Source: Candidatus Latescibacterota bacterium (GTDB lineage: Bacteria; Latescibacterota; UBA2968; GCA-2709665). Taken from it: a DNA stretch of 64,000 nucleotides. Positions 1 to 64,000 of this stretch are shown here, in pieces (the stretch's first letter is position 1; every line of letters begins with the position of its first letter). The notes beneath the pieces are model-generated. The model had not been told where the DNA came from. It worked only from the letters and a program-made list of their open reading frames with translations, and made no database searches. The DNA is taken from the NCBI GenBank assembly GCA_965116875.1, contig OZ220733.1, positions 2,240,001-2,304,000 on the forward strand, read 5' to 3'. A program made the translations under genes and the position numbers.

Positions 1-316
1 CGTTCAGGAAACTTGCCATCCCGACCCGCCGACCGGATGCACGATGGTGGACGGTCAGGAAGAGCGGGTCGATTGACAAGGCCCCTTCCTCGAGCCACGC
101 TTGCATGGCGTACACGCTGTCAAATGGACCGTAACCCATGTAAGTCCAGATCTGTTCACACAATTCAGACCCATGGGAGCCCTCGAAGAGTTCCTCGGCG
201 TCGGCCGACGGGCTGACGGGCGACAGGGTAACGAACTTACCCTCATAGTGAGTCCGTCGGGGGATTTCAACGTTGGCGGCGGTTTCTACGACATATCCGT
301 GGGGCAGAGACGGCAT
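1..316 (-). CDS. GNAT family (RimJ/RimL-like) N-acetyltransferase, runs off the window edge
   Basis: Not in the ORF track. Manual translation from ATG 316: MPSLPHGYVV...EGKFVTLSPVSPSADAEELF...IWTYMGYGPF...DPLFLTV...RVGMASFLN. AAGGGA RBS upstream. Confidence 0.8.
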   Translation of the reverse strand, partial: MPSLPHGYVVETAANVEIPRRTHYEGKFVTLSPVSPSADAEELFEGSHGSELCEQIWTYMGYGPFDSVYAMQAWLEEGALSIDPLFLTVHHRASGRRVGMASFLN

Positions 317-387
317 GTCGATTCCCTTATGTGTGAGACAGATTTGTATAACGACGCTCTAACGAGGGACCACGTCGACCGGGCCAC

Positions 388-816
388 TCAGTCGGACTGC
401 TCAGAAAACGTCTCCTCGCCCCGTTCCTTCTGTTTCCGTCTGATCTCCGTGATGTCTTCGTCGGTCAGACGCTCCTGGTCAGACACATGTGTCTTTTCGA
501 TGAATTCCAGTTTCAATTCACGCCTGGTGAGCCACTCCCAGCCATCGACATTCGCCGGATGAGGATGCGGATAGATATCCTCAGGCCCGATCCCCTCGGA
601 AACGGTATAGAGAAATCCGGGCGTGACGCCATCGTGCTTCACCCGACAATCATCGGACAGCGACTCGCCCGGGCAAGACCTGCTGACAAGCGAGGGTCGG
701 TGCGAAAACGCTTTCGCCAGGTTCCGGATCTGCGTGATCGAACTGCCAACGCGAAGTTCGGTCAACTTCTGCTGGGAACCATGGTACCAGGTAAGATCGA
801 AATTGCACTCCGGCAT
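388..816 (-). CDS. Hypothetical protein, possible ADP-ribosyltransferase-like fold
   Basis: 142 aa with WYHGS near the N terminus, SITQ...AKAFS, GFLY and a C-terminal EWL motif. Reminiscent of Arr/ART-fold proteins. Confidence 0.6.
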   Translation of the reverse strand: MPECNFDLTWYHGSQQKLTELRVGSSITQIRNLAKAFSHRPSLVSRSCPGESLSDDCRVKHDGVTPGFLYTVSEGIGPEDIYPHPHPANVDGWEWLTRRELKLEFIEKTHVSDQERLTDEDITEIRRKQKERGEETFSEQSD

Positions 817-817
817 G

Positions 818-1100
818 TCAATCCTGACATCGTGATCGTGGAACCGAAAGCGCCGGCGATCCCCACGTCCCGTCCTTTCGTCTGTGGATGAAGATCGGAT
901 TCCCGCCGGTATCGGCGATCATGGCGACGCGGCAGGTGGAGAGTTCGTGCGGACCCCACTCAATCGGCACGCCTTTACGGGACAGTTCATCGAGCGCATC
1001 GTCGAAATCCTCAACAGCGAGGGAAAGACCGGTACCGCCCCTGCCGCTTGACAGTGGCGCGCCGGCGTACGTCCCAAAGAGGACCAGTGTGACGGGCGGA
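818..1100 (-). pseudogene. C-terminal half of a VOC/glyoxalase family protein, with no start of its own
   Basis: IPPVTLVL...GLSLAVEDFDDALDELSRKGVPIEWGPHELSTCRVAMIADTGGNPIFIHRRK is a typical second VOC module. The upstream part of this frame overlaps the methyltransferase. Confidence 0.7.
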
Positions 1101-1469
1101 ATCGAGAACGACGTCGAACCCGCCGGCCGGCAACGAATCCGGATCCAGCGCATCCGCAACCCGGAATCGCGCATCCGCGCCGGCTGCGGAGGAACGTTGT
1201 CTCGCGCGCTCGATGGCAGCCTCCGAGACGTCGATACCCAGGTACCGATATGCCAGCCCGGACAGAAAGATCCCCACCGTACCGTCACCGCAACCCACAT
1301 CCAGTATCCTCGTCTGCGTCGGTGAATGTCGGATTCGTCCGAGCATTCCCTTCAGGCGCCGAAGTTCCCGCTGCGATCCCCCCTCACCAAGGAACGTCAG
1401 GCCTTCTTCATAGGCCACGCGATAGTTGTGATCGTATGCCTTATAGTAGGTACCGTCGTCAAACTTCAT
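1011..1469 (-). pseudogene. Class I SAM-dependent methyltransferase, C-terminally truncated
   Basis: ILDVGCGDG motif I, GIDVSEAAIERAR and FDVVLDS are present. Homology is lost at about 1100, where the VOC fragment begins in another frame. Confidence 0.7.
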
Positions 1470-1515
1470 CTTTATATGCGACGTCCTGTCGTCAAACGTC
1501 CCGAAATCTATGGCT

Positions 1516-1788
1516 TCATCTATCTCGGCTGGAGTAGGACGTGGATACGCTCCGGTTCCCGATGATCGCTGACAGGATTCCGAGGAACAGGGCCAGCTTC
1601 AGGGATGCAAACCACGAGATTTCACCCGCGATGAGTCCCTGTTCGACCGCCCCGGGGAACAGATCGGGAATCGTCCACGCCCAGAGGATCTTGATGAGAA
1701 ACAGGGCGGCAAAGATGAGCCCTGCCGCCAGCAAAAGAAATCCCTGAAGCGCTGCCGCGAGACCTGCCGCGAGCCATCCTCTTTTCAT
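1516..1788 (-). CDS. Small membrane protein
   Basis: ATG 1788 with GGAGAGG RBS. Two hydrophobic segments around LWAWTIPDLFPGAVEQGLIAGEISW. Confidence 0.7.
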   Translation of the reverse strand: MKRGWLAAGLAAALQGFLLLAAGLIFAALFLIKILWAWTIPDLFPGAVEQGLIAGEISWFASLKLALFLGILSAIIGNRSVSTSYSSRDR

Positions 1789-1841
1789 ATTCCTCTCCGC
1801 TTGAAATGACATCTACCGACATTTTCGACGAGACTTCAACG

Positions 1842-1873
1842 CAAAAGCGACCTCGACGTGAGGCCGCTCTTTG
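1842..1873 (-). terminator. Probable intrinsic terminator after the glycosidase gene
   Basis: Imperfect hairpin caaaagcgacctc-gacgt-gaggccgctctttg, with a T run on the minus strand. Confidence 0.4.
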
Positions 1874-1971
1874 ATCTTACAATCCTCTGAATCCGATCCT
1901 GGCAACGGGACCTGATGCGTATCCTGTTCCACCCGTCTCTGAGGCGGTCCGCCCGGGGTGCCGTCGGTCGC

Positions 1972-4900
1972 TTACAACTCGACCGGCTTCAGGGAGTGGG
2001 TGCGCGTTTCAAACTCACACCCGGTGAGCAACCGCGAAAGCGTGTTGGTCATCCGGACGGCAATTCGGTTTTTCCCCGGTTTCAGCCACTCTGTCCTGGC
2101 CGTCCACTTGAACGGCGCCCATGCCCTCGTCCCAAGGGAGCGGCCGTTGATGGCCACCTCAACGATATCGGTTACGTCCTTGAGTTCCTCCTCGAGCGAG
2201 AAGAGGAACTGCTCTGACTCGGGTAGTTCGGCAAACGTCATATCCTTCGTATAAACAACCGTTCCCGCATAGTATGGCATTTTCTGGTCGTCGAGTTCGC
2301 CCGGGAAACCACGGTCGACCGGAGCGACCATTCGCAGGTTTTGGTTCAGCCAGCGCCTCACGCCGAATTTGCCGAAGAGATAGAAGGCGTCGACCAGACC
2401 CTGATTGAGATCGTCGAGCTCCACCCGGATTGCAAGGACGTTTCTGCCGGTGTTCACGCGACGCACAACCGCGCAGGTGACGTTGTTGTGATCGTAACGA
2501 AACGTGGGACGGAAGGCCTTTCCCGGCAGGCGGACACCGTTCAGAAAGATCTGGTAATCTCCCAGAATTGCGCTGCGGTCCATCACCAGGGAGAGCTTGG
2601 ACGGCACGACGTCGGCTAAAAATGCCGTCCTGAACCAGCAAACCAGTGGAAACTCGATGCCCGGTCCCGCGGTTTTGCCGGGGCCGGCGTTGTTGAACGT
2701 AAAGGGCAGGCCGGAAAGGGACGGCAGATCACCGATATGTTCAACCACCGGTTTGGGGGTTACGGACGTCCACCGGTTGTCCCTGTAGCCGGGGTTGTGC
2801 CAGCCCTGATCGAGCCCCTTGTTTTGCGGATCGAGTTGCATCTGGAACCTGTCCATGCGAAGACAGTTGTCTTCTTCGGCATCGACTTTCCACGCTCCAC
2901 TCATGTCGGGACGCAATACGACCGCCGTTTCCGATTCCGGCAGCGGCTGGGGTTTGTCTTCCGTTACGACAACAAGGTGGGATTGCAGGCGATCGAAGTC
3001 GAGGTTGAACCTTATCCGATCGGCGTCCCGCTCCGCCGTCATCGGGGTCCGCCGGCCGGTTTCCAGGTCCCACCGTTCCACCTTTCGGCGACGAGACGGC
3101 ACCCGTACCGTGACCCGGGACGTAAAGGCGTTTTGATCGGTATTCGTAAAGAAAAACAGATCCTCGTTCGACGTTTCCCTTCTCTGCGACATGACCGCCG
3201 ACCCGTTTTTCTTGTCGGTCTCCACGATCACGTCGGGGGGAAGGATTCGATGGAGAAGATCCGCAAGCATTCGCGCGCCGCGGTTTTTTTCGACGGAACC
3301 TCCCGTACGGATGAAGTAGAGGTCGCCTCTTTGTATAAGATGTACGCCCAGTTCGTGGCCAATATAGTCACGCCTCATTCTGCCGGGTTCCATGTCGGTC
3401 AGACGGGAGAATGCCTCCACTACCGAGGGGCCCTCCTGGATGTCTTCTATGGGAAGCAGACCGAGACAGATGACTTTGCCGCCGGCATTGATAAATTGCC
3501 GGATGCGCTCGAACGCGTCTCGCTCCAGGTTTGTCATGGGCGGCAGGATGAGTACATCGTAGCTGGTTCCCTCGGTCTGAAGTTGGCTTCCGGCGACGTC
3601 GGCCGCCGCGAGGGTTTCCGGATCCAGGGAGTCGAACTCGCGCTGCATTTGACAAAGGGACTCGATGAGATACGCCCAATCCGACGCGAGACGCCCGGTA
3701 AGCTTGGCCTCATCCTCATCGTAACCGATATATTCCCATCCGAGGCCCGGACTGCCGAGGTGCGCCCAAAGGCTCGTTACCGGATCGAGAAGGGCCAGAT
3801 TGGCTCTTCGTCGTCCCTGGCTGAGGGCGTATGAGAGACGGCCGGCGTAGTCCGCCAGCAGCCGGAAATGTTTCCAGTACGGGTTCTGGTGGAAAATTGA
3901 CGGCGGGCTGTGGTGCTTGCGCAGCCCGTCCAGCGTGTAGGACAATCCCCGTGCGTGAAACAGGTTGGCGCCAAGGGCGCCCATCCGGTCGATCGTCCAC
4001 TTCATATCCTGGAGCGTCAGCGACCATCCGGTATCATTGAAACACGTGTTGAACGCGCGACCGCCGTCGTGGGCGGATACCGAGAACCTCGGGTTGCGTC
4101 GGTAAGCGGCGGCATGCGCGTCCCGTTCTTTGAATCCGCCAACCTTTTCCCCGCCTCCGCAGGTACCGGGAATATGGACGTGTCGCCTGTGGGCGTTTCT
4201 GAAGACCGTCACGTCAGAAGCGTGCAGCACGTTGCGTTTCGCGCACCACGTCTCGAATGCCTTATGAAAATTATCTCTGAGCATCTCACTCAGCGTCTGG
4301 AAGTAATCGTACCGGATCCGTGCCGTATTCGGACCGAAATAGGTCATCAGTGCCGGCAGACAGTTGAGGAGGTCATACTGGTTGCGCTCCCGGAATACCC
4401 GGGGCAACGTCGGAGACCAGGGCCATCTGCCCGGCATGGATAACGCCTCGGTGGTCAGAATGCCCTGGATCGCGCCGCCGAAGCTGTCCGACAGCCCGTT
4501 GGCGTACCGTCCGTGGGTGGTCTCGAGATAACAGGCCACGGCTTCGGCGTTGAATGGATCGAAGTGGATTCCATGGGGTTCTTCCGCATCGCTTTCCCTC
4601 TGGATGAAGACAATTACTCTCCAGCGTCCCGGCGGCGCCTTCCAGAAAAGCCGATGCATGAGATGGCGGGCGAGAAATCTCTTGTTGTGGTATCCTGCGA
4701 CGTCAGCGTGTTCCCTGTAGATTTCATGACTCTGGTTTGCGCCTATATATTCTCCGATGTCCTCCACACTCTCCCACAGGCACCGGTCCCGTTTGAGCGG
4801 CACGGCGAGGGCGCGCAATACGGTGCCCCACGGCAGATCCATGTCGACCTGCTGACCTCCCTGAACCGTGATCTCATCGAATGTAAGGTGTTGGCCCCGA

Positions 4901-5214
4901 TACTGGGGATGGCCCAACGATACCTGGCCCCCGCTGATGCCGTGCGGGTGGGGAAATTCATCGTGCAGCCAGACCTGAAGTCCGCACTCACTGGCGGTTT
5001 CCACCGCGAGCCGAACCCGATCGAACCAGATTCTGGAAAGGTACGGGATTCTGAGCCCCGGACCCGCGGAGAGACAGAAACCCCCAAGGCCCTTTTCGCT
5101 CATCTCCCGGATCTGGCGCACGATCTCTCCCTCCTCGATCGTGCTGTTCCATTCCCAGGAAGGCAGGACCCGATATGGCGCCGGAGGATTCAGGAATGTG
5201 CTGGTGTCCATCAT
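1972..5214 (-). CDS. GH106/alpha-L-rhamnosidase-like glycoside hydrolase (with class I GATase-like and beta-sandwich domains)
   Basis: FLNPPAPYR..WEWN, GLGGF, YLSRIW, WLHDE, GRRRANLALLDP and YYAGTVVY motifs. Probable start at MMDTSTF (5214). Confidence 0.8.
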   Translation of the reverse strand: MMDTSTFLNPPAPYRVLPSWEWNSTIEEGEIVRQIREMSEKGLGGFCLSAGPGLRIPYLSRIWFDRVRLAVETASECGLQVWLHDEFPHPHGISGGQVSLGHPQYRGQHLTFDEITVQGGQQVDMDLPWGTVLRALAVPLKRDRCLWESVEDIGEYIGANQSHEIYREHADVAGYHNKRFLARHLMHRLFWKAPPGRWRVIVFIQRESDAEEPHGIHFDPFNAEAVACYLETTHGRYANGLSDSFGGAIQGILTTEALSMPGRWPWSPTLPRVFRERNQYDLLNCLPALMTYFGPNTARIRYDYFQTLSEMLRDNFHKAFETWCAKRNVLHASDVTVFRNAHRRHVHIPGTCGGGEKVGGFKERDAHAAAYRRNPRFSVSAHDGGRAFNTCFNDTGWSLTLQDMKWTIDRMGALGANLFHARGLSYTLDGLRKHHSPPSIFHQNPYWKHFRLLADYAGRLSYALSQGRRRANLALLDPVTSLWAHLGSPGLGWEYIGYDEDEAKLTGRLASDWAYLIESLCQMQREFDSLDPETLAAADVAGSQLQTEGTSYDVLILPPMTNLERDAFERIRQFINAGGKVICLGLLPIEDIQEGPSVVEAFSRLTDMEPGRMRRDYIGHELGVHLIQRGDLYFIRTGGSVEKNRGARMLADLLHRILPPDVIVETDKKNGSAVMSQRRETSNEDLFFFTNTDQNAFTSRVTVRVPSRRRKVERWDLETGRRTPMTAERDADRIRFNLDFDRLQSHLVVVTEDKPQPLPESETAVVLRPDMSGAWKVDAEEDNCLRMDRFQMQLDPQNKGLDQGWHNPGYRDNRWTSVTPKPVVEHIGDLPSLSGLPFTFNNAGPGKTAGPGIEFPLVCWFRTAFLADVVPSKLSLVMDRSAILGDYQIFLNGVRLPGKAFRPTFRYDHNNVTCAVVRRVNTGRNVLAIRVELDDLNQGLVDAFYLFGKFGVRRWLNQNLRMVAPVDRGFPGELDDQKMPYYAGTVVYTKDMTFAELPESEQFLFSLEEELKDVTDIVEVAINGRSLGTRAWAPFKWTARTEWLKPGKNRIAVRMTNTLSRLLTGCEFETRTHSLKPVEL

Positions 5215-5305
5215 GCGGCTGTCCGGTTGCCGAAGCGAGGACTGCCCGCGCAGGATTCCCGTGCGGATTCCCCGCCGTCCGGTTTGGGTGTACACTACGT
5301 CCGGG

Positions 5306-5596
5306 TCACGTCACTGATACGCAGGTTTCACACAGATACGTTACGGTTCGATAACGTTCCGCGAGGCGGGTGAGTTTGATCCGACCCTCTTTCTCTCCGC
5401 AGCGCTCGCAGGGACGCTCGAGGCGGGTTATCGACCCGGCCTCAGGCGCCGCCTCGCAGACTTCGCAACGATAAGTGACCTGTTTCTCGCCGTTCACGAC
5501 CCGGGTGGAGACCCGTGTGGCGGTACGCGTTTCACACGTTTCACAGAGCACCGGAAATGGCTTCTCCCGAAGCTGGCGCTGCCTGATATTCGACAC
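5306..5596 (-). CDS. Small zinc-finger protein with two McsA-N-like modules
   Basis: Four CxxC motifs: LCETC...TRVVNGEKQVTYRCEVC and PCERC...TVTYLCETC. Confidence 0.7.
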   Translation of the reverse strand: MSNIRQRQLREKPFPVLCETCETRTATRVSTRVVNGEKQVTYRCEVCEAAPEAGSITRLERPCERCGEKEGRIKLTRLAERYRTVTYLCETCVSVT

Positions 5597-5618
5597 GGTC
5601 GATATTTTAAAGAAATGT

Positions 5619-5646
5619 AATGTACCATTTAATGTAGAAAAGTCAA
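5619..5646 (-). promoter_or_regulatory. Sigma70-type promoter for the zinc-finger/glycosidase genes
   Basis: Minus strand TTGACT-16 nt-TACATT with an extended -10 TG, in an AT-rich intergenic region. Confidence 0.5.
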
Positions 5647-5900
5647 GTCAAAGCGTAGTTAAACGGATTTAATTATTTGTTTTTAAATATTTTATGTGTG
5701 ATTGGATTTTGTTCTCGCGGATCTGCGCCTGTGCCCCCGACACCGGTGCGCACTTCCTGTCCGCCGGCCTTTGTTTTCCCTTGACTGTGGTGATTAAGTG
5801 TTTGTTTTTTAACGTGGAGCATCCACCTTCGACCGCATTTGCAGTCGCAGGTCGGAAGTTGTGGTCTCCCCCGCCTTTTTTTATTATACTTGACGTCCAA

Positions 5901-6497
5901 ATGAAAAAACGCATCTGCGCCCTGGTGCCGGCTGCCGGAATGTCGACACGCATGGGGTCTCCCAAACAGCTGTTGCCCTTTGGCGAAAAGACAGTACTGC
6001 AGACCGTGGTCGATACGCTGCTGGAAGCCAATCTGGATGGAGTCCTGGTCGTGCTTGGCCACCGGGCGGATGCCGTGCGGGACAGTCTGGCCGAGCGACC
6101 GGTATTGTTTCATTTGAATCCCGATTATCGCAAGGGGATGTTTTCGAGTATCCTGAGCGGGCTTTCCGCCATGGAAGAATCGGCGGATGCCGCTCTGATC
6201 GCCCTGGGGGATCAGCCGAACGTCCGTGCGAGCGTGGTCACGAAGGTGGCCGCGGCGTATCGAAACGGCAATAAGGGAATCGTCGTTCCGGTCTACCGCG
6301 GAAGACGAGGGCATCCGGCGCTGGTGGATCTGGGTCGTTATTATTGCGAGATCCGGTCTCTATCCGGCGAGGAGGGGCTTAAACCCGTCATGCGGGGGCA
6401 CCCCCTCGACACGCGGGAGGTGGAGGTGGAGGACGAAGGCGTCTTGAGGGATATCGATACGCCGGAGGAATACCGAGAGGAACTGGACCGGCTCTAA
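5901..6497 (+). CDS. mocA: Molybdenum cofactor cytidylyltransferase / MobA-like nucleotidyltransferase
   Basis: ALVPAAGMSTRMGSPKQLLP, LGDQP, RRGHP and DIDTPEEY motifs. ATG at 5901. Confidence 0.85.
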   Translation: MKKRICALVPAAGMSTRMGSPKQLLPFGEKTVLQTVVDTLLEANLDGVLVVLGHRADAVRDSLAERPVLFHLNPDYRKGMFSSILSGLSAMEESADAALIALGDQPNVRASVVTKVAAAYRNGNKGIVVPVYRGRRGHPALVDLGRYYCEIRSLSGEEGLKPVMRGHPLDTREVEVEDEGVLRDIDTPEEYREELDRL

Positions 6498-6559
6498 CAG
6501 TCCGTTGATAAAGCCGCTCTGCAGGCAGGCACCCCCGATGGACTTTTTCAACGGGCTGC
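6495..6559. mobile_element. MITE family A, internally deleted ~64 bp copy
   Basis: taacagtccgttgataaagcc...gatggactttttcaacgggctg. Both ends match the 330 bp element at 20717. Begins on the mocA TAA. Confidence 0.8.
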
Positions 6560-6595
6560 GAATGGAAGACGCCTCTTGTGCTGTCCCGAACCGGT

Positions 6596-7423
6596 CTACG
6601 CGGGCGAAAGCTGCGCTCCGCCGTCTACACGCAGGATCTGGCCGCTCACGAAGCTTGCCAGTGGAGAAACGAAGAACTGCACGGCGCGCGCGATCTCATC
6701 GGGATACGCGTATCGGATCAGCGTGGGCCGGCTCATCGCTTTCATAAAATCCGGGTCTGCCTGACCCGTGGCAAGAAAACGACCGCTGGGGGAGTCGCCC
6801 GGCGCAACCATGTTCACGGTGACGTTGTGTTGGCGGAGTTGGGCGGCCAGGCAGCGGGTATAGTGGGTCTGTGCCGCCTTGGCCGTAGCGTACACCGGGC
6901 CGCCCCCGGGCTCGCCGGTAAAGCTGTCCACCGAACCGATGTTGACAATCCTGCCTCCCCCGCGTTGAATCATGCCCGGAACGACCGCGCGGCAGCAGTG
7001 CAGGGTTGTGTCGAAGTTTCTCTTGAACACGGCCTCGATATCTTTCAGCGGGATGCCGATCGTATCGTTCGGGTTCGGTTTGCCGCCAGCGGCGGCAATG
7101 TCACCCCCGGCGTTGTTGACCAGAATGTCGATCGGCCCGAGTTCGGATTCGATGCGTCCAACCGCTGCTTCCACCTGCAGCGGATCCGAAACGTCGGCAA
7201 ATACGGTGATCACCGCGTTGCCGGTTTGCGCGATTTCCCTTGCCGCGTGCGTCGTGGAGGGGGCTTCGTCGAATTCGGCCGCCGTCCGGTCGGATCTTGC
7301 GTGAACAGCGATCGAAGCGCCGCAGCGGGAAAGCCGTTCCGCAATCGCCCGGCCAAGGCCCCGCGCCGACGCCGTGACCCAGGCAACCTTGCCGGCCAGA
7401 AGTTCAGGATGTACGTAATCCAT
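6596..7423 (-). CDS. Short-chain dehydrogenase/reductase (SDR)
   Basis: VTASARGLG, LVNNAG, catalytic YATAK, VNMVAPG and VDGG motifs. Confidence 0.9.
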   Translation of the reverse strand: MDYVHPELLAGKVAWVTASARGLGRAIAERLSRCGASIAVHARSDRTAAEFDEAPSTTHAAREIAQTGNAVITVFADVSDPLQVEAAVGRIESELGPIDILVNNAGGDIAAAGGKPNPNDTIGIPLKDIEAVFKRNFDTTLHCCRAVVPGMIQRGGGRIVNIGSVDSFTGEPGGGPVYATAKAAQTHYTRCLAAQLRQHNVTVNMVAPGDSPSGRFLATGQADPDFMKAMSRPTLIRYAYPDEIARAVQFFVSPLASFVSGQILRVDGGAQLSPA

Positions 7424-7630
7424 ATCGTTCGTGACCTCCGTTTATGACAGCGAGTCGCGCAACTCACGATGAATGGTGTCATGTTCTGATCGGACGCTCC
7501 GGGTCGACGGACAACGGAACGACCGGAAAAGATACACCGCCCGCGTAATTCGGACAAGCCCGGATGACTCGCCCGCCGAATTCAGCCGGACGGGTTCCGG
7601 GACAGCACAATCCTCCGGGAGGATTCGATT

Positions 7631-8674
7631 ATGGGTAGTCGGACCATCGGTTTTGCAATGATCGGATGCGGCGTGGTGGCGGATTATCACATCGGCGCCG
7701 TGAAGGATACAGACGGGGCGGAACTGGTCGCCGTATACAGTCGAAGCGAGTCGCGCGCCAGGACCACCGGAGAGGCGCACGGCTCGCCCTGGTTTACCGA
7801 TCACCAGGCCCTTCTCCGCGTTCCGGAAGTGGACGTGGTATGTATCTGCACCCCCAGCGGCGTCCGAATTCCAATCGTGACGGATGCGGCCGAAGCGGGA
7901 AAACACCTGATCGTGGAAAAACCGCTGGATGTGTCGATACGGAATATGGATCGGATCATCCGGGCCGCCGAGGATGCGGAAGTGAAGCTCATGGGGGTGT
8001 TTCAGTTGCGGTATGGACATGCCGTACGCAGGGTGCGCGACGCTGTTCAGACCGGCGCGCTCGGTAAAATGGTGCTGGCTGACGCCTATATCAAATGGTT
8101 CCGGCCACAGGCTTACTACGATGCGGACGACTGGCGGGGCAATTGGGCGATGGAGGGCGGCGGGGCGCTGATGACGCAGGGCAGCCACACGGTGGACCTG
8201 CTCCAGTGGATCATGGGCCCCGTTAAACGCGTCTATGCCAGAATGGGCACGTTGATCCACGATATCGAGGTGGAAGATACGGTGGTTGCCACGCTGGAAT
8301 ACGAGAGCGGGGCGCTGGGTGTGATTGAAGCGTCTTCCGCGGCGTATCCCGGGTTGCCGGCACGGATGGAGTTGTCCGGAGACCGGGGTACGGTTGTGGT
8401 GGAAGCGGACCAGATAACCAGATGGGACGTCGAGGGCGAGAGCGTCGAGGAGACGGCGGCCGACACGTCGGACGTGGCCAGAGCGGCATCGGATTCGAGA
8501 ACCTTCGGAACGGAAGGCCACAAGGCGCAGGTCGCGGAGATGGTACGTATTCTGAACGAAGGCGGTGAACCGGAAATCGACGGCCCGGAGTCGAAGCGGG
8601 CGATCGAAATCATCCTGGCGATTTACGAATCCGCGAGGTCCGGCAACCCCGTGACGCTGCCTTTCAACGGGTGA
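7631..8674 (+). CDS. Gfo/Idh/MocA family oxidoreductase
   Basis: IGCGVVA, CTPSG, GKHLIVEKPL and GGGALMTQGSHTVD motifs. Confidence 0.92.
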   Translation: MGSRTIGFAMIGCGVVADYHIGAVKDTDGAELVAVYSRSESRARTTGEAHGSPWFTDHQALLRVPEVDVVCICTPSGVRIPIVTDAAEAGKHLIVEKPLDVSIRNMDRIIRAAEDAEVKLMGVFQLRYGHAVRRVRDAVQTGALGKMVLADAYIKWFRPQAYYDADDWRGNWAMEGGGALMTQGSHTVDLLQWIMGPVKRVYARMGTLIHDIEVEDTVVATLEYESGALGVIEASSAAYPGLPARMELSGDRGTVVVEADQITRWDVEGESVEETAADTSDVARAASDSRTFGTEGHKAQVAEMVRILNEGGEPEIDGPESKRAIEIILAIYESARSGNPVTLPFNG

Positions 8675-8706
8675 ACCGGGAACGAATATTCTACCGGGAG
8701 CGTTCT

Positions 8707-9696
8707 ATGGAGCCGATCAAGATTGTGGTGACCGACTATATCGAGCCCGACCTGAACTGGGAAGAGGAGGAACTCAGGAAATACGGGCACGTCACCTTTG
8801 AATATCATCAGCTCAAGTTCAGGCCGGAGTCCGAACTGGTCGAGAAGATCGTCGACGCGGATATGGTTCTGGTGAATATGGTAAAGATGACCGCCGGCGT
8901 GATCGATCAGCTGGATAGGTGCAAGCTGATCCTGAGGCACGGCGTCGGATACGACAACGTGGACGTGAGCGCCGCGACAAAGAAGGGAGTACGCGTTGCC
9001 TACGAGCCGGACTATTGTTCGGACGAGGTGGCGGAACACGCGATTACGCTGTTGTTGTCCGGGTGGCGGAAGCTGAACGTGGGACGGAAGATTCTGAATG
9101 CATCGAGTCGGAACGGGATCTGGGACTTCACCGATGTCTATCCAGTCTATTCCGTCAAGGGCAAGACCGTGGGCATCATCGGTTGCGGCCGCATCGGGAG
9201 CCTGACGCTTCGGAAACTCGCCGGGTTCGAGGTGAATATCCTGGTGTGCGATCCGTACCTGCCCGAAGAACGCCGGAAGGAACTGGATGTGCAGGTGGTG
9301 GATTTGGACACGGTATTGAGAGAATCGGACATGATAACGGTTCACGCGTCGCTCGACGACGAATCGTACCATCTCATCGGCGAAAGAGAACTCAAAGCGA
9401 TGAAATCCCACGCCTATCTGGTGAATACGGCCAGGGGCGGCCTGGTGGACGCGGATGCGCTTGCCCGGGCCCTGAGGGAGGGCTGGATCGCCGGGGCGGC
9501 TGTCGACGTATACGAGCAGGAGCCGCCCGATCCGGAGATGGAACTGTTCAATCTGGAGAATGCGCTCCTGGCGCCCCATCTCGCGTGGTATTCCGAAGAG
9601 GCGAACTGGAGTATGCGCGAAAAGGTAATGGAGGACTTCGTGCGTTTCATTGAAGGGCGCCCGCCGCGTTTCCTGATCAACAAGGAACTCTTATAA
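8707..9696 (+). CDS. D-isomer specific 2-hydroxyacid dehydrogenase (CtBP-like)
   Basis: RHGVGYDNVD, GIIGCGRIG, VNTARGG, DVYEQEP and PHLAWYS motifs. Confidence 0.9.
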   Translation: MEPIKIVVTDYIEPDLNWEEEELRKYGHVTFEYHQLKFRPESELVEKIVDADMVLVNMVKMTAGVIDQLDRCKLILRHGVGYDNVDVSAATKKGVRVAYEPDYCSDEVAEHAITLLLSGWRKLNVGRKILNASSRNGIWDFTDVYPVYSVKGKTVGIIGCGRIGSLTLRKLAGFEVNILVCDPYLPEERRKELDVQVVDLDTVLRESDMITVHASLDDESYHLIGERELKAMKSHAYLVNTARGGLVDADALARALREGWIAGAAVDVYEQEPPDPEMELFNLENALLAPHLAWYSEEANWSMREKVMEDFVRFIEGRPPRFLINKELL

Positions 9697-9731
9697 GCGG
9701 GTGCCGCAATCACCCTGTCGGGAGATCCGAA

Positions 9732-11069
9732 ATGGCGCTGGTGGCGAACGAGATGACATTGGAAAAGCGAGAGGTTCCGGGACCCCGCTCCGCCGAATTG
9801 CTCGAAGTTTCCAGGGAATACGAGCCGCCCTGTATGGCCGATCAGGTCCCTGTGGTGTGGGATCGCGGTGAGGGCGTCTGGGTGTGGGACGTGGACGGCA
9901 ACCGGTTTCTGGACTTTACTTCCGGTGTCCTGGTAACCAATCTCGGTCACTCGCACCCGCGGCACGTGGAGCGTATCCGGGAACAGGCAGGGCGGCTGAT
10001 GAACTGTTATTCGTTCCCTACGCCGGAGCGGGTGACCCTGTCAAAACGGCTGACTGATCTGCTTCCCGGCAATATCGATCAGACGTTTCTGCTGACAACG
10101 GGCGCCGAGGCCACCGAGGCCGCCATCCGCATTGCCAAACGGTTCACGGGCAAGCACGAAGTGCTGTCGTTCTACGGGGGATTTCACGGACGCACGTACG
10201 GGCCGATGAGCGTTGCCGGAAATATGAACACAAAACGTGCGTTCGGACCCCAGTTGCCGGGTGGAATCCTGGCGCCGTTTCCCTATTTCTATCGGGATTT
10301 CTACAAGAGCAAGACCGAAGAAGAGTGCGCTCGGCGCTGCCTCGACAACCTGGACAGGATTATCGACTCCACGTCCACGGGCGACGTGGGCGCCGTGATC
10401 ACCGAACCCTACCAGGGAGGCGCGGGTTTCATCTTTCCGCCTGCCGGCTGGCTGAAGGGGCTCGAAGCGTGGGCGCGGGAGCGCGGGATGGTCTTCATTC
10501 TGGACGAGGTGCAATCGTCGTTCGGGCGCACCGGAAAGCTGTTCGCGCTGGAGTGGGAGGACCTGCAGCCGAATATGGTCTGTCTGGGCAAGGGCATCGG
10601 CAGCGGAATGCCGGCTTCGGCCCTTGCCGGCGAGAGTCGCATTTTCGAGTGTATGGGAACCGGCGAGATGTCCAGCACGTGCGGCGGAAATCCGCTGGCC
10701 AGCGCCGCGTCCCATGCTGTACTGGACGTCATGGAAGACGAAAGGCTGCCGGAAAACGCGCAACGCGTGGGCGATTACATGATGGCGCGGTTTCAGGCGC
10801 TGAAGGCGAAATACCAGGTGCTGGGCGACGTGCGCGGGCAGGGCCTGGTGATCGGACTGGAGTTCGTACGGGACCCCGAAGAGAGAACCCCCGCGCCGAA
10901 ACTCACCTCCGATCTGCTGCTGCGGGCGGGAGAGCACGGTCTTCTGCTCGGCAAGGTCGGGTTGTACGGAAACGTCGTCAGGATCGCGCCTCCGCTGGTG
11001 ATCACCGAAGCGGAAGCGGGATTGGGCATCGACATCCTCGACCGTGCGCTGGAAGAACTCGCCGGATGA
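9732..11069 (+). CDS. Class III PLP aminotransferase (GabT-like)
   Basis: GAEATEAA, FHGRT, EPYQG, DEVQSSFGRTG and PLP lysine in CLGKG. Confidence 0.92.
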   Translation: MALVANEMTLEKREVPGPRSAELLEVSREYEPPCMADQVPVVWDRGEGVWVWDVDGNRFLDFTSGVLVTNLGHSHPRHVERIREQAGRLMNCYSFPTPERVTLSKRLTDLLPGNIDQTFLLTTGAEATEAAIRIAKRFTGKHEVLSFYGGFHGRTYGPMSVAGNMNTKRAFGPQLPGGILAPFPYFYRDFYKSKTEEECARRCLDNLDRIIDSTSTGDVGAVITEPYQGGAGFIFPPAGWLKGLEAWARERGMVFILDEVQSSFGRTGKLFALEWEDLQPNMVCLGKGIGSGMPASALAGESRIFECMGTGEMSSTCGGNPLASAASHAVLDVMEDERLPENAQRVGDYMMARFQALKAKYQVLGDVRGQGLVIGLEFVRDPEERTPAPKLTSDLLLRAGEHGLLLGKVGLYGNVVRIAPPLVITEAEAGLGIDILDRALEELAG

Positions 11070-11070
11070 C

Positions 11071-11108
11071 CCGGCCGCAGCCCGGATGGACTTTTTCAAC
11101 GGGCTGCT
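11071..11108. mobile_element. MITE family A, single-end fragment
   Basis: ccggccgcagcccggatggactttttcaacgggctg is a near-exact reverse complement of 20720-20756. Directly follows the aminotransferase stop. Confidence 0.75.
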
Positions 11109-11157
11109 TACGGTGGATCCGGAGTCACACGCCGCCACGGATCCCGGGAGTGCGCTT

Positions 11158-12393
11158 TTGGATAACCGGCTATTGAAGTCCGCAATCGAGACCCACAAGG
11201 AAGATGCGGTGGAGCTGCTTTGCGATCTGATCCGCATCCCGTCCGTGCGCGGCAGCGAAGGACAGGCGATGCGCACGTTGCACGCCAGGATGGAAGAGAT
11301 TGTCGACGAACGTGAACTTGTGCCCATTCCGGACACGATACAGGAAGACCCCGACTATTCGTTCAGGCTGCCGGATCTCAGTTATGCCGACCGTCCGAAT
11401 ATGAGGGTGGTAAAAAGGGGAACCGGCGGCGGTCGATCGTTGATCGTGAATACCCACCTGGACGTCGTTCCCGCCTCGTCGGACCAGGACCGTCCTTTCG
11501 AGGGGCGCGTGGAAGACGGGGTCGTATTCGGTCGCGGTGCGTGTGACTGCAAGGGACAGGCAGCCATGCTCTACCTGGCGCTCGCCGCCCTGAAAGAGAC
11601 GGGCATGGCGCTCAGGGGAGACCTGATCGGGCACCTGGTGGTCGAGGAGGAATGCGGCGGCAACGGAACGCTCGCGTTCGTGCGTGGAAACGACCGGGCC
11701 GATGCGGCGCTGGTCCTGGAGCCCTCCGAATTGAAAATCCTGCCCTCGATACGCGGTGCGGTCTGGTTCACGGTGAACGTCTATGGTCGGGCGGGCCACA
11801 GCGGACAGGCGGGGCGCACGGTGAGCGCACTGAAGGAGGCCATGCGCGCAATCGAGATTCTGGAGGGATATCACGAAAGACTGTTGGGTGAATCCAAAGG
11901 ACATCCGCTTTACGATGCGTATGAAAACCCGATGCCCATCACGTTCGGCACGCTGGAGGCCGGGGACTGGCCCGCGATGGCGCCGAGAAAAGCGACGTTC
12001 AAGGGCGTTCTGGGATTTCTGCCGAACAGGAACAGGGAGGAAGTGATGCGCGAAATGGAGGGTGCGCTGAAGGCCGCCGGAGGAGACTGGCTCCCCGACC
12101 ATTTCGACATGGAGTTCATGTACCGTCATGACTGCAACGAGGTGCCCCTGGATCATCCGATCGTAAGGACATTGCAACAGGCATGTCTTGCAAGCGGACA
12201 GGCCGCCGAGGTGGCGGCGATGCCCGCGTCGTGCGATGCGTGGTTTTATTCCAATCTGATCGGCGTCCCCGCCGTCGTGTTCGGCGCGGGAACGCTGGGC
12301 GTGGCACACTCAAGCCAGGAACAGATCCCCGTACACGGTCTGGCCGCGGGCGCGGAAGTCCTCGCACGCGCGATCGCGGACTGGTGCGGATAA
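11158..12393 (+). CDS. M20 family ArgE/DapE-like deacylase
   Basis: NTHLDVV, GRGACDCKG, VEEECGG, LEPS and AHS metal ligands. TTG start after GGGAG. Confidence 0.88.
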   Translation: MDNRLLKSAIETHKEDAVELLCDLIRIPSVRGSEGQAMRTLHARMEEIVDERELVPIPDTIQEDPDYSFRLPDLSYADRPNMRVVKRGTGGGRSLIVNTHLDVVPASSDQDRPFEGRVEDGVVFGRGACDCKGQAAMLYLALAALKETGMALRGDLIGHLVVEEECGGNGTLAFVRGNDRADAALVLEPSELKILPSIRGAVWFTVNVYGRAGHSGQAGRTVSALKEAMRAIEILEGYHERLLGESKGHPLYDAYENPMPITFGTLEAGDWPAMAPRKATFKGVLGFLPNRNREEVMREMEGALKAAGGDWLPDHFDMEFMYRHDCNEVPLDHPIVRTLQQACLASGQAAEVAAMPASCDAWFYSNLIGVPAVVFGAGTLGVAHSSQEQIPVHGLAAGAEVLARAIADWCG

Positions 12394-12399
12394 ACTCAC

Positions 12400-12441
12400 A
12401 CAGCCGTGCGAAGACCGCTGGGAATTTTAAAACAGCATCTA
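12400..12441. mobile_element. MITE family B, right-end fragment
   Basis: cagccgtgcgaagaccgctgggaattttaaaacagcatcta matches 42654-42694. Confidence 0.75.
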
Positions 12442-12458
12442 AAGGAGAATGCGATTCG

Positions 12459-13532
12459 ATGAAGAGGCTCGGGGTTGGGATAATCGGATTTCATCACCTT
12501 CATTCGCTGGATTACCTTCCACATTTCGATGCGATCGACAGTACAGAGGTACGGGCGGTTGCGGAAGCGGATCCGGCGGTTCTGGAGCGGGTTTGCGGGC
12601 AGACGGGGATCGACGGACACGGGGACTACAACGCACTTCTATCGCGGGAGGACATCGGCCTTGTGGTGATCCTGCTGCCGCACGCGGAGTGCCCGGACGC
12701 GGTGGATCGGGCGGCGTCCGCCGGCAAGCACGTGATTGTGGAGAAGCCGATGGCGGATACCTCCAGGGGTATCCGGCGCATGATTGCCGCCACTGACAAA
12801 GCGGGCGTGACGCTGTCCTCTCCCTATTGCTGGCGTGCGCATCCGGCTTCCAGAAAGATCAAGGAGCTTGTCGATCGCGGCATACTGGGGCGGATCGTCG
12901 CGCTCGAGGGGCGATGCGCGGCGGGTTCGCCGTTGCGCTACCTGGAGGACGGGATCTCACCCTGGCTGAACAAGAAGGCAGTTGCGGGCGGCGGCCCGAT
13001 GCACAATCTGGGTACGCACTGGATCGATCTGTTCAGGTGGATCCTGAAGGACGAGGTCCAGCAGGCGACAGGCATGGTGAGCCACCTGCAACACCGGCTG
13101 GATATCGAAGACAACAGTTTCGGCATCGTGAAATTCAGATGCGGCGCGACAGCCACGCTCGATATCAGCTATTCCGTACCGAAGGCCTTTCCCGCCGGGA
13201 GGGATCTCTTCATCGGCCTTCGAGGCAGCCTGGGTACGGTGTCGTGGAGCCCGGCGTGGGGGGGAACCGCCGACGAAGTCTTTGTGGTCAGCGACCATCC
13301 CGACTTCGCGGACGGACCCCGGACGACGCTGAGAATCGCTTCCGAAGCCGCAGAAGGATACGGCGGTGTATCCGGCCGGGTGTATCTGAACGAAACGGTC
13401 GACGCCATTCTGGATGGGAAACCCCCCGGAATTTCAGGCGATGACGGGCTGAGGGCCGTGGAAGTCGTGGAAGCGATTTACGCCGCCGCGGAAACGGGCA
13501 GGGTCGTGACGGTGGAAGACTGCCGCGCCTGA
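12459..13532 (+). CDS. Gfo/Idh/MocA family oxidoreductase
   Basis: GVGIIG, AGKHVIVEKPM and GGGPMHNLGTHWID motifs. AAGGAG RBS. Confidence 0.9.
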   Translation: MKRLGVGIIGFHHLHSLDYLPHFDAIDSTEVRAVAEADPAVLERVCGQTGIDGHGDYNALLSREDIGLVVILLPHAECPDAVDRAASAGKHVIVEKPMADTSRGIRRMIAATDKAGVTLSSPYCWRAHPASRKIKELVDRGILGRIVALEGRCAAGSPLRYLEDGISPWLNKKAVAGGGPMHNLGTHWIDLFRWILKDEVQQATGMVSHLQHRLDIEDNSFGIVKFRCGATATLDISYSVPKAFPAGRDLFIGLRGSLGTVSWSPAWGGTADEVFVVSDHPDFADGPRTTLRIASEAAEGYGGVSGRVYLNETVDAILDGKPPGISGDDGLRAVEVVEAIYAAAETGRVVTVEDCRA

Positions 13533-13548
13533 ATGCGCCGGACATCAG

Positions 13549-13598
13549 AAAAACAAAAGGAACAGCCGCACGCGAAACCGGCTGTTCCTTTGTGTTTT
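13549..13598. terminator. Bidirectional intrinsic terminator
   Basis: Stem aaaggaacagccg/cggctgttccttt with A and T tails, between convergent genes. Confidence 0.75.
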
Positions 13599-13615
13599 AC
13601 TTGCCAGGAAGCTGT

Positions 13616-14674
13616 CTACCAGGCGTCCATTACGATTTCCCGTCCGGTCCGGGCGGATTCGTAGATGGCCAGGATCAGGTCCACGGACTTTCGTGCGGAC
13701 TCTCCCGGGATGTACGGCTCGCGGTCTTCCATTACGGCGCGGGTAATGTCGTTTACAAGAAAGCCATGGCCGGGCGCGACGGCGCTGGCGGCGCCCACGT
13801 TGCCCGCCGCGGCGATCTGCCGTGGGGGAAACGCGTCTTCCGCGCGTCCGTCTTCCTCGGTTGCGGTGGCCCATCGTGTAATCTGTGTGCCGCTCATGGT
13901 GATGGTCCCGGAGTTGCCATGAAGTTCGATGCGAGACGCCTCCCCGGGGTTGCAGGACGTGGTGCCGATCAGCGTCCCGAAGGCGCCGCTCCTGTATTTG
14001 ATCGTGGCGACGGCAGTGTCTTCCACTTCGATGTCGCGCACCTTGTTTTCCGCGCGCGCGAACACGGATTCGACGTCGTCATCGATCAGCCACAGCAGCA
14101 GGTCCACCCCGTGCACACCCTGGTTCATCAGCGCGCCGCCGCCATCGTCTCTCCACGTACCGCGCCAGCCCGCACTGTTGTAATACTCCTGAGAGCGGTA
14201 GTTCTTCATCAGGGCATCGGCCAGCACCAGTTTGCCGAGTTCTCCGTTCCTGATGGCGTTCCGAACCTGAATCGCTTCATCGCTGGTTCGGCTTTGAAAA
14301 ATACAGCCGAGCCTGACGCCGGCATCGCGGCAGGCATGGATCATCCGGTCCATCTTTTCGCGTGTGACGTCCAGCGGTTTCTCACACAGGGAGTGTACTC
14401 CCGCCCTGGCGGCCGCAATCACATTGTCGGCGTGCATGCCGGACGGGGTACAGATACCGGCGATGTGCACGTCCGGATCCGCGACCAGGTCCTGATAGTT
14501 CCTGTAATATTTGACTCCTCCGGACTCGGCGGCGAATTTCTTTCCCTTTTCTTCGTTGTAATTGCATACCGCGACCAGTTCCGCATCGGGACATGCTTCG
14601 ATGCCGGACCGGAAGTGGCCCGCGATCATGCCGGCGCCAATGATGCCCCAACCGAGTTTGCTGTTTTTCGCCAT
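13616..14674 (-). CDS. Gfo/Idh/MocA family oxidoreductase (tandem paralog 2)
   Basis: MAKNSKLGWGIIGAG, CTPSGMH, CEKPL and GGGALMNQGVHGVD motifs. Confidence 0.92.
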   Translation of the reverse strand: MAKNSKLGWGIIGAGMIAGHFRSGIEACPDAELVAVCNYNEEKGKKFAAESGGVKYYRNYQDLVADPDVHIAGICTPSGMHADNVIAAARAGVHSLCEKPLDVTREKMDRMIHACRDAGVRLGCIFQSRTSDEAIQVRNAIRNGELGKLVLADALMKNYRSQEYYNSAGWRGTWRDDGGGALMNQGVHGVDLLLWLIDDDVESVFARAENKVRDIEVEDTAVATIKYRSGAFGTLIGTTSCNPGEASRIELHGNSGTITMSGTQITRWATATEEDGRAEDAFPPRQIAAAGNVGAASAVAPGHGFLVNDITRAVMEDREPYIPGESARKSVDLILAIYESARTGREIVMDAW

Positions 14675-14735
14675 TTTTGCATCGTCCCTCTTTGGGAGTT
14701 GGAGAGCGGCGCGCCTTGCGGCGGCCGCGTGGGGT

Positions 14736-15809
14736 TCAGCCCGCGTGCCACACCTCGACTTCCCTGCCCGAACGAGCGGACTCGTAGATTGCCAGAATGA
14801 GGTCAACCGCGCCGCGGGCGGACTCGCCGGTAACGTATGGGTCGCGGTCTTCCCTGATTGCCCGGACGAGGTCGTCGACCAGGAATACGTGGCCCGAGCT
14901 TCCGATGTCCCTTGGGTCGGCAACCGCGCCTTCAATTTCGATTTCCGCTGGCGGTTCGCTGTCTTCGGCGCGGCCGTCTTCCTCAGCGGTGTTCGCCCAG
15001 CGGGTTATCGAACTGCCGCTGACCGTGATCGTGCCGCGGGCTCCGTGCAACTCGATGCGACGGGCCTCGCCGGGGTTGCACGAAGTGGTGCCGATGAGCG
15101 CACCGTACGCGCCGTTCCTGAATCTCAGATTGGCTACGGCCGTATCTTCCACTTCGATGTCGCGCACCTTGTGTTCGGCGCGCGCGAACACGGATTCGAC
15201 GGGGCTGCCCATAAGCCACAAAAGAAGGTCCACGCCGTGTACGCCCTGGTTCATGAGCGCGCCGCCCCCGTCCAGCGCCCAGGTGCCCCGCCATCCCGCG
15301 CTGCGGTAATAGGCCTGGGAACGGTAGTCCTTGAGATAGGCGTCGGCCAGAATCATCCGACCCAGCCGACCGGCCTGAATGGCTTCGCGCGCCCGGATCA
15401 TGTCCGGACTGGTGCGGCTCTGAAAGACGCAGCCGAGTTTCACCCCCGCATCACGACATGCCGCCGTCATTTCCGTCATTCGGCCGGCGTCGATCTCCAG
15501 GGGCTTCTCGCACAGCACGTGCTTGCCGGCCCTTGCGGCCGCGGTCACACCCTCGCAATGAAGGCCGGAAGGGGTGCAGACGCTGACGATGTCGACCTGC
15601 GGATCCTGAACCAACTCTCTGTAGTCTGAATACGTGCGAACGCCGGCGGCGTCCGCATCCATGCCGGCAAGAAACGACCGGATCTGCTTTTCGTCGGTAT
15701 CGCAAACCGCCGCCAGTTCGGCCTCGTCGCATGCATCGATCGCCAGGCGATGCGTGGGCGCGATCACGCCGCAGCCGACGATTCCGAAACCGAATCGTCC
15801 TTCCTTCAT
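14736..15809 (-). CDS. Gfo/Idh/MocA family oxidoreductase (tandem paralog 1)
   Basis: MKEGRFGFGIVGCG, CTPSGLH, CEKPL and GGGALMNQGVHGVD motifs. Confidence 0.92.
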   Translation of the reverse strand: MKEGRFGFGIVGCGVIAPTHRLAIDACDEAELAAVCDTDEKQIRSFLAGMDADAAGVRTYSDYRELVQDPQVDIVSVCTPSGLHCEGVTAAARAGKHVLCEKPLEIDAGRMTEMTAACRDAGVKLGCVFQSRTSPDMIRAREAIQAGRLGRMILADAYLKDYRSQAYYRSAGWRGTWALDGGGALMNQGVHGVDLLLWLMGSPVESVFARAEHKVRDIEVEDTAVANLRFRNGAYGALIGTTSCNPGEARRIELHGARGTITVSGSSITRWANTAEEDGRAEDSEPPAEIEIEGAVADPRDIGSSGHVFLVDDLVRAIREDRDPYVTGESARGAVDLILAIYESARSGREVEVWHAG

Positions 15810-16206
15810 TCGCTGCCTCCGTATCCAGAAGCGGTTTGAAAATCCCCGGCGGACGCAACGGCAATTTGCAACACCGCGCCGGGAAGATTTCGAGCCGTGT
15901 GCAATGTAGGATATGCCCTTCGGGATGTCAACGGGCATTTTACGCTTTTCGGCAATCGGGCTGTGCATATATTAGCCCCAATTCGAAAAAAACAGCAACC
16001 GGGCGTCGTGATGCACTTTCCCCAAACGGGGCGTAACCGTCGTCCGGACGGACATTTGTTCCGTTCACGTCCATTGACCTGATGTGTCCTGGTAATCAGC
16101 AGTTGAATCGCCTTTATTAACTGGCACTTATTCGAATTAACGTTCTCGAAGAATAACGAATCAAGGTTAGGCGGTCGGCGAATCGCCGTCGTTTGGGGGC
16201 ACGGAT

Positions 16207-17721
16207 ATGGAAGAAAAGAAACCATCCGGCACGAAAATGCAGAGAATCGGTCTGTTCGCCGGACCCGCTCTGGCGATCGCACTTCTCCTGTTCTTCGAAC
16301 TGGAACCGGGACGGCCGGCCGTGACCGGGACGGCTGCCGTGGCCTTGCTGATGGCCGTCTGGTGGATGACGGAAGCCGTGCCGCTCGCGGCAACCGCGCT
16401 GCTCCCGGTCGTGCTGTTCCCGCTGCTGGGGATCATGGACGGAAAGGAAGTTGCGCCCATCTATTTCAACCACGTCATCTTTCTCTTTGTGGGCGGCTTT
16501 ATGGTGGCTCTGGCCATGCAGCGCTGGAATCTGCACCGGCGGATTGCGTTGCGCGTATTGCTCTGGTGCGGCGTTCAACCGCGCCGGATTCTGCTGGGAT
16601 TCATGGTTTCGACGGCGTTTTTGTCGATGTGGATCTCCAATACGGCCACCACGATGATGATGGTGCCAATCGTACTGGCGGTGGTGTTGAAGATCGAGGA
16701 GAATGCGGCGCAAAAAAGACTTGCCACGGGTTTGTTTCTGGGCGTGGCTTACGGCGCCTCCATCGGCGGCGTGGCAACGCTGGTGGGAACGCCGCCGAAC
16801 CTCTCGTTCGCCCGGATTCTGAATATTCATTTCCCCCACGCGCCGGAGATCTCGTTCGCGAGCTGGTTCCTGTTCGCATTCCCGATTTCCCTGCTGTTCC
16901 TGGTCCTGGCCTGGCTCCTGTTGTGCTGCCTTCACACGGGCGGCCGGCACGAGAAGACTTTCGACCGGAGTGTTCTTCGGGATCAGTACAGAGCCCTGGG
17001 GCCCCTCTCCTACGAGGAGGCGGTGGTTCTGGCGGATTTCGTTCTGCTCGCGTTTCTCTGGCTGTTCCGGAACGAGATCCGGATCGGCGCTGCGGTAATA
17101 CCTGGATGGTCGGGGCTGTTTCCGGGCGGTGCGTATCTGAATGACGGCTCCGTCGCGATGGGAATGGCGCTTCTGCTTTTTCTGATCCCGGCGCGCAGCG
17201 CTTCCGCGGAGAAGATTCTGGACCGGCAGACCGTTGGGAAACTCCCCTGGCATATCATACTGCTCTTCGGCGGAGGCTTCGCCCTGGCGACAGGGTTCAT
17301 GGAATCGGGTCTGTCCATGTGGTTTGGTCATCGCCTGGCGGGGCTCAGCGCGGTTCATCCCCTGCTTCTGGTGACCGTCCTCTGCCTGATGATCACATTC
17401 CTTACCGAATTGACGTCGAACACCGCCACGGCCGAGATGTTCCTGCCCATTCTGGCGGCGTTGGGCGTCGCGATTCAGGTGAATCCCCTTTTCTTGATGA
17501 TTCCCGCCACGCTGTCCTGTTCGTTCGCATTCATGCTGCCTGTCGCCACGCCGCCGAACGCAATCGTGTTCGGCACGGACCGCGTCCGGATGAGGGATAT
17601 GGTGCGCGTGGGTCTGATATTGAATCTGACGGGAGTCGCCATCGTCGCCGGCGCCATTGATCTGCTGGGCGGGTCTGCTTTGGGAATCGAGCTGACGGGC
17701 TTGCCCGAGTGGGCGAAATAG
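16207..17721 (+). CDS. SLC13/DASS family Na+:sulfate/dicarboxylate symporter
   Basis: LSMWISNTAT, LVGTPPN, TELTSNTAT and FMLPVATPPNA motifs; many TM helices. Confidence 0.92.
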   Translation: MEEKKPSGTKMQRIGLFAGPALAIALLLFFELEPGRPAVTGTAAVALLMAVWWMTEAVPLAATALLPVVLFPLLGIMDGKEVAPIYFNHVIFLFVGGFMVALAMQRWNLHRRIALRVLLWCGVQPRRILLGFMVSTAFLSMWISNTATTMMMVPIVLAVVLKIEENAAQKRLATGLFLGVAYGASIGGVATLVGTPPNLSFARILNIHFPHAPEISFASWFLFAFPISLLFLVLAWLLLCCLHTGGRHEKTFDRSVLRDQYRALGPLSYEEAVVLADFVLLAFLWLFRNEIRIGAAVIPGWSGLFPGGAYLNDGSVAMGMALLLFLIPARSASAEKILDRQTVGKLPWHIILLFGGGFALATGFMESGLSMWFGHRLAGLSAVHPLLLVTVLCLMITFLTELTSNTATAEMFLPILAALGVAIQVNPLFLMIPATLSCSFAFMLPVATPPNAIVFGTDRVRMRDMVRVGLILNLTGVAIVAGAIDLLGGSALGIELTGLPEWAK

Positions 17722-17793
17722 CGCCCGTGCGGAAACGTTAGACCGGACGGGCCGGAGGGGCTCCGGTATCCGGTTTCAGGAGTGAGGAACGCG

Positions 17794-18792
17794 ATGTACG
17801 AACCCATTGACACGATCATGCTGAAGTCGGGCGAACGCGTGGAAGCCGGAGTCGTGAAAGGGCCGGACCCGGATTGGGCGGAGCGGATCGAAGCGCTTCT
17901 GGAGCACAAGGGCAAAATCTGGCGCTGGGGTAATACGATGGTACTCAGGGAACGCCTGGACGTCGATGCGTACTTTTATATTCTGCATCGCGGCGGGATT
18001 CCTTTTGCCAATATGAGCACGGTCGAAACGCGGGGGGTGGGGATATTCGGACACGTGTATACGAGACCGGAGGACCGGCGGAAGCGGGCGGCGACGGAAT
18101 TGATGCGCGTAATGATGGATCATTTCAGACGGCGGGACGGACGCGCGCTCTACCTCGGGACGGGTTACGACTCGCACCCCTATCACATATACAGGGCGCA
18201 CGGATTTGAAGGCCTGGAACCTCACAGCGGCTATATGGATTACCATACGACTTCGAGGGATGCGTTCGAGGCGGGATATTTCGCGAAAGGACCGGCGGAA
18301 GCGGCTGCGCTGGACTGGCGGGACTGGCCTGCGTCGACGGCCCTGTTCACCGGAGGTTTTCCCGGTGTGACGCGATGCGCCGGAATGCGGATTTTCGGAC
18401 GGCAGTCTACGGAGAGCCCGCTCCTGCCGTTCATTCGGGACGCATGTACGCGCAGGGAAGACGGCAGAAACGCGCGGGTACAGGTGATGCGGCAGAGGGA
18501 GACCGCGGCGGTGACGGGCCTGGCGATGTGGTCATCCGACAGTCTATGGCCGCGAAGCTGTGTGGTGGACGTGTATTGCCATCCCCATTTCTGGGATCGC
18601 TCGCAGGACCTGTTGGGCGCGCTGTCGCTTCCGGACGCGGAAAGGTATCTGGCCTATTGCGACGCGGGATTCGAACCGAAGGCGGAGGCGCTGTCCCGGG
18701 CCGGATTCCGCCCGTCCGTGACGTACGGACGCCGGGTCGCCCGCGACTGCGCGCGAACGGGATACGTCGACGTGACGGCGTGGGAAAAATGA
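17794..18792 (+). CDS. GNAT family acetyltransferase-domain protein
   Basis: GHVYTRPEDRRKRAATELM acetyl-CoA motif and IYRAHGF; second degenerate GNAT-like half. Confidence 0.75.
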   Translation: MYEPIDTIMLKSGERVEAGVVKGPDPDWAERIEALLEHKGKIWRWGNTMVLRERLDVDAYFYILHRGGIPFANMSTVETRGVGIFGHVYTRPEDRRKRAATELMRVMMDHFRRRDGRALYLGTGYDSHPYHIYRAHGFEGLEPHSGYMDYHTTSRDAFEAGYFAKGPAEAAALDWRDWPASTALFTGGFPGVTRCAGMRIFGRQSTESPLLPFIRDACTRREDGRNARVQVMRQRETAAVTGLAMWSSDSLWPRSCVVDVYCHPHFWDRSQDLLGALSLPDAERYLAYCDAGFEPKAEALSRAGFRPSVTYGRRVARDCARTGYVDVTAWEK

Positions 18793-18826
18793 GCGCGAAC
18801 CGGCCAGGCAAGCGGCAACCGAGAGC

Positions 18827-18854
18827 GGGGCGTTCCGATGGACCGCCCCTTTTA
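18827..18854. terminator. Terminator between convergent genes
   Basis: Hairpin ggggcgttcc-gat-ggaccgcccc followed by tttt. Confidence 0.5.
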
Positions 18855-18855
18855 T

Positions 18856-20619
18856 TCAGTCGGCCGCGTTATTCCTGGCCTGGGGAATACGCCAGCCGCG
18901 TGAAATCTCCTGCGTACGCACCATGCGGGCGTAGAGCCCATCCTGAACCATCAGGTCCTCATGGGCGCCCGACTCAACAATGCGTCCGTCGTTGCAGACG
19001 AGAATCTTGTCGGCATTGCGCACCGTGGACAGCCGATGTGCGATCACAATCGTTGTACGATGGCGCGTCAGGCGTGCGATGGCTTCCTGGATAAGGATTT
19101 CGGTCTCCGCGTCCACGGAGGAGGTGGCTTCATCCAGGATCAGGATCGGGGCGTCTTTCAACACCGCGCGGGCAATGGACAGCCGTTGCTTCTGGCCGCC
19201 GGAAAGCCGGATGCCCCGCTCTCCGACAAGCGTGTCGTAGCCTTCGGGCAGATCCAGGATGAATGCCTCCGCGTTTGCCGTCCGGGCCGCTTCCCGGACC
19301 TCCCGGTCCGTCGCCTCTGGACGACCGACGAGCAGGTTCTCGCGTACCGTCGCATGAAACAGAAAGACATCCTGGAAAACGGTCGCGATGTGTGAGCGCA
19401 GGTGGCCCAGCCGCAGGGTGCGGACGTTGTGCCCGCCAACGAAGACGCCGCCGCGCTGCGGGTCGTAAAAGCGTGGTATCAGACTTGCGACTGTGGTTTT
19501 GCCGGCGCCGGTAGGACCGACGAGGGCGATGATTTCACCGGCCTCAACGTCGAATTCGACCCCATTGAGTACGGGACTTTCCGGGTCGTAACCGAAAGTG
19601 ACGTTCCGGAACCTGATGTCCCAATCCATGGATTTCGGCGCAACGGCGTCGGCGGCGTCATAGATGTCCGACTCGACCTCGAGGAGTTGGAACACGCGGT
19701 CCGTGCTGGCCGCGGCTTTCTGAAGGATGTCGTTGAACGAGGCGAGTTGGAGAAAAGGCTGGTAGATGTGGCCCATGTAGACAATGAAAACAAAAAGGTC
19801 CGCAACCGAAATGACGCCTTCCAGCGCCATATTACCACCGCTCCAGATCACCAGAACAATGCCGATACCGCCGGCGGCTTCAATGATGCCTGCCGGAAGA
19901 AGGGATATGCGGTTGGCGGTTACGCTGCTGTCTCGAAACTTCCGGCTCCGGGCCTGAATCAGGCGGACGCGCCGGGTTTCCTGCGCAAAGGACTTGATTA
20001 CCGGGATGCCCGAAAAGCTGTCCTGAACCAGGGCGATGAGATCGGCCAGATGCGCGCGAACGGCGCTCCAGAGGGCGCGAACCTTCGAGACGTAACGGTA
20101 AACCAGAAAGGCTGTCAGCGGAATGGGAATCAGGGTGATGAGTGCGAGTTCGGGGTTCAGCGTGAACAGCACGACAATCATCGATACGGGTATGATCGCG
20201 GCCAATGCCGTCTCCGGAATACCGTGAGCGACAAAGTCCTCGAGGGCTTCAACGTCGTTGATCGAACGGGAAATGAGGTTGCCGGTACGCTGCGTGTTGA
20301 AAAAGCGATGGGGCAGGCTCTGCAGGTGTCGATAGATCCTCACCATCAGGTCGTGCATCACGCGGTAGGCGGCAATATGGGAAAAGTACCCGTATCCGTA
20401 TCTGGTCGCGCCGCGAAAGAGGTAGACCCCAACAAGAAGCAGACTGATCCGAATCAGATCGGCGCCGGTTGCGCCTTCCGTCAACCAGCGGATGAGTTCC
20501 CTGATCAGTAAGGGCGGCAGGAGGTTTGCGGCGGCAAAGAGGAGCCCGCAGACGACGGCGAGGGCGACAAGCAGGTGTTTGCCCTTCAGAATGCTGTAGA
20601 GTTGACCGGGAAAACTCAT
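18856..20619 (-). CDS. ABC transporter, fused permease/ATPase (MsbA-like exporter)
   Basis: TM domain plus GPTGAGKT, LSGGQKQR, ILDEATS and IAHRLST. Confidence 0.92.
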   Translation of the reverse strand: MSFPGQLYSILKGKHLLVALAVVCGLLFAAANLLPPLLIRELIRWLTEGATGADLIRISLLLVGVYLFRGATRYGYGYFSHIAAYRVMHDLMVRIYRHLQSLPHRFFNTQRTGNLISRSINDVEALEDFVAHGIPETALAAIIPVSMIVVLFTLNPELALITLIPIPLTAFLVYRYVSKVRALWSAVRAHLADLIALVQDSFSGIPVIKSFAQETRRVRLIQARSRKFRDSSVTANRISLLPAGIIEAAGGIGIVLVIWSGGNMALEGVISVADLFVFIVYMGHIYQPFLQLASFNDILQKAAASTDRVFQLLEVESDIYDAADAVAPKSMDWDIRFRNVTFGYDPESPVLNGVEFDVEAGEIIALVGPTGAGKTTVASLIPRFYDPQRGGVFVGGHNVRTLRLGHLRSHIATVFQDVFLFHATVRENLLVGRPEATDREVREAARTANAEAFILDLPEGYDTLVGERGIRLSGGQKQRLSIARAVLKDAPILILDEATSSVDAETEILIQEAIARLTRHRTTIVIAHRLSTVRNADKILVCNDGRIVESGAHEDLMVQDGLYARMVRTQEISRGWRIPQARNNAAD

Positions 20620-20716
20620 GGACAAAAACGATTCCTGCGGGCAAGAGGGATCCTGTGTTCGTGCGGGGCCGGATGCAGGTCTGATCGGGTTCGGACCCTG
20701 ACTTGTGCGGAAGACC

Positions 20717-21046
20717 TAACAGCCCGTTGAAAAAGTCCATCCGGGCTACGGCCGGCCCTTGCGGTCGAAAACCTGCGTTGCGCTCCCTCGCCGAATCGAA
20801 AGATGGGACTCGGTCGCGCGCCTTGTCTTCGACCACAATGGCAAGTGTTCCGCCCCGGAGATAGATTGCCGAAATTCGGCCGCCGAGTCGCCCGGCTGGC
20901 AAGGCGCCTGAGCAAGGCGCCCTGCTTACGGTCACCGAGCGAAGGCAACGCCGCCAGACGGGATGAATCGGCGGATGAATGGTGACATATTTCCGGGACG
21001 GGACACCAAGCCTCGCCTGCAGAGCGACTTTCTCAACGGACTGCTA
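20717..21046. mobile_element. MITE family A, longest (330 bp) non-autonomous element
   Basis: Terminal inverted repeats taacagcccgttgaaaaagtc / gactttctcaacggactgcta, nested internal inverted repeats, no transposase. Four partial copies elsewhere in the window. Confidence 0.82.
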
Positions 21047-21359
21047 AACCTAGGTTTCTCCGGGAGTAAAGTCAACTCCTTTGACGACACGGGGGCGTAT
21101 GCACTCCAATTTTCGGTTGTGTAAGAGGAACTTACATTCTATATTGTTGTCCAGTGTACGAAAATTTAGTGTTTTTAATATCTGCGCGCGCATTTTTAAA
21201 ATAAATGCTTATGGAATCCCGGTCGCGGAAGCAAGGGACTTCGTACCCGGTGCACGGACGCCACCGCCGCCGGCCGGAAGCGATGGCGTTACCTGACGAA
21301 GATCGTGCACAACGCCCAATCTATCGGCTGGACGGGGCGCATGCTTTAAAGGAGCGGCG

Positions 21360-22391
21360 ATGGAGACGTCGAAGTTTACCATTGATCCGATAGAGACCGA
21401 AACCGCGCTTGTCGAACGGATGACTGAACCGGTTCCCGAGGTGAGGGATGCGGTATCCAGAATCAACGGCGAGATTATGATACTCGGCATCGCCGGCAAG
21501 ATGGGGTTGACGCTTGGCGAACTCCTTGTGCGTTCCGGCGCAGCCGGCGTCATCGGGGTCTCTCGGTTCTCCAGTCCGGGTGATCGGGAAACCCTTGAAG
21601 CGAAGGGGGTACGGACGGTTCAGTGCGATCTGATCGATGACGATTCGCTTCGCGCCCTGCCCGATGCCGGCCATATTATCCTTCTTGCCGGGCACAAGTT
21701 CGGCTCAACCGGAAACGAACCCCTCACATGGGCAATGAACGCGATGCTTCCCGGCAAGGTGATGCAGCGGTTTCCGGATTCACGAATCGTCTATGTTTCT
21801 TCGGGAAACGTCTACCGGTTTGTTTCACCGGAATCCGGCGGATCGGTGGAGTCGTCGCCCCTGGGACCGGTCGGTGAATACGCGCAGTCCCGCCTTGGGG
21901 GCGAGCGGCTGGCGGCCTACTACGCCGAACGGAACGGTACTCCACTGGCAATTGTCCGGTTGTTCTACGCAACGGAGTTGCGCTACGGCGTATTTCTGGA
22001 TATCGCTCAGCGGGTCTGGACAGGACAACCGATCGATCTGAGCATGGGATATGTAAACCAGATCTGGCAGGGAGACGCGAACGCCTATCTTGCGCGGAGC
22101 TTTCCGTTCTGTGAAAGCCCCGCGCGGATTCTCAACATGACGGGGTCCGAACACCTGGAGATCCGCGACGTCGCATTGAAGCTGGGCGTGCTGATGGGGA
22201 GGACGCCTGTTTTTGAAGGCGAAGAGAGCCACACGGCCCTGCTGGGCAATGCGAGCGCGCTGTTCAACCTCCTGGGACTGCCCAGGGTCTCGTCCGCGGA
22301 GATGATGGAATGGGTGGCCGCCTGGGTGATGAATGAGGGTCCAACGCTGGGCAAGCCCACCAAGTACGAATCCCGGAACGGGCAGTTCTAG
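21360..22391 (+). CDS. NAD-dependent epimerase/dehydratase family protein
   Basis: ILGIAGKMG, AGHKFG, SSGNVY, EYAQSRLG and VNQIWQGDAN motifs. Confidence 0.85.
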   Translation: METSKFTIDPIETETALVERMTEPVPEVRDAVSRINGEIMILGIAGKMGLTLGELLVRSGAAGVIGVSRFSSPGDRETLEAKGVRTVQCDLIDDDSLRALPDAGHIILLAGHKFGSTGNEPLTWAMNAMLPGKVMQRFPDSRIVYVSSGNVYRFVSPESGGSVESSPLGPVGEYAQSRLGGERLAAYYAERNGTPLAIVRLFYATELRYGVFLDIAQRVWTGQPIDLSMGYVNQIWQGDANAYLARSFPFCESPARILNMTGSEHLEIRDVALKLGVLMGRTPVFEGEESHTALLGNASALFNLLGLPRVSSAEMMEWVAAWVMNEGPTLGKPTKYESRNGQF

Positions 22392-22442
22392 TATCCGGTC
22401 CATGATTAACGGTCTGATCGAGCGGGTTGGGAGATTCCGGCG

Positions 22443-23759
22443 ATGGGTGAACTGAAGGCCGGCGTTGCCGAGGTTACGATTACGCCGCCTGTCGGCATTT
22501 CCGTTTGCGGGTTCGGAAACCGGAAAGGGCCGGCCGAAACCGTATACGACGATCTGTTCGCTCGCGCGCTGGTATTGGACGACGGTCGGACGCGGTTGGC
22601 CATCGTTACATCGGATCTCATCTCCTTCGCACCCGACCTGGTTCAGCGGTTACGGGATCTGGTCGAACGCGATGCCGGAGTGCCGGGCGAGGGTCTGTTG
22701 CTGAACGGATCGCACTCTCATTCCGGACCCACGGTGATGTCGTTCCGCAGCATGGGATCGCGCGACGACGCGTACGAAGACGTCCTGTGCCGGCAGGTCG
22801 CCGGCGCCGTCCGGATGGCGGTGGACCGGCTGGTGCCCGTTTCGCTTCGGATCGGCCGGTCTCCGGTCAGGATCGCCCATAACCGTCGCGCCCGCCGAAA
22901 CGGACGGATGACGATCGGCCATAACCCCGAGGGCGCCGAAGCCCCCTGGGTGGACGTGCTTCGCATCGACGACCGGTCCGGTTCCCCGCTCGGGCTTCTT
23001 TATACGACGGCGGCCCACCCCGTCAATCTTCGTGGCCTGGCGTTCAGCGCGGAATTTCCCGGATATGCGGCACGGAAGATCCGGCGCGAGCTCAAAGGCG
23101 CGCTGCCGATGTTCGCGCAGGCCTGTTGCGGCGACATCAACTGCACGCCGATGGACGGCACCTTGAAGACAACCGTTCGGCAAGGCGAACTGCTGGCGGG
23201 GGCTGCCGTGAACGCCGCCTGTCACGCGGAACCGCTGCAATCGAACGGTCTGGGGGTGGCGCGCCAGGTGGTTTACCTTCCCACGAGAATCCCATCCGTG
23301 GATGAGGCGGAACGCGCCCTGGCAGATCAGAAAACCCGGGTGCGGGAAGCGGAGAGGGACCCCGAAGCAACCGAATATCTTGTCTGCCAGTATCGGGGAC
23401 AGATCGAGTGGGCTGAAGATTATCTTCGTACGGCGCAAAGCCGCCGTCCCCGGCCGGAAGCGTTCGAGATCCAGGCGATGAGAATCGGAGAGGCGGCGCT
23501 GGTGGCGTACCCGGGCGAGATGTTCGTGGATTATCAACTGGAAATGGACCGGACGTCGCCATTCAGGAAGACGTTCACCCTCGCGTACACCAACGGATGC
23601 ATCGGATACGTGCCAACGGCGAAGGCATTTCCCGAGGGGGGTTACGAAGTTGACCACGCATACCGTTACTATGGTACGTTAATGATCACATCGGCGTGCG
23701 AACGGATGATCAAATCCGCGACCGTCGAATTGCTGAACGGATTGAAATGCGACAGCTGA
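22443..23759 (+). CDS. Neutral/alkaline ceramidase-like metallo-amidohydrolase
   Basis: ITPPVG, DDLFARAL, SHSHSGP, AAHP, CGDIN, PGEMF and GYVPT..GGYE motifs. Confidence 0.8.
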   Translation: MGELKAGVAEVTITPPVGISVCGFGNRKGPAETVYDDLFARALVLDDGRTRLAIVTSDLISFAPDLVQRLRDLVERDAGVPGEGLLLNGSHSHSGPTVMSFRSMGSRDDAYEDVLCRQVAGAVRMAVDRLVPVSLRIGRSPVRIAHNRRARRNGRMTIGHNPEGAEAPWVDVLRIDDRSGSPLGLLYTTAAHPVNLRGLAFSAEFPGYAARKIRRELKGALPMFAQACCGDINCTPMDGTLKTTVRQGELLAGAAVNAACHAEPLQSNGLGVARQVVYLPTRIPSVDEAERALADQKTRVREAERDPEATEYLVCQYRGQIEWAEDYLRTAQSRRPRPEAFEIQAMRIGEAALVAYPGEMFVDYQLEMDRTSPFRKTFTLAYTNGCIGYVPTAKAFPEGGYEVDHAYRYYGTLMITSACERMIKSATVELLNGLKCDS

Positions 23760-24739
23760 TGCCGGACAAGTTTATGCGCTTACTGCTCTTGTGCGGGTTG
23801 GTGTGCGTCTGGACGACACCGGGCGAAGGTGCAAGTATCAAGAAAGAGTCATTCGCCGAAGGGACGAGTTCCGCGGAGGAGGCGTTTGCGAAATATCGCC
23901 CGAAACGGATCGGGCTCATGGTTTTGGCGTCGGACCGGAACCCTGATCCCGGACTCCGATACACGGGTCGGGTTAACCTGGGATTCACGCGCCAGTTGCA
24001 GGGGGACCCGTTTCGGATGCCGCCCAGGTACGAACTTCGCTTATACGAAGCCATCCGTTCGGCGCTGCAGGCCAGGGGATACGAGGTCAGGCACCTGGGC
24101 AACTGGAATGGATTGCGACTTGGAGACGTGATTGACCGGTCAACTGACGTGGACGTGGTGTGTGCGGCCCATTATTATATTAAGCGCAACCACGCCATCG
24201 GCGAATTCGACGGCTTCAGATGGTCGTCTCCTTTCGAGGGAATGCATCTCTTTCTCAATGCCAGGTTCTACCACGTCGCAGGCAGGGAGTCGTTTTACGG
24301 ACTGGATGCGACGGCGCTTGGCACCGAGGAATTATATGAAAATCTGGGAAAAATCGTGGTAGAGGAACCACTCTATCCGGACGGCTACGACGAGCACGGG
24401 AGCCCAAATGCCTACAAGATCGCGGTGTACCAGACCTCACTGCGTGACTTGAAGCTTGCTGAACATCCGGTCCCGATCATACGGACGGCGGAAGGATCGC
24501 TCGACGTCACTTATGACGGCGGATGGATCAATAAGGGTCGGGTTCGGATGAAGAATGTGATGCGACGACTCAATATTCCCATTCCGGTGGAAGTCGCCAG
24601 ACAGAACAGCGTACTTGCGCGGATGCTCGAATACGTACCGTTCCGCCCGGGAAACGATGACAGAGAATATTTCGATCTGCTGGGTGTCACCAGACTCGGG
24701 CGCATCATACAACAGAGAATTCCCGATCAACGTCCGTAA
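23747..24739 (+). CDS. Hypothetical secreted protein
   Basis: Signal-like MRLLLLCGLVCVWTTPGEG; start overlaps the upstream stop; no recognised domain. Confidence 0.65.
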   Translation: MRQLMPDKFMRLLLLCGLVCVWTTPGEGASIKKESFAEGTSSAEEAFAKYRPKRIGLMVLASDRNPDPGLRYTGRVNLGFTRQLQGDPFRMPPRYELRLYEAIRSALQARGYEVRHLGNWNGLRLGDVIDRSTDVDVVCAAHYYIKRNHAIGEFDGFRWSSPFEGMHLFLNARFYHVAGRESFYGLDATALGTEELYENLGKIVVEEPLYPDGYDEHGSPNAYKIAVYQTSLRDLKLAEHPVPIIRTAEGSLDVTYDGGWINKGRVRMKNVMRRLNIPIPVEVARQNSVLARMLEYVPFRPGNDDREYFDLLGVTRLGRIIQQRIPDQRP

Positions 24740-24797
24740 CAGTCCGTTGAGAGAGTCGCTCTGCAGGCGAGGCCGGATGGACTTTTTCAACGGGCCG
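24737..24797. mobile_element. MITE family A, internally deleted ~60 bp copy
   Basis: taacagtccgttgagagagtcgctctgcaggcgaggccggatggactttttcaacgggccg. Starts on the TAA of the upstream gene. Confidence 0.82.
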
Positions 24798-24897
24798 GTG
24801 AGGAACGGAATCGGAGGGCGGTGCGTCAGCACAGGGCGATTGCGGGAGTTACGTCCGGCCGTTCGGTCCTTAATTTTGAAACAAAGGATACGAGTCC

Positions 24898-25893
24898 ATG
24901 GCTAAATTCAAACAGGATGAGTTGGAACTTGCGCCGGACATTACCGGAATAAAACTGGACACCGATTGTTTCTCGATGGTTGTTGTTCCGGAATTGGGTG
25001 GAAAGATTACCTCTCTTGTAAACAAGGCGACCGGACGCGAGTTTCTCTCGCGCACCAATATCCCCTACAGGAGGCGAACCTACGCGGACCGTTTCGAGAA
25101 TTACGAACGTGACGGCGCAGACGAGTGTTTTCCCACTGTCGAAGACTGTCCGTATCCCGCCTTTCCGTGGGCGGGAGTGCCGGTTCCCGACCATGGAGAA
25201 GTCTGGACGCTGCCATGGCAGTATGAAGTCAAGCAGGGACGCCTGCGGATGTGGGTGAATGGCGTCCGGTTTCCATACGTGTTTCAACGGGACATCCGCT
25301 TCGAGACACTGGCACGCGGAGAAAAGCCGTATATCCGGTTTTCTTACACCGTTCGGAATGAAAGCCCGTTTGACTTGCCGTTCGTGTATGCGTTCCACCC
25401 GCTTTTTAAGGTGGAAACCCGATCACGGATCCTGATACCTTCCGGTACGGATGTGGTATCCTACATGAGTACAGAAGACCGCCTGGGGCCGCCAATGACG
25501 CGGCATGCCTGGCCCAAAGTGACGGATTTGACGCTCGACAAGGCCTATAACCGGTCCTCGATCCGATCCAGTCGTACCAAAGAGGCGGAGAAGATCTACT
25601 CCACGCGCCTTGAGCAGGGCCGCTGCGCGCTGGTCTACCCGAACGGGGAGTTTATCGGCTTTCTGTTTCCGGCGAAAAAGCTCCCCCATCTGGGCTTATG
25701 GATTAACGAGGGCGGTTGGAACAACCTCCACCACGCGGCGCTGGAGCCCTCCACGTCGCAGGTCGACCGCCTGGATACGGCGTGGGGACTCAAAGCGTGC
25801 GGGGTCGTACCGGCCAACGGCCAGTATGAATGGGATATCAGCCTGATTCTCGGCGAAGGCGAAGAACGTCAGGAATTGCTCGGGGAATTTTGA
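24898..25893 (+). CDS. Galactose mutarotase / aldose 1-epimerase-like protein
   Basis: VPELGGKITSL, DECFPTV, PDHGEVW, AFHPL and ALEP motifs. Confidence 0.75.
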   Translation: MAKFKQDELELAPDITGIKLDTDCFSMVVVPELGGKITSLVNKATGREFLSRTNIPYRRRTYADRFENYERDGADECFPTVEDCPYPAFPWAGVPVPDHGEVWTLPWQYEVKQGRLRMWVNGVRFPYVFQRDIRFETLARGEKPYIRFSYTVRNESPFDLPFVYAFHPLFKVETRSRILIPSGTDVVSYMSTEDRLGPPMTRHAWPKVTDLTLDKAYNRSSIRSSRTKEAEKIYSTRLEQGRCALVYPNGEFIGFLFPAKKLPHLGLWINEGGWNNLHHAALEPSTSQVDRLDTAWGLKACGVVPANGQYEWDISLILGEGEERQELLGEF

Positions 25894-25894
25894 G

Positions 25895-27268
25895 TTGCAC
25901 CATCTATGGATCACGGTTCTGGTCGCATTCACTCCGGCGTCGGCGCCCGCCCAATCCCCCGGAGATGAAATGGTCCTGGTACAGTCCGGCCAGGAACGGT
26001 TCTACATGAGCAGGCATGAGGTGACGGTCGAACAGTTCAAGGCGTTCGATCCGGACTATCATCCGGCGTACACCTATTTCGACGATGCCAATATGCCTGC
26101 CACAGCGATTACATTCACGCAGGCGAAAGCGTATTGCGAAGCGCAGGACAAGCGTCTGCCAACGTCCGATGAATGGGTCGTAGCGTGCGGCGGTCTGGAG
26201 GGAACGGCCTACGCCTACGGAAACAATTACGACCCGAACCACGCGCGTGCGGGACGAAAGAACTGGACCGACGGTCCCAGGGCAGTGATGAGCTACGGGA
26301 AAAACTGGGCGGGACTGTTCGATATGTCCGGAAACGTTTGGGAGTGGGTTGAAGACGGCGGCGAAGGCGGTATGCAAAAGGTGTACGGCGGGTCCTGGAC
26401 GGATGGTCCCAGGTTGACACGGTGCGGTTCCGCGAGGCGGGCGAAAGTCGATCTGAAATCGCTGAACTACGGTTTCCGATGCGCCCGCTCCCTGACGGAG
26501 GCCGACCGGATTCGCCTGGCCAGGAAGGAGTCGGAGGCGCGGCGCAGAATCCAGGCGCGTGTCCGCAGGGAGGCCGCCCGCCGAAAGGCCGTGGTCAAAG
26601 CCAAAGAGGCCGCCCGAAGGGCGAAAATCGACGCACAGGCGAAAACGGCCAGAGAGGCCGAACTCGCCGAAGAACAGGCAAGGGCGGCCGAGGCGGAGCG
26701 AAGAGCCGCCGCTTTCGCCAAAAAGGTCGAAGGCATGCTGAAAATTGAGGCCTCCGCTTTCCAGACCTTTTACATCGATCCGCACGAAGTCAGCGTTGAG
26801 GCATATGGGGCGTTTGACTCCGCTTACAGGCCGGATGAGTTCTCTAACGGACCTCGAATGCCGGCCACCGGAATGACTCACGAACAGGCGCGGGAATACT
26901 GTGGTTCTCTCGGCAAGAGGCTGCCGACGTCCGAGGAATGGGTTGCGGCGTGTCTGGGCGAAGCGGGCGATATCTATTCCTACGGAAAGCGCTACGATCC
27001 CGCCAGGTCCCGGACCGGACTGGCCTGGAGTGCCGGGGCCGGAGAAGTGGCCACTGGAGACCCCAACGTCTATGGCGCCAGGGACATGGTGGGCAATGTC
27101 TGGGAGTGGGTGGACGGTTGGTATGGAAACAACAGGAAACTCCGTGCAATATACGGCGGCTCATGGCTTGACGACGAAAAGCGGGCGAAATGCACCGGCG
27201 CAGGATGGGCGAAACCCGATGAAAGGCGGTCGGACGTCGGGTTTCGCTGCGCGGTGGGAGCCGAATAG
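25895..27268 (+). CDS. Secreted protein with two FGE-sulfatase (SUMF1/CLec-fold) domains joined by a helical linker
   Basis: Two sets of HEV, RLPTS.EW, DM.GNVWEWV, GGSW and GFRC motifs; Ala/Arg/Glu/Lys-rich linker; signal peptide. Confidence 0.88.
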   Translation: MHHLWITVLVAFTPASAPAQSPGDEMVLVQSGQERFYMSRHEVTVEQFKAFDPDYHPAYTYFDDANMPATAITFTQAKAYCEAQDKRLPTSDEWVVACGGLEGTAYAYGNNYDPNHARAGRKNWTDGPRAVMSYGKNWAGLFDMSGNVWEWVEDGGEGGMQKVYGGSWTDGPRLTRCGSARRAKVDLKSLNYGFRCARSLTEADRIRLARKESEARRRIQARVRREAARRKAVVKAKEAARRAKIDAQAKTAREAELAEEQARAAEAERRAAAFAKKVEGMLKIEASAFQTFYIDPHEVSVEAYGAFDSAYRPDEFSNGPRMPATGMTHEQAREYCGSLGKRLPTSEEWVAACLGEAGDIYSYGKRYDPARSRTGLAWSAGAGEVATGDPNVYGARDMVGNVWEWVDGWYGNNRKLRAIYGGSWLDDEKRAKCTGAGWAKPDERRSDVGFRCAVGAE

Positions 27269-27270
27269 GA

Positions 27271-28752
27271 ATGCGTAACTCAAACTGCAGGCGGCCGCAT
27301 GCGGTTTGGCGGTCTGCCTGGTTCATTCTGATCTGCGTCGGCGCCTGGAGCTGCGGCCCCAGTCGGCAGGAAGTGGAACTGGCCGAAAGTAACGCGTTGA
27401 ATACCGTACTCGGTCTCGTACACAACGGCGAACTGGATGGCGCCCTCGTTGCGGAGGCTGTATCGGTCCTGGCGGGTTTGGATCGCTCCGATGTTCGATC
27501 CGCATTCCTGACCCTGTTGGAACATCCGGATGAAATCGTCGTTCTGCGGGCGGTGGAAGCGCTAGGAAAACACGATGGGCCCGGTGCAGTCGATGCACTC
27601 AGAGGCGTGCTCGAAAAGACCGAAAGCGCTTTCGTGAAGGTGGAGGTTGCGGCAGCGCTGGAGCGACTGAATGCCGGGACAATGGCGCCCTGGCTGGCGG
27701 AAACGCTCGGGAACGGTCAGATGGCCATGGTTCGATCCAAAGCGGCCGCCGCATTCGGTCAACTGGAGAACCCGGCGGCTGTACCTGCGCTCAGACGGGC
27801 GTTTGGAGAAGATCCGGATCCGGTTGTGCGATCTTCCGCGGCATTGGCGCTTGCCAGACTGGCGGATCTTCAGAGTCTGCCTGTCATTGCCGATACCCTG
27901 TTGAATACCCGGCAGCTTTCCACCTCGCTGGTCATGGTAGATGCTCTGGAGGAGTTTGGTACCGCCGACGCGATCGACCATCTTGAGACTGTAGCGAAAC
28001 AGACGTCGTGGCAACATTCACTGCGAATTCGCTGCCTGGAAGCGCTGGGAGGATTGTCCGCCAGGAAAATTGGCGTCTACCTCAAGGAACAGCTGCTGGA
28101 AGAAGGACACCCGATGAACCGGCTGCTGGCGGTGGATGGGTTGGGCTGGATTCAGGACTCAACGGCGGTGGAACTCCTGCGATCAGCCTTTTTCGGCCCC
28201 GATAATCAGCCGCTCCGGCTCAGCGCGGCGTGGTCCCTTGCCCGGCTCGGCCACGGAATGGAGATTTCGGAGGAACTGGAAGACGACCTGAAGAGTACGC
28301 ACGTTCCGTTTCGAAGGCGCGCCGCGGAGATCCTGGGTATCATCGCTGATGAACGACGGATCCCCGCGTTGAGGGACGCGTTCTCGGAAAACAGGGAATT
28401 CTCCGTTCGTCTGGCGGTTGTGCAGGCGCTGGGCAAAATCAATAGCGCAGCGTCGGTCGAGGCACTCGCGTGGGCGTTTCATCAGGACCCGTCGCCGGAA
28501 ATCAGGGAGACCATTATTGACGCTCTTGGACAGATTGCGCTGAAACAGGCGACTGAAGCGCTGAACGATATCCTTGTGGAGAACGAAGAAGCGGTCCTTC
28601 AGGCGGCGGCTTTGAGAGGATTGACGCGATCCGGCGACCTGCGACAGCTGAAGACGCTTCGCACGTACCTCGGAAACGCCGAACCGGGCTTGCGCCTGGA
28701 AGCCGCCAGAGGAATCTTCGAGCTCGCCCGCGGGGAGAATAAGCCGGGTTGA
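27271..28752 (+). CDS. HEAT-repeat lipoprotein
   Basis: Lipobox-like GAWSC; repeated VR..AA.ALG / LR.A HEAT units. Confidence 0.85.
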   Translation: MRNSNCRRPHAVWRSAWFILICVGAWSCGPSRQEVELAESNALNTVLGLVHNGELDGALVAEAVSVLAGLDRSDVRSAFLTLLEHPDEIVVLRAVEALGKHDGPGAVDALRGVLEKTESAFVKVEVAAALERLNAGTMAPWLAETLGNGQMAMVRSKAAAAFGQLENPAAVPALRRAFGEDPDPVVRSSAALALARLADLQSLPVIADTLLNTRQLSTSLVMVDALEEFGTADAIDHLETVAKQTSWQHSLRIRCLEALGGLSARKIGVYLKEQLLEEGHPMNRLLAVDGLGWIQDSTAVELLRSAFFGPDNQPLRLSAAWSLARLGHGMEISEELEDDLKSTHVPFRRRAAEILGIIADERRIPALRDAFSENREFSVRLAVVQALGKINSAASVEALAWAFHQDPSPEIRETIIDALGQIALKQATEALNDILVENEEAVLQAAALRGLTRSGDLRQLKTLRTYLGNAEPGLRLEAARGIFELARGENKPG

Positions 28753-28805
28753 CCCGTAAGTCATTTGATCCACGATTATTGCGGCCATATTGTTGCGAAG
28801 GTAAG

Positions 28806-29996
28806 ATGAGCTTACGCCCCAAAATCCAGGTCTGGTTGTACGCTTTCGGTATCCTTATATCGACCGCGTCGGCGCAGACCACTCCCGATATCGATTTCGA
28901 CGGCAACGATGTTATCGATTTCGGGGATTACGTCCTCCTGGCGGAGGCATTCGGAACCGGGGACACGCGGTTTGATCTCAACGGCGACGGAGCCGTCGAT
29001 CTTCAGGATTTTCTGATATTCGCGCGCCTTTACGACAGGGCTCAACACACGGTGATGCATTCTCACGTAGACGAGGAACTTGCCGTCGGTTCCGTCGATG
29101 TGTATACCGTGCCGACCCTGGGAAGCCAGCCACGGGATATCGTGGTCGACGCCCTGGGCCGGGTCTGGTTCGCGCAGACGGGCGCAAACCAGATCGGCCG
29201 TTTCGATCCATCAACCGAGACATTCGTCGAATATCCGTTGCCAACCCCCGGTGGGCGGCCGGCGCGGCTTGCCGTTGACGGCCGCGGGATCGTCTGGTTT
29301 ACGGATATTGTTGCGAATGCGATCGGCCGGCTCGACCCGATTTCCGTAGAAATCCGGGTGTATTCCGTTCCCACCCCGGGAAGCCGGCCCAAAGGACTGG
29401 TTTTCGACCGTAGGGGTTACCTCTGGTTCACGCAGGAATCCGGAAACCAGATCGGTCGACTCGATCCTGATCGCGGCACGTTCGAAGAGTACCCTGTGTT
29501 CACTCCCTCGGCCGGTCTGGACCAGATACTGGTCGACAGCGAAGGAATACTGGTGTTTTCGGAACGAGCCGTCGGAAAATTCGGCCGGATGAATCCGGAA
29601 ACGAAAGAGATCGCGGAGATCGAGATACCCATCCGGAATCTGACCACAAAACAGTTCGTGCTGGATGCCGGAAATCAAATCTGGTTCGCCGCGAATTCCT
29701 TTCAACTGCACAAGTGGGACCTTCTGGCCACCGGGAACTTCACGAGCTACATCCTGCCTGAAGATGGACCGGATCCATCCTCGCTGTCCGTGGATCTCAA
29801 CGGACGAATCTGGTACGCGGCCGATCAGTCCAGGAATTTCGCCAGATTCGATCCGGAGGCTTCCAGTATCAGGATACTCGAACTGCCGTATTCGGTTTCA
29901 GGAGTGGGAGGCATGGCAAGAGATCGGCTTGGAAGGACCTGGTTTACCGATCCTTCCGGGAACCGGATCGGAAGCGTGGAGGACATCGGGCCTTGA
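28806..29996 (+). CDS. Secreted EF-hand/dockerin-like domain plus Vgb (virginiamycin B lyase-like) beta-propeller
   Basis: DFDGNDVIDFGD and DLNGDGAVDLQD; repeated G.VWF.....N.IGR.DP blades. Confidence 0.82.
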   Translation: MSLRPKIQVWLYAFGILISTASAQTTPDIDFDGNDVIDFGDYVLLAEAFGTGDTRFDLNGDGAVDLQDFLIFARLYDRAQHTVMHSHVDEELAVGSVDVYTVPTLGSQPRDIVVDALGRVWFAQTGANQIGRFDPSTETFVEYPLPTPGGRPARLAVDGRGIVWFTDIVANAIGRLDPISVEIRVYSVPTPGSRPKGLVFDRRGYLWFTQESGNQIGRLDPDRGTFEEYPVFTPSAGLDQILVDSEGILVFSERAVGKFGRMNPETKEIAEIEIPIRNLTTKQFVLDAGNQIWFAANSFQLHKWDLLATGNFTSYILPEDGPDPSSLSVDLNGRIWYAADQSRNFARFDPEASSIRILELPYSVSGVGGMARDRLGRTWFTDPSGNRIGSVEDIGP

Positions 29997-30160
29997 ATCG
30001 TCTGCCTGATCGCCTGGCGTGTACGTCTCGATCTTCAGGATTGCGGCGTTTTTTTGTGCGACGATAGAAGGAAATCGACACGTTCGGGCGGCGTCGGTAC
30101 CATTCCGGCTGAAGTCGCAGGCGTGAAATCAACACTCGAGTTGAGACGAATGGACCGGCC

Positions 30161-31576
30161 ATGAAGCTCCGAATTCTGACTTTGTTCTGCTTCTGCATGC
30201 TCCCCGTCACAGCCCCGGCCGCAACAGATCGGCTGGTTCTGATCTCACCGCATCCGGACGGAGTGCAGAATGAGTTTGAAACGGCTTTTAAGTCGCACTA
30301 TTCCAGGCTGACGGGCAGGGAGGTCATCCTGGAATGGCTTGACGTCGGCGGTGGCACGAGCTCGATTCTGAGATACGTCAAATCGGAATTCCGTCGAGCG
30401 CCCGGCGGAATCGGTATCGACGTCTTCTTCGGCGGAGGCATGGACCCTTTTATGGAAATCGCCGATATGGGACTCTGTTCGGCTCATCGCCTGCCTGAGG
30501 CGCTGCTGGATCGATTGCCACGGAGAATCGGGGGCATACCTCTGTACGATCCGGACTATCGCTGGTACGGCGCCACCCTGGCTGGTTTCGGAATCGTGTA
30601 CAACCGGGCCGTTCTCGAGCTTGTGAACCTGCCGGCCCCGCGGACCTGGGCCGACCTTGGGGATCCGAAGCTGTTTTCGTGGGTCGGTTCGGGAGATCCC
30701 AGAAGCAGCGGCAGCGTACACATGGCCTATGAGTTGATCCTGCAGGCATACGGCTGGGAGCGAGGCTGGGAGGTCATCACGACACTGGGCGCCAATGTCC
30801 GCAATTTTACGTCAGGCGGCTCACAGGCGCCCAAGGACGTCGCCGCTGGCGAGGTGGCTTACGGTCTGTCCATCGACTTCTATGCCTGGGCCCAGGCCAG
30901 CCAGGTGGGAGGAGACTATATCGGATTCACGATGCCCGACAACCTGACTATTGTCAATCCTGACGGGGTTGCCATCCTGAAAGGCGCATCCAACCTGCGG
31001 GCGGCACGGAGTTTCGTCGAATTCGTCATGTCGGACTCGGGCCAGAAACTCTGGTTTCTGAAAAAGGGGGTACCGGGCGGACCCCTGGAAACCGCGCTGA
31101 ACCGGTTTACGGTATTGCCCGATCTCTACCGGAGGTACCGCGGTGAGGCCGCCGTTGCGCTGAACCCGTTCGAGTGGACGTCGGACCTCGTCTATGACTC
31201 GGAGAAGGCGTCAACCCGATGGCGCGTGTTGAACGACCTGATCGGCGTCATGGTGATCGATTCCCACCAGCAGCTGCAAAACGCCTGGAAAACGGCGATT
31301 ACGGAAGGAATAACCCCCGAACGTGTTCGACGGATCGCGAAAGTACCCGTCGGCGAAGAAGCCTGCGGCCGCCTGGGCGCCCATTGGCGCGATGCGGAAC
31401 TGCGCAACAGGACCCTGGCGTCATGGACGGAATTCGCACGGAACAAATACGGAGTTTCACAGCCGGCGTTTCGAAGTCGTCTTCTGGACAGGCTGACGCT
31501 CCTGTTCCCATTGGGCCTTGCAGGCGCCATGGTGATCTACCTCGCAAAGACGTCGCTTCGCTCGTTTCGACGGTAA
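30161..31576 (+). CDS. ABC transporter substrate-binding protein (Fe3+/AfuA-like class) with a C-terminal TM segment
   Basis: ISPH, DVFFGGG, GIVYN, P.TWADL, DPRSSGS and A..FVEFVMS..GQ motifs. Confidence 0.85.
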   Translation: MKLRILTLFCFCMLPVTAPAATDRLVLISPHPDGVQNEFETAFKSHYSRLTGREVILEWLDVGGGTSSILRYVKSEFRRAPGGIGIDVFFGGGMDPFMEIADMGLCSAHRLPEALLDRLPRRIGGIPLYDPDYRWYGATLAGFGIVYNRAVLELVNLPAPRTWADLGDPKLFSWVGSGDPRSSGSVHMAYELILQAYGWERGWEVITTLGANVRNFTSGGSQAPKDVAAGEVAYGLSIDFYAWAQASQVGGDYIGFTMPDNLTIVNPDGVAILKGASNLRAARSFVEFVMSDSGQKLWFLKKGVPGGPLETALNRFTVLPDLYRRYRGEAAVALNPFEWTSDLVYDSEKASTRWRVLNDLIGVMVIDSHQQLQNAWKTAITEGITPERVRRIAKVPVGEEACGRLGAHWRDAELRNRTLASWTEFARNKYGVSQPAFRSRLLDRLTLLFPLGLAGAMVIYLAKTSLRSFRR

Positions 31577-31632
31577 CTCGTCGCCGGCGCCCCGGAAGCA
31601 GGGAAACGTGAGACGGAAGTGGGGGAGAAAAA

Positions 31633-31797
31633 CGGGTAGACGGGAGACGTAAGACGGGAGAAGATATCCTTGCCGGCGAATTTATCCCTGCTTGCCTCCG
31701 GCACGAAAAGAAGCCTCACAAGGCAGGTAATCTCTACCCTCTACCGGCTACCGGCTCACCGCTTTTGGTCTACCGTCTCACGTCTTGCGTCTACCCG
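31633..31797. repeat. Inverted pair of heptamer tandem repeats (NNAGACG)n / (CGTCTNN)n
   Basis: cgggtagacgggagacgtaagacgggaga (31633-31661) versus tctaccgtctcacgtcttgcgtctacccg (31769-31797); additional ctaccg-type heptamers at 31733-31760. Confidence 0.75.
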
Positions 31798-31882
31798 CAT
31801 TCAGGCTCTTGTAGCCAATTTGACCGCTGCCATTTTTCGAATTGAGGCTGAAAACAGCCTCCAGGGGACATGAGGGCGTACC

Positions 31883-32971
31883 ATGGTGCGTGTTTGTCTG
31901 CAGGATGTCACAAAGCGATTCGGCAACGTCGTTGCTGTTGAATGCGTCAATCTCGAAATCGAGAAAGGCGAATTCTACTTTCTGCTGGGACCCTCCGGAT
32001 GCGGCAAGACCACGTTGTTGAGAACGGTCGCCGGTTTCTACAGGCCGGAACGCGGACGCGTGTTTTTTGACGATCGGGACGTTACCGGAGTCCCGCCGGA
32101 AAAACGAAACACGGGAATGGTCTTTCAGAATTACGCTCTCTGGCCTCATATGACGGTCTGGCAGAACGTGGAGTACGGCCTTGCACTGCGCGACATTGCG
32201 TCGCGAAAACGCGCTGACCGGATCCGGCAGGCGTTACAGATGGTGAGAATGGAAGGATACCGGGACCGGACCCCCAACCAGTTGTCAGGTGGGCAGCAGC
32301 AGCGGGTGGCGCTGGCGCGGGCCCTGGTGATCGAACCCGACGTGGTGCTGCTGGACGAACCGCTCTCCAATCTCGACGCACGTCTGCGGCTGGAGATGAG
32401 GGAACAGATCCAGGCGCTGCACCAGAGCCTCGGGATTACCATGATCTATGTCACCCACGACCAGAAGGAAGCGCTGGCAATGGCCAGCCGCGTCGCCGTG
32501 ATGCAGGCGGGGCGGGTCGTACAGTCCGGTTCTCCCAGGACGTTGTATTCGAAGCCGGCCAACCGGTTTGTCGCGGACTTCATCGGTGAAATCAACCTGA
32601 TTTCGGGCAAGGTTGTCCTGCTGGACGGGAACATTGGTGTGGAAACGGGGGTGGGCGTCCTGTACGGCAGGCCGGGCTACGACGGGATCCGGAAAGGCGA
32701 CCGCGTACTGTGCGCCGTCCGCCCGGAAGCCATGGAGTTCCTCGCTGGCAGTCCGGACGAAGCGGACCACGTCGTCACCGGAACGGTCCGGAACGCGATA
32801 TACCTGGGCGAAATGGAACAGTTCGTTGTGGACCTGCCGGATGGAACGCAGGTGAAGCTCGTTGAGAGCCATCCACTGGTTCAGAGAGCATTTCCGGGCG
32901 ATCGTATGAGCATCCGGTTCGACCGGGACGCGGTAACAATTCTACGGGACGACGGTGAAAACCTGGCTTGA
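31883..32971 (+). CDS. ABC transporter ATP-binding protein (FbpC/PotA-like, TOBE domain)
   Basis: [21 protein letters not shown] and YVTHDQ motifs. Confidence 0.93.
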
Positions 32972-34649
32972 TCGATACGACCTGACCCGGTCCAGAATCC
33001 TCTTTCTGGCGGGACTGTCTGCCTTCTTTGTGTTTTTTCTGTTCTATCCGCTCTGGTACGCCGTTGTGCGAGCCCTGTGGGTAAACGGAGAATTCTCGCT
33101 CGTTTTCTTTGAGCTGATGGCAGGAAATCCGGTCTACACGGAGATGATTCTGAACAGTTTCCGTCTCGGAATGTTCACGACAATCGCAACGACACTGCTG
33201 AGTCTTCCCGTTGCATTCCTGCTGGTACGGTATGACTTCAGGGGCAAGAACGTCCTCAATGGTCTGATCCTGGTGCCCATGGTCCTCCCGCCGTTCGTGG
33301 GCGCGATCGGGATGAAACAGATGTTCGCCCGCTTCGGATCGATCAACCTTCTGCTGCTCGAGCTGGGAATCGTCGACCAGCCGATCGACTGGTTCGGGGG
33401 CGGGTTTACCGGCGTGGTCATTCTGCAGGTGTTGCACCTTTATCCCATTATGTTCCTGAACGTGGCTGCGGCGTTGGCGAATATCGACCCCAGCCTCGAA
33501 GAGGCCGCACGCAACATGGGGGCCCGCGGTTTCAGGCTGTTTCGAAGCGTCACCTTTCCGCTGATGTTGCCCGGCTATTTCGCGGGTGCGATCATTGTCT
33601 TCATCTGGGCGTTTACGGACCTTGGAACACCGCTGATCTTCAACTATCGCCAGGTGGTGATGGTCGAGATATTCAATGCTATATCAGATATCAACGAAAA
33701 CCCCATGGCGTATGCGCTCGTGGTTTTTCTTTTGCTGCTGACCGTGTTGTTTTTCTACCTGTCCAAGCTGTTGCTGGGCAAACGGAGGTACGAAATGGTT
33801 GCGCGGGGACACGTGGGTTCGGCAACCCGTCGTGCGACACCCGGGATGACCGCGTTCATCTACGGAGTCATGATCTCACTGACAGCCATCGCGCTGATCC
33901 CTCACCTGAGCGTTTTCCTGACCTCCATCTCCGAGCGCTGGTTCATGTCGATCTGGCCGCAGGAAATCACCGGCAGGTACTATCCGCTCGTATATCGGCA
34001 CCCGATCGCGGGCCCCAGTGTAACCATGAGCCTGATGCTGAGTACTTTCAGTACGATTTGCGACGTGGTACTCGGCATATCCATTGCCTATCTGCTTGCC
34101 CGTACCCGGGTCCCGTTCAGAGGCGCGCTGGACGCGGTCGCGATGCTACCGCTGGCCCTGCCGGGCCCGGTGCTGGCATTCGGGTATCTGGCCGGGTATT
34201 CCGGCACCTTTCTGGATGCGAGACACAATCCCGTGCCGCTGCTGGTTATCGCGTACGCGGTGAGACGACTGCCATATATGGTCAGATCTGCCTACGCAGG
34301 ATTCCAGCAAAGCAGTGTCGCTCTCGAAGAAGCGGCCAGGAATCTGGGCGCGTCTCCACTGCGCACGACTTTGCAGATTACCTTCCCGCTCATTCTCGCG
34401 AATCTGGTCGCCGGCGCCATTCTCTGTTTTTCCTTTGCCATGCTGGAAGTCAGCGACAGTCTGATACTTGCGTTGAAGACACAGTATTACCCCATCACCA
34501 AAGCCATCTACGCGTTGATGGGCAGGATTGCGGATGGGCCATACATTGCCAGCGCGATGGGCATGCTGGGCATGCTGCTTCTCATGCTCAGCCTCTTCCT
34601 GGCCGGACGGTTCCTGGGCCGGCGCATGGGGGAACTCTTCCGCGCGTAG
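32955..34649 (+). CDS. ABC transporter permease (FbpB-like, two BPD modules)
   Basis: Two EEAARN.GA EAA loops; many TM helices. Confidence 0.9.
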   Translation: MKTWLDRYDLTRSRILFLAGLSAFFVFFLFYPLWYAVVRALWVNGEFSLVFFELMAGNPVYTEMILNSFRLGMFTTIATTLLSLPVAFLLVRYDFRGKNVLNGLILVPMVLPPFVGAIGMKQMFARFGSINLLLLELGIVDQPIDWFGGGFTGVVILQVLHLYPIMFLNVAAALANIDPSLEEAARNMGARGFRLFRSVTFPLMLPGYFAGAIIVFIWAFTDLGTPLIFNYRQVVMVEIFNAISDINENPMAYALVVFLLLLTVLFFYLSKLLLGKRRYEMVARGHVGSATRRATPGMTAFIYGVMISLTAIALIPHLSVFLTSISERWFMSIWPQEITGRYYPLVYRHPIAGPSVTMSLMLSTFSTICDVVLGISIAYLLARTRVPFRGALDAVAMLPLALPGPVLAFGYLAGYSGTFLDARHNPVPLLVIAYAVRRLPYMVRSAYAGFQQSSVALEEAARNLGASPLRTTLQITFPLILANLVAGAILCFSFAMLEVSDSLILALKTQYYPITKAIYALMGRIADGPYIASAMGMLGMLLLMLSLFLAGRFLGRRMGELFRA

Positions 34650-34668
34650 GTTAAGGAGAACTCAGGAG

Positions 34669-35604
34669 ATGGTCTATATCGCTGTGGTTGTCCTGCTCAT
34701 GCTCGCGGTTATCTTCGCGCTCACGCGTGAACGGGAAACGCGAGGCAGAGGGGCTCCGACAGGAGACGATGCGCTGGCGGCGGACATGGCGGACCTGGTA
34801 ATCGAAGGCCGGAAGGAACACCTGCCGGCTGTCGGCCATCCGATATTGGGTGGGGCGCTTTGCGAATTGCTGGACCGCCTGGGGATAGAAGCAGAGCAGG
34901 TGCTGGTCGATCGTGGCTTTGCACGAGGCGACGGGGCGATACGCGCGGAAGACGAAAAGACCCGGAATCTGAAGGTTTTCGATCCCGCGGAAAACATGAT
35001 CCAGGTTGTAGAGCGGGCATTGCTCGTGGGGATTCAGTTGGCGCGCGCCGACGATGACTACGCCGGCGTGGGCGATGATCACCTGGATCTCGAGGCGCTG
35101 GCGCGCAAAGCCGAAGCTATCGAAATGGATCTGTTCGGCGACGGAAAGCGCGATCGTTACGTGTTCTACGGGAAGGCAGCGCTGGTGCTCCAGGATATGC
35201 TTCAGGATGAAAGAGAAGCGGCGCGACGGGAAGTCCTGCGAGGGCTGCTGGAGATGGTCGACGCAGAGATCGATGCCTTCCAGGAAGAGCTGGACCGGTC
35301 GATGGCGCACATCCCCGAGCCGGATACGTTGAGGTGGGGCGACCGGAGGGATCGACAGTTGTATTATTTCAAGATGGGCGTAACGAATTCACTGAGACGA
35401 AGCGGGCAGCTGGAGAGCCTGGGACACCTCTACCGGTACCGGGGGGTAAATTACGACGTCCTGGAAGCATATGACCTGGCGGCCCAGGACTGTCCGCAAC
35501 TCTTCGCGGCTGACGTAATTGGAATCGACGGATTGCTGCGACTGGCGTCCGGAGAGGTCCGGGCGCTGGCACGGCAGTCGCTTTCCGAGGGCGGAAGGCG
35601 CTAA
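34669..35604 (+). CDS. Hypothetical membrane-anchored protein
   Basis: ATG after AGGAG; N-terminal hydrophobic helix; acidic helical body. Confidence 0.7.
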   Translation: MVYIAVVVLLMLAVIFALTRERETRGRGAPTGDDALAADMADLVIEGRKEHLPAVGHPILGGALCELLDRLGIEAEQVLVDRGFARGDGAIRAEDEKTRNLKVFDPAENMIQVVERALLVGIQLARADDDYAGVGDDHLDLEALARKAEAIEMDLFGDGKRDRYVFYGKAALVLQDMLQDEREAARREVLRGLLEMVDAEIDAFQEELDRSMAHIPEPDTLRWGDRRDRQLYYFKMGVTNSLRRSGQLESLGHLYRYRGVNYDVLEAYDLAAQDCPQLFAADVIGIDGLLRLASGEVRALARQSLSEGGRR

Positions 35605-35714
35605 GAAATGTTGGAAAAGAAGTCAGATCTGCTGACGTGGTGCGTACATCGCGTTAGACACAGGACAGAACAAGAATCGGAAATGGAATTTGCGGACTTG
35701 CTTACAACCTTCTT
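35603..35714. mobile_element. Possible degenerate MITE at the edge of the low-GC island
   Basis: Imperfect inverted repeat aagaaatgttggaaaagaagtc / gacttgcttacaaccttctt, starting on a TAA stop like family A. Confidence 0.3.
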
Positions 35715-35844
35715 CGATGGGCCCCAAGATCGGAGATCGACCACAAGAAAGCCATGTTCAGATTGACGAGTGCGAGCAAGACACAATTTACACCAGTTGA
35801 TTTGGCCAGGGTCTGGAAAAGTAGACATTCCTGACAGCGGCGAC

Positions 35845-36288
35845 CTAACGGTTCTTCCGTTTCATGAACCTGATTGGAGTCCCGTACGCTGGTCCGCTTA
35901 CGTCATTAACTTCACGATGAACTATATCCGCATTCGCGCCCATCTTGCTTGTCCAATGTCCATTCTCCAATTGTCTCGCCGCATGCGTCGGGATAAGGCG
36001 TCCATCATCGCTCAACTGAGCATACAGGGCGATTTTTTCGTAATTTTCCTCTAAGTCGCAGTCGTCACATTCCTGAAAATCCAATGATTCGAAAAATCCC
36101 AACAACGACTCGACAGATTCGTCCTTGTGTGTCTTTAGCGGCCAGAAAAAGGATGTCGGCCAGAGCCAGCAATCGTCAAAACCTGCAGCCCAGGCTACGC
36201 AGTTGTACACGCGAGTCGGCGGACTGTTAATCGAGTAATGAGCAGAATTCAGGTAAGGGAAATCGTCAGAATTCCATCTACTATCCAC
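35845..36288 (-). CDS. Papain-like Cys-His protein (DUF7689-like), candidate toxin/effector
   Basis: YNCVAWAAG, KIALY, PTHAARQ, WTSKMG and YG motifs; GTG start overlaps the upstream gene by 8 nt. Confidence 0.75.
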   Translation of the reverse strand: MDSRWNSDDFPYLNSAHYSINSPPTRVYNCVAWAAGFDDCWLWPTSFFWPLKTHKDESVESLLGFFESLDFQECDDCDLEENYEKIALYAQLSDDGRLIPTHAARQLENGHWTSKMGANADIVHREVNDVSGPAYGTPIRFMKRKNR

Positions 36289-36718
36289 TCTTGCCTCTCC
36301 ACCACGCGAGCCACGCTTTAGCCATTCGTACAGTCTTTCCGTAGTCTTCTTCCTGTATCGGAATCTCGCCTGTAATTTCGTGCAGGGCCATAAACCAAAG
36401 ATCGGGCTCTTCCTTGTGCTTTTCCAGGTCCTCCATTATGAATGGAAGCGCCCTTTCTCCCATTTCGACAATTTTCCGGTATGACTGACATTTGGCCATT
36501 GCAACTGGAGAAGACGTAAATCCTCGCTCTTCATGCCACTTCTGAACATGAATGGAAAATACGGCGCTATCAGGGAGGACGAACATCTCTGGATCGGAGG
36601 AATAGTAGACATCTCCATCAAACTCGTGGTGTTTAAAGTCAAACTCCGGAACACTATCTGTCCTTCCCTCCCCGTGTAGAACAGGGTGGGTCTGGGCACG
36701 AGCATAGCAGATTACCAT
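36281..36718 (-). CDS. Conserved hypothetical helical protein
   Basis: W..E..F.SS...Y..I..MG..ALP.I..L...WF.AL.EITG..P...G.....AWL.W pattern; ATG 1 nt after the upstream stop. Confidence 0.75.
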   Translation of the reverse strand: MVICYARAQTHPVLHGEGRTDSVPEFDFKHHEFDGDVYYSSDPEMFVLPDSAVFSIHVQKWHEERGFTSSPVAMAKCQSYRKIVEMGERALPFIMEDLEKHKEEPDLWFMALHEITGEIPIQEEDYGKTVRMAKAWLAWWRGKSG

Positions 36719-36719
36719 A

Positions 36720-36962
36720 TCATTGCTCCTGCGTCAGGGGGCTGCTATGGACGTTTATTATATTGTTGCTCTTGACAACGTAGATTGGATTCCCAGACTG
36801 GTCAAACCGATTTTCGACGCGAACGACTTCCTGTGGAGTCGCTTTTATGTTTAGAATCGTCCCGTCATCAAGGCGTATTTGGCTAAACCTCTCGACGGAT
36901 TCAATTATTGTAACTTTCGTGCACTCGACCTCTTCGTTGTTCAAATTAATCTTCGGCGACAT
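36720..36962 (-). CDS. Small beta-rich hypothetical protein
   Basis: ESVERFSQIRLDDGTILNIK...FDQSGNPIYVVKS; GGAG RBS. Confidence 0.72.
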   Translation of the reverse strand: MSPKINLNNEEVECTKVTIIESVERFSQIRLDDGTILNIKATPQEVVRVENRFDQSGNPIYVVKSNNIINVHSSPLTQEQ

Positions 36963-36998
36963 ACGTTTGCTCCACATCTGCCTGCGTGTTAAGCAGCT

Positions 36999-37280
36999 TT
37001 ACTGTGTTCTCCCACGGGCATTTTCGTAATAGGGACGCACGCGTTCGATGACTTCCGTGTCCAGTTTGCATTCAGAGACGATACGCGTGAATTCCTCTTC
37101 CGGCAAGCCGAGTTCCTCCAGGAACTTCTGGTCGGCCGGTCAGGGGTAGACGTAGTCTCCGATGTTGTTCCGCAGCATCGCCCGGGCCTTGTCCGTAATC
37201 CGCGGCAGCCAGGGGATACCGCCCATGGCGAGTGTTCTGCCTCGAGGGCGGAATTCGATGGAATCGTGCATGGTATCCAT
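36999..37280 (-). CDS. DUF5069-like selenoprotein (UGA read as Sec at 37140-37142), 93 aa
   Basis: MDTMHDSIEFRPRGRTLAMGGIPWLPRITDKARAMLRNNIGDYVYP-U-PADQKFLEELGLPEEEFTRIVSECKLDTEVIERVRPYYENARGRTQ*. AAGGAG RBS. The family-like sequence continues past the TGA, and a SECIS-like hairpin follows it. Confidence 0.8.
37100..37139 (-). promoter_or_regulatory. Bacterial SECIS element
   Basis: Immediately 3' of the UGA: ccggccgaccaga-agttcc-TGGA-ggaact-cggcttgccgg. The apical loop starts 19 nt after the UGA, with G at loop position 2. Confidence 0.75.
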
Positions 37281-37377
37281 CTGTTCGGCTCCTTTCCGAA
37301 TAGGGGTTGGACAATAAAAGAATACCGGTATGAGCATACAAAAGCAAGCAGATATGGGGGTCCGGCGCTCACCCGGA

Positions 37378-37950
37378 TCAGCACACGGTGTTGTAGATGG
37401 ATAATGAAGTGCCGCCGTAGGTCTTCCTGACGCACAGCGAAAGGTGTTGTACAGTCACAGGCGTTTCAAGGTCTGCAGCATGTTGAATGAGGATATGGGT
37501 GGAACGCGCAACGAGGACCGATCCGCTCAGGCGGGAAAGCATGGCAAGTGCGTAAGGAACGCCGTTGATTCCAAGCTGGTAGGGCGGGTCAACGAAAATC
37601 ACATCGAAAGGCCGCTGTTCAGACTCCAGCAACGGCAGGAGTCTTTCCGCGTGAAGGTTCGTGACGCGGATCTGTTTTTCCGCCCTCCAGTCCTTCAGCA
37701 GCTTCGAAATAAAGCGGTGCCTTCCAGGTTCCGGTTCGTTCAGAAGCACCCGGGCCCCGCGGCTGTACGCCTCGAGGCCGATCTGGCCTGAACAGGAAAA
37801 CAGGTCGAGAAAATGAAGATGATCGAGCCTGGCGCCCAGGATGTTGAATGCGGCCTCTTTGATCCTTGCCGGCGTTACGCGGGCGTTACCGTGTTTCCTG
37901 ACGTCAAAGGGGATGGTCCGGCCTTTGAGTTTTCCGGTGATAATACGCAT
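37378..37950 (-). CDS. rsmD: 16S rRNA m2G966 methyltransferase RsmD family
   Basis: MRIITGKLKGR, KEAAFNIL, LDLFSCSGQIGLEAYSRGA, DPPY and YG motifs. Confidence 0.85.
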   Translation of the reverse strand: MRIITGKLKGRTIPFDVRKHGNARVTPARIKEAAFNILGARLDHLHFLDLFSCSGQIGLEAYSRGARVLLNEPEPGRHRFISKLLKDWRAEKQIRVTNLHAERLLPLLESEQRPFDVIFVDPPYQLGINGVPYALAMLSRLSGSVLVARSTHILIQHAADLETPVTVQHLSLCVRKTYGGTSLSIYNTVC

Positions 37951-37973
37951 GAGAAAGACGCTTCCCGCCACCC

Positions 37974-38029
37974 TGGCAGTCCGTTGAGAAAGTCGCTCTG
38001 CAGGCGAGGCCTGGTGTTCCGCCCCGGAA
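37974..38029. mobile_element. MITE family A, single-end fragment between glyQS and rsmD
   Basis: gcagtccgttgagaaagtcgctctgcaggcgaggcctggtgttccgccccggaa matches the reverse complement of 20991-21044. Confidence 0.8.
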
Positions 38030-38031
38030 CA

Positions 38032-41028
38032 CTAGAATCCCTCCAGGCGGCTCAGGTCCGCAACGCCGTTGGCGAGAGAGGCGATGCGTTGAACCATGGC
38101 CAGGCGCGCCCGGCGTAGTACCGGATCTTCATCCATCACCAGGACGTCCTCGAAGAAGCGGTTGATCGGGCCGCGAAGATCAGCCAGCACCGTTCCAAGG
38201 GTACCGATCCCGTCATCCGAACGGTCCATTGAGCGTTGAGCCGCTTCCCATTTCAGATGCAGGGCCCGCGAGGAAGGATCCGGATCTGCCTCCGGATTCA
38301 GGGAATAGGATTCATCCAGGTCACGAACGATGCGCTTGCAGCGCGCGTATGCATGGAGCGTTTCCGACCAGTTTTCCGAGCGGACCATCTGATCGAGTCC
38401 TTCCACGGTGGTTCTGAGCCCGAACGGGTCGTCGCATCCGCCCCCAAGCGCAGCCTCGACAACGTCATGACGAAAACCTTCCTCTTTGAGCTGTACGCCC
38501 AGGCGTCGCAGGATGAACGTATACGCTTCGTCCAGCCGATTGGGTTCAACCCGGATTGGAAGCCCGGCCGCCGCGGCCTCAAGTCCCTTCTTCAGGGAAA
38601 AGTGACGGCGTCTCCCGACAAGCAGCGCCAGCAGGCCCAGCGCGTCCCGACGCAACCCGTAGGGGTCGGCGGTCGACCGGGGCTTGATTCCGGCGCAGAA
38701 CAGACCGGCCAGGCTGTCCAGCCGGTCGGCGATGGAAACCGCGAATCCGGACTCGCTTGACGGCAGTACATCGCCGGGAAACCGAGGAAGATAATGCTCC
38801 TGGATGGCCGACGCCACTGCGTTGGATTCCCTGGACAACAAGGCATAGTAGCGGCCCATCACGCCCTGAAGGGACGTCATCTCCACGACCATTCCGGTGG
38901 CCAGATCGGCTTTGCACAGGCGGGACGCCCGTTTGGCCGTAATCAGCTCTCCTTCGTTCAGGCCCAGATCTGACCCGACGACAGGGAGCAGTTGCTCGAT
39001 TCTCACGCTCTTGTCCCTGACGGAGCCCAGTTCGTCCTGGAAGGTGAGCGTATCCAGACGCGGCAGGTATTCCTCCAGGGCCTTTCGGCCGTCTTCCCGG
39101 TAGAAGAAAGCGGCGTCCGCATATCTGGCGCGAACGACACTCTCGTTCCCTCGGACGACCGGACCGGGATCGGCCGGCCGGCCGTTGGACACCGCCACGA
39201 ACCACGGCAGCAGCCGGCCTGTTTCAGGGTGTACCACGGGAAAGCAGCGCTGGTACTTCTTGAGTACGGTGACCAGGACCTCTTCGGGAAGTTCGAGATG
39301 CGACTCGTCGAAACCGCCGCGCAGCGCGAATGGCGCTTCGACCAGGTCGGTAACTTCATCGAGCAGATCGGGATCCTCCGGAACACTGCCGCCGACCTCG
39401 CGCGCCCGCTCGAGTACCTGATTCCATATGGCTTCCCTTCGCCGTTCGCGGCTGACGATCAGGCCCAGTTCCTCCATCTTCGGGCGATAGGCGTCTGCGG
39501 ACGCCAACGGAACGGGCGGATCGCCATCGGGCCTCAGGCCGCGGCTGGTACCTCCACTCCGGATCCGTGCGAATGGAAACGATATGATCCGGTTTCCGAA
39601 TAGGGCGACGATCCAGCGCAGAGGTCGGGGATAGGCGAAGCCGCCGGAATCCCAGCGCATCGTTTTCGGGAAGTTCAACCCGTCGATCAGGCCCGGAAGG
39701 TGTTCGGTCAGGACTTGCGGCGTTTCAAGTCCGGGCTCGTGGCGCCGGGCATAGACATATTCAACGCCTTTATCGTCCTTCCTGTGTTCCACCGAACCGG
39801 TCGAGATACCCTGTCCGCGGCAGAACCCTTCAAGTGCGCGCGTCGGCCTGCCTTCACCGTCGTACGCGGCCCTGACGGCCGGACCGCGGACCTCCCGCTC
39901 CCGGTCGGGCTGGCGTCCCTGGAGATTCCTGACGCTGGCTACAAGCCTTCTGGGCGTGCCCGTTATTTCGATTTCGTCATAACCAAGCCTCTGTTCTCGC
40001 AGAAGCTCGGGAAGGGACCGTTCGAGCTGCTCGATGCCGGAACGCACGTCATCTGGTGGCAATTCCTCGGATCCGATCTCCAGAAGCAGGTCGGCGCGCT
40101 CCTGTGAACCAACGTCCCCACCGGGTTTCGGAGCGTGCGCCTCCACGGTTTTCCTGATGAGGGGGTGGCCTGACGCTTCACGCTGTTCCACAAACCCTTC
40201 GGCGACCTGCCTCGCGAGGTCGCGTATCCGTGCGAAGTACCGCGCACGCTCGGTTACGCCTATGGCGCCCCGGGTGTCCAGCAGGTTGAAGGTGTGAGAG
40301 CAACGCAGGACGTAGTCGTGGGCGGGAATCACGAGTCCGCGGTCTATGGCGGCTTTCGCTTCGTCATGGAACAGATCGAACATGGACTGCAGGCGACCGA
40401 CGTCCGCGTGGTGGAACTCGTAATTGCAATATTCCACCTCCTGCTGCCGGAGAATGTCGCCGTAGGAAACCTGTTCGTTCCAGCGGAGTTGCCAGACTTC
40501 GCGAACGTCCTGCACGTACATGGCGATACGTTCCATGCCGTAGGTGATCTCCACGGGCACGGGGTCGAGCTGCTGGCCTCCGGCCTGCTGGAAATAGGTG
40601 AACTGGGTGATTTCCAGGCCGTCGAGCCAGACCTCCCAGCCCAGGCCCCACGCGCCGAGACCGGGCGATTCCCAATTGTCCTCCACGAAACGGATGTCGT
40701 GGTGCCTGCGGCTGAGACCCAACGCCTCCAGGCTGTCCAGGTAGAGTTCCTGGGGGTTGCCCGGCTCCGGCTTGAGAACAACCTGGTACTGCGTGTGCAT
40801 CTGCATTCTGTTCGGGTTTTCGCCGAATCGACCGTCGTCGGGTCGAAAGCTGGGTTCTACGTACGCCACGTTCCACGGCTCCGGCCCCAGCACCCGAAGC
40901 GCCGTACTCGGATTCCATGTGCCCGCGCCCACCTTTTCGCTGAGCGGCTGCCAGACGATACACCCATGATTCGCCCAGAATCGCTCAAGGCGAAGAATGA
41001 GTTCCTGGAAGGTCGTTTCGGCCTTCAC
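38032..41028 (-). CDS. glyQS: Glycine--tRNA ligase, fused alpha and beta subunits
   Basis: Alpha motifs ([35 protein letters not shown]) continuous with beta motifs ([23 protein letters not shown]). GTG start at 41028. Confidence 0.95.
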
Positions 41029-41077
41029 GGGCCTTTTCCTTTCTGTGTTCCCGGCGGACGATTTCCGATCGAGCAAT

Positions 41078-42280
41078 CTAACCCGACCCGGAGATCCGCT
41101 CGATGGGCGTCTTGGAGACTCTGGCTTTAACGATTTTCTGGATCTGCCTGATCGAACGCTCGACGTTCCTGACTTTCTTCTTGCCGTTGTGTACGGCAAC
41201 CGTAAGGTCCATCCGGCGGGTATCGCCGGCATCGAGGCTGACGACCCGGCCCTGTTTGCGCTCGAAAGGCTTCGGGTTCGGGTAGTTGGTGGCCGGTTCC
41301 AGGCCCGCGACGTACCCGTCTTCGGCTGCCGCGGTATTCTTCCAGAGCGTAAAACAGGGCAACTGGTTGAGCGAGCAGTGCAGGCTGGAACCCAGGTCTC
41401 CTTTGGCGTTCCTGAGCAAGATCGCCGTCTGTCCGCTGCCACGCTTTCCCGCCAGTTCATAAAAGAAGACCTGTTCGACAAAACCGGACTCCGGCGCCCC
41501 GAATTTGCCATATGTGGAGGCCCCCTTCTGCGCCGTGGCGTCTCTGGGAGATACGGATTTCACGGGCGCTACAAGGGCGCTGCCCTCTTCCAGCAGCGGA
41601 GGGCCGTAATTGCAGTGGTACAACATCTGCATTTCGGCGGGTCTGTTGTTGAGATTGGTAATCCGATCTGAAATGGTAAAGCTGTTGGATCCGGGCTCCG
41701 TGGAAATGTGCGTGGTCAATCGCAGCGCGGGACCGAACATCATGGCTTCGTCCACAACGCCAACCACGGTGATTCGATGCGGCGGAGACAGGTCGATGAG
41801 AACCTCGACGCGGCGCGCGGGAATGTTCGCGATCTTCCCGTGCAGGGGAAGGAAAACGGTGGCATGGTTGCCATTGTTGTCGATGACCACGTCGTTCGTC
41901 GGCGCGCCGTTGCTTTCCATGCCGCAGCGAACGATCCACTCGTTGAAGCCCTTCAGCCAGCCGAGGCCACCCCGGTCGTTGGCATCGACGTGGGCCGGAT
42001 GGACCAGGTCGCGAACGGGGGATTCCCAGCCCAGTGGGATACCCCGGTAGACGCCCTTCCAGATGCCCATGCCGCGTGTCGGTACGATCGTGAACGAGAA
42101 AGCGCCGTTGTTCACTTCAACAAGGTCGATACCCGCCTGCAGGCCGCCGTGAAGGGTTTTCTTTTGTACGCTCCACGCATATCCGGTCCCCAGCGAGAGG
42201 GTTTCCTCATCCATGCATCCGGACTCGACCCATTGGCCGCGATCCACGTCGGTCAGCACGTGACGAAACACGCCGCCCAT
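41078..42280 (-). CDS. DUF4432 family aldose 1-epimerase-like protein
   Basis: [11 protein letters not shown]....[17 protein letters not shown] and GLEPAT motifs; AAGGAG RBS. Confidence 0.85.
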
Positions 42281-42530
42281 GTCGAACTCCTTGTATAATA
42301 GGAGGTTGTAATACGAGACACGCCTGAAGCCCAGAGTTCGAAATATACTGTACCCCTGACTGTGTGTCAATGAAAGAAGCCCTGCGGAATCCATCCTGAA
42401 ACGGCCATGCGGCTTCATCCATCCGGTCCGGCGGAGGATTTTCGAGGTTCGGATTCCCATCGATTTACCAGTACACTTGACAATCCGTACGCCGGTCTTT
42501 AGCATGGTGTCAATACGCGATTTGGTTGTA

Positions 42531-42693
42531 AGAAGCTGTTTTAAAATTCCTGGTGAGTCCCGAGCGCGAGCGAAAATGTGTCGGTCAAGGCGGGCAAATT
42601 CGCCCATATTTGGGTATACGGGTGGATTTGACCAACACAGACCGACGCTTTTGCAGCCGCGCGAAGACCGCTGGGGGTTTTAAGACAGCTTCT
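42531..42693. mobile_element. MITE family B, ~163 bp copy with both ends
   Basis: Terminal inverted repeats agaagctgttttaaaattcc / ggggttttaagacagcttct; internal hairpin; partial copy at 12400. Confidence 0.8.
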
Positions 42694-42711
42694 AAGGCGA
42701 AAGGAGAGGAC

Positions 42712-44076
42712 GTGGCGGCTCTCAAGACGGTTTTTTTCTGCGGCATCGGGGGCAGCGGCATGAGCGCGCTGGCGCAGGTGTTGCGCCATCAGGGGCTTGC
42801 GGTGAGGGGGTCGGACCGTCGCCGGGACCACGGCCAGAGTGCGGAGCTGTTCGAGAATCTCCGCGCTCAGGGGATTGCGTTGTTCCCACAGGATGGGTCG
42901 GGCGTTGATTCTTCCGTTGACGAACTGATCGTGTCAGCCGCGGTGGAGGAACATATCCCCGACGTGCGCGCCGCGCTGCGCCGGGCGATTCCGGTGCGCA
43001 AGCGCGCGGAGGTGCTGGCCGAACTATTCAACGCGGCGGAGGGCGTAGCCGTTGGCGGCACGAGTGGAAAGACGACTGTTGCCGGTATGATCGCCCACGT
43101 CCTGAAGCAGGCGGGCCGAAACCCTACAGCGATTCTCGGAGGTTCGCTGCTGAACGGCTCGTCACCGCCGTCGGGCAACGCCATCTGCGGCGATTCCGGT
43201 CTGCAGGTGATTGAGGCAGACGAGAGCGACGGCACGATTGTCCTGTACGAGCCTTCGATTTCGGTTCTGACCAATATTTCGCTGGACCACAAGCCACTGC
43301 CGGAACTGCGCGGGATGTTTCTGGAGTTTGTACAAAAGGCCCGTCGGACGGCCGTCATCAATATGGACTGCGAGCTTTCCGCGGCGCTCGACGTTGAGGG
43401 GATCGGTTTTGGGGTGGACAATTGCCGCGCGCATGTCTGCGCCGACAATGTCCAGCCAATGGCGGATGGCGTGGCGTTTGAGGTCAGCGGGACCGACTTT
43501 CGCCTGATGGTGCCCGGCAGGCACAATGTTTCGAACGCCGCCGCGGCCGTGGCCGCCTGCTTGGCATTGGATGTTCCCCTGGCGCAAACGGCCGACGCGC
43601 TGGCGACCTTTGCGGGCATCCGGCGCCGCCTGCAGGTACTGGGCACCGCGGGCGGCGTGACGGTGATCGACGATTTCGCACACAATCCCGACAAGATTGC
43701 GGCCACGCTCTCCGCGCTCAGAGAACAACCCGGAAGGCTGCTGGTGATGTTCCAGCCCACCGGATTCGCGCCAACGCGGTTTCTCAAGGACGGATTGATC
43801 TCGGCCTTTTCAGCGGGGATGGCGTGTGAAGACGTGCTTGCGATGCCGGAGATTTTCTACGCGGGCGGAACCGCGGTGCGCGATATTTCGTCCCGTGATC
43901 TGGTCGAAGCGATTTCAGGGCAGGGCGTGAACGCGGCGTTTTTCAATACGCGAAAGGAAGTCGCGCGCTGGCTTGCCGAAGAAGCGCGACCGGGGGACCG
44001 GGTCGTAATCATGGGCGCGCGCGACGACACGCTGACCGATTTCGCCAATGGGATATTGCAGTCATTGGCGTCCTGA
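42712..44076 (+). CDS. murC: Mur ligase, MurC/Mpl-like
   Basis: GIGGSGMSALA, GTSGKTT, EADESDG, LDH and DDFAHNP motifs; outside the dcw cluster. Confidence 0.8.
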   Translation: MAALKTVFFCGIGGSGMSALAQVLRHQGLAVRGSDRRRDHGQSAELFENLRAQGIALFPQDGSGVDSSVDELIVSAAVEEHIPDVRAALRRAIPVRKRAEVLAELFNAAEGVAVGGTSGKTTVAGMIAHVLKQAGRNPTAILGGSLLNGSSPPSGNAICGDSGLQVIEADESDGTIVLYEPSISVLTNISLDHKPLPELRGMFLEFVQKARRTAVINMDCELSAALDVEGIGFGVDNCRAHVCADNVQPMADGVAFEVSGTDFRLMVPGRHNVSNAAAAVAACLALDVPLAQTADALATFAGIRRRLQVLGTAGGVTVIDDFAHNPDKIAATLSALREQPGRLLVMFQPTGFAPTRFLKDGLISAFSAGMACEDVLAMPEIFYAGGTAVRDISSRDLVEAISGQGVNAAFFNTRKEVARWLAEEARPGDRVVIMGARDDTLTDFANGILQSLAS

Positions 44077-44136
44077 AGCCCCTTGCAGGTTTTTCGCCCA
44101 TTTGACGTCGTTTGATCTGAATTCGGGAGCGTCCTT

Positions 44137-45042
44137 TTGATTGTTCCACCATATATACAACCGGGCGACCTGATCGGAATCGTGTCGCCATCCGGATCCT
44201 TCGAACGGGAGCGATTGCGACCCGGCCTAACGTACCTCCGGAAGAGGGGCTTCCGGGTGCGGGTTGGATCGGCGGCTTACGACCGGGATCGGTACCTCGC
44301 GGGAAAGGATCCCGAACGCGCGAAGGATCTGAACGCCATGTTCGCCGATCCCGAGGTCAGGGCAGTCTTTGCGGCCCGGGGCGGATTCGGTTCAGCGCGG
44401 ATCCTTGGGTCTCTGGACTATGGTGCAATCCGCAAATGTCCGAAGCCCCTGGTGGGGTTCAGCGACACGACCGCGCTGCAATTGGGGATTTACAGTCGCA
44501 CGGGGATGGTGAGTTACTCCGGCGTGACACTGTGCGCAGACGTTTCGGCCTCCGGAATGCCGGACGCAACGGAAACGTCTCTGTGGAACGCGCTCATGCA
44601 CGGGCGATTTGACGACGTGGCCGGCGTCGCGGCGATTCGGGGTCGAGCCGCGGAAGGAAAGCTGCTGGGCGGCTGTCTCTCGGTGATCGCCTCGCTCATG
44701 GGTACCGGATATATGCCGGATACGAGTGGCGCTCTTCTCTTTCTGGAAGACGTGAACGAAGCCCCCTACCGGGTGGACCGTATGCTGACGCAGTTACAAA
44801 TGGCGGGAGTATTCGACCGTGTGGCCGGCGTCGTATTCGGGCAGTTCGAAGGCTGCGATCCGGAACGGGAGGAGGTCGAAGGAACCGTGGACGGCGTTCT
44901 CCGTGATTTTTCAACTTCGGTCTCCGCCCCGGTCTTTTGGGGACTGCCTTATGGGCACGGCGAGGGACGGCGCGTGCTGCCGATCGGCCGCCGGGCGACC
45001 GTGGACGGAAGCCGGGGGACGTTGATAATCGAATCTCAATGA
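44137..45042 (+). CDS. ldcA: LD-carboxypeptidase (peptidase S66)
   Basis: RGGFGS, GFSDTT (catalytic Ser), LEDVNE (Glu) and YGH (His). Confidence 0.88.
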   Translation: MIVPPYIQPGDLIGIVSPSGSFERERLRPGLTYLRKRGFRVRVGSAAYDRDRYLAGKDPERAKDLNAMFADPEVRAVFAARGGFGSARILGSLDYGAIRKCPKPLVGFSDTTALQLGIYSRTGMVSYSGVTLCADVSASGMPDATETSLWNALMHGRFDDVAGVAAIRGRAAEGKLLGGCLSVIASLMGTGYMPDTSGALLFLEDVNEAPYRVDRMLTQLQMAGVFDRVAGVVFGQFEGCDPEREEVEGTVDGVLRDFSTSVSAPVFWGLPYGHGEGRRVLPIGRRATVDGSRGTLIIESQ

Positions 45043-45054
45043 GAGGCCACTCTC

Positions 45055-45903
45055 GTGATGTCACGGATGATTTGCTTGCGTCGGCTGATTACGGTCTTCC
45101 TGGTGGGATCGGTGGCGTCGTGCGCGACGATCGGCCGGTTCAACATATTGAGCACGGAACAGGAAGTCGAAATCGGCCGCGAAGCGGCACGGGAGATCGA
45201 GCGTGAGCTCAAGCTCTACAACGATCCCGTCGTGACGGCGTACATCAACAGCCTCGGCCAGAAGCTTGCGCGGTATTCGCGGCGTTCCGGCCTGACGTAC
45301 TATTTCAAGGTCGTGGATACGGACGAGGTGAACGCCTTCGCGCTTCCCGGAGGTTGGCTGTACGTGAACCGGGGTCTCATTACAACGGCGGAGAACGAAT
45401 CGGAACTCGCGGGAGTTATCGGTCACGAAATCGGCCATGTAGACAGGAAACACGGCGCCAGGGCCATCAGCAGGCAGCTTGGTGCGGCGATGTTTCTGGA
45501 CGTGACTCTGGGCGGAGCGGACGCATCCGCAAAACGCCGGGCAGGAAGGCAGGTCGCCGCTTTTTTCATCGGCGTGAAACAGTTGAGTTATGGCCGGGAT
45601 GCCGAGCGGGAATCAGACCGGTTCGCCGTGGAATCAACATACGCGGCGGGAATCGATCCGGAGGGTACGGCCACGTTTTTCGAAAAGCTCGTGGCGATGC
45701 AGAAGAAGGAACCGGGTCAGTTGGCGAAGATGTTCTCCACCCATCCTCCGAGCCGGGAGCGGGTTGAGAATGTGCGGGCACAGATCGGCGGACTGCCACC
45801 TAGGGCAGGCTTGACGGCGGATTCAAGACGGTTTCAGACAATTAAAAGGAGAATTCTCGAACGCGAGCGGTCGCGGCGGGGGAAGGAAAGGCGGCGGCGA
45901 TAA
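45055..45903 (+). CDS. M48 family zinc metalloprotease, probable lipoprotein
   Basis: VNAFALPGG, HEIGH, E.ESD and STHP motifs; VASC lipobox-like sequence. Confidence 0.88.
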   Translation: MMSRMICLRRLITVFLVGSVASCATIGRFNILSTEQEVEIGREAAREIERELKLYNDPVVTAYINSLGQKLARYSRRSGLTYYFKVVDTDEVNAFALPGGWLYVNRGLITTAENESELAGVIGHEIGHVDRKHGARAISRQLGAAMFLDVTLGGADASAKRRAGRQVAAFFIGVKQLSYGRDAERESDRFAVESTYAAGIDPEGTATFFEKLVAMQKKEPGQLAKMFSTHPPSRERVENVRAQIGGLPPRAGLTADSRRFQTIKRRILERERSRRGKERRRR

Positions 45904-45929
45904 CAGCACGGACCGGCTGAAAACCGTAT

Positions 45930-47210
45930 CTATCTCCTCAGCTTGTCCAGGTATTGAAAGTACGACGGGAAGGACTTGTCGACGCAGGCCGGATTCCGTA
46001 TTGCGATCCCAGGCGTTTTCAGGCCGATCAATGCCATGCTCATGGCCATGCGGTGATCTTCGTACGTGTCGATTTCGGCCGGGCGGATGCGCGAGGAAGG
46101 ATAAACCGTCACGAAGTCCGGCCCGGCGACCGCGCGGACCCCCAGTCTGGTCAGTTCGGTCGCGATGGCAGCGATGCGGTCGGTCTCCTTGATGCGCAGG
46201 TTGGCGATGTTGCGCGCCGTGACCGGCCCGGCTGCAAAAGGAGCGAGCGCGCAGAGGGTCTGAACCACGTCAGGCATCGCGTTCATGTCCACGTCGATGC
46301 CGGAAAGCCGCTCAGGACCGCGGACCTCGATGCCGTCGGTCCGGTTGCTTACGGCGCAGCCCATTCTGCCCAGAACGTCCACGAATCCCAGGTCACCCTG
46401 TGCGGACTCCGGAGAAAGGTTGCGGACCTTGATCCGGCCTCCCGTGAGCGCCGCCGCGGCGAAGAAGTAGGAAGCGTTGGAAGCGTCCGGCTCAATGGAA
46501 TACTCGGAGGGTGTGTAACGCTGCCCGGCTTTCACGTGGAAGACACTTGCGTCGCGAGCGCCGACATGCACGCCGAAGTCGCGCATAATGCGTACGGTCA
46601 TGTCGATGTACGGCCGGGAGACCAGGTTGCCGGTAACGCGGATCTTGACGTCCTGTCGCGCATACGGCGCCACCATGAGAAGGGCGGAAAGATACTGGCT
46701 GCTCCGGTTTCCCGGCAACTCCGTGCGCCCTCCTTCGAGGCCGGCTCCGTGGACGACAATCGGAGGACACCCGTTTCCCGCCAGGCTCCGTGCGCGAACG
46801 CCAAGGGGACGGAGCGCGTCCATCAGGTCCTGGATCGGCCGTTCTCTCATGCGGGGGTCGCCGTCCAGCGTATACTCGCCACACCCAAGAGAGATATAAC
46901 CGGTAAGAAAACGGGCCGCAGTGCCCGAGTTGCCTACGAAGAGTCTGGCGTTCGGGACCGGTATCCGGCCGCCCGCGCCGTCGACAATGACGGCGCCTTC
47001 GCTTTCGATCCGAGACCGTACACCGAGCGCGGACAGCGCGTCCGCCATATACCGTGTGTCGTCGCTTTCCAGGGCGCCGGAAAGACGGCTCCGGCCGTTG
47101 GCAAGCGCCGCGATCAACAACGCCCGGTTGGTGTAGGACTTGGAGCCGGGCACCGACACATCGGCGTCAACGCGCCGCTGGATCGGTTGGATTTTAATCA
47201 TATCGGACAT
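45930..47210 (-). CDS. aroA: 3-phosphoshikimate 1-carboxyvinyltransferase (EPSP synthase)
   Basis: PGSKSYTNR, GNSGTAARF, SSQYLS, RIKETDR and DHRMAM motifs. Confidence 0.95.
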   Translation of the reverse strand: MSDMIKIQPIQRRVDADVSVPGSKSYTNRALLIAALANGRSRLSGALESDDTRYMADALSALGVRSRIESEGAVIVDGAGGRIPVPNARLFVGNSGTAARFLTGYISLGCGEYTLDGDPRMRERPIQDLMDALRPLGVRARSLAGNGCPPIVVHGAGLEGGRTELPGNRSSQYLSALLMVAPYARQDVKIRVTGNLVSRPYIDMTVRIMRDFGVHVGARDASVFHVKAGQRYTPSEYSIEPDASNASYFFAAAALTGGRIKVRNLSPESAQGDLGFVDVLGRMGCAVSNRTDGIEVRGPERLSGIDVDMNAMPDVVQTLCALAPFAAGPVTARNIANLRIKETDRIAAIATELTRLGVRAVAGPDFVTVYPSSRIRPAEIDTYEDHRMAMSMALIGLKTPGIAIRNPACVDKSFPSYFQYLDKLRR

Positions 47211-47678
47211 CGTGAGGAATCCGGATTCAGGGACGGGTGCAGATACCACCTCGCGGTGGACTGAAATAAGGTAACGCAATGACGCGGGAAGTCCAATTGA
47301 AAAACGCTATTTTCGGGCGGAACTGCCCCGGACACCGTGCAAGACCGGACGCGCCATTGCGGTTGATTTCCTGAGGTTGTTTTTGAAGGTTCCAGGACGG
47401 CGACCGTCCGGATTGCACGCAGGGAAACAAGGGCTTGCCCGTCAGTCCGGCGGTTTTTTCAGGCAGTCCTCTGTGAATCAAACCTGTCAATCTCTCGCTT
47501 GACTTTTCATTGGCCCGGAAGTAAGATTATTCCAACACCGGGATATCTGTGCGCGCCGCGGCGCGACGCGCGTGCGGGTTCCACGGTTTTCCCCTCCCCC
47601 GGCGCAGTTCCCCATTCCAGGCAGCCCTGTTCTCCCGAGACATTCCCGCCCGACCCGGTACATCCGGAGAAACTCTCG

Positions 47679-50600
47679 ATGGCCGAATTTGTGCATCTCC
47701 ATAGCCACAGTATGTACAGCCTGCTGGATGGCGCCTGCAAGATTGACAGTCTTGCCGCCAGGGCCGCCGAGTGGGGGATGCCCGCTGCCGCCATTACGGA
47801 CCACGGCAATCTCTTTGGCGCGGTGGACTTTTACCGTGCGATGAAAAAGGCGGGCGTCAAGCCCATTATAGGGTGCGAAGTATATTGCGCCATCGAAAGC
47901 CGATTCGACAAGAAACCCTCGCGTGGCGTGCCCAGCGGGTCGAACCATCTGGTATTGCTCGCGAAAAACACACGCGGGTATTACAACCTGGTAAAGCTGG
48001 TCTCGGCCGGATACATGGAAGGGTTCTACTACCATCCCAGAATCGACAAGGAGTTGCTGCGAGAACACGCCGAGGGCCTGGTCTGTCTGTCGGGATGCCT
48101 GAGCGGTGAGGTGCCGCATCTGATCGAGCGTGAGGGCGTGAAGGTTGCGATGTCCGCGGTGGAAGAGTACCTCGACATCTTCGGCGAAGACTATTACCTG
48201 GAAATCCAGCGGCACGGCATCGATAGAGAACCCAGAATCAACGACGGACTCATCCGGATTCACGGCGAAACGGGCGTACCGCTCGTGGCGACGAACGACT
48301 CCCATTTTCTGGGCGCGGACGATCACGAAGCTCACGCCGTACTCGTGGCGCTACAGACCGGAAAGACCCTGAACGACCCAGGCAGGATGTGTTATCCGGA
48401 AGACGTCTATTTCAAGTCCGTGAGCGAGATGCAGGCGCTCTTTTCGGATCTCCCCCAGGCTCTTGAGCAAACGCTGGAGATCGCTGAGAAGGTCAATATA
48501 GAACTCGCGTTCGGGGACTACCTTGCGCCGGAGTTTCCGTTACCGGCTGAATTTCAGTCGGCCGACGACTACCTCAAACACCTGGCCAGACGAGGTCTGC
48601 AAGACCGTTTCGATCTTATTTCGCAGAATCTGCGGGATCGCCTCGAGTTCGAACTGGACCTGATTGTAAGCAAGGGACTCGCGGGGTATTTCCTCATCGT
48701 CTGGGATTATGTCAACTATGCAAAGGGGCAGGGAATCTCGGTGGGGCCGGGGCGCGGCTCCTGCGCCGGGAGCCTGGCGGCATATTCGTTACGGATAACC
48801 GACCTGGATCCGATAAAGCACAATCTGTTGTTCGAGAGATTCCTGAACCCCGAGCGCGTGAGCCTGCCCGACATCGACATCGATTTCTCGGACAAGAAGC
48901 GCGACCAGGTGATCAGATACGTCTCGGAAAAGTACGGCGAGCGCAACGTGTGTCAGATCATCACGTTCGGTACCCTGAAGGCCAAGGCGGCAATCCGGGA
49001 CGTGGGTCGCGTACTCGACATGTCATTTGGCGAGGTCGACCGGATTGCCAAGCTGGTACCCAACGATTTGAAGATGACGCTGGACAAGGCGATCCAGCAG
49101 GTGCCGGAGTTGAAACAGATGGCGGACGGCGACGGTAATGAGGCGCAGCTGATCAGGCATGCGCGGGCGCTGGAAGGGCTGGCCCGGCATGCCTCCGTCC
49201 ACGCGGCGGCAGTGATTATCGCACCGGACAATCTGACGAATTTCGTGCCTCTTTACAAAGCCCCGAAAGACGGCAAGGTGACCACCCAGTTCGACGGGCC
49301 GACCTGCGAGGACATCGGCCTTCTGAAAATGGACTTCCTGGGCCTCAAGGAACTTTCGCTCGCCGACGAAACAGTCGATCTGATCAAGGCGAAGGAACCG
49401 GCGTTTGACCTGACGAAGATCCCTGAAGACGACGAGAAAACCCTGGATCTGTTCGGACGTGGCGAAACCGTGGGCGTGTTCCAGTTTGAAAGTCCCGGAA
49501 TGAGGGAATACCTGGTGCAGTTGAAACCCGATTGCATCGAGGATATCATCGCGATGAATGCCCTCTACCGCCCCGGACCGATGCAGTACATCCCGAATTT
49601 CGTCGCGCGCAAGCACGGAAAAGAAGGGGTGGTTTACGACCATCCGAAGATGGAGCCCATTCTGAAAGATACGTACGGGATCATGGTGTACCAGGAGCAG
49701 GTGATGCAGATCGTGCAGGTCCTCGCAGGGTTCAGCCTGGGCCAGGCCGACATCCTCCGGGACGCCATGGGCAAGAAAAAGCCCGAAGAAATGGCGCGGC
49801 AGAAGGACGCGTTTATCGACGGGTGCAAGACGCACGGTGTGAATACGAAGCTTGCCCGGAAGATTTTCGCCGATATAGAAGTATTCGCGGGGTATGCGTT
49901 TCCAAAGGCGCACGCGGCGGCGTATGCGGTTGTCGCGTACCGGAACGCCTACCTCAAGGCGAACTATCCACAGGAATACATGGCCGCCAGCCTGAACGGT
50001 GAAATCGGCAATATCGAGCGAATGGTGGTCGTGATTGAAGAGTGCCGAAAGATGAAACTGGAGGTCCTGCCCCCGGACGTGAATACCTCTTACGTGGACT
50101 TCGTGGCTTCAGAAACGGCAATTCTGATGGGAATGGCGGCGGTGAGAAACGTGGGTCGCGGTGCGGTTGAGGCCATTGTAAGCGCGAGGAAAACGGGTGG
50201 AGCATTCAGTTCCCTGTTCGAGTTCTGTGAGCGCGTGGATTTGCGAGCGGTGAACCGCAGGGCTATCGAGAGCCTGATTCGCGCTGGAGCCATGGACCAC
50301 CTGGACGGACATCGAGCGCAGCTTCTACAAGGCCTCGACCGGGCCCTCGACGCGGGTCAGTTCGCGCAGGCAGCCCGGCAGCGTCGTCAGACATCGCTGT
50401 TCGACATGGAAGCCCTTGCAGACCAGTCGGCGGTCATCAACAACCACGTCCTTCCCGAGGAGCCGGAATGGACCGAGCGTGAAAGGCTTGCACACGAGAA
50501 GGAGATGCTCGGATTTTATCTCTCCGGTCATCCTCTGGAAAGGTACCGGGTGGATCTGGCTGCCCTGGGTGTCCGTTCGTCGCAGGACTTGGACGCCCTG

Positions 50601-51113
50601 CCCGAGGGAGCGGAAGTGAAACTCGGCGGGCTGATCTCCGAAACCAGGTCGCATACCGACCGAAACGGACGGCCGATGGCGTTTGGCACCATCGAGGATC
50701 TGGACGGCGCCCTGGACCTGGTTGTGTTTCCCGATACGTTCGAAAAGGTCAGGACTTCGTTTGTGACGGACGCAATGGTGGTAATCCAGGGCAGGCTCTC
50801 CGGACGCAACGGTCGACAATCGCTGCAAGTGGAGAAGATCCTGTCCATGGAGAACGCGAGGGAGACGCTTGCGGACGCGCTGAATGTCAAGCTTCCATCC
50901 GAGATGCTGGAATTGGAGACACTTGAACACCTGAAAGAGCTGCTCGAAGGTCACCGCGGCGAATGTACGGTCTATCTTCACCTTGAACTGGGCGTTGGAA
51001 AAACGAAGGTCATTCGTTCCCGGAGGCTGACCGTAAACCCCTCTGAAGCGCTGATCTCGGAAATCGGCGCATTCCTGGGCGAACGGCGCGCCTGGGTGTC
51101 TCAGAAATCCTGA
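47679..51113 (+). CDS. dnaE: DNA polymerase III alpha subunit
   Basis: FVHLHSHSMYSLLDG, GPGRGS, FERFLNPER, PDIDIDF and KMDFLGL motifs. Confidence 0.97.
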   Translation: MAEFVHLHSHSMYSLLDGACKIDSLAARAAEWGMPAAAITDHGNLFGAVDFYRAMKKAGVKPIIGCEVYCAIESRFDKKPSRGVPSGSNHLVLLAKNTRGYYNLVKLVSAGYMEGFYYHPRIDKELLREHAEGLVCLSGCLSGEVPHLIEREGVKVAMSAVEEYLDIFGEDYYLEIQRHGIDREPRINDGLIRIHGETGVPLVATNDSHFLGADDHEAHAVLVALQTGKTLNDPGRMCYPEDVYFKSVSEMQALFSDLPQALEQTLEIAEKVNIELAFGDYLAPEFPLPAEFQSADDYLKHLARRGLQDRFDLISQNLRDRLEFELDLIVSKGLAGYFLIVWDYVNYAKGQGISVGPGRGSCAGSLAAYSLRITDLDPIKHNLLFERFLNPERVSLPDIDIDFSDKKRDQVIRYVSEKYGERNVCQIITFGTLKAKAAIRDVGRVLDMSFGEVDRIAKLVPNDLKMTLDKAIQQVPELKQMADGDGNEAQLIRHARALEGLARHASVHAAAVIIAPDNLTNFVPLYKAPKDGKVTTQFDGPTCEDIGLLKMDFLGLKELSLADETVDLIKAKEPAFDLTKIPEDDEKTLDLFGRGETVGVFQFESPGMREYLVQLKPDCIEDIIAMNALYRPGPMQYIPNFVARKHGKEGVVYDHPKMEPILKDTYGIMVYQEQVMQIVQVLAGFSLGQADILRDAMGKKKPEEMARQKDAFIDGCKTHGVNTKLARKIFADIEVFAGYAFPKAHAAAYAVVAYRNAYLKANYPQEYMAASLNGEIGNIERMVVVIEECRKMKLEVLPPDVNTSYVDFVASETAILMGMAAVRNVGRGAVEAIVSARKTGGAFSSLFEFCERVDLRAVNRRAIESLIRAGAMDHLDGHRAQLLQGLDRALDAGQFAQAARQRRQTSLFDMEALADQSAVINNHVLPEEPEWTERERLAHEKEMLGFYLSGHPLERYRVDLAALGVRSSQDLDALPEGAEVKLGGLISETRSHTDRNGRPMAFGTIEDLDGALDLVVFPDTFEKVRTSFVTDAMVVIQGRLSGRNGRQSLQVEKILSMENARETLADALNVKLPSEMLELETLEHLKELLEGHRGECTVYLHLELGVGKTKVIRSRRLTVNPSEALISEIGAFLGERRAWVSQKS

Positions 51114-51154
51114 ATCCGCCATCTCCGGCGTGCAGGGGCGCGTCCGGTAGAGAA

Positions 51155-51188
51155 ACGCAAAAGGCGACCTTACGGTCGCCTTTTGCGT
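51155..51188. terminator. Bidirectional intrinsic terminator between dnaE and rodA
   Basis: Perfect hairpin acgcaaaaggcgacc-ttac-ggtcgccttttgcgt. Confidence 0.85.
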
Positions 51189-51213
51189 GAGGATTATGCC
51201 TGCAATGCGTATG

Positions 51214-52434
51214 CTAATAGTACTCGTGCCGGTAGGCATAAAAGTTCAGCAGCAGACCCGCAAGTATCAGATTGACCACGAGTTGTGATCCACCGTAGCT
51301 GAAATACGGCAGGGGGAGGCCGGTAACCGGTACCACGCCGACGGTCATCCCTATATTGACAAAAACGTGAAAGGTCAGCATGGCAGCCAGACCGATGGCC
51401 ACAAGACTTGAAAACCGGCTCTTCACAAGACCTGCAATATGTATGGCGCGCCAGATGATCAGAAAGAACAACGCGAGTACCAGAATTGCACCCACGAAGC
51501 CGAATTCCTCTCCGATTACGGAAAACACGAAATCGGTATGCTGTTCCGGAAGGAAGGAGAGTTTGGTCTGCGTGCCCTGCAAGTACCCTTTCCCGTTCAG
51601 ACCTCCCGAGCCAATTGCCACCTTGGATTGCATGACCTGGTAGCCCGCGCCGAGTTTGTCCATGTCCGGATTCAAGAACGTGAGAATCCGCCGGCGCTGG
51701 TAGTCGTGCAGCTTGTTTTCCCAAAGATACGGCGCGCCAACCGCGACCGCGAGATTGACCACGACAATCGCGGCAGTCATCAATCGCCCGGGTCGGACCA
51801 GAAAAATGACCGCGGCAATCATCAGCACCAGGACAACAAGCGCTACGTAGTGGAAGGCGCAGATCACACTCAAAAAGGGTGAAATCAGGAAAAACAGGAC
51901 AACGGGTCTCATCCCGGCCCAGTAAAACATCGGCAGAAGTACCGAGATGAAAACAAGCGCGGTGCCCAGATCGGGCTGTCTGAATACAAGAACCGCCGGA
52001 AGCAAGACCAGAAGGAACGGTGTGAACAGCGAGCGAGGCCGGTCCAGATCCAGGTTGCGCGTGGAGAGGTATCTCGCCAGCGCAAGTATGGTTGCGATTT
52101 TGGCCAGTTCCGACGGTTGCATATAAAAGGGGCCCAGATCGAACCAGCGACTCTCTCCGAACAGCAGAACCAGCACCAGTAGGCAGACTGAGACGCCGTA
52201 AAGGATATACGCGAATGCATAATAATATCTGGGTGGGACGAACAGGGTAAGCAGGACCGCAGCCGCGGCAAGCGCGCTCCAGATGATCTGCCTCTCGTAG
52301 ATGCTGCCCGCGGCGCCGTACTCCCAGTTGTAGGTAGCGCTGTAGATCGCACCAATTCCGAACAGCGTGGCAAGAATCACCGAAAGCAGCAGCGGAAAGT
52401 CGAATTCCTGCTTGAGCGTGCGTGACAAGATCAC
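51214..52434 (-). CDS. rodA: Rod shape-determining SEDS glycosyltransferase RodA
   Basis: QPSELAK, QPDLGT, AIGSGG, LPEQHTDF and PVTGLPLP.FSYGGS motifs. Confidence 0.95.
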   Translation of the reverse strand: MILSRTLKQEFDFPLLLSVILATLFGIGAIYSATYNWEYGAAGSIYERQIIWSALAAAAVLLTLFVPPRYYYAFAYILYGVSVCLLVLVLLFGESRWFDLGPFYMQPSELAKIATILALARYLSTRNLDLDRPRSLFTPFLLVLLPAVLVFRQPDLGTALVFISVLLPMFYWAGMRPVVLFFLISPFLSVICAFHYVALVVLVLMIAAVIFLVRPGRLMTAAIVVVNLAVAVGAPYLWENKLHDYQRRRILTFLNPDMDKLGAGYQVMQSKVAIGSGGLNGKGYLQGTQTKLSFLPEQHTDFVFSVIGEEFGFVGAILVLALFFLIIWRAIHIAGLVKSRFSSLVAIGLAAMLTFHVFVNIGMTVGVVPVTGLPLPYFSYGGSQLVVNLILAGLLLNFYAYRHEYY

Positions 52435-52502
52435 GTGAAGATTCCTGCGAGACGGATGTTGGGAAAGGGAGATCGGGGCCCGGATGTTCCGCCGGACCCT
52501 GT

Positions 52503-54395
52503 CTATCGCAAGACGACTGCCGGCGCTGAATTGCCCGATTGCGCGGACTCGGCGTCCTTCGCTTCCGCGGGGGGCTCGGCATCGACGTGCGAAGCCACAA
52601 TGACGTCCGCTTTCTCCTTCGGTTGCGCCAGGTCGAAATACGCTTCCAGGACCCGCCCCGCGATGGGCGCCGCAACCGCGCCGCCGTGGCCCGCGTTTTC
52701 GACCACGACCGCGACGACGATTTCAGGGTAATGTGCGGGCGCAAGTGCGGTGAACCAGGCATGATCTTCGCCGTGGGGATTCTGCGCCGTGCCTGTCTTG
52801 CCAGCCACACGCACGCCTTCCACCCTGGCGCGTTTTCCAGTGCCGTACGGGTCCTCGACGACGTCCAGCATGATGCTTCGTACGGTCTTCAGGGTCTGTG
52901 CGGAAATCTGGACCGGCGTGGACTCGGGCTTCGTTTCCATAAGGATATGGGGCCGGGGTAGTTTTCCAACGGCCAGTACACTGATGTAACGGGCGATCTG
53001 GACGGGCGTTACAGACGTCTCACCCTGTCCTATGGTCAGATTCAGCATATACCCCTCCGCCCAGTGTCCGTAGCGTTCCTTATAATACGAACGGTCGGTC
53101 ACCAGACCTGCCGCTTCGCCGTCGCCTCCGCCGGCGATGTCGATCCCGGTCGGTTGACCGAATCCGAGCATTCTGGTGTAGCGACTCCAGTTGGCAATGC
53201 CCACCTTGCGACCCAACTGGTAGAAGTAGACGTCGCAGGACCGGACGAGCGCTCCTCGCAGCGACAACCGACCGCACCCCGTGGCATTGTGGCAGCGGAA
53301 AACCCTGTCTCCGAACTTCATTCTGCCACGGCACGGGCGGAAACGCGCCGTTTCCGAGTCGATCAGGCCCATTTCGAGGCCGGCGATCGCCGGAATCATC
53401 TTGAATACCGACGCAGGCGGGTATTCACCCCTTATGCTCCGGTTCAGAAGCGGATTTGACGTGTCGGCCTGCAGGTTCCGCCATTGGCGCAAGTTCCGGA
53501 TGGACCGCGGATGAAACCCGGGTTTGCTGACCATGGCAAGGATCTCCCCGTTGTTCGGATCCATTGCCACCAGGCTGCCTCTCAGCGAATCGGCAAACGC
53601 CGACTCCGCTGCCTGCTGCAATCGCCAGTCGAGGGTCAGGTGGATGTCGTTGCCACGCACGGGCCGGGCCGTCTTGTCGGGAAAGCTGCCGACCTCTCTG
53701 CCGAAGGCGTCCACTTCGATGAATCTCATGCCCTCCCGGCCCCTCAATTCCGACTCGCACAGGCGCTCAACGCCCCGCTTGCCGATCTGATCGTCCAGCC
53801 GGTAACCCATCTCCCGTTTGCGCTCATAGGTCTCCGCATTCATCAGCCCTACGTACCCGATGATGTGGGGCGCCAGGGGAAGGCCGCCGTTGTAGCTCAG
53901 ATATCCTCTCCGTGATTCGAATTGTATTTCCACGCCCGGCAGATCGTGGCGTTCTTCTTCCACCACGGAAACGACGTTGAATCCGACGTCGCGCAAGATT
54001 CTAACCGGCTCGTGGAAACGACGGTTTCGGTCCGCGAGTCGACGGTTGATGTGCTGTACCGGAAGACCCGCAACCTGACTGAGTCGGTTGACCACGTGCC
54101 CGCGAATCGCCAGATCGGTATTTCGGCGCAGTCGCTGCGGAAGCACGGAGATGGTGTACGAGGGACGATTGTCTACGAGGACCACGCCGTTGCGGTCCCT
54201 GATGAGACCGCGGCCGGCTTCGATAGGCACGACCTGCATTGTGTTCTTCTTGGATTGGATGCGGTAGCGTTCGCTGTCTGTAATCTGCAACCGAAACACT
54301 CCGACGAACAGTATGGCGAACAGTCCGATCACCACCGACATCATCCATCGCGCCCGGGTTTTCCGAAAGCCGTTATCCATAAAGTCGTCGTGCAT
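52503..54395 (-). CDS. mrdA: Penicillin-binding protein 2
   Basis: RGLIRDRNG, SVFK (SxxK), SCDVYFY and KTGTAQ motifs. Confidence 0.95.
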   Translation of the reverse strand: MHDDFMDNGFRKTRARWMMSVVIGLFAILFVGVFRLQITDSERYRIQSKKNTMQVVPIEAGRGLIRDRNGVVLVDNRPSYTISVLPQRLRRNTDLAIRGHVVNRLSQVAGLPVQHINRRLADRNRRFHEPVRILRDVGFNVVSVVEEERHDLPGVEIQFESRRGYLSYNGGLPLAPHIIGYVGLMNAETYERKREMGYRLDDQIGKRGVERLCESELRGREGMRFIEVDAFGREVGSFPDKTARPVRGNDIHLTLDWRLQQAAESAFADSLRGSLVAMDPNNGEILAMVSKPGFHPRSIRNLRQWRNLQADTSNPLLNRSIRGEYPPASVFKMIPAIAGLEMGLIDSETARFRPCRGRMKFGDRVFRCHNATGCGRLSLRGALVRSCDVYFYQLGRKVGIANWSRYTRMLGFGQPTGIDIAGGGDGEAAGLVTDRSYYKERYGHWAEGYMLNLTIGQGETSVTPVQIARYISVLAVGKLPRPHILMETKPESTPVQISAQTLKTVRSIMLDVVEDPYGTGKRARVEGVRVAGKTGTAQNPHGEDHAWFTALAPAHYPEIVVAVVVENAGHGGAVAAPIAGRVLEAYFDLAQPKEKADVIVASHVDAEPPAEAKDAESAQSGNSAPAVVLR

Positions 54396-54882
54396 CGAGG
54401 TAAATCCCCTTGTTGAAACGAATGGACAATACCAGCGAAATGGCGACTCCAACGACTGCGGTGTATAATGCCGTCCCGAATCCGAACCTGAAAATCAACC
54501 ACGGTATCGCATCCGGATTCGAGAGAATATTGGCAAACAGAAAGTATATCAGGTCGTGCAGAACGACTGCTACGAACAGCAGCAGAGCCTGTACCCGGAG
54601 ATCTTCGAAACTGACGCCCGTCCGAAAGTGTCCGATGGAAAACCCGACCACGCTGTTGGCGAGCGCATTGACTCCCATCGTCTCGGGGCTGTAGACATCC
54701 AGCAGAAACCCGGATGCGAATCCGTAAAGGGTGCCTTCAATCCGTCCGCCGCGTAAGCCCAGGTAAACCAGTACGATGATCACAAGGTCCGGGCCGACGT
54801 CCAGAATTCGGACCGAATGCGCCCAGGAAGTCTGAATCAGCAGCGCCAGGGCGATGAGCAGAAGGTTTCGAACAACTCTCAC
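54373..54882 (-). CDS. mreD: Rod shape-determining protein MreD
   Basis: Hydrophobic protein with PDL and GF.SG.LLD motifs, directly upstream of mrdA. Confidence 0.88.
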   Translation of the reverse strand: MRVVRNLLLIALALLIQTSWAHSVRILDVGPDLVIIVLVYLGLRGGRIEGTLYGFASGFLLDVYSPETMGVNALANSVVGFSIGHFRTGVSFEDLRVQALLLFVAVVLHDLIYFLFANILSNPDAIPWLIFRFGFGTALYTAVVGVAISLVLSIRFNKGIYLDARRLYG

Positions 54883-54924
54883 AGGCGACGGATGGGGCGT
54901 GGGCGTATCCTCCTCCTGGTTGAC

Positions 54925-56811
54925 TCAGTCCACCGTCCGGAACCCGGACGGGCGAATCAGAAGCCGGGCGCCCACCCTCAGGCTTGCGGGTTTCCGTATA
55001 CGGTTCCATTTCTTAAGGTCGTTGACGCGGATACGGAAACTGCGGGCAATGTCCCAGAGCGTATCCCCCCGCCGTACAATATAGAATTCGCCGTGACGCC
55101 CTGCAGGATCGGCCAGGGCGACGTGAGAAGCCTCAGGCCTCCAGATGATCAGCCGGTCTCCGGGCGTAATGTGTTTCCTGATGTGGTTCCACGACCGGAT
55201 CTGGTTTGGGGTGACCCCATACCTGCGTCCGATTTCCCACAGGGTGTCCCCCTTCCTGACACGGTGCGCGACTTTCCCGTGGGTGTCCGGATCGGGCGTC
55301 GCTTTCGCGCGCGCAAGTTTTCTCGTCGTACGACCGGATTCGCCAGTCGGAAAGATCGGGATCTTCAGCACGGTGCCCACGCGTATGCGCCTGGGATTTT
55401 TAATGTTGTTCGCATCGAGCACGACACTGACGGGAACTCTCATCTGCCGCGCGATGGCGGAAATCGTATCTCCGTAACGCATCCGGTACTCGACGATCTG
55501 CTTTTTCCGGCTGGCCGGCAGTCGGGCATAATTGGCTTTGAACCTCTCGGCTGTACCGGCCGGTATTTTGAGTTTGTAGGGCCCGCGCGACGACGGCGCC
55601 GTGTAACCCAGCCGAAGTTCCGGATTGAGGTTGCGCATGCGTGCGTACGTTGTCCCCGCGCATTCGGCGGCCACCCGGAGGCTGACCCATTCCGATACCG
55701 GTACCATGTCGAATTTCGTCGGCGCCTGATAGGCCACGTCGTGAAAACCGAACCACTCCGGATCCCTGGAGATGATCAGAGCCGCCATAAACCTCGGTAC
55801 GTGTCGTCGGGTTTCCCGCGGAAGGCCCTTCAACTTCCAGAAATCACTCGTACCCGAACGCTCGATGATGCGTTGAAGCCGACCCTGCCCGCAGTTATAC
55901 GCGGCTATGACGAGACGCCAGTCGCCAAACAACCCGTAAAGATGCTTGATATGCCTGATGGCCGCGCGCGTGGACTTTTCGGGGTCGCGGCGTTCATCGA
56001 TACCGCTGGTGTTCCTGAGACCATAAAGCCGCGCCGTGCCTCCCACGAACTGCCAGATTCCCACCGCCCTGGCCCGAGAATAGGCCCTCGGGTTGAAGCC
56101 GCTTTCAATCATTGCCTTGTAGACAAGGTCCTCGGGCAGACCCGCTTCACGCAGGGCATTGCGAATCATCGGGACATAAAGAGGCGATCGTGAAAGCCAG
56201 GCCTTGAATGCCTTCCGGGCGGTTGTCCGGAAATAACGGATCGTCTTGACCACCTCGGAGTTGTAGTCGACCGGAACGTCGGCGGAACCTGCCAGTTTTC
56301 GCACATAGAGATCTTTGTAGTTGACGTCATCACGCAAGTGCGGGACGAGGCTGTCGGGAATCGCGTCGAGCAGCCTCGCCAATACGGAATTCGGCGGCAC
56401 GAGCGCGGACGGAGGGAGCATTTCCCGATAGCGCTCGAACGTCGCGCTGAGCAATTCGAGATGGCGCGCCGGCGGAAGGGACCGGGTGACCGCGGAATCG
56501 GTGAGCAGAATGCTTATGCGTTCCACGGACATCGCAGAACTGTTCTGCCGGACCTCGTTGAGTGTCTCCAGGGCTCGCCGAATTCGTTCGTGTCTTTCCC
56601 GACGAGGCCGATCCGTCCCGACTGTCGAGGAATCCGCGACGGTCACCGGGGGCCGGACCGCTTTCGGCGGCGTTTCCGCATCGGGAAACGTCGCAACCTG
56701 CTTCGTGGTGGAACACCCCGAAAGCAGCAACGTCACAAGAAGGCTGCAATACGCGACGCCACGGTTCAGCGGACTGACACTCATCTGCAGATTCTGGAAA
56801 AGTCGATCCAT
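54925..56811 (-). CDS. mltD: Membrane-bound lytic transglycosylase with LysM domains
   Basis: Lipobox LLSGC, AMIESGF, GIWQF, AAYNCG and three GDT LysM repeats. Start codon uncertain. Confidence 0.88.
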   Translation of the reverse strand: MDRLFQNLQMSVSPLNRGVAYCSLLVTLLLSGCSTTKQVATFPDAETPPKAVRPPVTVADSSTVGTDRPRRERHERIRRALETLNEVRQNSSAMSVERISILLTDSAVTRSLPPARHLELLSATFERYREMLPPSALVPPNSVLARLLDAIPDSLVPHLRDDVNYKDLYVRKLAGSADVPVDYNSEVVKTIRYFRTTARKAFKAWLSRSPLYVPMIRNALREAGLPEDLVYKAMIESGFNPRAYSRARAVGIWQFVGGTARLYGLRNTSGIDERRDPEKSTRAAIRHIKHLYGLFGDWRLVIAAYNCGQGRLQRIIERSGTSDFWKLKGLPRETRRHVPRFMAALIISRDPEWFGFHDVAYQAPTKFDMVPVSEWVSLRVAAECAGTTYARMRNLNPELRLGYTAPSSRGPYKLKIPAGTAERFKANYARLPASRKKQIVEYRMRYGDTISAIARQMRVPVSVVLDANNIKNPRRIRVGTVLKIPIFPTGESGRTTRKLARAKATPDPDTHGKVAHRVRKGDTLWEIGRRYGVTPNQIRSWNHIRKHITPGDRLIIWRPEASHVALADPAGRHGEFYIVRRGDTLWDIARSFRIRVNDLKKWNRIRKPASLRVGARLLIRPSGFRTVD

Positions 56812-56924
56812 AAACACGGCCACCGGAGACTCCGATGAACGGGTAACGGACCGGTCGCGCAAAGCAGGCCTGCATTTGCGGCGGCCACGGCAACATGACC
56901 GCTCGCGGTCATTCCCGTACGCGT

Positions 56925-57707
56925 TCAGTTGTCGGTTGTCTGAGCTGTGGATACTTCAATCTGTGTACGGACCACGAAGGGTGTCTCGTATCCGTACGTC
57001 TGCAGCCTTTCCATGAGCCTTTCCGCGGCTTCCCGCGTTCGGAAATTTCCAATCCGTACCTTGAAGTACGGGGGCTCCGATTCTATGTAGACGTCGTCCT
57101 GTCCCAGAGTGCCACGGACATTTTCCATCTCGCCTTCGGCGGCTGCCCTGTTCGATGCAGCGAATATTTGAACGCGGAATCCGGCTACCGGTTCCGGTCC
57201 GTAAACCGCGGCGCGAGGGATTTCGATTCTGGTACGTACGATGAATGCTTCCTGGTACCCCTGGCCCTTGGCAAGGTGACGCAGGGCTTCAACCTCCGTC
57301 GCGGTTCGTCCGTTTCCCGCGTGAATCTTGTGCAGGCCAGTGTCCGGGTCACGGTAGACGTAAACCGTGACGCCCAGTTTCGCCTCCGCTTCGTTCCTGA
57401 CGACCCGGGCCCGCTCAGCACTCGACACAACCGCGACCTGCACGCGGAATCCGTCCACGTGAACGTAGGAAGCCGCCGGCGCGCCGGTTTGATCGACGCG
57501 GGTTGTCTCCGCCCCGGCGGGCGGTTTCAGCAGGAAGTCATCGTCGTTCAGGCCCTGCGGATCGAAATCCTCTGTAATGACCGCTGCAGGGGGAGCGATT
57601 CTCCGGCCGGGCGCCGCGCATGCCGCATTCAACGCCAGCAGACCGCCCAGGAGAAGAACTCCGTATCGTCGTGTGATCGAACAGGACACGGCCAGCCGTC
57701 CCAACAT
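56925..57707 (-). CDS. SPOR domain lipoprotein (two SPOR domains)
   Basis: Two GFRVQ...(Y/H)K...GN modules; LNAAC lipobox-like sequence. Confidence 0.82.
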   Translation of the reverse strand: MLGRLAVSCSITRRYGVLLLGGLLALNAACAAPGRRIAPPAAVITEDFDPQGLNDDDFLLKPPAGAETTRVDQTGAPAASYVHVDGFRVQVAVVSSAERARVVRNEAEAKLGVTVYVYRDPDTGLHKIHAGNGRTATEVEALRHLAKGQGYQEAFIVRTRIEIPRAAVYGPEPVAGFRVQIFAASNRAAAEGEMENVRGTLGQDDVYIESEPPYFKVRIGNFRTREAAERLMERLQTYGYETPFVVRTQIEVSTAQTTDN

Positions 57708-57737
57708 CTTGTGATCTTGAAAAGTGTACTACACCAT

Positions 57738-57766
57738 ATATTACGGCACAAAGTTGACTTTGTCAA
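57738..57766 (-). promoter_or_regulatory. Sigma70 promoter of the SPOR-mltD-mreD-mrdA-rodA operon, overlapped by a palindrome
   Basis: TTGACA-17 nt-TAATAT on the minus strand; inverted repeat acaaagt-tg-actttgt at 57748-57763. Confidence 0.65.
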
Positions 57767-57958
57767 TAGATTGAGGTTCGTTATTTACGGAAAATAAGGT
57801 ATTTAGACTACTTTTTCGCATTTGACTGAGGACATGGTCCCGCTATCTGCCCCGTGTACCGGAAATCGGCTTCTTTGAACGGCCCGACCCTTTCCCTGAA
57901 GGGCCGGATTACCGGACGGAGACTCCCGTGGAAAACCACGAATACGTACAGTTGTTAA

Positions 57959-58966
57959 TCACGCTGGCAGCGCCAGGATGAGGACCCACATGGATTGTTT
58001 CCCCACGGTATAAATCCTTAATGGACACAGCCGGCCGCTTTTTTCGTCAATCCGGTAAGACGCCAGTTTTCCGGAATCCTGGCCCCCGGCAAAGAGAAAA
58101 CGACCCGTGGGGTCGATCCCGAATGCCCTGGGTACGGGTTCCGTGGGCTGAATGCCAATTCCCGTGAGCCGGCCGGTACCGTCAACCGAAAAACACGCAA
58201 TGCTGTCATGGCCCCGGTTGGAAACATAGAGAAACCTGCCCGAGGGGTGCATGTGAATCTGGGCGCAGGTGTTTTCGCCCATGAAGCCTTCAGGCAGGGT
58301 GGACTGTGTCTGCACGGGTTCGAGTACGCCTGAGGAGGTGTCGAGTGAATATGCGGTTACGCTGCTGCCCTGTTCATTGGAACCGTAGACCGTATCCAGT
58401 TCAGGATGGAACGCCAGGTGCCGGGGGCCCATGTCGGGTTCGTGGGACGTCCGCGAGACCTCACGCAGCGTGCCCGTGTCCTCGTCGAAACGAAATCCTA
58501 TAATGGTGTTGGATTCTCCCACGTGCGGCAGGAATGCCAGACGATTCGACGGATCCGTAAGAATGAAGTGGGCTTTCTGCAACGTTTTGGATGTGTGGAC
58601 CGGCGAGTCGCTCAGCGTCCCGTCCTGCCTGATGGCGTGCACGTATGCCATCCCACCGCCGTAGGAAGCCGAGAGCAGAAAGCGTCCTTTTCGATCCGTA
58701 CTCAGATAACACGCGTCGGCTTCCACGGAAACCGAGCCCAGAAGGGCAACCCCACCCGTGCCGGCATCGATTGAATAGGCTGAGATCTCGCGAGCGCCGC
58801 GCCTGCTGAGATACAGGTACCCTCGACCCGGATCGACCGCAAGCGGCCCGGGCGCGCCTTCGGCTGGGATGCTGTATTCGAAATCGAGATCGCCGGTACC
58901 GGGATCCATCCGGTACTTCAAAATCCTGTCTTCGCTGGAAACGGTAATGTACGCGTGGTAGTTCAT
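57959..58966 (-). CDS. pgl: 6-phosphogluconolactonase / lactonase family beta-propeller
   Basis: ASYGGG, KAH, GPRHLAFHP, YVSNRGHDSI and PRAF motifs. Confidence 0.88.
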   Translation of the reverse strand: MNYHAYITVSSEDRILKYRMDPGTGDLDFEYSIPAEGAPGPLAVDPGRGYLYLSRRGAREISAYSIDAGTGGVALLGSVSVEADACYLSTDRKGRFLLSASYGGGMAYVHAIRQDGTLSDSPVHTSKTLQKAHFILTDPSNRLAFLPHVGESNTIIGFRFDEDTGTLREVSRTSHEPDMGPRHLAFHPELDTVYGSNEQGSSVTAYSLDTSSGVLEPVQTQSTLPEGFMGENTCAQIHMHPSGRFLYVSNRGHDSIACFSVDGTGRLTGIGIQPTEPVPRAFGIDPTGRFLFAGGQDSGKLASYRIDEKSGRLCPLRIYTVGKQSMWVLILALPA

Positions 58967-59482
58967 CGACTCTCCGTTCAACGACGGGCATCCAATGTGG
59001 TTCTGTTTTCCTTTGCAGAACACGAGACCGGCGGGATGACCATGGCTCCAGTCTGTCGCCAGCGAGGTGTATTAATCTGGTTTCGCAACATTATAATTTG
59101 CCTGCATCATGCGCGCAAGTGTTTTCTGTATCGGTATTTAGAGCGAATTCGGGGAGGTCTCGACCGTGTCAGGACATCGCGCACAGACATGTTTCAAGGC
59201 GGGTTCGCAGACCACCGCGGATCGGATTTTTACGATCGGAAGGACGTACGGGATTCCCACTTCAGGGCCGGATTTGTCTTGACCCTGCTTTCGCCACGAT
59301 GTATATTTCAACGTGTTCCCAACCGACCGGTTCGAATTCTCGAAACAACCGTGAGCGTATTTATAAGTCTTTGAAAATAAATAACATGAAATTGTCACTC
59401 CGTGCCTTCAGGGAAAGACCGAAGTGCCCTGGAGGCTGAACATACGGCGGCCTTTCGGAGGCCAGGCCCGGTTGACGGCTAT

Positions 59483-59523
59483 CGCCCGTTGTCGAGGTTA
59501 TCTCGACAGCGGGCGTTTTGTTT
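59483..59523 (+). terminator. Leader terminator/attenuator upstream of the ABC operon
   Basis: cgcccgttgtcgag-gttat-ctcgacagcgggcg-ttttgttt, ending 45 nt before the ATG at 59569. Confidence 0.65.
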
Positions 59524-59568
59524 GCCTGACGCAGCCGCGCACAAAACTCGAATGAAAGGAGAACGGCA

Positions 59569-59628
59569 ATGCCACACATCCTCGTTGATCGTCTGGTGAA
59601 AACCTTTCGCGTAGCTGAACGCAAACCT
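59569..59628 (+). pseudogene. 5' stub of an ABC transporter ATPase
   Basis: AAGGAGA RBS plus MPHILVDRLVKTFRVAERK, a typical ATPase N terminus. No Walker A follows. Confidence 0.65.
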
Positions 59629-60403
59629 GTACGTCACGGTCTCCGTCCGCGGCCAGATGCAGTACCGGGCTTCATTTGTCATGCTGGCCGCGGGATACTC
59701 TCTGATGACCGGGCTGGATTTCGTCGCCCTATGGGTGCTGTTCGATCATTTCGGAAGCATCCGGGGATGGACCCTTCCCGAAGTGGCGCTGCTCTACGGC
59801 ATGGTCAATATCGCATTCGCTCTGGCCGAGGGCATGGCCCGGGGATTTGACACTTTCGGGACGTGGGTGAAGAGCGGTAATTTCGACCGGCTTTTGCTGC
59901 GCCCGAGAAGTACCGTCCTGCAACTGGCCGGCCAGGAACTCCACCTCCTGCGCATTGGGCGGTTGCTCCAGGGGCTTGCCGTACTCCTGTGGGTGCAGTA
60001 CACGCTGGAGGTGCCCTGGACTGCCGCCACGGCAGCGCTGGCGGTTGGCGCGATTCTGGGTGGAGTCGGCCTTTTTACAGGCTTGTTCATCCTTCAGGCC
60101 ACGCTCGCCTTCTGGACGACGGAGGGCCTGGAAATCGCCAACGCCCTCACCAACGGCGGCACCGAGACCGCCCAGTATCCTCTGGTGATCTACCCCGGCT
60201 GGTTCCGCCGCCTCTTCACCTACGTGGTCCCGCTGGCCGGTATTACCTACTTTCCGGCCCTGGCGATACTTGGCAGGGACGACCCCCTTGGTTCAGCCAC
60301 GTGGATGCATTGGCTGTCGCCTCTCGGAGGCATGATATTCCTGCTCATGGCTCTGCGCGTGTGGCGCCTTGGGGTCCGCCACTATACGTCGACCGGAAGT
60401 TGA
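59627..60403 (+). CDS. ABC-2 family (DUF990-type) permease, probably lacking its native start
   Basis: LYVTVSVRGQMQYRASF, G.FDRLLLRP, QYP..IYP and HYTSTGS motifs; first in-frame ATG at 59657 has no RBS. Confidence 0.8.
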   Translation: MYVTVSVRGQMQYRASFVMLAAGYSLMTGLDFVALWVLFDHFGSIRGWTLPEVALLYGMVNIAFALAEGMARGFDTFGTWVKSGNFDRLLLRPRSTVLQLAGQELHLLRIGRLLQGLAVLLWVQYTLEVPWTAATAALAVGAILGGVGLFTGLFILQATLAFWTTEGLEIANALTNGGTETAQYPLVIYPGWFRRLFTYVVPLAGITYFPALAILGRDDPLGSATWMHWLSPLGGMIFLLMALRVWRLGVRHYTSTGS

Positions 60404-60643
60404 TTCCCTGGCGACTTCCCGGGTTCGCGTGTGCCTGGCTGGCACACCCCCCGGTATGGCTGCTGGCGGAACGGGTTGAAATCAACTTGGGATTTGGCTA
60501 CTTTCCATACCTGAAGACCAGCGTGGAGCCGTCAGCTATCAGCCGTCAGCCAAAAAACGAAAGGCAAGATCAAAGGCAACCCCTTCAGCCGGCCCCACAG
60601 ACCTTTTACCACGACCCCGTACCGAGTTGTTTATACAAACGAA

Positions 60644-62767
60644 ATGATCGATCTTTCGCTATACGACACGATCTGGCTGGTTGGCGCAGCCATCGCCGCC
60701 GGGCTGCTCTGGGGTATTTTCGTATCCGCGATCAAGCGCAGGGGCACGCCGCCCCCACTGCTGCTGTTGATTCTGGCGGGCGCGCTGTGGTATACGGGCG
60801 ATGCGCTGCGGGTATTGATACAACAGGCGTCGCCCGGCGCTCTTGCGGCGACATATGCGGCCCAGATCGCGCGCTTCGGGATGTGCTTTCTACCTTCCGC
60901 GCTACTGGCGACGGTGCTGATTGCGGCCGACCAACGGGAATCCCGGATCGCCCGCGGGATACGCCGCAATCTGGTTGTACTCGCGGTCGTGCCGGGCTTG
61001 ATCGTATTCCTGATCGGTTTGTGGGAAATGCCACACAAGCGGGCGGGCTTCAGCCTGTACGCGATTCTGGCGCTGCTGTATTCGGCGTGGCTTTGCCGGG
61101 GGTTCGCCGGACAACTGACAACGGAGGTTCAACGGTCGTTCTACCGGCTGACGGCTCTCGCGCTGACGGGTATCGCGGTATTGGCCGGCGCGGCGTATCC
61201 GATGGGGGGAGTCGATCTTCCGCTCGCGGGACCGGCGCTCGACCTCGCGCTGTTCCTGTCGCCAATCGCGCCCGCCTACATTCTCGGCTACTACATTTAT
61301 CGGTACAGCTTTTTCCGGATCGTTGTGAATCCCGCGCTGCTCTATTCCGCGCTGACCGGTATCGTCCTCACGGTCTATCTCCTCGTCATCCGACGCGTCG
61401 CCGAGGAACTCGGACGCCTGGGCGGCGGGTTCCGGGTGGAAGTCGTTGAAGCGGTGCTGATCTCACTTCTGATCTTTCTCTTTCAGCCGGTCAAGAATCG
61501 GCTGCAGGGGGCCATCAACCGGCTGTTCTTCAAGGCGCGGTACGAATACCAGCACCTGCTGGGGACGCTGAGCCAGACGCTGAACGTGCCGGATGCCCTG
61601 GAAAGCCGCTTGAAGGCGGTTGTGGACGCCGTGGGCACTGTACTGAAGGTACACCTCGTTTCGCTGGTGCTGTTTGACAGCGAGGAAGGGCGCATCGATG
61701 CCGTGAGGGTGATTTCGGGAGGCGGGCTGGCCGGATTCGATCCGCCCACGGCGCCTTTCAGCCGAACCGGGGGGGGCCATGAGCAGGTTCGGCAGGTGGC
61801 GGACTGGATGTTGTCCCACCGGAGAGCGCTCGACGTGGGCGAATTGCATCGTCCGGCTCTTGCAGCGGTGCTCGCGGAACAGGGCGTCCGGCTTTGCATA
61901 CCGGTATACCACGAGGAAAAGCTCGCCGGATTTCTTTGCCTTGGAGAGAAAAAACGCAGCGTGCCCTTTTCGCCGGAGGAATGGGAGTTGCTGGGTACGC
62001 TGTGCAATCAGATTGCGCTGGCGGTGGAGAATACCCGCCTGGTCGAGCGCAGGCTTCAGTTGGAACGACGCATGTACGAGGCGGAGCGGCTTTCTGCGCT
62101 GGGACTGCTCTCGGCGAGCATCGCTCACGAAGTAAAGAATCCATTGAGTTCGATGAAGGCGATTACGACCGTGCTGCGGGAAGACCTGGAGGATGATCCT
62201 GAAAAAGCCGGCGATCTGTCAGTTGTGTTGAACGAAATCGAACGGTTGGGCCGCGTGGTGGACAGGCTGCTCAGGTTTGCGCAACCGAAACACGGGGATA
62301 CTTTCGAGCCCGTGGACATCAGGGGCGTACTCGAAGACGTCGTCCTGATCCTGTCGCACGAAGCCGAACGGCGGAGGGTGGAGATCCGGGCCGAGGTGGC
62401 CGGCGGCCTGGTCGTTACCGGAGATCCTGAAGATCTGAAAGAGGTGTTTTTCAATCTGATCCTGAACGGAATCCAGGCGATGGACGACTCGGACCGGCCG
62501 ACGGACCGGCGGCTGACGGTACGCGCGGGGCGGTCGGGCAGGGGCGTCTCGGTTTCGGTAGCTGACACCGGGCCGGGGATATCAGCGGAGGCGCTCTCTC
62601 GCGTCTTCGAACCGTTCTTTACCACAAAGGCTTCGGGGACGGGCCTGGGGCTTGCCATTGTCAAACGGGACGTGGAGCGCATGGGAGGATCGATTACGGT
62701 TTCGAACGGGGAGGAGGCCGGGGCGGTTTTCGAGGTTCAACTTGCTGGAGTGGACCATGCGGCATAA
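60644..62767 (+). CDS. Multi-TM GAF sensor histidine kinase (PrsK-like architecture)
   Basis: TM region, GAF-like IPV..LGEK..F..E..LL..L.NQ.A.A, AHEVKNPL, NLILNG, DTGPGI and GTGLGL motifs. Confidence 0.92.
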   Translation: MIDLSLYDTIWLVGAAIAAGLLWGIFVSAIKRRGTPPPLLLLILAGALWYTGDALRVLIQQASPGALAATYAAQIARFGMCFLPSALLATVLIAADQRESRIARGIRRNLVVLAVVPGLIVFLIGLWEMPHKRAGFSLYAILALLYSAWLCRGFAGQLTTEVQRSFYRLTALALTGIAVLAGAAYPMGGVDLPLAGPALDLALFLSPIAPAYILGYYIYRYSFFRIVVNPALLYSALTGIVLTVYLLVIRRVAEELGRLGGGFRVEVVEAVLISLLIFLFQPVKNRLQGAINRLFFKARYEYQHLLGTLSQTLNVPDALESRLKAVVDAVGTVLKVHLVSLVLFDSEEGRIDAVRVISGGGLAGFDPPTAPFSRTGGGHEQVRQVADWMLSHRRALDVGELHRPALAAVLAEQGVRLCIPVYHEEKLAGFLCLGEKKRSVPFSPEEWELLGTLCNQIALAVENTRLVERRLQLERRMYEAERLSALGLLSASIAHEVKNPLSSMKAITTVLREDLEDDPEKAGDLSVVLNEIERLGRVVDRLLRFAQPKHGDTFEPVDIRGVLEDVVLILSHEAERRRVEIRAEVAGGLVVTGDPEDLKEVFFNLILNGIQAMDDSDRPTDRRLTVRAGRSGRGVSVSVADTGPGISAEALSRVFEPFFTTKASGTGLGLAIVKRDVERMGGSITVSNGEEAGAVFEVQLAGVDHAA

Positions 62768-64000
62768 GATTCTGGTTGTGGACGATGAACCGGCGGCGCG
62801 CCTCGGTCTCAAGCGCGCGCTCGCGGCGCTGCCCTGCGAGGTTATCGAAGCCGGAGACGGAACGGCGGCGCTCGAGGAAATCGCGCGCGGCGGTCCCGAT
62901 CTGGTGATCTGCGATATCCAGATGCCCAGAATGGACGGTCTGACGCTCATGAAGCGGCTGGCCGAACAGGAAAACCGGCCTCCTGTCATCATGATGACCG
63001 CGTACGGATCGGAGCGGATCGCCGTGGATGCCATGAAGGCGGGCGCGTACGATTACGTCAGCAAGCCTTACGACGTGGACGAACTTCGCTGCCTCGCACA
63101 AAACGCGCTCGAGACCGTTCGGTTACGGAGGGAAAACGAAACGCTGCGCGACGAGATCCGGCGTCAGTCCGGGTTTGGATTGTTGATCGGCCGCAGCCGC
63201 GCCATGGATCGGGTCTGCGACATGATCGACAAGGTGGCCGGGACCGACGCCACAGTGCTGATAAACGGTGAAAGCGGGACGGGCAAGGAACTTGTGGCGC
63301 GGGCGATTCACGAACAGGGAGAACGAAAGGACCGCCCGTTTGTCGCGGTGAATGCCGCGGCGCTGCCCACCGAGTTGATCGAAAGCGAGCTGTTCGGTCA
63401 TGAGAAGGGCGCATTTACGGGGGCCGCTTCCAGGCGAAAGGGCAAATTCGAGGTCGCGGACGGCGGAACGCTTTTTCTGGATGAAATCGGGGACATGCAC
63501 CTCGAAACCCAGGCGAAGCTGTTGCGCGTGCTTCAGGAGCAGCGGTTCGAGCGGCTGGGCGGCTCGGAGACGGTGGCGGTGGACGTCCGGATGATCAGCG
63601 CCACCAACCGGGACCTTCCCGACGAGATCTCGCGGGGGCGGTTCCGGGAAGACCTCTACTATCGGCTGAAAGTCGTTGATATCTTCCTGCCCCCGCTGCG
63701 CGACCGCCGGGAGGATATTCCCATGCTTGTCCGGCATTTTCTCGAGCAATCCAATCGGAGACATGAAAAGGCGGTAACGGACGTGCCACCGGACGCGATG
63801 AGACTGCTGGCGGCGTATGCCTGGCCGGGGAACGTTCGCGAACTGATGCACGCCGTGGAGCGTGCGGTCATCTTCGCGGAGGATGCGGTCCTCGGCGAAG
63901 ATCTGTTACCCGCGGAAATCCGGGCGGGCGGGGCGGAACCCACGGGCGCCGGAGCGACAGGCTGGTCGGAAGGCGTCATGTTTCAAAACGCAAAACAGGA
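62757..64000 (+). CDS. Sigma54-dependent response regulator (NtrC family), runs off the window edge
   Basis: Not in the ORF track. [40 protein letters not shown] and WPGNVREL motifs. Confidence 0.93.

Follow-up and report, generated by a model that had tools for sequence, protein, structure and literature searches.

Among the prokaryotic selenoproteins, 119 families and subfamilies are listed with their domain identifiers in Table 1 of a 2026 review (PMC13188914), and the predicted single-Sec bacterial families of that table include DUF523, DUF1858, DUF3179 and DUF1573. As a general rule given in the same review, Sec sits in active sites, and the constraints on the bacterial SECIS element (bSECIS) set out in its Fig. 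2 comprise an apical loop of 3-9 nt, an upper stem of 4-16 bp, at least one G in the first two loop positions, a distance of 16-37 nt from the UGA to the loop, and an MFE of -7.5 kcal/mol or lower. The family PF16798 (DUF5069) is absent from the whole of Table 1 of PMC13188914, in keeping with an earlier reading of the present DNA, made from its sequence alone, that the protein considered here belongs to none of the classical selenoprotein families; it could still be named in the supplements to the primary papers. The NF- and TIGR-numbered selenoprotein models of that table, searched via NCBIfam, matched neither the protein nor a natural Cys form. No published function for DUF5069 was found by the literature search on DUF5069 or PF16798, which gave no match. 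Among the matches listed for 3OMD or Leptospirillum there was no mention of 3OMD; among those listed for selenoproteins with Latescibacter no title concerns the DUF5069 family, and among those listed for selenoproteins with sponge, symbiont or Poribacteria none was relevant.

The gene described here lies on the minus strand of the window, i.e., the whole stretch of 64,000 nucleotides of Candidatus Latescibacterota DNA that was analysed (Table 1), and it very probably encodes a 93-residue selenoprotein of a short DUF5069 form, the UGA codon 47 of which is recoded by means of a hairpin. In the list of open reading frames the locus is represented by a 65-aa ORF terminated by this TGA. When TGA is translated as U, the frame runs unbroken for 93 codons from the ATG to the TAA, with 46 further codons past the TGA, as had been claimed in the sequence-only reading, and the context of U47 reads ...IGDYVYPUPADQKFLEELGLPEEEF.... 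The ATG at 37280 is the likely start codon. No promoter was found by a scan of 36600-37500, and the two terminator-like sites detected in the same interval are both on the plus strand; co-transcription with the rsmD-like gene lying upstream is only a guess. The stretch of low G+C content just downstream of the gene, which carries three minus-strand ORFs, may be an inserted islet. Elsewhere in the window, the ORF of 1159 residues appears, by its sequence, to be a fused alpha and beta subunit of glycyl-tRNA synthetase, and its N-terminal stretch may reflect a start called too far upstream.

Table 1. Features of the selenoprotein locus and of its surroundings, in positions of the window.
Feature	Position	Strand	Remarks
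Predicted DUF5069-type selenoprotein CDS, 93 residues	36999..37280	-	ATG 37280..37278, Sec codon 47, TAA 37001..36999
Shine-Dalgarno-like GGAAAGGAG	37289..37297	-	8 nt 5' of ATG 37280; read from sequence
In-frame UGA, predicted Sec codon 47	37140..37142	-	motif Y-V-Y-P-U-P-A-D; aligns with the Cys of homologues
Candidate apical SECIS hairpin AAGUUCC-UGGA-GGAACUC	37110..37127	-	loop UGGA 37120..37117; starts 19 nt after the UGA
Whole stem-loop	37099..37139	-	lower stem CCGGC (37139..37135) / GCCGG (37103..37099)
65-aa ORF of the ORF list	37140..37337	-	terminated by TGA 37142..37140
Low-G+C stretch just downstream of the gene	35800-37000		G+C 0.46-0.50 vs 0.58-0.65 around
Small ORF in the low-G+C stretch	36720-36977	-	no Pfam family
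Small ORF in the low-G+C stretch	36281-36718	-	no Pfam family
Third ORF in the low-G+C stretch	35845-36288	-	DUF7689, E 8.5e-34
1159-residue ORF	38032-41511	-	Arg/Ser/Pro-rich N-terminal stretch of ~175 residues

With C put for U, the 93-residue protein matches Pfam PF16798 (E 1.9e-13; 51.2 bits against a cut-off of 27), which is the sole Pfam family above its cut-off for this protein. The match covers residues 12-82 and so spans the TGA, and since it corresponds to profile positions 4-74 of 133, the protein is a short DUF5069 form. Thus, the membership in the family, proposed earlier from the motif of DUF5069 proteins, was borne out by a match above the gathering threshold across the TGA. In the NCBIfam scan, the 93-residue protein had no match at E<=1, nor had P0007, a natural Cys form, at E<=0.01. 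A profile of close homologues matched the PDB entry 3omd_A ('Uncharacterized protein', 145 aa) at E 4.4e-15, with the Cys of the motif YTYNCPLDQ aligned to U47. When 1.84 billion representative proteins were searched with a profile, 694 matched at E<=0.001, and the best 150 of the 694 contain 169 domain matches, which at the Sec column hold Cys (116), Ser (26), a gap (13), Gly (4), Asn (3) or Ala (2). The UGA therefore occupies a conserved Cys column, as had been supposed, with Cys in 116 of the 156 filled domain matches, and the Asp three residues further on is kept in 153 of these 156. In the subfamily alignment, the conserved residues are P12, R13, R15, G20, P23, W24, L25, R27, D30, K31, A32, R33, A34, G41, Y43, Y45, P46, C/U47, P48, A49, D50, F53 and L54, and there is no second conserved Cys.

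Apart from the short form, the window's own genome encodes a 431-residue protein made up of three DUF5069 repeats (G000:C1:3074889-3076133; L001 1039-2334, minus strand), in which the Cys (YNCPID) occurs only in the middle repeat, the outer two reading SGLD, and the gene is adjoined by a creatininase-like ORF. The fusion partners of DUF5069 elsewhere, as found in ten long proteins scanned, are Cupin_2 (three of the ten), an AI-2E transporter, a methyltransferase, a dienelactone hydrolase, DUF2249 and the C-terminal domain of the CO-dehydrogenase flavoprotein; this spread is only a hint at a modular accessory or sensing role of the domain.

The codon at the Sec column was compared among the relatives of the gene. 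All 41 searched genomes of the window's order hold a match, and in the 37 orthologous loci of that order the column is occupied by TGA in 35 and by TGC in two. The scan, with one genome per species, found 227 relatives; the best 80 of these 227 loci, a set that overlaps the 37 orthologous loci and is not independent of them, carry TGA (61), TGC (14) or TGT (5), the loci with TGA reaching down to about 45% identity. By their record titles the relatives are chiefly Candidatus Latescibacterota MAGs, some being labelled Gemmatimonadota, Poribacteria, Handelsmanbacteria, Opitutales, Planctomycetota or Alphaproteobacteria, names that may be inaccurate for MAGs. Of 151 genomes sampled evenly across the phylum, 104 held an orthologue at E<=1e-15, all of the 104 falling within four families of one class, and TGA occurs inside the match in 91 of the 104 and is missing in 13, the exact column having been checked only for the fetched loci. 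Within the short-form subfamily the predicted Sec forms thus outnumber the Cys forms (61 vs 19 in the best 80 loci, 91 vs 13 in the phylum sample), and such a majority of Sec forms is unusual.

The full-length database homologues that carry a residue at the column have Cys there in 13 of 13 cases. Together with the 19 Cys forms of the 80 loci and the 116 of 156 domain matches, this agrees with the expectation of the sequence-only reading that homologues have Cys at this place and not Trp. In a quick tree of the 80 proteins, built with the Sec column masked, the exchanges between Sec and Cys number six by parsimony, at least three of them on well-supported branches. One Cys form bears the NCBI name 'DUF5069 domain-containing protein', and the shortened database forms are unnamed or called 'hypothetical protein'. 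The gene for selA was present in five of five genomes with Cys forms and in five of five further genomes with Sec forms examined; since the former retain selA, loss of the machinery does not explain the Cys forms.

The stem-loop reported earlier downstream of the UGA is indeed present, with the lower stem CCGGC/GCCGG, the upper stem (A)GUUCC/GGAAC(U) and the loop UGGA. When numbered from the U of the UGA, positions 17-22 pair with positions 27-32, and positions 23-26 form the loop. The MFE amounts to -21.5 kcal/mol for 61 nt and to -18.3 kcal/mol for 44 nt (37142..37099), and the apical hairpin by itself folds with -6.5 kcal/mol. The z-scores against shuffled sequences were -1.54, -1.94 and -2.44, with 12, 9 and 4 of 200 shuffles folding as well or better, which makes the single-sequence fold only modestly better than chance and weak evidence when taken alone; the case for the hairpin is therefore carried by the comparison with relatives. 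No Rfam family was matched at E<=1 within 36900-37400, as was to be expected, since Rfam is not known to include a family for the bacterial SECIS. By its form, the element agrees with every constraint quoted in PMC13188914 (Fig. 2), since the apical loop has 4 nt, the upper stem 6-7 bp, the loop UGGA a G within its first two positions, the spacing from UGA to loop is 19 nt, and the 44-nt fold reaches -18.3 kcal/mol; the earlier assignment to the bacterial SECIS rule thus stands as far as that figure goes.

In 54 distinct TGA forms, the helix columns are paired in 93.1% of cells as compared with 83.4% in shuffles, none of 500 of which reached the observed level, and the loop UGGA is invariant. 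The pair 18:31 is G:C in 40 of these forms, C:G in 14 and unpaired in none, with the switch lying between clades and coinciding with the peptide changes K-to-R and L-to-V; the counts are those of sequences and not of events, so that a single event, or a few, may account for the covariation. Among the 19 Cys forms, these columns pair in 70.7% of cells, with 18:31 open in 11 of 19. The loop G, position 24, is the third base of a four-fold degenerate Leu codon; all 54 TGA forms have G there, but five of the 19 Cys forms have C. Over the 80 loci, the 5-bp core helix with the UGGA loop occurs in 61 of 61 TGA forms vs 0 of 19 Cys forms, a difference comprising only three independent Sec/Cys contrasts on supported branches (sign test p 0.25). 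Two Cys forms nested within a TGA clade each carry one helix-breaking substitution, different in each, as would be expected after a recent change from Sec to Cys. The exact hairpin is kept in loci of 41-49% G+C (L124, L132, L135). The lower stem is without conservation outside the window's own genus, so that the comparison supports the apical part only, and some of the nucleotide conservation at the hairpin is due to the conserved peptide F-L-E-E.

The genome that contains the window (5.45 Mb, one contig) encodes the means for Sec decoding, as had been anticipated for selA, selB, selC and selD and found by profile, Rfam and ARAGORN matches, all above the curated cut-offs. Thus, selA (549 bits), selB (373.5 bits against a cut-off of 242) and tRNA-Sec (73.4 bits in Rfam; tRNA-SeC with the anticodon tca by ARAGORN) stand side by side at G000:C1:184347-187783, and selD (366 bits) is located at G000:C1:1070717-1071640 (L016). 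The selD frame, too, contains a TGA, in the context ...TCGUAAK..., with the GGUC loop of a 7-bp hairpin placed 17 nt further on, and by these features its product is itself a selenoprotein. TGA terminates 15 of the 35 long coding-like ORFs of the window, so that it is an ordinary stop elsewhere and no change of the code is indicated.

Against this background, it is improbable that the UGA is decoded otherwise than as Sec, be it by near-cognate read-through with Trp, Cys or Arg helped by the hairpin or under a variant code. Hairpins can stimulate read-through in general, and the database entry P0004 (96 aa) has W at the column (YIYPWGADKK). However, this W presumably stems from a gene caller applying a table with TGA as Trp to a metagenome contig, and the column holds Cys and never Trp in the natural full-length forms. 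A variant code is contradicted by the 15 of 35 long ORFs that end in TGA, and near-cognate read-through is made unlikely by the complete Sec machinery, by the use of the same device in selD and by the fit of the hairpin to the SelB-type model, as far as it is described in PMC13188914.

Still less probable is a genuine stop at the TGA, with a peptide of 46 residues and 46 downstream codons in decay, i.e., a pseudogene or a shortened gene. TGA is a normal stop in the window's genome, and gene callers do end proteins exactly at the column, as in three of 17 database proteins (P0013, P0014, P0018) and, at profile position 45, in 11 of the best 150 representatives. However, the frame past the TGA is open in 37 of 37 orthologues of the window's order and closes at a similar place, and the variable sites fall on the three codon positions as 21/15/30 over 30 codons 3' of the hairpin and as 17/8/34 over 35 codons of the upstream part. 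This pattern, which is that of coding sequence on both sides of the TGA, points to translation of the downstream part, and a decaying remnant would not be kept open under such constraint. Nor would TGA stay in the same column of a remnant in 61 of 80 loci, down to about 45% identity, or a hairpin persist only alongside the TGA. The Cys forms run uninterrupted over the full length of the protein.

Nothing was found in favour of an error of sequencing or assembly, with TGC or TGT as the true codon, and its probability is practically negligible, because two contigs from other sequencing runs, one spanning 36854-37301 (X2 record 8; three differences) and one spanning 37016-37325 (X3 record 14; nine differences), show no difference at 37140-37142 and the same TGA stands in 60 other related loci, which removes the doubt raised on this point in the sequence-only reading. 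The runs compared consist of contigs and are uninformative on transcript ends or the level of expression, and stretches left uncovered in X2-X4 carry no meaning. The RNA evidence is weak, the only metatranscriptome contig identical to the window being confined to 36836-37024, and the contigs of RNA libraries over 37113-37164 have 3-7 differences and come from relatives. Many contigs match only 37111-37164, that is, the Sec codon with the hairpin, at 85-95% identity; in four metagenome and metatranscriptome runs the summed word depth at 37108-37175 was 19-566 as against 3-16 on the flanks. The short contigs matching only this stretch come from other organisms, and the pile-up fits a strong nucleotide conservation among relatives.

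A comparison of the gene neighbourhood over the same 80 loci shows a single conserved neighbour in the window's clade, an rsmD-like methyltransferase gene (PF03602), which stands immediately upstream in 34 of the 80 and appears to be a housekeeping gene. In the other clade, 27 loci (13 Cys, 13 Sec and one without call) have two upstream genes without a Pfam family, one of about 125 aa and one of about 345 aa, the latter with faint APH/Bud32-like matches (E ~0.003). A gene for an FNR-like NAD-binding reductase (PF00175) lies downstream in 16 of 80 loci. The order of the cluster, observed at the loci L110, L115-L120, L122, L127-L131, L133, L134 and L137-L146 (e.g., L141 1581-5101), is the 125-aa gene, the 345-aa gene, the short DUF5069 gene, often the FNR-like reductase gene, and the genes for a GT2 glycosyltransferase, an ArgC-like and a TatD-like protein, the last two names resting on N-terminal sequence only; the 345-aa gene ends at, or overlaps, the start of the short DUF5069 gene. 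The window's genome has homologues of the 125-aa and 345-aa genes away from the DUF5069-type gene. At L147 (G000:C1:3259796-3263758) the 345-aa homologue is found between another ORF and a gene of the AIR-synthase/SelD superfamily, which is the weak selD match of the genome scan. This 345-aa homologue was considered as a second hidden selenoprotein and rejected, since the flagged TGA is its stop codon. The gene context does not settle the function of DUF5069.

The reading as a 93-residue Sec protein, proposed earlier for this frame, is supported by the Sec/Cys pairing, the hairpin linked to TGA, the open frame and the machinery genes; the actual insertion of Sec, its efficiency and all of the chemistry suggested below are what we infer. 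According to the proposed mechanism, translation would start at AUG 37280, and the hairpin, with its stem of 6-7 bp and the UGGA loop 19 nt after the UGA, would recruit SelB with Sec-tRNA(Sec), so that Sec would be inserted at the UGA codon 47 and 46 more codons would be read to the UAA. Sec47 would take the place of the Cys in the family motif Y-x-Y-P-C-P-x-D. A redox-active or metal-binding site at Sec47, as suggested in the sequence-only reading, is a reasonable inference. As there is no second conserved Cys, and as Sec sits in active sites as a general rule (PMC13188914), a single nucleophilic or redox-active selenolate appears most likely, which might form a transient adduct with a substrate or a partner.

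A broader, tentative and rather doubtful proposal is that DUF5069 is an unrecognised catalytic or redox domain with a single Cys or Sec, where Sec marks the active site, and that it takes part in a new small redox or modification system. The short form would then occur almost universally, and mostly with Sec, in one class of Candidatus Latescibacterota, and in the other clade, which is large, it would work with the neighbours of about 125 aa and 345 aa and often with the FNR-like flavin reductase.

Because Sec is almost always found at a chemically active residue, its occurrence in DUF5069 would give the first functional clue for a domain with a solved structure (3omd), and its position indicates which residue to mutate and which motif to study, Y-x-Y-P-C/U-P-x-D. 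The prokaryotic selenoproteome would gain one more family. The genomes of this uncultured phylum regularly have the gene wrongly entered as a hypothetical protein of some 46-72 residues, and corrected gene models would improve the annotation of Latescibacterota genomes, several of which occur in runs labelled as sponge metagenome.

In comparison with the known systems, the window protein has the motifs L-x-R-x-x-D-K-A-R-A and G-x-Y-x-Y-x-C-P-x-D in common with Pfam PF16798 and 3omd, but differs from them by its length of about 90 residues, the missing C-terminal third and Sec in place of Cys. With the entries for DUF523, DUF1858, DUF3179 and DUF1573 in Table 1 of PMC13188914, it shares a UGA aligned with Cys, homologues with TGA elsewhere and a candidate bSECIS directly downstream, whereas the protein family and the Sec motif Y-P-U-P are different. 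The selD element of the same genome likewise consists of an in-frame UGA and a short hairpin containing G+C, whose loop of 4 nt has a G within the first two positions, at a spacing of 17 nt compared with 19 nt in the DUF5069-type gene, but its loop is GGUC instead of UGGA and the stem sequences are unrelated. The gene is most likely an ordinary bacterial Sec-decoding gene in a family so far unlisted as a selenoprotein.
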